Origin: a virus | Taxonomy: Duplodnaviria > Caudoviricetes | Reading direction: 5' to 3' (one strand) | Virus record (IMG/VR): IMGVR_UViG_3300037465_000426 | Location: 1 to 32,513 of that record | Length of the DNA stretch: 32,513 nt | Part shown: piece by piece, positions 1 through 32,513 of the stretch | How positions within the stretch are numbered: the stretch's first letter is position 1 | How the letters are laid out: each line of letters starts with the position of its first letter | Notes under the pieces: model-generated | What the model was told of the DNA's origin: nothing | Seen by the model: the letters and a program-made list of their open reading frames with translations, nothing else | Database searches by the model: none | Made by a program: the position numbers and the translations under genes

Positions 1-49
1 TTCCATTGAGATTTGATTTTTCGTTTAGGTTTTCTTCATTATAGCAAAG

Positions 50-83
50 TCCTTTCCGCCAAAAACGGGAGGGATTTTTTTTT
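50..83 (+). terminator. Rho-independent terminator (probably of an upstream host gene)
   Basis: Stem TCCTTTCCG(50-58)/CGGGAGGGA(66-74) with two G-U pairs, 7-nt loop, followed by T9. Confidence 0.7.
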
Positions 84-245
84 GGCTAAGAGCAAAAGGA
101 GAAATAAGGGGGTAAAATCATAACGTTAAAATTAAATAGAGGTAAAAATTGTGCGAAAATGCAAGACTGAAGCGGGTTTCAAAGGAATTTATTGTAAAAT
201 ATAAGAAATACTAAGCGGTAAAAAAAGTACAATTACAGGTAAATT

Positions 246-1148
246 TTACTGCTTATTTTTTAAGCGTGATTCTAATAATGTTAATCTTCCTTCTAAATCA
301 ATTACCCTATTGTAAATTTCAGCCGGAGGACGCATTTGACGAGATATATAACCTACTACATACCAAACTTCAATAGCATCATTTGGAAAGCAAACAATTG
401 GCGGATACATTTCCCTGTCCTTATAATTATCACTCTTCAATATCAGCTTGCCATCTTTTTCAATTCTGTTTAATACACGCTTCACAACAACACCATCATT
501 TTTTGTCACTAATACATAAACTCTGTCATCCCTTAAAAATCTTAACTGTTCTACATTCTGGCCGATTACTAAATCTCCGCTGTGTAATGTTGGATACATA
601 CTCAATCCATCCACTTCAAATAAACGATAAGTACCATTATTTAGGCCTGGCAAACGATAAGCAGGCAGTGTTTCTATGAATTGAGGATCAGCGTATCCTG
701 ATAGGTATCCGGCTCTGGCACGCACCGGGACCAATACCACATTTTCATTACCCTGTGTATCCAGCGTAATTACATGCGGAATTCGCTGATGTAGTATATC
801 CGATTTTTGGTCTTCTGCAGCAAGTGACACCAAATCATTTTCCGGGTATGATTTTTCTTTTAGATTACCCTTTCGCTTACTGATTAGATTACTGTTTTGA
901 TGTTTTTTGCTGTGTGTCTTTTTCAAAATTAGATTACCTGACTTCGATAGATCAGTGTGCAATAATTCAGTTTCTGAAACACCAAAAAAAATCGAAATCC
1001 GAATAATTCCATCCAGATAAGGCTGCGATTTCCCTTTTTCATAACCATTATATGTCGTTCTCTCAAAGCCAAGCCTGTCAGCCATTTCATACTGTTTGAG
1101 ACCTTTTATACTTCTCAGGTACTTCAAGTTTTCTGCAAAGAAATTCAC
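246..1148 (-). CDS. Phage repressor, XRE-family HTH + C-terminal S24 (LexA/CI-type) peptidase domain
   Basis: N-terminal HTH (NLKYLR..GLKQYEMADRLGFERTTYNGYEKG..QP), AG cleavage site (ARAGY), GLSMYP serine motif and VVKRV lysine; divergent from the early operon. Confidence 0.93.
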   Translation of the reverse strand: MNFFAENLKYLRSIKGLKQYEMADRLGFERTTYNGYEKGKSQPYLDGIIRISIFFGVSETELLHTDLSKSGNLILKKTHSKKHQNSNLISKRKGNLKEKSYPENDLVSLAAEDQKSDILHQRIPHVITLDTQGNENVVLVPVRARAGYLSGYADPQFIETLPAYRLPGLNNGTYRLFEVDGLSMYPTLHSGDLVIGQNVEQLRFLRDDRVYVLVTKNDGVVVKRVLNRIEKDGKLILKSDNYKDREMYPPIVCFPNDAIEVWYVVGYISRQMRPPAEIYNRVIDLEGRLTLLESRLKNKQ

Positions 1149-1186
1149 AATATTTCAATTATGTGGAAAACAAAATATTCGATTAA

Positions 1187-1220
1187 TTTGGATTATTGGA
1201 ATAATTCGACATAACTTGTG
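1187..1220 (+). promoter_or_regulatory. Putative early promoter overlapping a candidate repressor operator
   Basis: TTTG (1187-1190), 21-nt spacer, TAACTTGT resembling the Bacteroidota TTTG-N19-21-TAnnTTTG consensus; quasi-palindrome GGAATAATTCG at 1198-1208. Confidence 0.4.
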
Positions 1221-1244
1221 TCATTATAAGTGACATAGAAAGGT

Positions 1245-1475
1245 ATGCAAAAAAAATTGGATAAAACAAAGGCCCGTGACCCGGAAAACGCAATAAGGGT
1301 TAAAAGAAGCGCGGAAATAGCAGGGGTTTCGACACGCACTGTTTATAGGGTAATCCTTTGTGATGAAAAAATAAGTAAAGAAACAATAGAACGAGTAATG
1401 AATATATACATGCAGCTCCAGGAAGGCGAAAACCTGCTTGTTGAAGCGGTTAAAAAAACTGTGCCCGTTGAATAA
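1245..1475 (+). CDS. Small HTH DNA-binding protein (Ner/Cro positional analogue)
   Basis: AEIAGVSTRTVYRVI HTH motif; first gene divergent from the repressor. Confidence 0.8.
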   Translation: MQKKLDKTKARDPENAIRVKRSAEIAGVSTRTVYRVILCDEKISKETIERVMNIYMQLQEGENLLVEAVKKTVPVE

Positions 1476-1494
1476 AAAAACTTGAAGTAAAAAT

Positions 1495-3581
1495 ATGAAA
1501 CACATCCCTCTTAAAGACCGGGCATTCGAAATTATCAACGGCGAACTTTTTGTTTTCGAACAATGCCTGCAACAATCCGGACTTTCAACAAATTATTACA
1601 GGAAAGAAAAATGTAGGGGTAATCAACGGCTCACCTTTATAGATCACCCTAAAGACAGGCGTTATAACCTGGTTTCCTTCGAGACGTTGAGTAATGACCA
1701 CAAACAAAAAATCAAAGCCCGCTACGGCGACCCCTACGACTTTGTAGCCAGGGAGCCAATATTAAAATTAGTCCACAAGGACGACAAAGCCGAACAACAT
1801 TATATCAACTACACATTTGCAAGCGGTAACAAAATTCCAATGCGCCGCATCACACAATACAGCCGAGCCGCATCCTGGCTTAACATGCTAAAAGATGTAA
1901 TTGAAAGCGGAAAAAAAATCATCAAGGAATTATCAATATCTGCACCCACGTTTTACAACCACGTAAAAGCAATGATTGATATTGAAAAAGAAAACGGAGC
2001 CAGCGAAAAATACGAAGGCACGCATCAATTGCCGGGCGACTTTCCCTCCAGCTACGGCAGGCTGCTATTGAAAGTGAAAGAATATATGACAGCAGGGTAT
2101 GATCTTCTTATTGATAAGATGCACGAAAACAAACGTGCGGCAAAAGTAAAAGATGAAGTAAGCGAAGCACAACTCATTACATTACTGGAGGACCCGCGCC
2201 AGCTTGATGATGTAATAATCGCCATGTTTTACAATTTATGGGCAAAAGAAAATAATTACAAGCCTATCACCCCGCCAACCGTAGGCGTGTGGCGACGGAA
2301 AAAAGAACACCTCATCGTCATGAGCCGCGAGGGCAACGGCGCCTTCAACGAAAAGTATATTCGCCAGGTAAAAGGCCTGCTGCCGTCAAAGCCACTATAC
2401 CTTGTTGAGCACGATGATAATAATCTTGACTTTCTTTTCTCGGATGCTGATTATGATTATCACAAATACATCTCCATTTGTGTAGTCGATAGCAGGACAA
2501 AACTTATCCTTGGCAAATCATACACCGTAGGCCAAAGCCCGCAGCAATGGCAAATCTATCACGCCTGGCTCGACGCCATGTATTACATACGCAGCATTAC
2601 AGGCGCCTGCATCTTCCCTTCGAAATAAAAGCAGACAAATGGGCAAGCAAATCGCTTTCGCCATTTTATAATAAAATCGCCAAAATAATTCCCGCAGCGC
2701 ACAGCAACAAACACCGGGGTTATATCGAACCCTATTTCCGCAGGCCCCTGTGGAAAAGAGCGCAACAGCTTGTCACCAACCCCGACATGATGAACTGGAC
2801 CGGGAATAATATCAGCGCAAAATTCCGCGGCGTAAACCAGGAAGCGCTCAACGGCAGTCAAAAAAACCGCCCGCTCATCGGAAACCAGGCCGAATTGCAG
2901 ATTGAAAATTTCTTTCACCTGCTTCGCCACATGCCCGATATAAAGCGAAATAATATGAATGCCGCAAGCAAAGAAGAGCAGTTCGTATCTGAATGGAACC
3001 AGCTGCACCCGGATGATAAGCGGACCATCACAGACCAACAGTTCCTGCTCACCTTCGGCATTAAACATGCACCCGCCCATTCACCCGACGGAATCACCAT
3101 TACCAACCGCGGTGTTGAGCCTCAGATAAACGGCAACAAATATTCCTATGATCTTCCCGAAAGCTGGATGTATAACAAACTTATCGGCGCCAAAGTAAAC
3201 GTGTTGTATGATCCCTTCGACATGAGCCGTATCCTGGTCACCAATTATGATGACATTCGATTTATTGCCACATCCGCACAACTGACACCACGGGCACTGA
3301 AAGACCACTATACCGGAAGCCGAACCTATTTAAACGCATTGCTGGCAGAAAAGAAGCAACAAGTGGGTGAAGTAAGCAAAGCTTCAGCGGCACGTAAGAA
3401 ACTGGTGAATCATCACTACTACAACGCTGAAGCTGTTTTACAAAGCGGAAGCCTGGTCAAGGAAATTAAGAACGGCGCAGAACAAAAGTTTATTGAACAG
3501 CAAATCGTTGAGCAGGAAACATTTCTCGACAATAACCACGACTTTTCACAATTCTATAATCACAAAAACACTACATCATGA
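1495..3581 (+). pseudogene. MuA-like DDE transposase split by a -1 frameshift near 2609 (ORFs 1495-2628 and 2547-3581; ~695 aa if joined)
   Basis: First acidic motif HDDNNLD lies in ORF1; EIKADKW and GYIEPYF lie in ORF2; C-terminal 'ITNRGV...YDPFDMSRILV' resembles the Mu transposase C-terminal domain; one extra G in ggc gcc tg cat ctt ccc restores ...TGAWHLPFEIKAD. Confidence 0.85.
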
Positions 3582-4342
3582 AGTACACAGGCTGGCAAAC
3601 TATCCAGACATTTCAAAGCAAACAGATTTTATCCGAGCTCATTGATGCCAAAGAAAACGGCTTGGCCAAAATGATCATCAGCGACACCGGCATCGGAAAA
3701 ACCTACAGCATCAATCTCTTTAAAAAAACAAAACAGGACCACACCTATGTCATCACCGTCGGCGATTCATTCAGCCTGCTGGTGCTGCTGCAGGAAATTA
3801 TGATTGCGCTTGGAATGAAAATTTATATCGGCAGAAATTCAAAGCACCGCTGCTTACGTGATATTATCATCAGGCTGAAAGAAATCTGCGAAGCCGGCGG
3901 CAAACCCATCATCATACTCGATGAAGCCGAAAACAGCAAGCTTCCAATGCTGAAGTCATATAAACAACTGTATGATCACGTAAACGAGATTTGCTCACTC
4001 GTGCTCATCGGCACCGACCAGCTTTTTACAGCCATCAACCGCCGCAACACAATGACATCCGTACCACAGCTCCGCCGCCGCTTCAAAGCCGGCACCCGTC
4101 TTATTTCGCCCATAAACAAATCCAGGGATTTCAGGCCGTTCTTTGATATGTACATCAAAGATGCGCCAGACGTGCAGGACCTGCTGCTCGCGCTGGCAGA
4201 TAATTACGGTGAGCTCCACGATTATCTCGACCCTGTGCTTCGCTATTGCGCAAAAAAAAATGAACCAATTAGCGAAAATATTTTCCGCCTGGTACATAAG
4301 CTGCCGAAACAGTTGGCAGCGCCCAACATCAAGCGGGCATGA
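3578..4342 (+). CDS. MuB-like AAA ATPase (transposition protein B)
   Basis: Walker A SDTGIGKT, Walker B IIILDEAE, LVLIG and QLRRRF arginine finger; ATGA overlap with the transposase. Confidence 0.9.
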   Translation: MKYTGWQTIQTFQSKQILSELIDAKENGLAKMIISDTGIGKTYSINLFKKTKQDHTYVITVGDSFSLLVLLQEIMIALGMKIYIGRNSKHRCLRDIIIRLKEICEAGGKPIIILDEAENSKLPMLKSYKQLYDHVNEICSLVLIGTDQLFTAINRRNTMTSVPQLRRRFKAGTRLISPINKSRDFRPFFDMYIKDAPDVQDLLLALADNYGELHDYLDPVLRYCAKKNEPISENIFRLVHKLPKQLAAPNIKRA

Positions 4343-4370
4343 TATTATTTATCAACCAAAACAAATAATC

Positions 4371-4793
4371 ATGAACACAGACAAACAACTACAGCACCAG
4401 GTCACCTTGTCACTATCATGGACAGAGCAGCGCCATAATGAGTTTATCTATTCATGCGGCCTTTCGTATCTAAAAAACATCGCCGGCGATTTCCCGGCTG
4501 TATTCAGCCAGATAAGCAAATCAGAACGCTTCTGGAACTGGTGGAAAGCCCATTGGGATCTTCGCGACCGAGAGTTCATTGAAACCATTGATGAAAGCCC
4601 CGAAGCAATCATTGACGTGGAAACACTATACCAATCCATTCACGACCCCGATGTGCTGGCCGCAGCAAAATTCCTGAACGGTCAGGTTCTGGAAGAAAGC
4701 TACGCCGAACTGATCTTACAATTAACCAAAGACCAGTATGAGGAACGTAAAACTGAAACTAAAACGCCTGCATTGGCAATTGTTAGCCGATGA
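4371..4793 (+). CDS. Phage hypothetical protein (FWNWW motif)
   Basis: ATG at 4371 after an A-rich leader, within ORF 4143-4793. Confidence 0.75.
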   Translation: MNTDKQLQHQVTLSLSWTEQRHNEFIYSCGLSYLKNIAGDFPAVFSQISKSERFWNWWKAHWDLRDREFIETIDESPEAIIDVETLYQSIHDPDVLAAAKFLNGQVLEESYAELILQLTKDQYEERKTETKTPALAIVSR

Positions 4794-5031
4794 GCTGCGC
4801 TCGGTAACAGAAGCGGCGCCGGTGAAAGATTGGGAGCTCGAAACATACATCATCGCCGATCTGTACCTGAAAAAAAAGGTATTCTTTGACATCTATCCCA
4901 ACAGCAACAAAGGCGTGACGCTGAGCCTTAGCATGATACAGGCCATTGCTCTTAATAATTACCTGGCCGTGCACAGCAGGCATTACAACGCCCTTTTGCG
5001 GATATATATTGAGCCCTTTCTAATACTGTAA
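4738..5031 (+). CDS. Phage hypothetical protein
   Basis: 97-aa ORF in the tightly packed early operon. Confidence 0.7.
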   Translation: MRNVKLKLKRLHWQLLADELRSVTEAAPVKDWELETYIIADLYLKKKVFFDIYPNSNKGVTLSLSMIQAIALNNYLAVHSRHYNALLRIYIEPFLIL

Positions 5032-5033
5032 TT

Positions 5034-5243
5034 ATGATCGAAAAATACTTTATACCATACAAAGAAATGATAGCACGATGTATCGAAAGCTGCATCAGCC
5101 AGGAGCAGCTCTTTGTATGCCAGGATATGATCGACCGGTTCAATGAGCAATTTCAATATTGCATCGATACCAGGCGGCGGGCCGAAGCACTTGATGAACT
5201 CAGTAACCGCTACCGGCAAAAGCACGCCGAACTGAATGAATAA
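5034..5243 (+). CDS. Phage hypothetical protein
   Basis: 69-aa ORF starting 2 nt after the previous stop. Confidence 0.7.
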   Translation: MIEKYFIPYKEMIARCIESCISQEQLFVCQDMIDRFNEQFQYCIDTRRRAEALDELSNRYRQKHAELNE

Positions 5244-5271
5244 TTAATCATTAATCTATAAAAATAATGTT

Positions 5272-5790
5272 ATGGCAAGAGAAAAAAAGAAAGTCATTAC
5301 CGGCATCAGCCATGAGCAGGCCCAGGATGCCAGCGCCGCGTATGCCGCTGCGTATGTAGCGAAAATGAAGCTGGAAGCAAAAATGAACGAAGAAATCAAC
5401 CGCATCCGCAGCAAGTACCAGGATAATATTACTAAACTTGAAGATGCGAAGGCGGAGAATTATGAAGTGCTGCACGTTTATGCAAGCGAGCAAAAAGATA
5501 CCTGGGGCAATGTAAAAAGTATCGAGCTTTTGCACACCAGGATCGGCTTCCGAACCGGCATGCCAAGGCTGAAATGTGACAGGAGCTTCAACTGGACCTC
5601 CGTCACCGCATTGCTCGAGGAATATTATCCCGACTATGTAAGGATAGTAACTGAACCGAATAAAGAAAAACTCATTGCCGACCGTGACAACGAAGGCTTC
5701 GACAAGCTATGCAAAAAAACGCATCTCAGCGTTGTGCAGGACGAAACATTCTTTGCGGAACCGAAAGTGGAAGAATTGGCGACAGCCTGA
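5272..5790 (+). CDS. gam: Mu Gam-family host-nuclease inhibitor (DNA end-binding)
   Basis: N-terminal coiled coil, then KSIEL..IGFRTGMPRLK, YVRIVTEPNKEKLIAD, VVQDETFFAEP, typical of Gam; 172 aa. Confidence 0.9.
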   Translation: MAREKKKVITGISHEQAQDASAAYAAAYVAKMKLEAKMNEEINRIRSKYQDNITKLEDAKAENYEVLHVYASEQKDTWGNVKSIELLHTRIGFRTGMPRLKCDRSFNWTSVTALLEEYYPDYVRIVTEPNKEKLIADRDNEGFDKLCKKTHLSVVQDETFFAEPKVEELATA

Positions 5791-5821
5791 ATGGGGTACT
5801 TCAAGATGTCCATGTGACAAC

Positions 5822-5850
5822 GGCGCCCCGTGTCTACGGGACGCCCTTTT
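5822..5850 (+). terminator. Terminator-like hairpin after gam
   Basis: GGCGCCCCG-tgtcta-CGGGACGCC (one mismatch) followed by CTTTT. Confidence 0.5.
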
Positions 5851-5878
5851 AAAAGTTAACAGTAAAAAAAATCGATCC

Positions 5879-6109
5879 ATGCCAAAATATTTTACATGCC
5901 CCCACTGCGGCGAGCCCTGGAGTGTGGTTGAAGTGCAGGAGCAGGAGTGCTTCGCCTGTGGATGGCCACGCCCGGTTGATGAGGAGGATGATGGCATCGA
6001 AGATAGCGATACAACTACCCCTTTGGGTTTGATAAAGGGTGAAAACATGCCCCAAACTGATGGATACAATGGGGGGTTTGACACCTTTTTTGGCCGTAAA
6101 AAAATATAA
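5879..6109 (+). CDS. Small zinc-ribbon protein
   Basis: CPHC...CFAC plus an acidic tail; ATG at 5879 within ORF 5675-6109. Confidence 0.65.
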   Translation: MPKYFTCPHCGEPWSVVEVQEQECFACGWPRPVDEEDDGIEDSDTTTPLGLIKGENMPQTDGYNGGFDTFFGRKKI

Positions 6110-6202
6110 TAAAAGTGATGAAAGCAGCCACCAGAGCAGGTTACACGCTTTTTTGATTCAATTAACAGCGAATTTACCACGCCCTGGCAAAAACCAACTC
6201 TT

Positions 6203-6436
6203 ATGATAACCATAGAGACAAAAAAATTCAGCCATATAACCAATAGCTGGCGGCCATACATGGTGCAGCAGGTTACCGAAAAAGAAGCAAAACAGATCAT
6301 TGACATAATGAAGCAACGGCCACCCGTGCAGGGCTTCTACCAGCACGTTTTTAGGCTCGCAGGCCAGGTTTTTGTAATTGATACATTACACTTTGATTTA
6401 AAAGGATTTATACAAAGTTTTAAAGGCCAAAGATAA
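6203..6436 (+). CDS. Phage hypothetical protein
   Basis: 77-aa ORF abutting the next ATPase gene. Confidence 0.65.
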   Translation: MITIETKKFSHITNSWRPYMVQQVTEKEAKQIIDIMKQRPPVQGFYQHVFRLAGQVFVIDTLHFDLKGFIQSFKGQR

Positions 6437-6438
6437 AA

Positions 6439-7104
6439 ATGGGAAAAAAGATCGGATTAAAACAATTGGCCCAAAAGACGTATCGCGATGTGGAAGGCTT
6501 GCCTGAAGATTTCAAGCGGTCTTTTGGTGATATAGAAGATGCCTTCGATTGCATCATCTACGGCAACAGCGGCAATGGCAAAACAAATTTCATGGTCAAA
6601 GTGCTGAAAGACCTGATAATAGCGCTCAATCAAAAAGCCGTATACATCAGCTACGAAGAAGGACACACAAAAACGATTCAAAAAACCATGATAGAGCGCC
6701 ACGATATGCTAAACGGAGTTGGAAACAAATTGGAGATAATGGATAGCTGCAGTTTTGCTGAGCTTGTTCACCGGATGGAGAAAAAAAAGAGCGCAAAAAT
6801 TTGGGTAATCGACAGCCTCCAGGCAAGCCATTTAAACGAATCACAATGCGCAGAACTGAAACAAAAATTTGTCATGAGCCGGAAGAAAAAAATAATCTTC
6901 TACATCAGCTGGGCCGATGGCAAGCTTCCAAAAGGCGCCGCTGCAAAAGCCGTTGAGTTTTATGCCCACATAAAAATAAGAGTGGAGGGCTTAATTGCAT
7001 TTTTCAAAAGCCGGTTTGGCGGCAATAAAAACTATGTCATTTGGGAAGAAGGTGCAAAACGATATTGGGGATTGAAAGCATTTAATAAACATAAAACAAG
7101 ATAA
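6439..7104 (+). CDS. RecA/Sms-like P-loop ATPase
   Basis: Walker A GNSGNGKT, YISYEEG, Walker B WVIDSLQ, KSRFGG motif of RecA-superfamily ATPases. Confidence 0.85.
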   Translation: MGKKIGLKQLAQKTYRDVEGLPEDFKRSFGDIEDAFDCIIYGNSGNGKTNFMVKVLKDLIIALNQKAVYISYEEGHTKTIQKTMIERHDMLNGVGNKLEIMDSCSFAELVHRMEKKKSAKIWVIDSLQASHLNESQCAELKQKFVMSRKKKIIFYISWADGKLPKGAAAKAVEFYAHIKIRVEGLIAFFKSRFGGNKNYVIWEEGAKRYWGLKAFNKHKTR

Positions 7105-7105
7105 T

Positions 7106-7318
7106 ATGAGCACGCCATTCAGGGAACTTTTTACTGAAGCCGATATAGATATTCTCATAGAGGCTTTGCAAAAATTCAAAAACCGCTGCGAAAGCAACGG
7201 TACAAGAGCGATTCAAGGATATGGAAGAGTCAGCGAACTGGAAAAAAGAGAGGAATGGTTGAAAAAAGCAGGAAAGGTTGATAACGTATTAAAAAAAGTT
7301 TGCGAAGAGGCAACATGA
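7106..7318 (+). CDS. Phage hypothetical protein
   Basis: 70 aa, coupled to both neighbours. Confidence 0.65.
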   Translation: MSTPFRELFTEADIDILIEALQKFKNRCESNGTRAIQGYGRVSELEKREEWLKKAGKVDNVLKKVCEEAT

Positions 7319-7743
7319 TCGAAACCTTCAACATAAACACTATCTGGAACCGCCGCGGAAAACCGCCGGTAGTACAGATCAGCAAGTGGGGCCACATACG
7401 CTTCAGCGTCGAAGCGGTAAAGCTGCTTTGCCTTAAAGAAGGAATGAAGCTGTCATTTACCATTGATCACCGCGATAAAGGAATTATTTATTTCTATCAA
7501 AGCACACAGGGAATGCCGCTGCACTGCGGTGCAAAAACCAAAACCGGTGAAAGGCTTGAAATATATTGCCGGCCGCTTTCATTGAAACTGCTTTCATTTT
7601 TTTGTTTCAGCAGAAATAAAACCTTCCGCACGACCAATGAAAAAATAACAGTTCCGGGCGCCACAGAAAAAGCGTGGTTTATTTTAAAAGATAATATCCA
7701 TAAACCCTTAAAATGGAAAAAGCATGCCGCTCACACTTTTTAA
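7315..7743 (+). CDS. Phage hypothetical protein
   Basis: ATG at 7315 overlaps the previous stop (ATGA). Confidence 0.7.
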   Translation: MIETFNINTIWNRRGKPPVVQISKWGHIRFSVEAVKLLCLKEGMKLSFTIDHRDKGIIYFYQSTQGMPLHCGAKTKTGERLEIYCRPLSLKLLSFFCFSRNKTFRTTNEKITVPGATEKAWFILKDNIHKPLKWKKHAAHTF

Positions 7744-8119
7744 AAATATAACCGGGCAGCTCACCGATCTGGAAAAAGAAAAATTGGTTCCCGCCATGCT
7801 GCTGCTGCTCAATGAACACAGCAACGACGAATGTCGCATCACCAACCGCGGCATTATGGATTATCTATTTCATTGCGGCTATAAAACAACCGAGGTTCGT
7901 ATTAGAAAAATGGTCAATTACATCCGCGTACTCAACCTGGCAAACCCCAAAGTGCTAATCGGGGCAGCCAACGGATATTTTCTCACATCCGACATTCACA
8001 CGGTGAATGAGCAAATTGAAAGCCTGCGCGGCAGAATAGACAGCATGCAGGCAGCCATTGAAAGCATAGAAGCGCAAAAACAAAATCTTAAATATATAAA
8101 ACAGCAAAAATGTCATTGA
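7724..8119 (+). CDS. Putative winged-helix DNA-binding protein
   Basis: ITNRGI..L...EVRIRKMVNYIR...IGAANGYFL wHTH-like pattern followed by a coiled coil. Confidence 0.65.
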   Translation: MPLTLFKNITGQLTDLEKEKLVPAMLLLLNEHSNDECRITNRGIMDYLFHCGYKTTEVRIRKMVNYIRVLNLANPKVLIGAANGYFLTSDIHTVNEQIESLRGRIDSMQAAIESIEAQKQNLKYIKQQKCH

Positions 8120-8310
8120 TAAACAAAGGCAGCGTGGACGATGTACGCAGCACGCTGCGCCTGGAAGAACCAAAACTCAGTATCCAATATCTGACTGGAG
8201 AAATTGAAAAGGAAAGAAAAGGCCTGGGCAGAACTACAGTCATCAATATGCTGAAGGCGGCCATCAAAAGAAAAACGAAATCAAAACCTTCCACCGGCAA
8301 AAAGCAATAA
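8110..8310 (+). CDS. Phage hypothetical protein
   Basis: 66-aa ORF overlapping the previous stop. Confidence 0.6.
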   Translation: MSLINKGSVDDVRSTLRLEEPKLSIQYLTGEIEKERKGLGRTTVINMLKAAIKRKTKSKPSTGKKQ

Positions 8311-8364
8311 TCAAAATTCCTGGTTGTTGCCTTCCGGGGCGGAAGGCCGGTGGTTTTTAAAACA

Positions 8365-8667
8365 ATGAGACAATTTACAGAGATAGAACTGTGCCAATGC
8401 TGGCAGGCCGTAAAAAAAGGCGGCACCAAAAAGCACATCATGAAGCTTTTTGGCATCAGCGCAGAAGAAGCCAGCCGGATGTACGAGGAGGCATATAATA
8501 TCTATTGCCGGAAAGGCTATCACAAACCGAAAAACATTACGCCGGCAATCTGTGATCCGCCTCCGGCAGAAACGCCGCCGGCGGGTAAAATAAAAAGGTC
8601 GGCGGCAAAATATGATAACATGAGCAGAGAAGATTACATCAATAAATATCTCGTCATGAATATATGA
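8365..8667 (+). CDS. Phage hypothetical protein (possible HTH)
   Basis: ATG at 8365 in ORF 8350-8667; ATGA overlap with the next gene. Confidence 0.6.
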   Translation: MRQFTEIELCQCWQAVKKGGTKKHIMKLFGISAEEASRMYEEAYNIYCRKGYHKPKNITPAICDPPPAETPPAGKIKRSAAKYDNMSREDYINKYLVMNI

Positions 8668-9101
8668 GACGTTTTATCATCACATCGCCAAAATTCGCCG
8701 GCCAGGCCGAGCTGGTATACAACGAGAAAGAGACACTCATCATGATTGACTGCACCAGGGCAGGCATGGATGAAGTCACAATCGCCGCATTCAAGCGTGC
8801 CGTGCCCGTCACCATCAGCACACTGGCCGGCCCCGCTTCCGGCTTCAGCAGCGGCACACTGATAGTGGAAGCCGATTTTGTTGTCAGCTTTAAGCGCTTC
8901 TACGATGAATATCCGCTGAAGCGCAACCGCTATAAAGTAGAACAGGTGTGGAATAAACTAAACAAACCGGACCAGGTAAAAGCATTTTATTCGTTGCATT
9001 TTTACAAAAAGTATCTGTCAAAAAACAATTGGCTGCAACCGATGATTGGAGACCGGTATTTGAGAAATAAAGAATATGAGACCGAATGGAATAAGCTATG
9101 A
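8664..9101 (+). CDS. Phage hypothetical protein
   Basis: 145 aa; C-terminal FKRFYDEYPLKRNRYKVEQVWNKL pattern; ATGA overlaps on both sides. Confidence 0.75.
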   Translation: MRRFIITSPKFAGQAELVYNEKETLIMIDCTRAGMDEVTIAAFKRAVPVTISTLAGPASGFSSGTLIVEADFVVSFKRFYDEYPLKRNRYKVEQVWNKLNKPDQVKAFYSLHFYKKYLSKNNWLQPMIGDRYLRNKEYETEWNKL

Positions 9102-9286
9102 ACCTGGAATGGCAGAAAGATATAATTGAACAGATGATCCGTGAAAAGCAGGATACAACTATCAGCGAGTATTTTCAGTTGTTGAAAGAATTGAAGGAGA
9201 TTGAAAACAGCCTTTCAAAACCAAACCCGGGGCAAGAACCGGCAAAAGATGATAATAAAATAAAACAACAGCATGCGGCCACGTAA
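9098..9286 (+). CDS. Phage hypothetical protein
   Basis: 62 aa, ATGA coupled. Confidence 0.65.
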   Translation: MNLEWQKDIIEQMIREKQDTTISEYFQLLKELKEIENSLSKPNPGQEPAKDDNKIKQQHAAT

Positions 9287-9380
9287 ACCCTTTCATAGTT
9301 GGGTGTTCAATGTATTGCGCTGGATAATTTATGCAGCGTTGGTGTCAGCCATTATAAAATGGCTCATCAATAATTTATAA
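9273..9380 (+). CDS. 35-aa single-TM membrane peptide (not in the ORF track)
   Basis: MRPRKPFHSWVFNVLRWIIYAALVSAIIKWLINNL*; stop overlaps the next ATG (TAATG). Confidence 0.55.
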   Translation: MRPRKPFHSWVFNVLRWIIYAALVSAIIKWLINNL

Positions 9381-9583
9381 TGGAAATAAAAACCAAATAC
9401 GACCTGAAGCAGCTGGTGTACCTGGTGCACGACCCGGAGCAGCGTAAAAGAATGATAACCGGTATAAAGATCATCACGGCAAAGCAGCATATTTATTGCC
9501 TGGTTTGCGGCGCCGAAGAAAGCGAGCATTTTGAATATGAGTTAGCTCTTGAGCCGGATATGGTTACCAAAACTGACGGCTAA
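9380..9583 (+). CDS. Phage hypothetical protein
   Basis: 67 aa; stop codon lies within the GGCTAAC core-like site. Confidence 0.7.
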   Translation: MEIKTKYDLKQLVYLVHDPEQRKRMITGIKIITAKQHIYCLVCGAEESEHFEYELALEPDMVTKTDG

Positions 9584-9701
9584 CGAACAGGGCTTTGTGC
9601 CGTTTTATTCAAATGAAAAATTAAGGATATGAAAAAAAATAACATTCAACAGCCGAATAGCGAACAGTCAGCCGGGAATGGCACAAAGCATGTTGGCAGC
9701 A
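9578..9701 (+). repeat. attC-like imperfect inverted repeat
   Basis: GCTAAC..GCTTTGTGCCGTT (9579-9604) pairs with AATGGCACAAAGC..GTTGGC (9677-9697). Confidence 0.55.
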
Positions 9702-9958
9702 TGTGGCGGGGAATGACTTGTCCGCATTGCCAATATGTAACCGATGTTGACCCAGCACTGATAACAGACGAAAGCCCGATGCAATATTGCCCCAATTGTG
9801 AAGGCGCATTGTTTGGAGAAGATGAGGATTATGATGATGAAGATAATTGGGAACCATGCAGCCGATGTGATGGGCATGATGCCTGCTGGGATTTCGGTTG
9901 TGCTTTTGAACACGGGCTGGGTCATTTAGTCAACCGTGAACCCGGAGACGACTGGTAG
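9629..9958 (+). CDS. Cys-rich zinc-ribbon protein in a cassette-like unit
   Basis: CPHC, CPNC, CSRC..H..C motifs with an acidic linker. Confidence 0.65.
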   Translation: MKKNNIQQPNSEQSAGNGTKHVGSMWRGMTCPHCQYVTDVDPALITDESPMQYCPNCEGALFGEDEDYDDEDNWEPCSRCDGHDACWDFGCAFEHGLGHLVNREPGDDW

Positions 9959-10007
9959 CCATTGCTGCCAACTCGTTATTATGCGCTATTCAAAAAAATG
10001 AACAATT

Positions 10008-10229
10008 ATGTTAATCAATAATATATGCGAGCATTTGAGCAAAAGAATTGAAACTGGCGAATTGAGCAACGATGATATGGTTCAAATAATTGAACATATT
10101 GGCGGGTATCTCATCCTTCGCACGATAGCCCATTATGCCAGGGCAGAAAGATTAAGTTACAGCGGTGCAAAGAAATTCAGGCAAGTAAGAAAAATATTCA
10201 ATGTAAAGTTTGTAATTGACAATATATGA
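10008..10229 (+). CDS. Phage hypothetical protein
   Basis: 73 aa, ATGA overlap with the next gene. Confidence 0.7.
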   Translation: MLINNICEHLSKRIETGELSNDDMVQIIEHIGGYLILRTIAHYARAERLSYSGAKKFRQVRKIFNVKFVIDNI

Positions 10230-10675
10230 AAGAAATCACCAAAAGCCAGATTATCATCATACATACGCTGCTCCGCAAAAAAGGCCTGCATGAAGAAAAA
10301 GAACGCATCATCATCGAAGCCAGCGGCGGCCGAACCGGCAGCTGCAGCCGGCTGCATTTCGACGAGGCGCAAAAGCTGATAATATCATTGAACAAGAAAA
10401 AGGAAAACGAAAACGACAAGCGGCAGCGTATGCAGCGCCACATTATTGCAATGTCGCACGAAATGGGGTGGATAAAAAAAGAAAAAAGAATAACACGGGA
10501 AGGCGACATTATTGAAGTAAATAATTATGACGACCTGCACGCCTGGATTATAAAATACGGCTACCTACATAAAAAACTAAAAAGCTATACATACCGGGAA
10601 CTTCCTAAATTAGTAACGCAGTTAAAGGAAGTATATGCCTCGATGATGAAACTCAAACCAAATCATAAAATATGA
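10226..10675 (+). CDS. gemA: GemA-like (Mu gp16/DUF1018-type) protein
   Basis: QIIIIHTLLRKKGL...GRTGSCSRLHFDEAQKLIISL pattern; Mu-like position upstream of a Mor-like gene. Confidence 0.65.
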   Translation: MKEITKSQIIIIHTLLRKKGLHEEKERIIIEASGGRTGSCSRLHFDEAQKLIISLNKKKENENDKRQRMQRHIIAMSHEMGWIKKEKRITREGDIIEVNNYDDLHAWIIKYGYLHKKLKSYTYRELPKLVTQLKEVYASMMKLKPNHKI

Positions 10676-11025
10676 AAAACCTATTCCTTATTGCTTTGCT
10701 GCTGATCGGTATCAATAGCCTTTCCCAATCAGCAACAGCCGATTTTGGGCAAAAGCAATCAGTAAAGGAAATGCTGCCGAAGTTCCGGTATTATTTTATT
10801 TTGCTGAGAAGCGAAAACAAAAGCCTTATCATCGTATTGGAACAAAACGCCGCATGGGTCGATCTGCCCGATTCGCTTTTCCTGGAAAACGGCCAGCCCA
10901 GACGCTATAAGAGCTATTCACATGTATTCAGCAGCTTGTCCGATGCAGGGTTAGATTATATTGAATCATTCATTAACCCAACCACTAATTTTACTTTTTT
11001 ATTATGGCGTAAGCGAATTAACTGA
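10672..11025 (+). CDS. Exported accessory protein with a signal peptide
   Basis: MKNLFLIALLLIGINSLSQ Sec-type N-terminus. Confidence 0.65.
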   Translation: MKNLFLIALLLIGINSLSQSATADFGQKQSVKEMLPKFRYYFILLRSENKSLIIVLEQNAAWVDLPDSLFLENGQPRRYKSYSHVFSSLSDAGLDYIESFINPTTNFTFLLWRKRIN

Positions 11026-11065
11026 CGAGTTCCGAAATTCAGATAATTTCAATTATTTTTACACC

Positions 11066-11407
11066 ATGAGCCGGACCGGGATTCGCACCCTCTTCAATGA
11101 AATCATTGCAGAAGATTACCCGCTGAAATTGGTGAAAGGCCGCAGCGAGCGGCTCGATGACCAGCGCAACGAATGCCTCATCACACGCTATTTATACATG
11201 ATGAAACTCACCGGCTGGCGTCTCGACCTGCTGAAAAAAATGATAGCCTCCGATTTTTTCCTCAGCGAAAGAACGGTGCTGAATATCCTCGATGATAATT
11301 ACGCAATGCTTCGTTCTATCCGCAATAATATGCCGGATAAAACCCAACTTGAAAAAAAATGGCCACAGTATAACTGGAGTATGCCCGAGCTCAGCCTGTA
11401 TAGTTAG
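11066..11407 (+). CDS. Mor/C-like transcription activator
   Basis: GRSERLDDQRNECLITRY...IASDFFLSERTVLNIL HTH pattern; last gene of the early operon. Confidence 0.65.
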   Translation: MSRTGIRTLFNEIIAEDYPLKLVKGRSERLDDQRNECLITRYLYMMKLTGWRLDLLKKMIASDFFLSERTVLNILDDNYAMLRSIRNNMPDKTQLEKKWPQYNWSMPELSLYS

Positions 11408-11856
11408 CAAGAAAAATAGCTTGCTTTAAAAACGATTTCCCTGGTCCGGAAAGGGTCATTTCTTTTTTCGCTTGCCGACCTGGTACGACGGAAATCATCG
11501 AACACCAGCCCATCGGCTTGCCAGTATTGCAGTGCCTCTACCAGCTTCTTTTCCAATTCAAAATATTGCAGGCCTTTTTCGCGAACGGCGGTGCTGCTAA
11601 AGCCGCTGGTGTCGCTAACCACATCGAACGAAAGCCTGAAGCGCACCTGCATGTTACCATGCTGGCCATCCTGCCGCTGCAGGTATTCTGTGTCAAAAAA
11701 ATCAAACAAAACGCAAGGCCATGCCACCGCCGGCTTTTGGTCGTAAAAATCAAGTTGGCCAAGATCAAGGTCCACGTGCCTTATCTCCGGCAGCTGCGCT
11801 TTTATGCGGGCAATAAGTTTCTCGCTAAGGTTTGCGTAAAATGATGTAAGTGCCAT
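11404..11856 (-). CDS. Mu gp37-like tail terminator/completion protein
   Basis: LPEIRHVDLDLGQLD...PAVAWPCVLFDF pattern; position after gpG-like gene. Confidence 0.7.
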   Translation of the reverse strand: MALTSFYANLSEKLIARIKAQLPEIRHVDLDLGQLDFYDQKPAVAWPCVLFDFFDTEYLQRQDGQHGNMQVRFRLSFDVVSDTSGFSSTAVREKGLQYFELEKKLVEALQYWQADGLVFDDFRRTRSASEKRNDPFRTREIVFKASYFSC

Positions 11857-11882
11857 AGTTTATAAGTTTATAGGTTGAAGGT

Positions 11883-12401
11883 TCATTTCAACGATCTTGC
11901 TATTTGAATTTTCCCGATCCGCGTTAATCGTAATATCAGCGCCTGGCTGCGGCCAATAAACTGGCGCTTCGGCATATTGATAACGCCGCCCTTGAATGTA
12001 AAGCCACGACCGGCAGTAATACCCCGTTTAAATCTTCCTTTTTTATTCCGGTTACGTATAAATGTTTCGCTTCGTGCACGCCTGGTAATGTTGCCTCCAT
12101 AGTTGTGAATGCGTGCATAGGGCACATCGGTGCCTATTACCACTTTATTTTCAGACGTGCTGATAATACGTATACTTCTGCGCAGCCTGCCGGTGTCAAT
12201 AAGCAATGCCCGGCCCTTGTTTCTTTTAACATTTTTATTACGTTGTTTCCAGGGCTCGGCGTTGTTATCCAGCCAGGATTGGGTCCTAAACCGCTCATGC
12301 GAAAAGTTTACCGCCTCATTACCAAACACTTTTGGTAATGAGGTGATTGCGGTTTTCAACCTCTGTTTTAACCTTTCAAATACTTGTTTTTCGTTTGCCA
12401 T
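11883..12401 (-). CDS. Virion morphogenesis protein (Mu gpG / tail completion S family)
   Basis: LLIDTGRLRRSI, IGTDVPYARIHNYGG, MPKRQFIG motifs. Confidence 0.9.
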   Translation of the reverse strand: MANEKQVFERLKQRLKTAITSLPKVFGNEAVNFSHERFRTQSWLDNNAEPWKQRNKNVKRNKGRALLIDTGRLRRSIRIISTSENKVVIGTDVPYARIHNYGGNITRRARSETFIRNRNKKGRFKRGITAGRGFTFKGGVINMPKRQFIGRSQALILRLTRIGKIQIARSLK

Positions 12402-12414
12402 AAGACTAACTTTG
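12383..12414 (+). promoter_or_regulatory. Bacteroidota-type housekeeping promoter for the antisense small ORF
   Basis: CTTG(12383-86), 20-nt spacer, TAACTTTG(12407-14), an exact TAnnTTTG, 5 nt before the ATG at 12420. Confidence 0.6.
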
Positions 12415-12419
12415 TAAAA

Positions 12420-12614
12420 ATGGATACAACAACTCTTGAAAAAAAAGCGGTTCTGTTACTCTGCGATAGGGCTTTCCGGGCTTTTAAAAAGTATGGTATT
12501 CTCTATGTGGAACAGAATTACCCGCAGTGTGTTGAACTGGTGCTCTCCCAAAAAGAAAAATCCATACCAGAAGCCATACGATACTTCCAGAATCAGATCG
12601 ATCGTATCAACTGA
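12420..12614 (+). CDS. 64-aa protein antisense to the packaging operon; candidate immunity protein or moron
   Basis: Fills the gap between MuF and gpG, has its own promoter box and converges on the MuF 3' end. Confidence 0.6.
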   Translation: MDTTTLEKKAVLLLCDRAFRAFKKYGILYVEQNYPQCVELVLSQKEKSIPEAIRYFQNQIDRIN

Positions 12615-13993
12615 ATTCCTTTTTGCTTTAAATAATTATTCAATCTTTCCACATGTAAACTGTCAGAGGTAAGATCAAATCGACCGTGCCACTGGAAACC
12701 ATATCTTTTCCAAAAAGCTCTTCCTTCTTTTGTTCTCATCAGCTCTTCCAATGTCTGTTCTTCTCTTTCGTATGCGTACATCAGATCAGCAAACTCACCC
12801 TCACTATCATCATCCATCGTATATCCAAGCCTTGCCCATGTATAATATCCATTCATGCTTCTGCTTTTACCGGCTGTTACCTCAATCAATTGATAACCCA
12901 TTTCAATTGCAGATTCAACCTGGTTGGCAAATAGTTTTGTTCCAATGCCACTGCCGGTATCATGCACTTCCATAAATGCGTTATATATCTTTTTTTCAGC
13001 AGGGTAAATGATCCGCTCAATGTCATAAACGTCATTCTTAGACATTATTTTTAAAGCATCACCGTAGTGTATGGCGATCTTATAATTTAAATCATAATAT
13101 TTAACAGGAATGCCACCGGAAAGCTTCAGCAGATCAATATCGGTGTATTGATATTTTTCTTTTATTTCATTTACCAAATTCTCGTTGATATGAATAAAGG
13201 AAATCTTCTTTTGCACCCTGGGGTCATCAACAAAATTTCTTTCGTTCTTTGCTGATTCAGAAAGCCTTTCAGCCGTCTCTTGAACATAGTTTGGATTATC
13301 CTTGTAGTATGGATGATTTTTAGGGAAGACCAAACCCTGCATTGCCAGATTTGTTTTAAACAATGTTGGCATATTTTCAGGAAAGATGATATTGTCTGTA
13401 GGTGTTTCTTTCCCTTTTTGCAATTGGATCACATCACACCGGCAGTTCCAACCGTTTGGAGGGTAGTAAATATTCCAGAAAGGATCATCAACATGCTTTA
13501 CCACTTTATCCAGTTCCCGATGTGCAGGGCGCACACGATCATCGCCAACTGTTTCGTATTTTAATAATGGAAATATATCTTTATCCTCTTGTATTCGCTG
13601 CCATTTGGCACTCATTTGCCCACCAGCTACCGCAAAGTTGTATTCTGTTTTTAACCAGGAGCCAACAAATTCATTAGTCACTTTTTTTGCGGCATTTCTA
13701 AAGTCCTTAAAGCTCCGGGTATTTCCTTTTTCATCTACTAACGCCATCGTCATAGCACGCAGCTGCTGATAATTTTTTGCCGCACTGAATTGCCATACAT
13801 CTTTCAGCATTGCTTCCAATGCAAGCCTGTCAGGAGTGTCAAAATCATGATCGATGATGTCACTACCATAACCCCTGATCACACCACTCCATATTGCATC
13901 AACAAAGTGACGGACCATTTCATCACTAAGCTTTGTTGGCATGCTACCAATTCGGTAGATTTTCTTAATTAACCTTTCAACAATATCATTCAA
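12593..13993 (-). CDS. MuF (Mu gpF/SPP1 gp7) minor head protein with a C-terminal GNAT-like extension
   Basis: WLKTEYN, YETVGDDRVRPAH, DDPFW..YYPPNGWNCRC are MuF motifs; the C-terminus has GSGIGTKLF...GYYTWARLGY; the frame stays open upstream to 14131. Confidence 0.9.
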   Translation of the reverse strand: MNDIVERLIKKIYRIGSMPTKLSDEMVRHFVDAIWSGVIRGYGSDIIDHDFDTPDRLALEAMLKDVWQFSAAKNYQQLRAMTMALVDEKGNTRSFKDFRNAAKKVTNEFVGSWLKTEYNFAVAGGQMSAKWQRIQEDKDIFPLLKYETVGDDRVRPAHRELDKVVKHVDDPFWNIYYPPNGWNCRCDVIQLQKGKETPTDNIIFPENMPTLFKTNLAMQGLVFPKNHPYYKDNPNYVQETAERLSESAKNERNFVDDPRVQKKISFIHINENLVNEIKEKYQYTDIDLLKLSGGIPVKYYDLNYKIAIHYGDALKIMSKNDVYDIERIIYPAEKKIYNAFMEVHDTGSGIGTKLFANQVESAIEMGYQLIEVTAGKSRSMNGYYTWARLGYTMDDDSEGEFADLMYAYEREEQTLEELMRTKEGRAFWKRYGFQWHGRFDLTSDSLHVERLNNYLKQKGIQLIRSI

Positions 13994-14097
13994 TTGATCA
14001 TCACTAAGCAGGTTGGGTAATGATAATGTGATATTACGATCATCAGAATCGCAGGTGTGGTAAAATTCGCGGATCTCTTTCTGATCAATACCCGGTA

Positions 14098-14131
14098 CGC
14101 CCCGCAGGTTTACGGGGCGGGGTCGAAAAAA
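14098..14131 (-). other. Predicted -1 programmed ribosomal frameshift signal (portal to MuF)
   Basis: T_TTT_TTC (14131-14125), 5-nt spacer, hairpin CGCCCCGTA-AACC-TGCGGGGCG; the -1 frame is the MuF frame. Confidence 0.75.
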
Positions 14132-15426
14132 TCAGCCAATGAATGTCTGAGTCTGCGCCACCAGGATGTTTCTTCTCCATCGAACTGATCGTTAGGCGGC
14201 TTTTTTCCAGGGGTAGGCTTTGGATTGTTACCTGTTCCCCCGCCAGCTGGCGACAAAGCAGCTTTCTTTTCTTCTTCCATTTTTTCCTTTAATTGCTCAT
14301 AATTCTTTGGCTTCGGGATGCCGGTTATCTCATACACATAATCATCATCTACCGGCTGGCGCCTGCTTACGCTCATTACAATGTCCACTTTCTTTTTCAC
14401 CTTATCCATATCCATCTCTTCTACATAACACCATTCGCCACCCTCAACCGGGTAGGCATAGCTTTTCAGTATGGTCAGCATCTGCGGGCTGTTAAAGAAT
14501 TTAAGCTCATCATCCATATCATCTTTCACCACTTCATCCTGCTGCTTCAGGTGCGTTTCGCTCTGGGCATAGCCGCTGCTTTTGCTGCTGGCAGTTGTTT
14601 CCGTCACACCAAGCACTATGACACTCATCTCATCATTACAAGCCAAACGGAATTTTTCCTGCAGGGCGCCATCACCGTTATTCTGCTTGCCATCTTCCAT
14701 CTTCAGATCCACCTGCTTAGGCACCTGCAACCTGGTGCCGCTGCCGATATTACGCATGATGTTATCCAGCTCCTTTTTTGTATTTTCATCGTGGGCATCG
14801 TAAGTGAATACGATCATGGGCTGACCGAAAACTTCAATATATTGCGCCCAGTCGCCCATGTTTCCCTTTTTCCAGATAGCGTAAGGTGCGCATTTGTTTA
14901 GCAGACCGAAATTTCCAAATTCACCTTTTACAATAATATTCCATATGCTTTCATAATCGAAGCCTTCTGTACCCCATTGTTCTTTTGTAATCCGCTTCAC
15001 CTGGGTATTGATATGCTTTATGGGAATTTCCTTCCACATAAATTCTTTTCCCGGTATGAACTCAAAGCCGTACAGGCCATGCGTTACGTACCTGAACCGC
15101 TTTTTCCGAAGCTCTTTGAATGCTTCCAACCGTGTAAGCTCATCCAGCGCATCTACTTTCTTTTCTCCTTTTTTGAAATATAGTTTTTTGTTGGTAACAT
15201 TTTTGATCCGCTTATCAATAATGCCGGTAAGATGACCATCAAGTTCTACGGTGGAGAAAATATCATATAACTCGGTGCGGTTGGCATAGTACACGCTTTC
15301 AGCCTGCTGCAGGGCATTCCACCAGGCGGCAATGTCTTTAAATGTCCGGTCCACGCTGCGGATATATACCGGCATGTGGTTGATCACTATCTTTTCGCTT
15401 GAGCTGAGGATTTCTGTTGATGCCAT
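14110..15426 (-). CDS. Portal protein (Mu gp29/DUF935 family)
   Basis: DGHLTGIIDKR, GLLNKCAPYAIWKK..DWAQYIEVFGQP, CNDEMSVIVLGVTETT, GYAQSETH motifs. Confidence 0.9.
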   Translation of the reverse strand: MASTEILSSSEKIVINHMPVYIRSVDRTFKDIAAWWNALQQAESVYYANRTELYDIFSTVELDGHLTGIIDKRIKNVTNKKLYFKKGEKKVDALDELTRLEAFKELRKKRFRYVTHGLYGFEFIPGKEFMWKEIPIKHINTQVKRITKEQWGTEGFDYESIWNIIVKGEFGNFGLLNKCAPYAIWKKGNMGDWAQYIEVFGQPMIVFTYDAHDENTKKELDNIMRNIGSGTRLQVPKQVDLKMEDGKQNNGDGALQEKFRLACNDEMSVIVLGVTETTASSKSSGYAQSETHLKQQDEVVKDDMDDELKFFNSPQMLTILKSYAYPVEGGEWCYVEEMDMDKVKKKVDIVMSVSRRQPVDDDYVYEITGIPKPKNYEQLKEKMEEEKKAALSPAGGGTGNNPKPTPGKKPPNDQFDGEETSWWRRLRHSLADFFDPAP

Positions 15427-15560
15427 CAGTTTAAGTTTATGTAGAAAAAATTATTTGGCTGCATAAAGGAAAAATGAATGTACACGCTTTCATTTTCTGG
15501 AATCCAGTACTGAGACCAGCGGATCCAATAATCATTTTCTTTCAGCGCTGCCATTATCAT
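15426..15560 (-). CDS. 44-aa mini-ORF coupled between gp36-like and portal genes (not in the ORF track)
   Basis: MIMAALKENDYWIRWSQYWIPENESVYIHFSFMQPNNFFYINLN*; TGATG overlaps at both ends. Confidence 0.55.
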   Translation of the reverse strand: MIMAALKENDYWIRWSQYWIPENESVYIHFSFMQPNNFFYINLN

Positions 15561-15991
15561 CAGTAATGATTGCTGCGTTTTGTATTTGACTCAAATTGTA
15601 TTTCGCTACCTTCTTTGCGGTCAGTCGTTGTATCATCAGCCGGCACCGGCCAGCCCGGGTCGGCTTTACCGGTCTGTACCCGGACAAACCACTGAATTGC
15701 ATCTTCGTAGTTCTGCCTGAACAGCTCGATGTTCACATTCGGATTGGCAAGCTTGATGATTTTCCAGCAGGCCAGGTCTTTTACCTTATCAAGCAGATTT
15801 TTATCGTTCACAAAATTTGGGTCCGTATCAGTAAAAAGTTTTACCAGGTCAAACCGCCTGCAATAACTTTTTGCTTCAGCTACAGCCGCATCAATCTGCA
15901 GGGTGATGATGGTGGCATCACCGCGGTCAATCTCATCGAGAACGGTGGAATAAATATGTGTTTTCAGGTCGGCTTTTACAAGGTAGGCCAT
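15560..15991 (-). CDS. Mu gp36-like (DUF1320) head-tail adaptor
   Basis: YLVKADL, AVAEAKSY..RFDL, KDLACW, YEDAIQW..VQTGK pattern. Confidence 0.85.
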   Translation of the reverse strand: MAYLVKADLKTHIYSTVLDEIDRGDATIITLQIDAAVAEAKSYCRRFDLVKLFTDTDPNFVNDKNLLDKVKDLACWKIIKLANPNVNIELFRQNYEDAIQWFVRVQTGKADPGWPVPADDTTTDRKEGSEIQFESNTKRSNHY

Positions 15992-16011
15992 GATAGTTTA
16001 TAGATTATGGT

Positions 16012-16215
16012 TTATGCTTGGTTTTCATCGGCTGTGTTGGTTTTGGTCAACCGGAAAAGATGAACAGGATAGGAATCGCCATGATCCTTGCACACTTCGC
16101 AATATCCGCCGCCGAAGAAAAAGCGGATCATGCAGTATTCTTCACTGATGCTTCCCCGGTCAACGATTACCCGCTCGCCTTCGGAAAATTCGCTCATGTC
16201 AGTATCGTTTTGCAT
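16012..16215 (-). CDS. Small hypothetical protein
   Basis: 67 aa; overlaps the terminase stop and fills the gap. Confidence 0.55.
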   Translation of the reverse strand: MQNDTDMSEFSEGERVIVDRGSISEEYCMIRFFFGGGYCEVCKDHGDSYPVHLFRLTKTNTADENQA

Positions 16216-17746
16216 TTGCTGATGTTTTGTACATTTTTATTGATTGAGGTGTTATGGCTGAAAATTTGTTCATAATAATCTGGACAGCGCCCTGCACAGC
16301 ATCGGGTCCGTCGAGTGTGCGGCTGTTGGGGTGCGCCGTTGTAAACTGCCTGGCCATGCGAATCATGTGCGGATTATCTTTTTCATCAATATTGAAAACA
16401 AGATTACCGAGCCTGACAAGCGGTTCTAATGTGGCTTCTATTCTGAACCATTTTTCCGGTTTTTTTGCAGTATCCGGGATAATGCTAAGTGCGCCGCCGT
16501 TTTGTTTTATTTTTTGATAAATTAGCGGCAGCAACACCTGTTCATAGAAAGGGTCCTGGAGCGTATTATTTTCAACAAAGATGTAATGGGGTGTTGCATT
16601 GCCTACATGCTTGCGCATCGCATACAACCAATCAATGAATGTGTTGTTGGTAGTTACATCGTTGAAGCACTTATACAGATAATACTTTCCGGCATAGTAA
16701 CCTACCAGGGCCACTACTTTACAAGAGTTACCGGCCTTTGATTTTGCCAGCGGCTTATCCCGGTTGCTGGTGGAGGGATCGCTGTAGGTAACTATGAAAG
16801 GAAGTTTTTTCATTTCGGGGCATTTGCCCCAGGTAATTTCCCTGAAAGTTTGCCCCTGGCGCATGGGGTTATTGAAGTATTCCTGCTGCACTGCTTCATA
16901 GCTGATGAGCGAGAGAAACTCATCAATATCTTTCTCGCTGTTTTTTTGCGGCCACACCGAGATTCCATTTTCATCACGGATATTGATTATTTCAATATCA
17001 TTGGCATACTGCTGAAAGCGCAAGGCAAGCGAATCCGGCGATATGATGTTGTTATCAAAAAAAATATAATACGGTTTTGAAATGTCAACCGTTGGCAGCA
17101 CGGCCATCATAATCCAGTCCCAGGATTGGTTCAGCCTTTCTTCGCTGCGGCATTCTTCATCATCGTCCACATCATCGAAGATGATTACGTTTACACGCAG
17201 CTCTTCGTTCTTGGTGCCGCGGGGGTTCTGCTGCTTGCCCACGGCGCGGAATGTGCAGCCCTGCCGGTCGGTGAAATCGCCGGCGGTCCATGATCCGGGT
17301 TTTTCCTGTATCCCATAATCATTGATGATACGCTGGTTGCTGTCGAGTGAGATCATGTATGGCATCAGTAATCTTTGTGCATTTTCCACCGTTTTGCTGA
17401 TGAGAAGTGCATTGATGCGGAACCTGCGTGCAAGTTTTATGTACAGCACTTCAAACATCCGGCGTGTGCTTTTTGACAAGCCGCGTGCCCAGCACCGGGC
17501 CTGTGCAATGCGTTCCGCTTTCAGAATCTTCTTTGTGCTTTTGATTTGAAAATCTGCCGCTTCCGCAAAACAGTATTTTGGGAAATAATATTTGAACCAT
17601 TCTTCCGGGTTAGCTTCCAGGTGCATGAGGCGTTTTTTCTTTGCATCTTCCGTTTCATTGGCATCTACGGTAGTGCTGTTGAAGATTTGCTGGCGAAAAT
17701 CTTCCCAATTTTGCAGCGCCTGCTTATCGGTTTTATTCCAGATCAT
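16199..17746 (-). CDS. Terminase large subunit
   Basis: WARGLSKST Walker A variant, IIFDDVDD Walker B, QQEYFNNP coupling motif, YSDPS and DGPDAVQG nuclease acidic residues. Confidence 0.92.
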   Translation of the reverse strand: MIWNKTDKQALQNWEDFRQQIFNSTTVDANETEDAKKKRLMHLEANPEEWFKYYFPKYCFAEAADFQIKSTKKILKAERIAQARCWARGLSKSTRRMFEVLYIKLARRFRINALLISKTVENAQRLLMPYMISLDSNQRIINDYGIQEKPGSWTAGDFTDRQGCTFRAVGKQQNPRGTKNEELRVNVIIFDDVDDDEECRSEERLNQSWDWIMMAVLPTVDISKPYYIFFDNNIISPDSLALRFQQYANDIEIINIRDENGISVWPQKNSEKDIDEFLSLISYEAVQQEYFNNPMRQGQTFREITWGKCPEMKKLPFIVTYSDPSTSNRDKPLAKSKAGNSCKVVALVGYYAGKYYLYKCFNDVTTNNTFIDWLYAMRKHVGNATPHYIFVENNTLQDPFYEQVLLPLIYQKIKQNGGALSIIPDTAKKPEKWFRIEATLEPLVRLGNLVFNIDEKDNPHMIRMARQFTTAHPNSRTLDGPDAVQGAVQIIMNKFSAITPQSIKMYKTSANAKRY

Positions 17747-17761
17747 TGAGTTAACTTTTTG

Positions 17762-17783
17762 CCCCTAAATCCCCTAAGGGGAC
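17762..17783. repeat. REP-like palindrome CCCCTAAATCCCCTAAGGGGAC
   Basis: Short hairpin TCCCCTAAGGGGA; related copy at 24802-24823. Confidence 0.5.
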
Positions 17784-17796
17784 ATTGGAGCACAAA

Positions 17797-18243
17797 TTAT
17801 TTTTTGATACTCGCTTGTATAAAGCAGTGCCAGCGGTCGGTTTCTTTAATCACTTCTTCGACCGGCTCGGCTTTTTGTAAATATTTTATGTAAAGAATAC
17901 CCGTTTCTACAATTGCCTCGATGCCCAGCTCTGTTTGCAGGTCCTTAATTGATGCGGTTAATTTTCTTTGCACATCGGCCTGCTTTGTGTCAGGTCTTTT
18001 TTTAGCGCTTTCCCTTATCTCGTTATTCAGCGTTTCCAATTGTTCAAAGAAATTATTAAGCTGTTCTTCTTTTGTGATGAGCAGCCGGCGCCGGAGGCTT
18101 TTCCAGTTGAATTGGTTCACCCACTTGCTCATTGTCTTTTCGCTGATGCGAACCTTTTTGGCAACTACTTTCTGGTCCAGCTGTTCGCGGGTGAAGAGCA
18201 GTTTGGCGATTAACTGCTTATCGGTGATAGACTGCTTGCTCAT
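17797..18243 (-). CDS. Terminase small subunit (N-terminal HTH)
   Basis: AKLLF..LDQKVVAKKVRISEKTMSKWVNQFNWK HTH; directly upstream of TerL; ATG at 18243 preferred. Confidence 0.8.
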   Translation of the reverse strand: MSKQSITDKQLIAKLLFTREQLDQKVVAKKVRISEKTMSKWVNQFNWKSLRRRLLITKEEQLNNFFEQLETLNNEIRESAKKRPDTKQADVQRKLTASIKDLQTELGIEAIVETGILYIKYLQKAEPVEEVIKETDRWHCFIQASIKK

Positions 18244-18409
18244 ACGCAACAAATTTCACACACACCTAAGATGTGTTCCTTATTAAAAATCTATGACAGG
18301 CAGAATGAGTACCCGAAACGGCCGGCTGAAGTACCTAAGGCAGATTTCTGATTTGGCGAAGCTTTTAGCCGATTAGAATTTTACAGCGGAGAACGAAAAT
18401 AGGAAAAGA

Positions 18410-19423
18410 ATGAAGACAAAAAAAATTGATCGTGAATTTTTGCTCTCCGACAGTTCTGTGAATGTATATGGATTCAGGTTGCTCACAAAGGGGTACCAGG
18501 TGGATGAATTTAAAAAAAATCCAATCGGATACCTGATGCATGACCGGAAAGGCGGCGTGATTGTGAAGTGGGACGATGTGCGCATTGACGGCGATTTTGT
18601 TTATGGAAAGCCGGTGATCAATATGAGTCATCCCTTGGCTGAGCGTGTTGTAAGCGAGATCGAAAACGGATTTCTTAACGGCGCCAGCGTTGGCCACATT
18701 GTGGTGCTTACCTTGAGCGATGATCCGAAAGACATGATGCCCGGGCAAACCGGACCAACGATTACCAGGTGGTATAACCGGGAAATCAGCCTGGTTGATG
18801 TGCCGGGCAATATGAACGCCCTTGCACTGTATGATAAGGAAGGCAATGAAATTAAACTTGCAGATTTCAAAATTCAAAATAACAATATGAAACAAATCAT
18901 TCTTTCCCCTGAACAAATGCAAAAGCTGAACCTGAAAGCAGACAGCGACGCTGCCGCAATAGATACTGCTATCAACGACCTGGCGGCAAAAGCAGCCAGA
19001 GCGGATGACCTGGTGGCGCAGCTGAATACTGCGAACACAGAAAAACAGGCAGCGGAAAATAAGTACCAGGAACTGGCGGCTGCAACAAAAAATGATAAAG
19101 TGACCACAATACTTGACCAGGGATTGAAGGATAAGAAGTTTACAGCGGAAATGAAAGGCGTTTTGGAAAAACAATATGCCGGCAAGCCCGACGAGCTGAA
19201 GCAGCTGGTAGATGCCATGAAGCCGTATGAGAGCGTGGTTGAAAAACTGAACGGCGGCGAAACAACTTCTGACGATCCGCAAGTGAAAGGGCTGCTCGCA
19301 AAAGACGGGAAAGAACTGTGGCGTAGCGGGGAACTTGATAAGCTGAAAAGGCTGAACCTGTCGGGCTATAAAGTGAAATACAAAGAAGCGTTTGGTGAAG
19401 ATTACGTGGAAGAAACTAATTGA
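18410..19423 (+). CDS. Prohead protease with C-terminal scaffold (Mu I/Z-like)
   Basis: NPIGYLMH, GFLNGASVG, EISLVDVPGNMNAL protease motifs; coiled-coil C-terminal half. Confidence 0.9.
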   Translation: MKTKKIDREFLLSDSSVNVYGFRLLTKGYQVDEFKKNPIGYLMHDRKGGVIVKWDDVRIDGDFVYGKPVINMSHPLAERVVSEIENGFLNGASVGHIVVLTLSDDPKDMMPGQTGPTITRWYNREISLVDVPGNMNALALYDKEGNEIKLADFKIQNNNMKQIILSPEQMQKLNLKADSDAAAIDTAINDLAAKAARADDLVAQLNTANTEKQAAENKYQELAAATKNDKVTTILDQGLKDKKFTAEMKGVLEKQYAGKPDELKQLVDAMKPYESVVEKLNGGETTSDDPQVKGLLAKDGKELWRSGELDKLKRLNLSGYKVKYKEAFGEDYVEETN

Positions 19424-19489
19424 TAGCAGTAATTGAGACGTGATCACGACCCTTTGAAAACTAAATAACCTTACATAACAATCTTTAAT

Positions 19490-20560
19490 ATGAAATCTAT
19501 TCTGAAAATTCTGTTTGCCCTGGCATTGGCGGTAACCACATTGAATTATATAAAGGTAGCGCCTGATGCATTAACCGCCACAATCACCGCAACGATTGGA
19601 GTCGTTTTGATGGCGATGATATTGCCGGTAAAGCACCTGCATGTAAATGAGCTGTATGCTGTGACGCCGGTTAAAGTGTGGCAGGCATATATAATTGAGA
19701 AGTTGCGCAGGATGAATGACTGGCTGATGCGAAGCAGCGATGCGACAGCCAAGGTGCTGGCAGGCTCTACCGTGTATATACCGCAGGCCGGCAACGATCC
19801 TGTGGTGGAAGTGAATGCAACTACCTACCCGGGCACGGCCGTGAACCGCGAAGACAGCGATGTGAATTATGCGCTTGATATTTTCCGCACCGTACCTCAT
19901 CGTGTGCCCTGGGCAGAGCTGCAGGACATTTCGTATGATAAGCTCGACAGTGTGCTTGCCGCGCATACCAATACGCTGATAGAAGCCATTGGCGACAGCA
20001 TGCTGATACGCTGGGCTGCTATAGTGGCCGCGCAGCAAATAACCACCACCGGCGCCGATGTGTCAGGGGTTGGTAACCAGACAGGAACAAGGAAGGGATT
20101 CTCACACAAGGATTTGATGAAGGCGATGATAAAATTCAATACTCAGAATGTGCCCAAGCAAGGCCGTGTATGTGTGATTGACGATAATATGTATGAGTAC
20201 TTCTATGATGAGATGACGGATAAGCAATTTAATGCGTTTAACCAGTTTGCCAACAACCAGACCGGCCAGCTTGGAAGGCTGCATAGCTTCGACATCTACA
20301 GCCGCAGCGCCGTGCTGAATTATGGAGCGGCATCGCTTACTCCCAATGCTTATGCTGCCGCTCAGCTTGCAACAGATAATCTTGCTTCTCTTTGCTGGCA
20401 CAGTGATTTTGTTGAGCGGGCACAGGGCGAAATAAAGCGATTTTATAATAAAGACCTGGCCATTGAATACGGCGACCTGACCAGCGCCATCGTAAAATTC
20501 GGCGGACGCAAAAAGCGGAGTGATAATGTGGGTGTGATCAGCATTATACAAGGGGCGTGA
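19490..20560 (+). CDS. Major capsid protein with a hydrophobic N-terminal extension
   Basis: Follows protease/scaffold; TVYIPQAG..P, ISYDKLDSV, VPKQGR, GQLGRLHSFDIYSRS patterns typical of HK97-fold capsids. Confidence 0.85.
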   Translation: MKSILKILFALALAVTTLNYIKVAPDALTATITATIGVVLMAMILPVKHLHVNELYAVTPVKVWQAYIIEKLRRMNDWLMRSSDATAKVLAGSTVYIPQAGNDPVVEVNATTYPGTAVNREDSDVNYALDIFRTVPHRVPWAELQDISYDKLDSVLAAHTNTLIEAIGDSMLIRWAAIVAAQQITTTGADVSGVGNQTGTRKGFSHKDLMKAMIKFNTQNVPKQGRVCVIDDNMYEYFYDEMTDKQFNAFNQFANNQTGQLGRLHSFDIYSRSAVLNYGAASLTPNAYAAAQLATDNLASLCWHSDFVERAQGEIKRFYNKDLAIEYGDLTSAIVKFGGRKKRSDNVGVISIIQGA

Positions 20561-20624
20561 TGGTTTGTGGTTTATAGTTCGTAGTTGATAATTATAAAAT
20601 CATTCATTTTTTTAAAAAAAAGCA

Positions 20625-20909
20625 ATGAACAAGGAAAGAAATATTGAAGCCGCCAAAGCGGTGTTCGAAAAAGATAGTTTGGTGAAGGAACTGTACTTCA
20701 CCAGTGACGGTCAGGCGTTCTATCATTCGGGGCCTGCTGGTGTGCACCAAAAAGAGCTGACCGGAAAATCTGACGGCATACACAGAGTGAAAAATGCCAT
20801 GCATGCCGGCGCCGAAGAGAGCCTTGTTGAAGATATAGCGGCAGCGGATACTAAAGAGGCGCCCACCAATGGCGTTGCGAAGAAAAAAGGAAAATCGGTT
20901 GAACAATAA
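20625..20909 (+). CDS. Phage hypothetical protein (YFTSDGQAF motif)
   Basis: 94 aa directly after the capsid gene. Confidence 0.7.
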   Translation: MNKERNIEAAKAVFEKDSLVKELYFTSDGQAFYHSGPAGVHQKELTGKSDGIHRVKNAMHAGAEESLVEDIAAADTKEAPTNGVAKKKGKSVEQ

Positions 20910-20932
20910 CATTCTTAGAAAAAATTAACGAT

Positions 20933-21325
20933 ATGAAAAAAATATTCTTTGCTCTTGGATTCCTGTTCCTGGTTGCTTGTTATGCACAGGCCCAGGCACC
21001 GTTTACACACACGATGAAGAATGCAAGCATCAGCGCTGCCGACACAATTACCAGCGGCATAGTGGAAGATGGCGTGGTGCAGTTTGAATACAATTATACC
21101 GAGACAAGCGGAACAACCGCCGGAAAAATATACCTGGAAGGAAAGTTTCTCGGCTCCTGGGTGAAGCTGGACAGCTTATCATTATCCGATGTAACAACGA
21201 TACAGACGCTGAGAACTATTGTCACACAGACGAGTTATAAGTATTACCGATTTGTAAACACCAATACGTCAAACGCAACGGGCACGGTGCTGGCCGGCTA
21301 CCTGCGAAGGCCGAACGGGAGATGA
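20933..21325 (+). CDS. Signal-peptide-bearing beta-rich protein in the structural operon
   Basis: MKKIFFALGFLFLVACYAQA-Q signal peptide with A-x-A; DTI and DSL sequons. Confidence 0.75.
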   Translation: MKKIFFALGFLFLVACYAQAQAPFTHTMKNASISAADTITSGIVEDGVVQFEYNYTETSGTTAGKIYLEGKFLGSWVKLDSLSLSDVTTIQTLRTIVTQTSYKYYRFVNTNTSNATGTVLAGYLRRPNGR

Positions 21326-21347
21326 TTTAAAAATGTAAAAAGATAGT

Positions 21348-21578
21348 ATGCAAATAACTGAAAAAACAACTGCTGAAGACATCCAGAAATTTATGAGGAG
21401 GCACGGGCTTGGTGAGTGTTATGAGGCTGCCGGTTTTCTTTTTCGGGTAAAAGTTCACGCCGAGGCGTATAATAAGCAGAAGAACGATGATGGATTAAAA
21501 ATACATGTGAAGGGAGAAGAAGAAAGCAAAGACCGATGGCAAAAAGGAAAAACAGAATTAAGTAACATAAAAGAGTGA
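21348..21578 (+). CDS. Phage hypothetical protein
   Basis: 76-aa ORF with an A-rich leader. Confidence 0.6.
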   Translation: MQITEKTTAEDIQKFMRRHGLGECYEAAGFLFRVKVHAEAYNKQKNDDGLKIHVKGEEESKDRWQKGKTELSNIKE

Positions 21579-21611
21579 TGAGCCTGCTTCGCTCAGCTCG
21601 CAAGTAATACT

Positions 21612-22064
21612 ATGAGTGTAGTCATAACTCCGATAAAAGGCAGAACATATAAGTTTAAAGTAAGCCCCGACAGCTGGACCACAACTTATATCCTTGTGTG
21701 CCTGATAACCCAAAGCATGAGCGCCAGCCGCAGCGTGACCAAGCAGGATACCCAATGTGGTGTCGTAAGCGGACGCGGCAGTATTGACCGCACGTATGAA
21801 CTTCAATTTCTGTGCAACACGACACCTGATGCACCCAGCGGCACACCGCTTACGGGTGAGGTAAGTTATAAGCTCTGGCTTACATGGTTTGAAGGCGAGC
21901 AGGCGCTTAAATTTAAGCTGCAGGACCCTGACGGAAGCGGAACCAACCTGCACCAGGAAGGCAACATCTACATAGATGAAGTGCGGCATGAAGCGGCCGT
22001 GGATGGCAACCTGCTGGTGACAACTACCGTGAGTGTAGATGGGGTGCTGGATATAGCTCCATAA
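21612..22064 (+). CDS. Tail tube (major tail) protein
   Basis: 150 aa, beta-rich (LVCLITQSMSAS..KQDTQCG), upstream of the chaperone pair and tape measure. Confidence 0.75.
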   Translation: MSVVITPIKGRTYKFKVSPDSWTTTYILVCLITQSMSASRSVTKQDTQCGVVSGRGSIDRTYELQFLCNTTPDAPSGTPLTGEVSYKLWLTWFEGEQALKFKLQDPDGSGTNLHQEGNIYIDEVRHEAAVDGNLLVTTTVSVDGVLDIAP

Positions 22065-22102
22065 AACTCCTGAAGCGGAATTGATTCGCTTCGCTCGAAA
22101 AT

Positions 22103-22543
22103 ATGAGTACAACCAAACACGCAACTGTTGAACTACTGGACAACGGGCAATTCATAATTACAAGACCGGGTGAGCAAAAAATAAAAGGCCGCTTTACTAT
22201 GGCAGCCTTTGACCGTTTTTGCACGCTGAAAGAGATTAAGAGTTTTATTGACCTGCTGAAAAGAATCACGGTTGGCATGAGCATTGGAGACTATGCCGAC
22301 CTGATGCTGATGGCTTTCCAGGACTATTATCGTACGGCGCCGGAGCAATGCCCGGTAAATAAACAGGAAGTGCTGGATATGATTGATGAGTTGGGTGGGC
22401 TGGGTAATGAGTTCTTTAAAATAATCTTTCATGCAATTGGCCGTGTGTCTGGCGGCGGCGATATAAAATTATCTGAAGCAAAAAAAAAGGCCTCACCCGC
22501 GGACTCTATAATGAAGGAGAAGGGAATGAGGAAAAAATCATAA
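22103..22543 (+). CDS. Tail assembly chaperone (G-like)
   Basis: Between tail tube and tape measure; slippery A-runs near its 3' end. Confidence 0.75.
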   Translation: MSTTKHATVELLDNGQFIITRPGEQKIKGRFTMAAFDRFCTLKEIKSFIDLLKRITVGMSIGDYADLMLMAFQDYYRTAPEQCPVNKQEVLDMIDELGGLGNEFFKIIFHAIGRVSGGGDIKLSEAKKKASPADSIMKEKGMRKKS

Positions 22544-22896
22544 GCCGAAGCGAATTTATAAGAATGGCTTATGCCAGCGGAATGAAGTACGATGAGTTCT
22601 GGAATGCAACGCTGCCGGAAGCATTGGCAAGCGTAGATGGATACCTGAAGCGGCAGGAAGATTATTTACGAGGAATACGAAGGCTCTGCTGGTTTGTGGT
22701 GATGCCGTGGATTGATAAGAATGAACGGGGAAGCGAATATGAAATATTTCCAATTAATGGCGATCCCACCGAAGATGAAATAAAAGAGATGCGTGAAAAG
22801 GCGAATGATGCGCTGATAAAAAAGCTAAAGCAAGACAGGGACAGGATAATGGAAGAAGAAAGAAGGGCCGCGGAATACATGGATGAGAAATTATGA
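22477..22896 (+). CDS. Tail assembly chaperone T part (GT fusion via -1 frameshift; ATG at 22564)
   Basis: The -1 frame is open from 22477; GMKYDEFWNATLPE motif typical of T segments. Confidence 0.7.
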   Translation, partial: SKKKGLTRGLYNEGEGNEEKIISRSEFIRMAYASGMKYDEFWNATLPEALASVDGYLKRQEDYLRGIRRLCWFVVMPWIDKNERGSEYEIFPINGDPTEDEIKEMREKANDALIKKLKQDRDRIMEEERRAAEYMDEKL

Positions 22897-22913
22897 TTTA
22901 TGAATGAAGAATT

Positions 22914-24800
22914 ATGCCGGATGAAAGCATACGCATACCGATTGAGATTGTAGATGGTAAGGCGATAAGCTCGCTGAAAAATCTGGAAAAAACTGCTACG
23001 GCTACGGCTGGCAGCGTGCAGCGTATTACCACGCCAACCAACCAGGCAATGTTTGCATTAACAAATTTTGGCCGCATGGCTCAGGACCTTCCTTACGGTT
23101 TGATTGGCGTTGCCAATAATATTACACCACTGATTGAATCGTTAGCGGCGTTAAGTAAACAGGCAATGGCTACTGGTGTAAGTATGGGTAAGCAATTACT
23201 TTCCTCATTAGTAGGAGGCGGAGGTTTAATCTTGGGTTTTTCCCTTCTTACAAGCGCCATGCAGTTTGCCACGCTGGGTTTATCGGCATTTACACGAGGC
23301 GGCTTTGGTGCAAAAAAAGCTACGGCAGAAATGAAAGATGAAGTTTTTCAATTCGCAAAAGTGCTTGACGATGTGGCGCGGCAGCTTTCGAAAGATGCGG
23401 CAAGAGTAAATGAACTGTTTGCTGCACTCAACAGTGGCAAGGTGAATTTTAATGAAAGAAAGGCTGCATTAAAGGAATTGAAAAATATTAATAAGGATTA
23501 CTTCGGCAGCTTAAAAGATGAGGATGGCGTGATAAAAGGATTGCAAGCGGCTTATGATGGTTACTTACAACGTATTGTACAAATTGGAAAGGCAAAGGCA
23601 ATACAGACACAGCTTACAAAATTGTTTGATAAAAAACTGGAGCTGCAACTTTCTGTTGACACCGGATTTATAAGCGCAATAGACCCAAACGTTGCCGCCG
23701 AAGCAGGCAGATTAAGAAAAGAATTAGAGGCATTAGGTGGTCCTGTTGACCGGGCTACAGAAAAATTTGATGCGTTTAATAAGACACAAGCTGAACGTTT
23801 GCGATTACAGCAGAGGATACATCAACTCGAAAGCGGAGGCGCATTGAAGTTTTTACCCGGGGTAGCGCAGGGAGTGCAAAGGCAAATTGATAGAATTGAT
23901 CTGCAGATCAATGCTCTTTCGAAAATGTTCGGAGATATTGGAGAATTTGATATACCAACGCCAGATGACAGCGATGCGGAAAAAGCAATGGATAGGATAA
24001 TTGCCCGTGCACGATTATTTGTAAAAGAGTTTGGTGATGTGTTTATTGTTCCCGACCTGGAAGAAAGTTTCTTTAGGAATAAGGCCGCTGTGTTTGCCGA
24101 TGCACAAAAACTATTGGATGATGTAAGCAAGGGTAATTTGAAAATAAGATTGTTTGTTTTACCTGAAATAGAAGTGCCGGATGTAAAGCTGCCAGAATTT
24201 GACGCAGATGGGAAGATGCGTGAAAGCATACTTGAGGGGATGCGGAAAGAATTTCAGGAATCCTTTGTGCCGGATATATCAATTGATGTAGCTGCTTTCA
24301 ATGAAAATATTAAAACGCAATTTGAAAAGGCGCTTGACCAGGGCAATTTCAAACAGGCACTTGACCTGGTGGATGTGAATACATCGAACCTCATGTTTGA
24401 CGGGCTGGATGAAAGAGTACGGAATTCTGCATTATTGATTAATGATACTCTTACGCCGGCATTTGAAGGTTTGTTTGATGCGATACTGAAAGGAGAAAAC
24501 CCGATAAAAGCCTTTTTCAATTCAATTATTCAAAGCATAAACCAGGTGATAAAAAGATTGATAGCCGCCGCCATACAGGCGGCGATACTATCGGCAATAA
24601 GCGGGGGTACCACAAGTTTTGGCAGTGCATTCAGCAGGTTGTTTGGTATTGGCGGCAGCGCCAACTTCGGCAATCGTGTAGCCTTTGCCGGCGCAGGGGG
24701 CAGCCAGGCGAATATAAACGTGAGAGGCGTTTTGCGGGGGACGGACATTTATTTGAGCGGCATCGCTGGCGGAAGGAGTATTGGAAGAGCGGGGGGGTGA
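22914..24800 (+). CDS. Tail tape measure protein
   Basis: 628 aa, helical, Ala/Gly-rich; QDLPYGLIGVANNITPL motif; hydrophobic segments; follows the chaperones. Confidence 0.85.
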   Translation: MPDESIRIPIEIVDGKAISSLKNLEKTATATAGSVQRITTPTNQAMFALTNFGRMAQDLPYGLIGVANNITPLIESLAALSKQAMATGVSMGKQLLSSLVGGGGLILGFSLLTSAMQFATLGLSAFTRGGFGAKKATAEMKDEVFQFAKVLDDVARQLSKDAARVNELFAALNSGKVNFNERKAALKELKNINKDYFGSLKDEDGVIKGLQAAYDGYLQRIVQIGKAKAIQTQLTKLFDKKLELQLSVDTGFISAIDPNVAAEAGRLRKELEALGGPVDRATEKFDAFNKTQAERLRLQQRIHQLESGGALKFLPGVAQGVQRQIDRIDLQINALSKMFGDIGEFDIPTPDDSDAEKAMDRIIARARLFVKEFGDVFIVPDLEESFFRNKAAVFADAQKLLDDVSKGNLKIRLFVLPEIEVPDVKLPEFDADGKMRESILEGMRKEFQESFVPDISIDVAAFNENIKTQFEKALDQGNFKQALDLVDVNTSNLMFDGLDERVRNSALLINDTLTPAFEGLFDAILKGENPIKAFFNSIIQSINQVIKRLIAAAIQAAILSAISGGTTSFGSAFSRLFGIGGSANFGNRVAFAGAGGSQANINVRGVLRGTDIYLSGIAGGRSIGRAGG

Positions 24801-24875
24801 GCCCCAACCCCCCTAAAGGGGGCTATGCAGAATTTATGAATGAAATGTTTTTTATTAACAATATAAAAATATGGG

Positions 24876-24909
24876 GAGTTTGCTTCGTCGTTGTGCTCCT
24901 CGCAACTGC
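24876..24909. repeat. REP-like remnant GAGTTTGCTTCGTCGTTGTGCTCCTCGCAACTGC
   Basis: TTGC...GCAA hairpin; related to GAGCCTGCTTCGCTCAGCTCGCAAG at 21580-21604. Confidence 0.45.
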
Positions 24910-24910
24910 T

Positions 24911-27007
24911 ATGCCGAATGAGCTGATTAATTACAGAATCAATTTTAAAAACCGGAAAGGAGATAATATCTATATCACTATACAGGATGTAAAGAATTAT
25001 GATGCGGGTGACCCGACAGGCGCAACGGTGACGGAAGTGAGCCTGGTTGGCGGTGCTAACCCGCTGGTGATTGAGACATTTAATGCAAACGGCACGCCAT
25101 ACGGAATATTCGGAAAGCGGGCAGTAATAAGCTTTAAGAGTACTCAGGATTACGGGATGCACACATTCAGCGAGGGTGAAGATGGAAGATTTTACGTTGT
25201 AATAAGTATCAATAGCGGCAACCCGGTCATCTTCCGCGGCTTTGTGGTAATGGATGATAATGAAGAAGAATATGTGCCGCCGGGTACAGATGTTTTCATT
25301 GTTGCCACAGACGGGCTTGGCCTGCTGAGGGGGGTGGAGCTGACAGATTTTGACGGCCTGCGGATTGACCCGGATATACCGCTGACAAGGATTAAGCTGC
25401 TGGCTTATGCACTGTATAAAACGGGGCTCGGAATTGACATAATTGTGCAGGATAATCTATTCAACGGGCTGATGCTTTACCGCAGCACGGGGCCTGATAT
25501 AAAAAACAATCCCTGGGACCAAAGCTGGCTGCTGCCGATAACATTTGAGAAGGAAGTAAATGTGATGGATGATTGTTTTACCGTGATTGAAAAATTGCTT
25601 GGCACCACACTGCGGCTGAGCTACAGCAACGATATGTGGTGGGTGCAGCGGGTAAATGAGATGAAGCTTCCAACGATAAGCTATACGAGATTTAATTCGG
25701 GCGGGGTAGCTGTAAGTGGTGTATTGGATGATACAACACACATCATCGAGGTGGGGCATGCTTCGGTTAAGGATGTGTATTTTATTGCACGGCAAACAAG
25801 GGTGAAGAACCGCAGGCCGTCAAAGAAAGTGCAGGTGGAATATAATTTTGATATTCCTAAAGATATGCCGAGAAATAAAGATTTTATCCGCGGCAACATC
25901 ATTACTCCTTTGCTTGATAATGGAATAGTGGAGTATGCAATTGATGACTGGCGGTATACGGGCTATCCTCTGCGGCCCGATCTGAATACAGCTCCGACCG
26001 GCACCGCAAGAATATGGAGGGTTTTTGAGGATAAGTATGAAAAAGAACGATATGTATTGCTGAGCAACACAACGACTCCGAATTTTTTGATAAGTAAAGA
26101 ATTGCTGGTGACGGTAAATGACAAGTTTTCTTTTTCCGTTGATTGGCGATGGAATTTCAATAAAAGCGGCGGCAGTATTACACACCCGATCTTTCATGTG
26201 GTGCTGCAGGCGACTGACGGGACTAACTGGTTTATGGATAATGACGGCACCTGGTATCAAAGCAATGCCACATGGAGTGTGAATGTAAAAGAGATTGAAG
26301 AGGTGTGGACACTGAACCAGGTGGATGAGCGGGAATGGAGAACGACCAGCGTTGAGAGCAGGCCATTGCCACGAGATGGTAAGCTGATGTTTTGTTTGAA
26401 CAATTCCGGCTACATAGGCGCCGTAACCAGCGATGTGTATGTAATGTTTCAAAATTTATCTTTTACATACATACCGTATGAAAATGGCAGCTATAAAAAA
26501 TATTCAGGAGAAAGAGTAACCAATACACAGAGCGGCAGATACAGTAAGCCGCAGGAGAATCAGCTGTATGTCAGTGCCGCAAGAAAATATTTATACAGAG
26601 GCGTACTTGTAAAGTATAATGCCGGCGTAATCACATTACTTAATGACCGGTGGTTTGACTGGGCGATGTATCATGCGGGATTGACTACTGATCCGCCGCC
26701 ACATGATAAATATCTGAAGTGGCCGGCGCTCGATCATTTTAACCACTACAGAAAAAGCCAGCGTGAATTTGCTTTTTCGCTTCGCGGTCTGATTGCTGAT
26801 ACGGGAAAGCATTGTGATATAATAAACCTTTACAAGATTACGGTGAACAGCAGGCACAACAACAACAAAGCATTTCTACTTGTGAGCATGAAGCAGGACT
26901 GGGAGGAATGCACATGGGATGGCACGATGGTGGAGATAGATGACAGCGGGGACAGGTTTGCAGCGCCAGGAACATTTACAAGCGAACACAAGTATATAGA
27001 AACATAA
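24911..27007 (+). CDS. Tail tip/baseplate hub-type structural protein
   Basis: Follows the tape measure; IFRGFV..., VATDGLGLL motif; ATG at 24911 preferred over GTG 24797 because the upstream part is repeat DNA. Confidence 0.75.
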   Translation: MPNELINYRINFKNRKGDNIYITIQDVKNYDAGDPTGATVTEVSLVGGANPLVIETFNANGTPYGIFGKRAVISFKSTQDYGMHTFSEGEDGRFYVVISINSGNPVIFRGFVVMDDNEEEYVPPGTDVFIVATDGLGLLRGVELTDFDGLRIDPDIPLTRIKLLAYALYKTGLGIDIIVQDNLFNGLMLYRSTGPDIKNNPWDQSWLLPITFEKEVNVMDDCFTVIEKLLGTTLRLSYSNDMWWVQRVNEMKLPTISYTRFNSGGVAVSGVLDDTTHIIEVGHASVKDVYFIARQTRVKNRRPSKKVQVEYNFDIPKDMPRNKDFIRGNIITPLLDNGIVEYAIDDWRYTGYPLRPDLNTAPTGTARIWRVFEDKYEKERYVLLSNTTTPNFLISKELLVTVNDKFSFSVDWRWNFNKSGGSITHPIFHVVLQATDGTNWFMDNDGTWYQSNATWSVNVKEIEEVWTLNQVDEREWRTTSVESRPLPRDGKLMFCLNNSGYIGAVTSDVYVMFQNLSFTYIPYENGSYKKYSGERVTNTQSGRYSKPQENQLYVSAARKYLYRGVLVKYNAGVITLLNDRWFDWAMYHAGLTTDPPPHDKYLKWPALDHFNHYRKSQREFAFSLRGLIADTGKHCDIINLYKITVNSRHNNNKAFLLVSMKQDWEECTWDGTMVEIDDSGDRFAAPGTFTSEHKYIET

Positions 27008-27041
27008 TCTGAGTACGCAGTACTCAGTACTTGGTACTTAG

Positions 27042-27731
27042 ATGGGAAGAGCAATAGTATATGGAAAAAATGTGGTGCTGAAGGTATGGAAGGTGAATGC
27101 CTACTACCCTGTGGCATGTGCTGTGAGTGTGAGGTACTGGCTGACGGAGCAATATGAAGACACCAGTACACCGGATAGCGGCCGGTATGTGACGAGGGCG
27201 CCGGTGAACAAAGCTGAATGGGGGATAGATTTTACCGGCGTAACGGTGCTGAAGGATGATGTGGATACGCTGTGGTTTGGGTGGGAGTTTATGCTGGAAA
27301 TAGTGCGAAGCCAGGGAGTGAATGTGCAGGTAATATTCACCGACAAGAATGGATTTACAAAAAACTTGACCGGGCATGTGTTTTTACCATCGACAAGCAT
27401 CGAAGGAACGGCTGGGGATGTAGCAAAAGACACAATCAGTTTTTTGGGCAATGGTGCGGTAAATTTTGATTCATTAATAACGCCAAATGTACCACCGAGA
27501 ATGAGACTTGAATGGATAGCAAGCGACGGGCAAACGGATTTTCAAAACAATTCGCTGATTGGTAAAACGATTGCGAACATTGAACACGTGAGCCGGGAAG
27601 GAGATGATAAATACCAGCCGGTGACGATAGCGCCAACCGAAAGACAGGTTCAATTGGATGCAGTAAATGGGAAGCTGATTTTCAAAATAGCGGCGGATGC
27701 GGGGGAATACATTTTTGCGCTGGTGAGTTGA
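27042..27731 (+). CDS. Second tail-tube-like protein with an extra C-terminal domain
   Basis: GKNVVLKV..PVACAVSV..EDTSTPDSG..WGIDFTGV..ISFLGNGA resembles TP901-1-type tube proteins; ~80-aa extension. Confidence 0.6.
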   Translation: MGRAIVYGKNVVLKVWKVNAYYPVACAVSVRYWLTEQYEDTSTPDSGRYVTRAPVNKAEWGIDFTGVTVLKDDVDTLWFGWEFMLEIVRSQGVNVQVIFTDKNGFTKNLTGHVFLPSTSIEGTAGDVAKDTISFLGNGAVNFDSLITPNVPPRMRLEWIASDGQTDFQNNSLIGKTIANIEHVSREGDDKYQPVTIAPTERQVQLDAVNGKLIFKIAADAGEYIFALVS

Positions 27732-27785
27732 TAGGTTGGTTAGTTGGTTAGTTGATTAGTTAATTCGTTGATTTCTTGATTTGTT

Positions 27786-30700
27786 ATGATAAGAAAAATT
27801 ATATTGACATTGTCGATTTGTTTTGCTGCGCTGCCCAGTATGGCGCAGCCGGGCAAGTTCAATCAAAACCTGAACAGGCAGCGGCATTTTGGATTGATGA
27901 CGGATACGTTTTTTTCCCTGCCGCGGGATACTTTCCGCACCAATGTAAATACAAGTGCATACAAAAGTTATCCCTGGATGGGATGGAAGGGAAGCAAAGT
28001 ATTTATGTGGGATACACTGAATACAAAGTTTGTCGGTCTTGGAATTGACAGCGTGTATGTGAAGACAGGAACGGACAGCGTGTTTGTAAGGGAATACGGG
28101 GTCACAAAATTTTCATTTCTGAAAACGCCAGGCGCAGGTGTATATGTAGATACGGTATATGCAAGGAATGATACATTGTTTTATAGAAAAAACAGTGTAG
28201 AGTACGCTGTGAGAAAGATAACAGATGCGGAGAGTGTGCAGGATGCGATTGGTGCAATGATCAACGCAAGCCTGCAATATGTGGATGTAACTCCTGTACT
28301 TGCTATCAATGATCGTGATTTTGGTGATATAACTACAAGCGGCAGCGGCCTGACCTGGACAGTGGATGACCAGGCGATAACTTATAATAAGATACAGAAT
28401 GTAAGTGCTATTGACAGGGTGCTTGGAAGAAGATTTAGTGGTGGCAGTGTGGAAGAGCTGACGGGTGATGATGTGCTTGGCATGCTTGATATTTTTACGA
28501 GTGTTGACAATGGCATAGTGCCTGCAAGTGGTGGCGGCAGCACTAATTTTTTGCGGGCTGATGGCACATGGGGTGTGCCTGCGGGGACCGCCACCAACAA
28601 CACAAACGCCGGCGCCGGTTATCGTCTGCTCATACCTTCCACGCAGGGGATAAAGACAATATTCGGAGCCTTCGGGATACTGAACGACAGCACAAGCAAT
28701 ACGGATGCGATTACACAAAAGGCGGATACTACCAGCGGTGGCCTTACAAGCTGGTTGCGGACAAAATTTGTTATAGATTCTCTCGATGCCGCCGGGTGGG
28801 ATCCACAAGATTTGGAAAGCGTATTGAATACAGGAAGTAATATCACCGGGACGAAAACAATCAATAGCAGTGGTTCGCTTAATATTAACAATTCGGGTTC
28901 ATTCGAGGTTAAGATTTCCTCTGGCTCAAACTATTTTCGGCTTTTCGGAGACGCTTCAAATAGAGGCATGATAGAAACAACTGGCGGTAGTAATATGTTT
29001 GCAAAGTCAGAATATTTTTCATCGCCCGGCCTTGGTAATAATATTCTTCATAGTCGTGTTATCAGCAGCTTAACAGTTGGGACTTATTCAAGACAAAGTG
29101 ACACTGCATTTTTATTTCAGGATTCCAGCAGTTCTAAGTTGACAAAATTTTATGTAAAATATCTGCCATCCGATCCGGGCGATAAAGCAATTCGTTATAA
29201 CACTTCAACCGGGCAATTTACTATTGCGGACACAACTACTGGTGGTGGTGGCTACACCGATGAACAGGCACAGGATGCAGTCGGTGCAATGATTAATGCC
29301 TCATTGCAGTATGTTGATGCTACACCGTTGCTTGCGATTGCCGACAGGGATTTCGGAGACATCACCACAAGCGGCAGCGGATTGACGTGGACTATTGACA
29401 ATCTTTCGGTGACTAATGCCAAGATTAATGATGTAGCGTGGAGTAAAGTAACAGGCACGCCAACGACGTTAAGCGGCTACGGAATTACCGATGCGCTTAA
29501 TAGTAGTACAACTTCAACGCAGGACGGATATTTTGGTGACATATATTTATTCGACGACGGAACGCCATCGCATTATACAAAGATTACGAATAGCGGGAAT
29601 AACACATTGTTGCGGACGCTTAACCTGAATGTTAATGATGCTGACAGGACAATATCTCTATCCGGTGATTTAACAGTGAGCGCCACAGCAACGGTAAGCG
29701 GAACTAATACTGGCGACGTAACATTGGCAGGGACACCGGACTACATAACTATTTCCGGGCAGGTAATAACACGGGGCCTTATTGACCTTGCTACGGATGT
29801 AACCGGTGACCTGTCTTTTGCTAATATTATTCAAGTTGCCGGATTCTCGGTTTTGGGAAAATCCACAACAGGTACTGGTGATGTAGCTGCAATCACGGCT
29901 GCCGCCGATGAAGTTTTAAGGAGAAGCGGTAGTGGTGATCTATTATTTGGTACACTGGTAACAAATAATATTGGCAACGACCAAGTGACTTTTGCTAAAT
30001 TTCAAAACATAACTTCATCGCGTCTGCTTGGCCGCACAACGGCTGCCGCTGGCGATGTAGAAGAAATTACCGTAGCCGCACCGCTGACATTTTCTTCGCT
30101 GACTTTAGATTTCGACGAAACCGCTACACTCAGTAATAATGCCCGTGTAGCTGTGAATAAAAATAGCGGCGCAACGGTGGGAACAAGGCGCAGGATAAAC
30201 TTCATTGAAGGCAGCAATATCACTTTAACAATATCGGATGATGCGGGCAATGAAGAAGTGGATGTAACAATTGATGCTGCCGGCGGCGGCGGCGTTAACG
30301 CTGGTACGGCACTCAAAGCTGCTTATTATCCATCTACGGGAAGTACGGTGGATGATTATGCAGGTGTGGAATACGGCAACACGAATTTGAACGTAAAAAT
30401 TACTCAACAGGCAACCGGCGATGTGGCTTTCCAGATTAATAAGATTGCATCCGCAACGGCAAACTTATTTGAAATAAACAGCAGTGGTGGAAGTGGCGGT
30501 GATTATGTGTTGGTAAATAATAACGGCTCAGTAAAAGCGGGGCAAACATTATCGGTTGGCCCGGGCGGGTTGCCAAGCAGCACGCAGTTTTCAGTGAGGC
30601 CAAGTGCAATTAATACAACGATTGCATATTTTGCGACGGATCATAGTGGTACTAATGCCGTTGTAGAATTTGATAATAACGGTACTGCCGGTGCGGGGTA

Positions 30701-32153
30701 TTCTACTTCTTTTCACCTTATTAATGCAACTGGCGATAAAACCGAGTTTAATTTTTACGACGTCGGAGCCGGTACAGCATGGTATGCAGAGGCACGTACA
30801 ATGGTTATAGGTATGCCGGCTAATGTTGCATTTAAATTAAACACAAACGGTACGGATAATAACGGCTTCCGTGTATCTACCGATGGTACATTCACTGTAA
30901 AAGGCAAGTTTATTACCGGGATATCTGCTGGCGACCCGACTGGCAGCAACGGGATGTTCAATTATAATTCGACAACGAATAAATTCAGGATATTCGGTAA
31001 TTCAAGCTGGCAAACTATTATTACGAATACCGCAGCCGAATTCAGCCAATACTTTGACCAGGCGGAAACTGCCGCACCAGCAACGCCATCAACCGGCTTC
31101 GGACGCTGGTATGTTTCTTCAACAGGACTGCCAAGATTTATCAACGACGCAGGGACGGACTACGACCTTACAGCCGGTGGCAGCGGGGGTCACACTATTC
31201 GCAACGAGGGTACAGATTTGACGGCCAGAACAGGATTGAACTTCATCGGCTCAGCGGTTAATGCCGCCGATGATGCTGGTGGCGATGAAACCGAGATTAC
31301 ATTCGATGCAGAAGTGAACGGTATCGCAGATTTGGGAACGAATGGTGTTGTTGCAAGGACGGGTGCTGGAACTTTTGCAGGCAGGACGCTTACTGGTACA
31401 GCTAATCAAGTTGTAATTACCAACGGAGACGGAGTATCTGGAAACCCAACCTTCGATGTCGGCAGCGATATAGTGCAGATTGACCTTGCAAATGTCTATA
31501 CTGCTGGTAATAAACAGACCTTTGACGCAAATGCTACTAATGCGGATATTCGCCTTACAGGACACACGGCAGACCCATCGTCATTGAGCGCAGGTGACAT
31601 CTGGTACGAAAGTACAGCACATATATTGAAGTACCGGGGCAATGCAACAACGAGAACGCTGGTTAATACTGATGAAGCGCAAACACTAACAAACAAGACT
31701 GTTATAGATAACGTATTCACTATTGAAGATAATGGTGATGCTTCAAAGAAGGCACAGTTTGATGGCAGTAATATTCCAGCATCAACTACAATTACACTAA
31801 CTACGCCTTATGTAACCAGCACTATTGTAAGTTTCAAACAAACCAGCGAAGCAACCAATGCGACACCTGTGCCAACGGGTGATGCAAAGAGGAATGAACA
31901 CTACCTGACTGCCCTTTCAGCCAATGCCACTTTCAGCGCACCGAGCGGAACACTGACAAATGGGAATGGTCTGATAATCCGGATTAAAGATAACGGGACA
32001 GCAAGAACACTAAGCTGGAATGCGGTTTTTCGTGGAGGTACAGATATTGCTTTGCCGACGACAACCGTTGTAAACAAGACCATGTATCTCGGATTCATTT
32101 ATAACAGCGCCGATTCAAAATGGGATTTGATTGCATACATTGACAATCTTTAA
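27786..32153 (+). CDS. Large tail fibre/adhesin-like protein with an N-terminal signal peptide
   Basis: 1455 aa, G/T/S/N-rich modular repeats (PTTLSGYGITDA, QTLTNKT, IIRIKDNGTARTLSW C-terminal module); MIRKIILTLSICFAALPSMA-Q leader. Confidence 0.8.
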   Translation: MIRKIILTLSICFAALPSMAQPGKFNQNLNRQRHFGLMTDTFFSLPRDTFRTNVNTSAYKSYPWMGWKGSKVFMWDTLNTKFVGLGIDSVYVKTGTDSVFVREYGVTKFSFLKTPGAGVYVDTVYARNDTLFYRKNSVEYAVRKITDAESVQDAIGAMINASLQYVDVTPVLAINDRDFGDITTSGSGLTWTVDDQAITYNKIQNVSAIDRVLGRRFSGGSVEELTGDDVLGMLDIFTSVDNGIVPASGGGSTNFLRADGTWGVPAGTATNNTNAGAGYRLLIPSTQGIKTIFGAFGILNDSTSNTDAITQKADTTSGGLTSWLRTKFVIDSLDAAGWDPQDLESVLNTGSNITGTKTINSSGSLNINNSGSFEVKISSGSNYFRLFGDASNRGMIETTGGSNMFAKSEYFSSPGLGNNILHSRVISSLTVGTYSRQSDTAFLFQDSSSSKLTKFYVKYLPSDPGDKAIRYNTSTGQFTIADTTTGGGGYTDEQAQDAVGAMINASLQYVDATPLLAIADRDFGDITTSGSGLTWTIDNLSVTNAKINDVAWSKVTGTPTTLSGYGITDALNSSTTSTQDGYFGDIYLFDDGTPSHYTKITNSGNNTLLRTLNLNVNDADRTISLSGDLTVSATATVSGTNTGDVTLAGTPDYITISGQVITRGLIDLATDVTGDLSFANIIQVAGFSVLGKSTTGTGDVAAITAAADEVLRRSGSGDLLFGTLVTNNIGNDQVTFAKFQNITSSRLLGRTTAAAGDVEEITVAAPLTFSSLTLDFDETATLSNNARVAVNKNSGATVGTRRRINFIEGSNITLTISDDAGNEEVDVTIDAAGGGGVNAGTALKAAYYPSTGSTVDDYAGVEYGNTNLNVKITQQATGDVAFQINKIASATANLFEINSSGGSGGDYVLVNNNGSVKAGQTLSVGPGGLPSSTQFSVRPSAINTTIAYFATDHSGTNAVVEFDNNGTAGAGYSTSFHLINATGDKTEFNFYDVGAGTAWYAEARTMVIGMPANVAFKLNTNGTDNNGFRVSTDGTFTVKGKFITGISAGDPTGSNGMFNYNSTTNKFRIFGNSSWQTIITNTAAEFSQYFDQAETAAPATPSTGFGRWYVSSTGLPRFINDAGTDYDLTAGGSGGHTIRNEGTDLTARTGLNFIGSAVNAADDAGGDETEITFDAEVNGIADLGTNGVVARTGAGTFAGRTLTGTANQVVITNGDGVSGNPTFDVGSDIVQIDLANVYTAGNKQTFDANATNADIRLTGHTADPSSLSAGDIWYESTAHILKYRGNATTRTLVNTDEAQTLTNKTVIDNVFTIEDNGDASKKAQFDGSNIPASTTITLTTPYVTSTIVSFKQTSEATNATPVPTGDAKRNEHYLTALSANATFSAPSGTLTNGNGLIIRIKDNGTARTLSWNAVFRGGTDIALPTTTVVNKTMYLGFIYNSADSKWDLIAYIDNL

Positions 32154-32154
32154 T

Positions 32155-32513
32155 ATGAAGAAATTGTTTTTGATATTAATTTTTCCTTTGTTTCTCAGCG
32201 CAGAAAGAAAATCACCGCCAGCGTGGTCTGCTGGCTCATCCACTTCTTCTCAGGTTAAAACGTCTGCCAATTCCTGGACGACAACTAATACCAGTGGCAT
32301 TGGTTCATCCGGGCAGATATGTATTATTGGCCTTGCAACCGACAACCTTACCACAACCGATGGCGATGGCAATGACCATACATCGGTTACTGATGCAAGC
32401 GGAAACACGTTCACGCAGCTTACTGAGTTCACAAACGGGCAAGGCAGCGCCGCTGCCGGCGTTACTGTTTCGATGTGGTATTCCAAATTAACGGGTGCGC
32501 TCGGCAATGTAAC
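32155..32513 (+). CDS. Signal-peptide-bearing Thr/Ser/Gly-rich structural protein, truncated at the window edge
   Basis: MKKLFLILIFPLFLSA...SVTDASGNTFTQL...; open to the end of the window. Confidence 0.7.
   Translation, partial: MKKLFLILIFPLFLSAERKSPPAWSAGSSTSSQVKTSANSWTTTNTSGIGSSGQICIIGLATDNLTTTDGDGNDHTSVTDASGNTFTQLTEFTNGQGSAAAGVTVSMWYSKLTGALGNV

Follow-up and report, generated by a model that had tools for sequence, protein, structure and literature searches.

Can a tailed phage route its tail fibre through the export and glycosylation pathway of its host? Tailed phages are taken to assemble entirely in the cytoplasm, and ordinary tail fibres and minor tail proteins are taken to be cytoplasmic products. 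An initial annotation of a virus sequence of 32,513 nucleotides (IMG/VR record IMGVR_UViG_3300037465_000426; the whole stretch is referred to as the window) nevertheless suggested such a route for one long gene, which opens with a leader-like N-terminus.

The phage and its tail operon

The source is a freshwater phage of Mu-like type, and its tail is apparently non-contractile; the 37 ORFs scanned in the window, which is incomplete at its right end, include no recognisable sheath gene. The nearest named relatives of the capsid protein are from Flavihumibacter, Niabella and Ferruginibacter (all Bacteroidota), and these capsid relatives make a host within the Chitinophagaceae likely. The piece at 27705-28194, which spans the fibre start, and other pieces of the stretch occur identically in a second freshwater run; thus, an assembly artefact is unlikely. 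No RNA run was listed as carrying the stretch. The late genes relevant here are:

19490..20560, + strand: major capsid protein, with N-terminal hydrophobic helices at residues 3-19 and 31-47 (from sequence)
20933..21325, + strand: 130-aa protein with a predicted leader (from sequence), expected to be cleaved between A-Q-A and Q, and two motifs (DTI, DSL)
22914..24800, + strand: probable tape measure protein (weak phrog_1716 match; position)
24797..27007, probable start 24911, + strand: leaderless tail-tip protein in the hub/Tal position (role assigned from position)
27042..27731, + strand: leaderless tail-tube-like protein of 229 aa with a C-terminal extension, immediately upstream of the fibre (phrog_1407; 8qhs match)
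27786..32153, + strand: tail-fibre-like mosaic protein of 1455 aa with a predicted Sec leader (ORF; sequence comparison; tip fold)
32155..32511, + strand: ORF after the fibre, truncated by the window end, with a predicted leader; 0 of its 5 Asp precede S/T

The two hydrophobic helices of the capsid protein are kept in 61 of 68 homologues, and in related phages homologues of the 130-aa protein sit after the capsid gene. The 698-aa tail-tip protein had no match among 50,697 phage records and no sequence match in the PDB. Locus searches with the tube-like protein, the capsid protein and the motif pattern gave no matches in viral contigs, and the only contig obtained by aligning the base domain and the tail-tip genes was that of locus L004. 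We considered the C-terminal extension of the 229-aa protein as a marker of exported-fibre phages and rejected it, as in L231 a 234-aa version precedes a leaderless gene. No DNA-level repeats of at least 25 bases were found, and scans for sigma-70 promoters and terminators stayed at chance level.

The fibre gene lies after the tape measure and tail-tip genes, and its product is divided as follows:

27786..27845, + strand: predicted Sec/SPI signal peptide, residues 1-20, expected to be cleaved between S-M-A and Q21 (sequence; hydropathy rule; alignment)
27903..28178, + strand: base domain carrying seven motifs of the D-[ST]-hydrophobic type, residues 40-131 (motif count; homologue alignment)
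28230..28406, + strand: shaft module, residues 149-207, repeated with 73% identity at residues 493-551 (29262-29438)
28686..29237, + strand: six further D[ST] motifs at chance density, residues 301-484 (motif count)
29256..32150, + strand: motif-avoiding shaft and tip, residues 491-1455 (S/T follows 1 of 72 Asp)
29931..30122, + strand: DUF5907-like repeat, residues 716-779 (weak match, under the Pfam curated cut-off)
31833..32150, + strand: C-terminal beta-sandwich tip, about residues 1350-1455, holding a conserved D[ST]KWD (predicted fold)

The shaft and tip modules also occur in phage fibres, and the shaft module occurs in leaderless phage fibres and host fibres alike. A model of the tip (pLDDT 69) matched 78 viral structures at E<=0.001, including tail fibre and minor tail proteins; against the PDB nothing reached E<=0.001, the best matches being tailspike domains, and the whole protein had no PDB sequence match. 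Gene position and tip fold therefore support the original assignment, and the ORF is likely the tail fibre of this phage. It shares gene position, shaft modules and tip fold with the P19250A tail fibre protein, the minor tail proteins of mycobacteriophages Charlie and Tonenili, and crAss001 gp22. Such ordinary fibres are taken to be leaderless and cytoplasmic, whereas this one has a conserved leader-like N-terminus. The stretch through which crAss001 gp22 docks, residues 1-26 (PMC10172136), is here the predicted cleaved leader.

A predicted Sec leader

The fibre begins with MIRK, 12 hydrophobic residues and P-S-M-A ahead of Q21. Leaders, in the fibre and in its homologues alike, were called by eye and with a simple hydropathy rule; the basic n-region, hydrophobic h-region and small residues at -3/-1 are all present here and conserved in homologues. 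In P0002, P0003 and L004 the letters of the leader diverge while its character is retained. The predicted signal peptide ending S-M-A before Q, as first annotated, is thus borne out by the hydropathy rule and by conservation in diverged homologues. Cys12 lies outside any lipobox and is missing in the L004 homologue, and neither a T9SS sorting domain (Por_Secre_tail) nor a lipobox or anchor was found in the fibre. The idea that the leader had been prefixed to the 'KISEL'-type N-terminus of ordinary fibres found no support in an alignment of P0070 with a Niabella fibre.

The in-frame Met19 and Met38 could yield a cytoplasmic form. Two products, a cytoplasmic tail form from such an internal start and an exported, glycosylated form with a second role, would fit the position of Met19 just ahead of the predicted cleavage site and the Met near position 38 in 4 of 4 aligned N-terminal domains. 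This arrangement is improbable, given that P0002, P0003 and L004 lack Met19 and that the proteins in the same gene slot of L217, L219 and L234 start with a leader despite unrelated N-termini.

Motifs fill the base and are avoided distally

Bacteroidota O-glycosylation takes place in the periplasm at D-S/T-hydrophobic sites; its substrates are non-cytoplasmic, and outside-exposed parts, as in P. gingivalis surface proteins, avoid the motif (PMC12871550, PMC8729774). The fibre, if exported as predicted, is alike in these respects, although the substrates described there are host proteins and this one is phage-encoded and probably part of the virion.

The fibre holds 106 Asp. The first seven (residues 40, 48, 76, 88, 97, 122 and 129) read DTF, DTF, DTL, DSV, DSV, DTV and DTL, so that the pattern described in the initial annotation is exact (7/7); shuffles of residues 21-135 gave a mean of 1.2, and 0 of 20,000 reached seven. 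Two of these motifs have F at the third position, where it is uncommon (about 2%; PMC12871550, Fig. 1 legend). Further along, residues 136-490 show no enrichment (6 of 27 Asp followed by S/T, 6.2 expected), the six motifs at residues 301-482 being DST, DTT, DSL, DTA, DSS and DTT. In the last 965 residues (491-1455), the earlier hand count of about 70 Asp with one followed by S/T becomes exactly 1 of 72, against 15.9 expected (binomial 3.4e-7). The exception is DSK at residue 1443, a conserved structural motif also present in leaderless proteins. No other residue is equally depleted before S/T in this region, the next being T (P=0.004). A check that needs no boundary agrees: the longest series of successive Asp that lack S/T in the next position counts 69, a length reached by 0 of 5000 shuffles and still at P=8e-5 when the lower D[ST] rate of leaderless fibres is used. 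Counted across the entire mature protein, the extended motif occurs 13 times against 12.9 by chance, and it is above chance in residues 21-135 only. Shuffling thus upheld both the base enrichment and the distal depletion and left the six middle motifs at chance; the proposed glycosylated proximal part accordingly shrinks to the first 130 residues, where motifs are enriched.

The pattern follows the leader among homologues

A leader is present in 23 of the 119 homologues listed. All seven base motifs are kept in P0002 and P0003, and motifs persist through swaps of S/T and of the third residue in P0002, P0003 and L004 (DTF/DTM/DSM/DSF; DTL/DTA/DTV; DTV/DTI/DSI). Among the homologues listed, the observed/expected ratio (O/E) of the extended motif at residues 20-150 is 3.95 with a leader and 0.73 in the 91 leaderless proteins; here, as in every O/E comparison, the homologues are not phylogenetically independent. 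In the dereplicated set (19 with a leader, 56 leaderless), D[ST] O/E at the base is 2.13 versus 0.75 (P 2e-5) and distally 0.47 versus 0.73 (P 5e-6). Within shared aligned modules, D[ST] accounts for 44/612 with a leader and 231/1823 without (Fisher 1.6e-4). No comparable pattern exists for N[ST] or G[ST], and E[ST] goes in the opposite direction. As controls, 19 leaderless window ORFs have D[ST] at 36/395 (42.5 expected), and late-region ORFs of related phages give 2.24 with a leader (126 ORFs) versus 0.89 without (1275). One exception, P0120, carries a leader yet has 0/38 D[ST]. The initial annotation had proposed setting Bacteroidota phages against phages of other hosts; leader versus no leader approximates this contrast, and the pattern tracks the leader.

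On a structural or vestigial origin, the motifs would cap strand turns in a beta-meander, and the leader would be a remnant of a captured host adhesin. The low-confidence model of residues 1-150 (pLDDT 43) does form a beta-meander whose strands start at motifs. Part of the avoidance is structural, as leaderless fibres likewise under-use D[ST] (O/E 0.5-0.7), and the conserved distal DSK is structural too. This origin is nevertheless very improbable, given that the 91 leaderless homologues lack base enrichment, that the Asp-specific enrichment recurs in unrelated N-terminal domains, that within shared aligned modules the leader-bearing proteins show the stronger avoidance, and that the leader keeps its character as its letters diverge. 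The comparison (leader kept, motifs kept, pattern specific to Asp) gives good support to the predicted export and to selection by host O-glycosylation.

No shorter relatives of residues 20-148 were found among 38 candidates, all matches of this stretch in the ESM Atlas were below 0.9, and a whole-fibre query matched 0 of 5 loci although L004 is a true relative, which marks that query as insensitive.

The same gene slot in phages and on host chromosomes

Ten other loci that carry this tail module could be assessed. In five of them (L004, L217, L218, L219 and L234) the slot gene again has a leader, although the N-termini are unrelated; the slot protein of L219 ends in an SO2946-like domain and that of L234 in Peptidase_S74. 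It is leaderless in the other five (L084, L231, L233, L235 and L236), so export appears optional for this tail type. L232 is truncated, and L220 is a non-phage chance match.

Fibres of this kind also occur outside phages. Among 11 Chitinophagaceae-family matches to residues 21-340, seven are leader-bearing fibres with distal avoidance that lie among non-phage genes; one such locus has DUF4402 genes, and host fibre L213 has D[ST] at 5/81 where 24.2 are expected. Host chromosomes thus encode exported fibres that share both the shaft repeats and the distal avoidance, and cell-surface display therefore stays a rival: the fibre would be exported and glycosylated but serve on the surface of the lysogen or infected cell, as an adhesin or receptor decoy, outside the virion. 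Motif avoidance is typical of P. gingivalis surface proteins, and the phage-like fibres on the surface of Bdellovibrio, known as mosaic adhesive trimer (MAT) fibres, are solved, exported examples (PMC10769870). Lysis genes are absent from the window, which moreover stops inside the ORF after the fibre; a leaderless fibre could thus lie further right. We consider this alternative unlikely. The gene sits in the tail operon directly after the tail-tip genes. TAnnTTTG, a promoter motif, is absent upstream on its strand, and no sorting domain or anchor was seen. In prophages L217 and L219 every ORF of at least 250 aa between the tail-tip and lysis genes has a leader, which leaves no leaderless long ORF to be the fibre. 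The base is also richer in motifs in phage-context fibres (35/43 Asp) than in host fibres (19/43).

Leader-bearing proteins have, in addition, been detected in particle preparations of Cellulophaga phage phi18:3 (Pachyviridae, KC821620). Its gp085, gp086 and gp087 have leader-like N-termini with Q at +1, as here, and owe their annotation as structural to MS/MS proteomics, although co-purifying protein can occur in purified phage. Unlike this fibre they are not motif-rich (5/41, 7/49 and 3/41), they belong to a different phage family, and they have no sequence match at E 0.01 to the fibre or its 119 homologues. We found no published discussion of their export.

Comparison with other known systems

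[quoted passage not shown] They are chromosomal and lie on the predator's cell surface, whereas the gene described here is within a phage tail operon; the main text of that paper does not contain 'Bacteroid-', whereas the pattern here is a Bacteroidota-specific glycosylation motif.

Winoviridae (Peternella_1, lotta8-1) and Mu-like Porphyromonas phages have a related capsid protein (26-37%) and Mu-like head genes. Peternella and the Porphyromonas phages share the transposase gene order of this phage, and Peternella and lotta8-1 its hydrophobic capsid leader. In contrast, their large tail proteins, among those translated, are leaderless, and a sheath protein is among the core genes of Winoviridae (PMC8776804, Table 2), none being recognised here. 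Flavophages Ingeline and Nekkels encode large lyase-domain proteins with signal peptides, also large proteins of Bacteroidota phages; PMC8776804 gives these signal peptides one sentence, which has no tie to virion assembly or glycosylation. In the literature listings covered, those outside subscription journals, we found no published account of tail fibres that are exported or glycosylated by the host, nor of a capsid leader. New here are a Mu-like phage of this kind with an apparently non-contractile tail, a quantified distal avoidance and a conserved two-helix hydrophobic capsid leader.

A proposed assembly route

With a probability of roughly 0.6, we propose that the fibre undergoes Sec export, is glycosylated by the host at its base, keeps a bare shaft and tip, and joins tails at lysis. 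Judged from sequence, export is very probable and glycosylation of the base quite probable; a place on the virion is reasonably likely. The host Sec pathway would carry the fibre to the periplasm, with cleavage before Q21, and the host O-glycosylation system would there modify the N-terminal base, presumably occupying its motifs, while shaft and tip would stay bare by avoiding the motif. The fibre would form trimers, meet finished tails once the inner membrane fails at lysis and attach to the leaderless tail-tip proteins. The glycans would likely stabilise or solubilise the exposed base during the periplasmic wait; on the tightly packed shaft or tip they would hinder folding or receptor binding. 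Together, the leader, the motif-rich base and the motif-free last 965 residues suggest that the host-recognition part likely matures in the periplasm and not in the cytoplasm.

More tentatively, and with less confidence than not, assembly may be divided between two compartments. Tails would be cytoplasmic, a cleavable two-helix leader would hold capsid precursors at the inner membrane, and fibres would be periplasmic, with a host-glycosylated base and a shaft and tip kept free by selection. The parts would meet only at lysis, each particle would bear a glycan record of its source cell, and fibre modules would be traded with exported adhesins of the host.

If the proposed route is true, a Sec-routed, host-modified fibre would add a periplasmic step to phage assembly, and host O-glycosylation would become a factor in phage production and perhaps in host range. 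It would also explain how such fibres can be exchanged with adhesins that bacteria export. For the Bacteroidota O-glycan, whose own function is open (PMC12871550), a saturated base joined to a motif-free shaft would offer a clean substrate on which to test its action and the places where it does harm. The D[ST] profile would serve as a sequence-only marker of those parts of phage proteins that meet the periplasm.

Leader and motif pattern of the tail fibre

27786–32153 (+), tail fibre gene, 1455 aa

The fibre N-terminus is a predicted leader, a basic n-region followed by a hydrophobic stretch that ends in S-M-A|Q. The initial annotation had proposed that this protein is exported, with Bacteroidota O-glycosylation motifs (D-[ST]-hydrophobic, here the extended motif) clustered near its start and avoided further on, and all of its Asp counts were confirmed on recount. 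The first seven Asp are each part of an extended motif (7/7, matched by 0 of 20,000 shuffles), and six further D[ST] do occur up to residue 482. In the distal shaft and tip (residues 491–1455) a single Asp of 72 is followed by Ser or Thr, where 15.9 are expected. A statistic free of any chosen boundary, the run of 69 Asp lacking a following Ser or Thr, is reached by 0 of 5000 shuffles. Residues 136–490 are at chance (6 of 27 Asp in D[ST]; 6.2 expected), as are extended motifs over the whole protein (13 vs 12.9). The one distal DSK is part of D[ST]KWD, a motif carried by 5 of the 120 listed proteins, two of them leaderless. A short imperfect repeat of GGTTAGTT-like units occupies window positions 27732–27785, immediately 5' of the fibre start, and is common to other contigs in the runs.

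An excerpt of PMC12871550 describes the glycosylation system as modifying D-S/T-hydrophobic motifs on non-cytoplasmic proteins, common motifs nearly fully, and reports F as an infrequent third residue. In P. gingivalis the motif is avoided by abundant surface proteins, according to the portion of PMC8729774 available.

The pattern follows the leader among homologues

Among the 119 listed homologues, 23 carry a leader (21 by a hydropathy rule, 2 by eye) and 91 do not; the 5 whose sequences begin mid-gene were excluded. The observed/expected ratio (O/E) of the extended motif in residues 20–150 is 3.95 with a leader versus 0.73 without, and that of D[ST] past residue 500 is 0.47 versus 0.70, in groups that are divided by leader presence rather than by Bacteroidota or other host and whose members are not independent. 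Dereplication to 81 groups (19 with leader, 56 without) gives a D[ST] O/E of 2.13 versus 0.75 for the base, i.e., the N-terminal domain after the leader (P 2e-5), and 0.47 versus 0.73 distally (P 5e-6). Leaderless fibres also use D[ST] below expectation. In modules aligned to the window protein, D[ST] accounts for 44/612 with a leader versus 231/1823 without (Fisher 1.6e-4). No leader-linked split is seen for N[ST] or G[ST], and E[ST] shifts in the opposite direction to D[ST]. All seven base motifs persist in the homologues P0002 and P0003, with second and third letters changed, and the fibre of L004, a locus from another genome, has 7/7 within its own first 150 residues. As controls, the 19 leaderless window ORFs have 36/395 (42.5 expected), and late-region ORFs of related phages have an O/E of 2.24 (126 with leader) versus 0.89 (1275 without).

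Phage and inferred host

The window is a complete virus record of 32,513 bases. It encodes a repressor, MuA/MuB-like genes, Gam, portal, terminase, prohead protease and major head protein, followed by the tail module, and reads as a Mu-like transposable phage from its gene content. Profile scans of the window ORFs recognised no sheath in the tail module. Because the last gene is interrupted by the window end and no lysis genes were recognised within the window, the right end of the phage is missing. The MuA-like transposase is split over two overlapping ORFs (1495–2628 and 2547–3581), which match different parts of phrog_310, possibly reflecting a frameshift or a split gene.

The nearest named capsid relatives are in Flavihumibacter, Niabella and Ferruginibacter genomes. 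TAnnTTTG, which we take to be the Bacteroidota promoter motif, is strongly depleted in window 1–32513 (11 vs 32 expected), consistent with avoidance of spurious promoters. From these two observations we infer that the host is a Chitinophagaceae bacterium. Identical pieces, including the fibre start, are present in a second freshwater run.

Identity of the fibre and its slot in related loci

A search along the fibre length found 145 proteins, of which 120, the fibre included, are listed. Among the matches listed no single alignment spans more than 24% of the fibre, which is therefore a mosaic. Residues 149–207 recur at 493–551 (73%), and there is a weak DUF5907 match. The final 100 residues have matches in the P19250A tail fibre protein and in minor tail proteins of mycobacteriophages; a model of these residues (pLDDT 69) matched 78 viral structures at E≤0.001, and no PDB entry at that threshold. 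The 229-aa protein upstream is tail-tube-like (phrog_1407; 8qhs). Gene position and tip alike identify the ORF as a tail fibre.

Tail-tip alignments were searched against 401, 401 and 391 genomes (family, order and class samples around a Chitinophaga genome) and matched 4, 6 and 2. The loci compared also take in L004 and a Niabella prophage; two of 12 were left out (one non-phage chance match, one cut off). Among the 10 assessable loci, the gene directly after the tail-tip genes encodes a leader in five (L004, L217, L218 by eye, L219, L234) and none in five (L084, L231, L233, L235, L236). The leader-bearing proteins have mostly unrelated N-termini, yet their bases are again motif-rich, except in L234 (D[ST] 8/90 overall), and two terminate in fibre-tip domains (SO2946-like, Peptidase_S74). 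L217 and L219 reach lysis genes (labels partly by reading; NlpC/P60 match in L219), and every long ORF ahead of these bears a leader, so these phages would otherwise have no fibre. In the cultured phage phi18:3, gp085-087 bear leaders and have been annotated as structural proteins on MS/MS evidence; unlike the window fibre base, they are not motif-rich. In a contractile-tail cluster (L216:7009–19054; DUF2586 sheath) the fibre-position genes bear leaders too, and the export route may therefore reach myovirus-like tails.

Exported fibres of the host

Fibre residues 21–340 matched 11 of 401 family genomes. By reading of translations, 7 of the 11 are leader-bearing fibres amid host genes, 3 are leader-bearing in phage-like regions and 1 is leaderless in a phage-like region. 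Thus the host has exported fibres of its own made from these modules, much as Bdellovibrio has its MAT proteins (PMC10769870, in part), and the main alternative reading is that the phage copy may likewise decorate cells rather than virions. However, neither a sorting domain nor a lipobox was found in the fibre, its gene has no promoter motif of its own and sits within the tail operon, and its base is richer in motifs than host fibres (35/43 vs 19/43, pooled by hand from non-independent sequences). Host fibres also avoid D[ST] distally (12 of 160 Asp past residue 500, six summed; 43.9 expected), which supports reading this avoidance as a mark of export.

Chitinophagaceae chromosomes hold clusters of exported fibre proteins with the phage shaft repeat (L208:8514–12977, L209, L210, L212, L213, L214), one adjoining a T9SS cargo gene. 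At the host locus L211:3582–13847, DUF4402 proteins and chaperone-like and usher-like genes surround a 1155-aa exported DUF5907 fibre (D[ST] 3/45), possibly a pilus with a phage-like fibre tip.

Other leader-bearing proteins

Leader-bearing features of the window and of related phages
19490–19660, major capsid protein leader: two hydrophobic helices, then a conserved site resembling L-[NY]-A|V ahead of the capsid body
20933–21325, 130-aa leader-bearing protein with two motifs
32155–32511, gene after the fibre, cut by the window end: leader, 0/5 Asp followed by S/T
L007:11964–12443, spanin-like, D[ST] 7/10
L110:11533–12003, spanin-like, D[ST] 6/9
L017:3776–4309, spanin-like, D[ST] 7/11
L163:12035–12526, spanin-like, D[ST] 5/7

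Both capsid helices are present in 61 of 68 homologues, and the lotta8-1 and Peternella capsid proteins likewise begin with two. Of 134 distinct capsid ORFs in the loci examined, 56 carry one or two of these segments, and the other 78 lack them. The arrangement suggests a membrane-tethered capsid precursor; motif use in the capsid body does not shift with the leader (1.25 vs 1.39), consistent with a hairpin keeping the body cytoplasmic. Our literature search found no paper on this leader. Homologues of the 130-aa protein, possibly an exported head decoration protein, adjoin the capsid gene in six loci of related phages (L007, L098, L115, L163, L206, L207). A leader-bearing G/S/T-rich ORF (L128:19489–20883) lies ~8.6 kb 3' of a leaderless capsid gene. 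The spanin-like proteins are very D[ST]-rich, and their sequences suggest that these lysis proteins are glycosylated by the host.

Proposed maturation route

We take the protein to be a tail fibre that would mature by a previously unreported route. Titles and abstract openings retrieved by literature searches contained no report of such a route; the closest found, in the part of PMC8776804 available, is a single sentence noting that two flavophages encode large proteins with signal peptides. Most likely, the fibre would be synthesised late, exported through Sec and cleaved before Gln21, with its base glycosylated and the fibre folded in the periplasm, and would dock on the leaderless tail tip after holin opens the inner membrane. 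In T4, long fibres can attach to finished particles as a final step. Glycan would probably stabilise the base, and its absence from the shaft and tip would probably protect packing and receptor binding.
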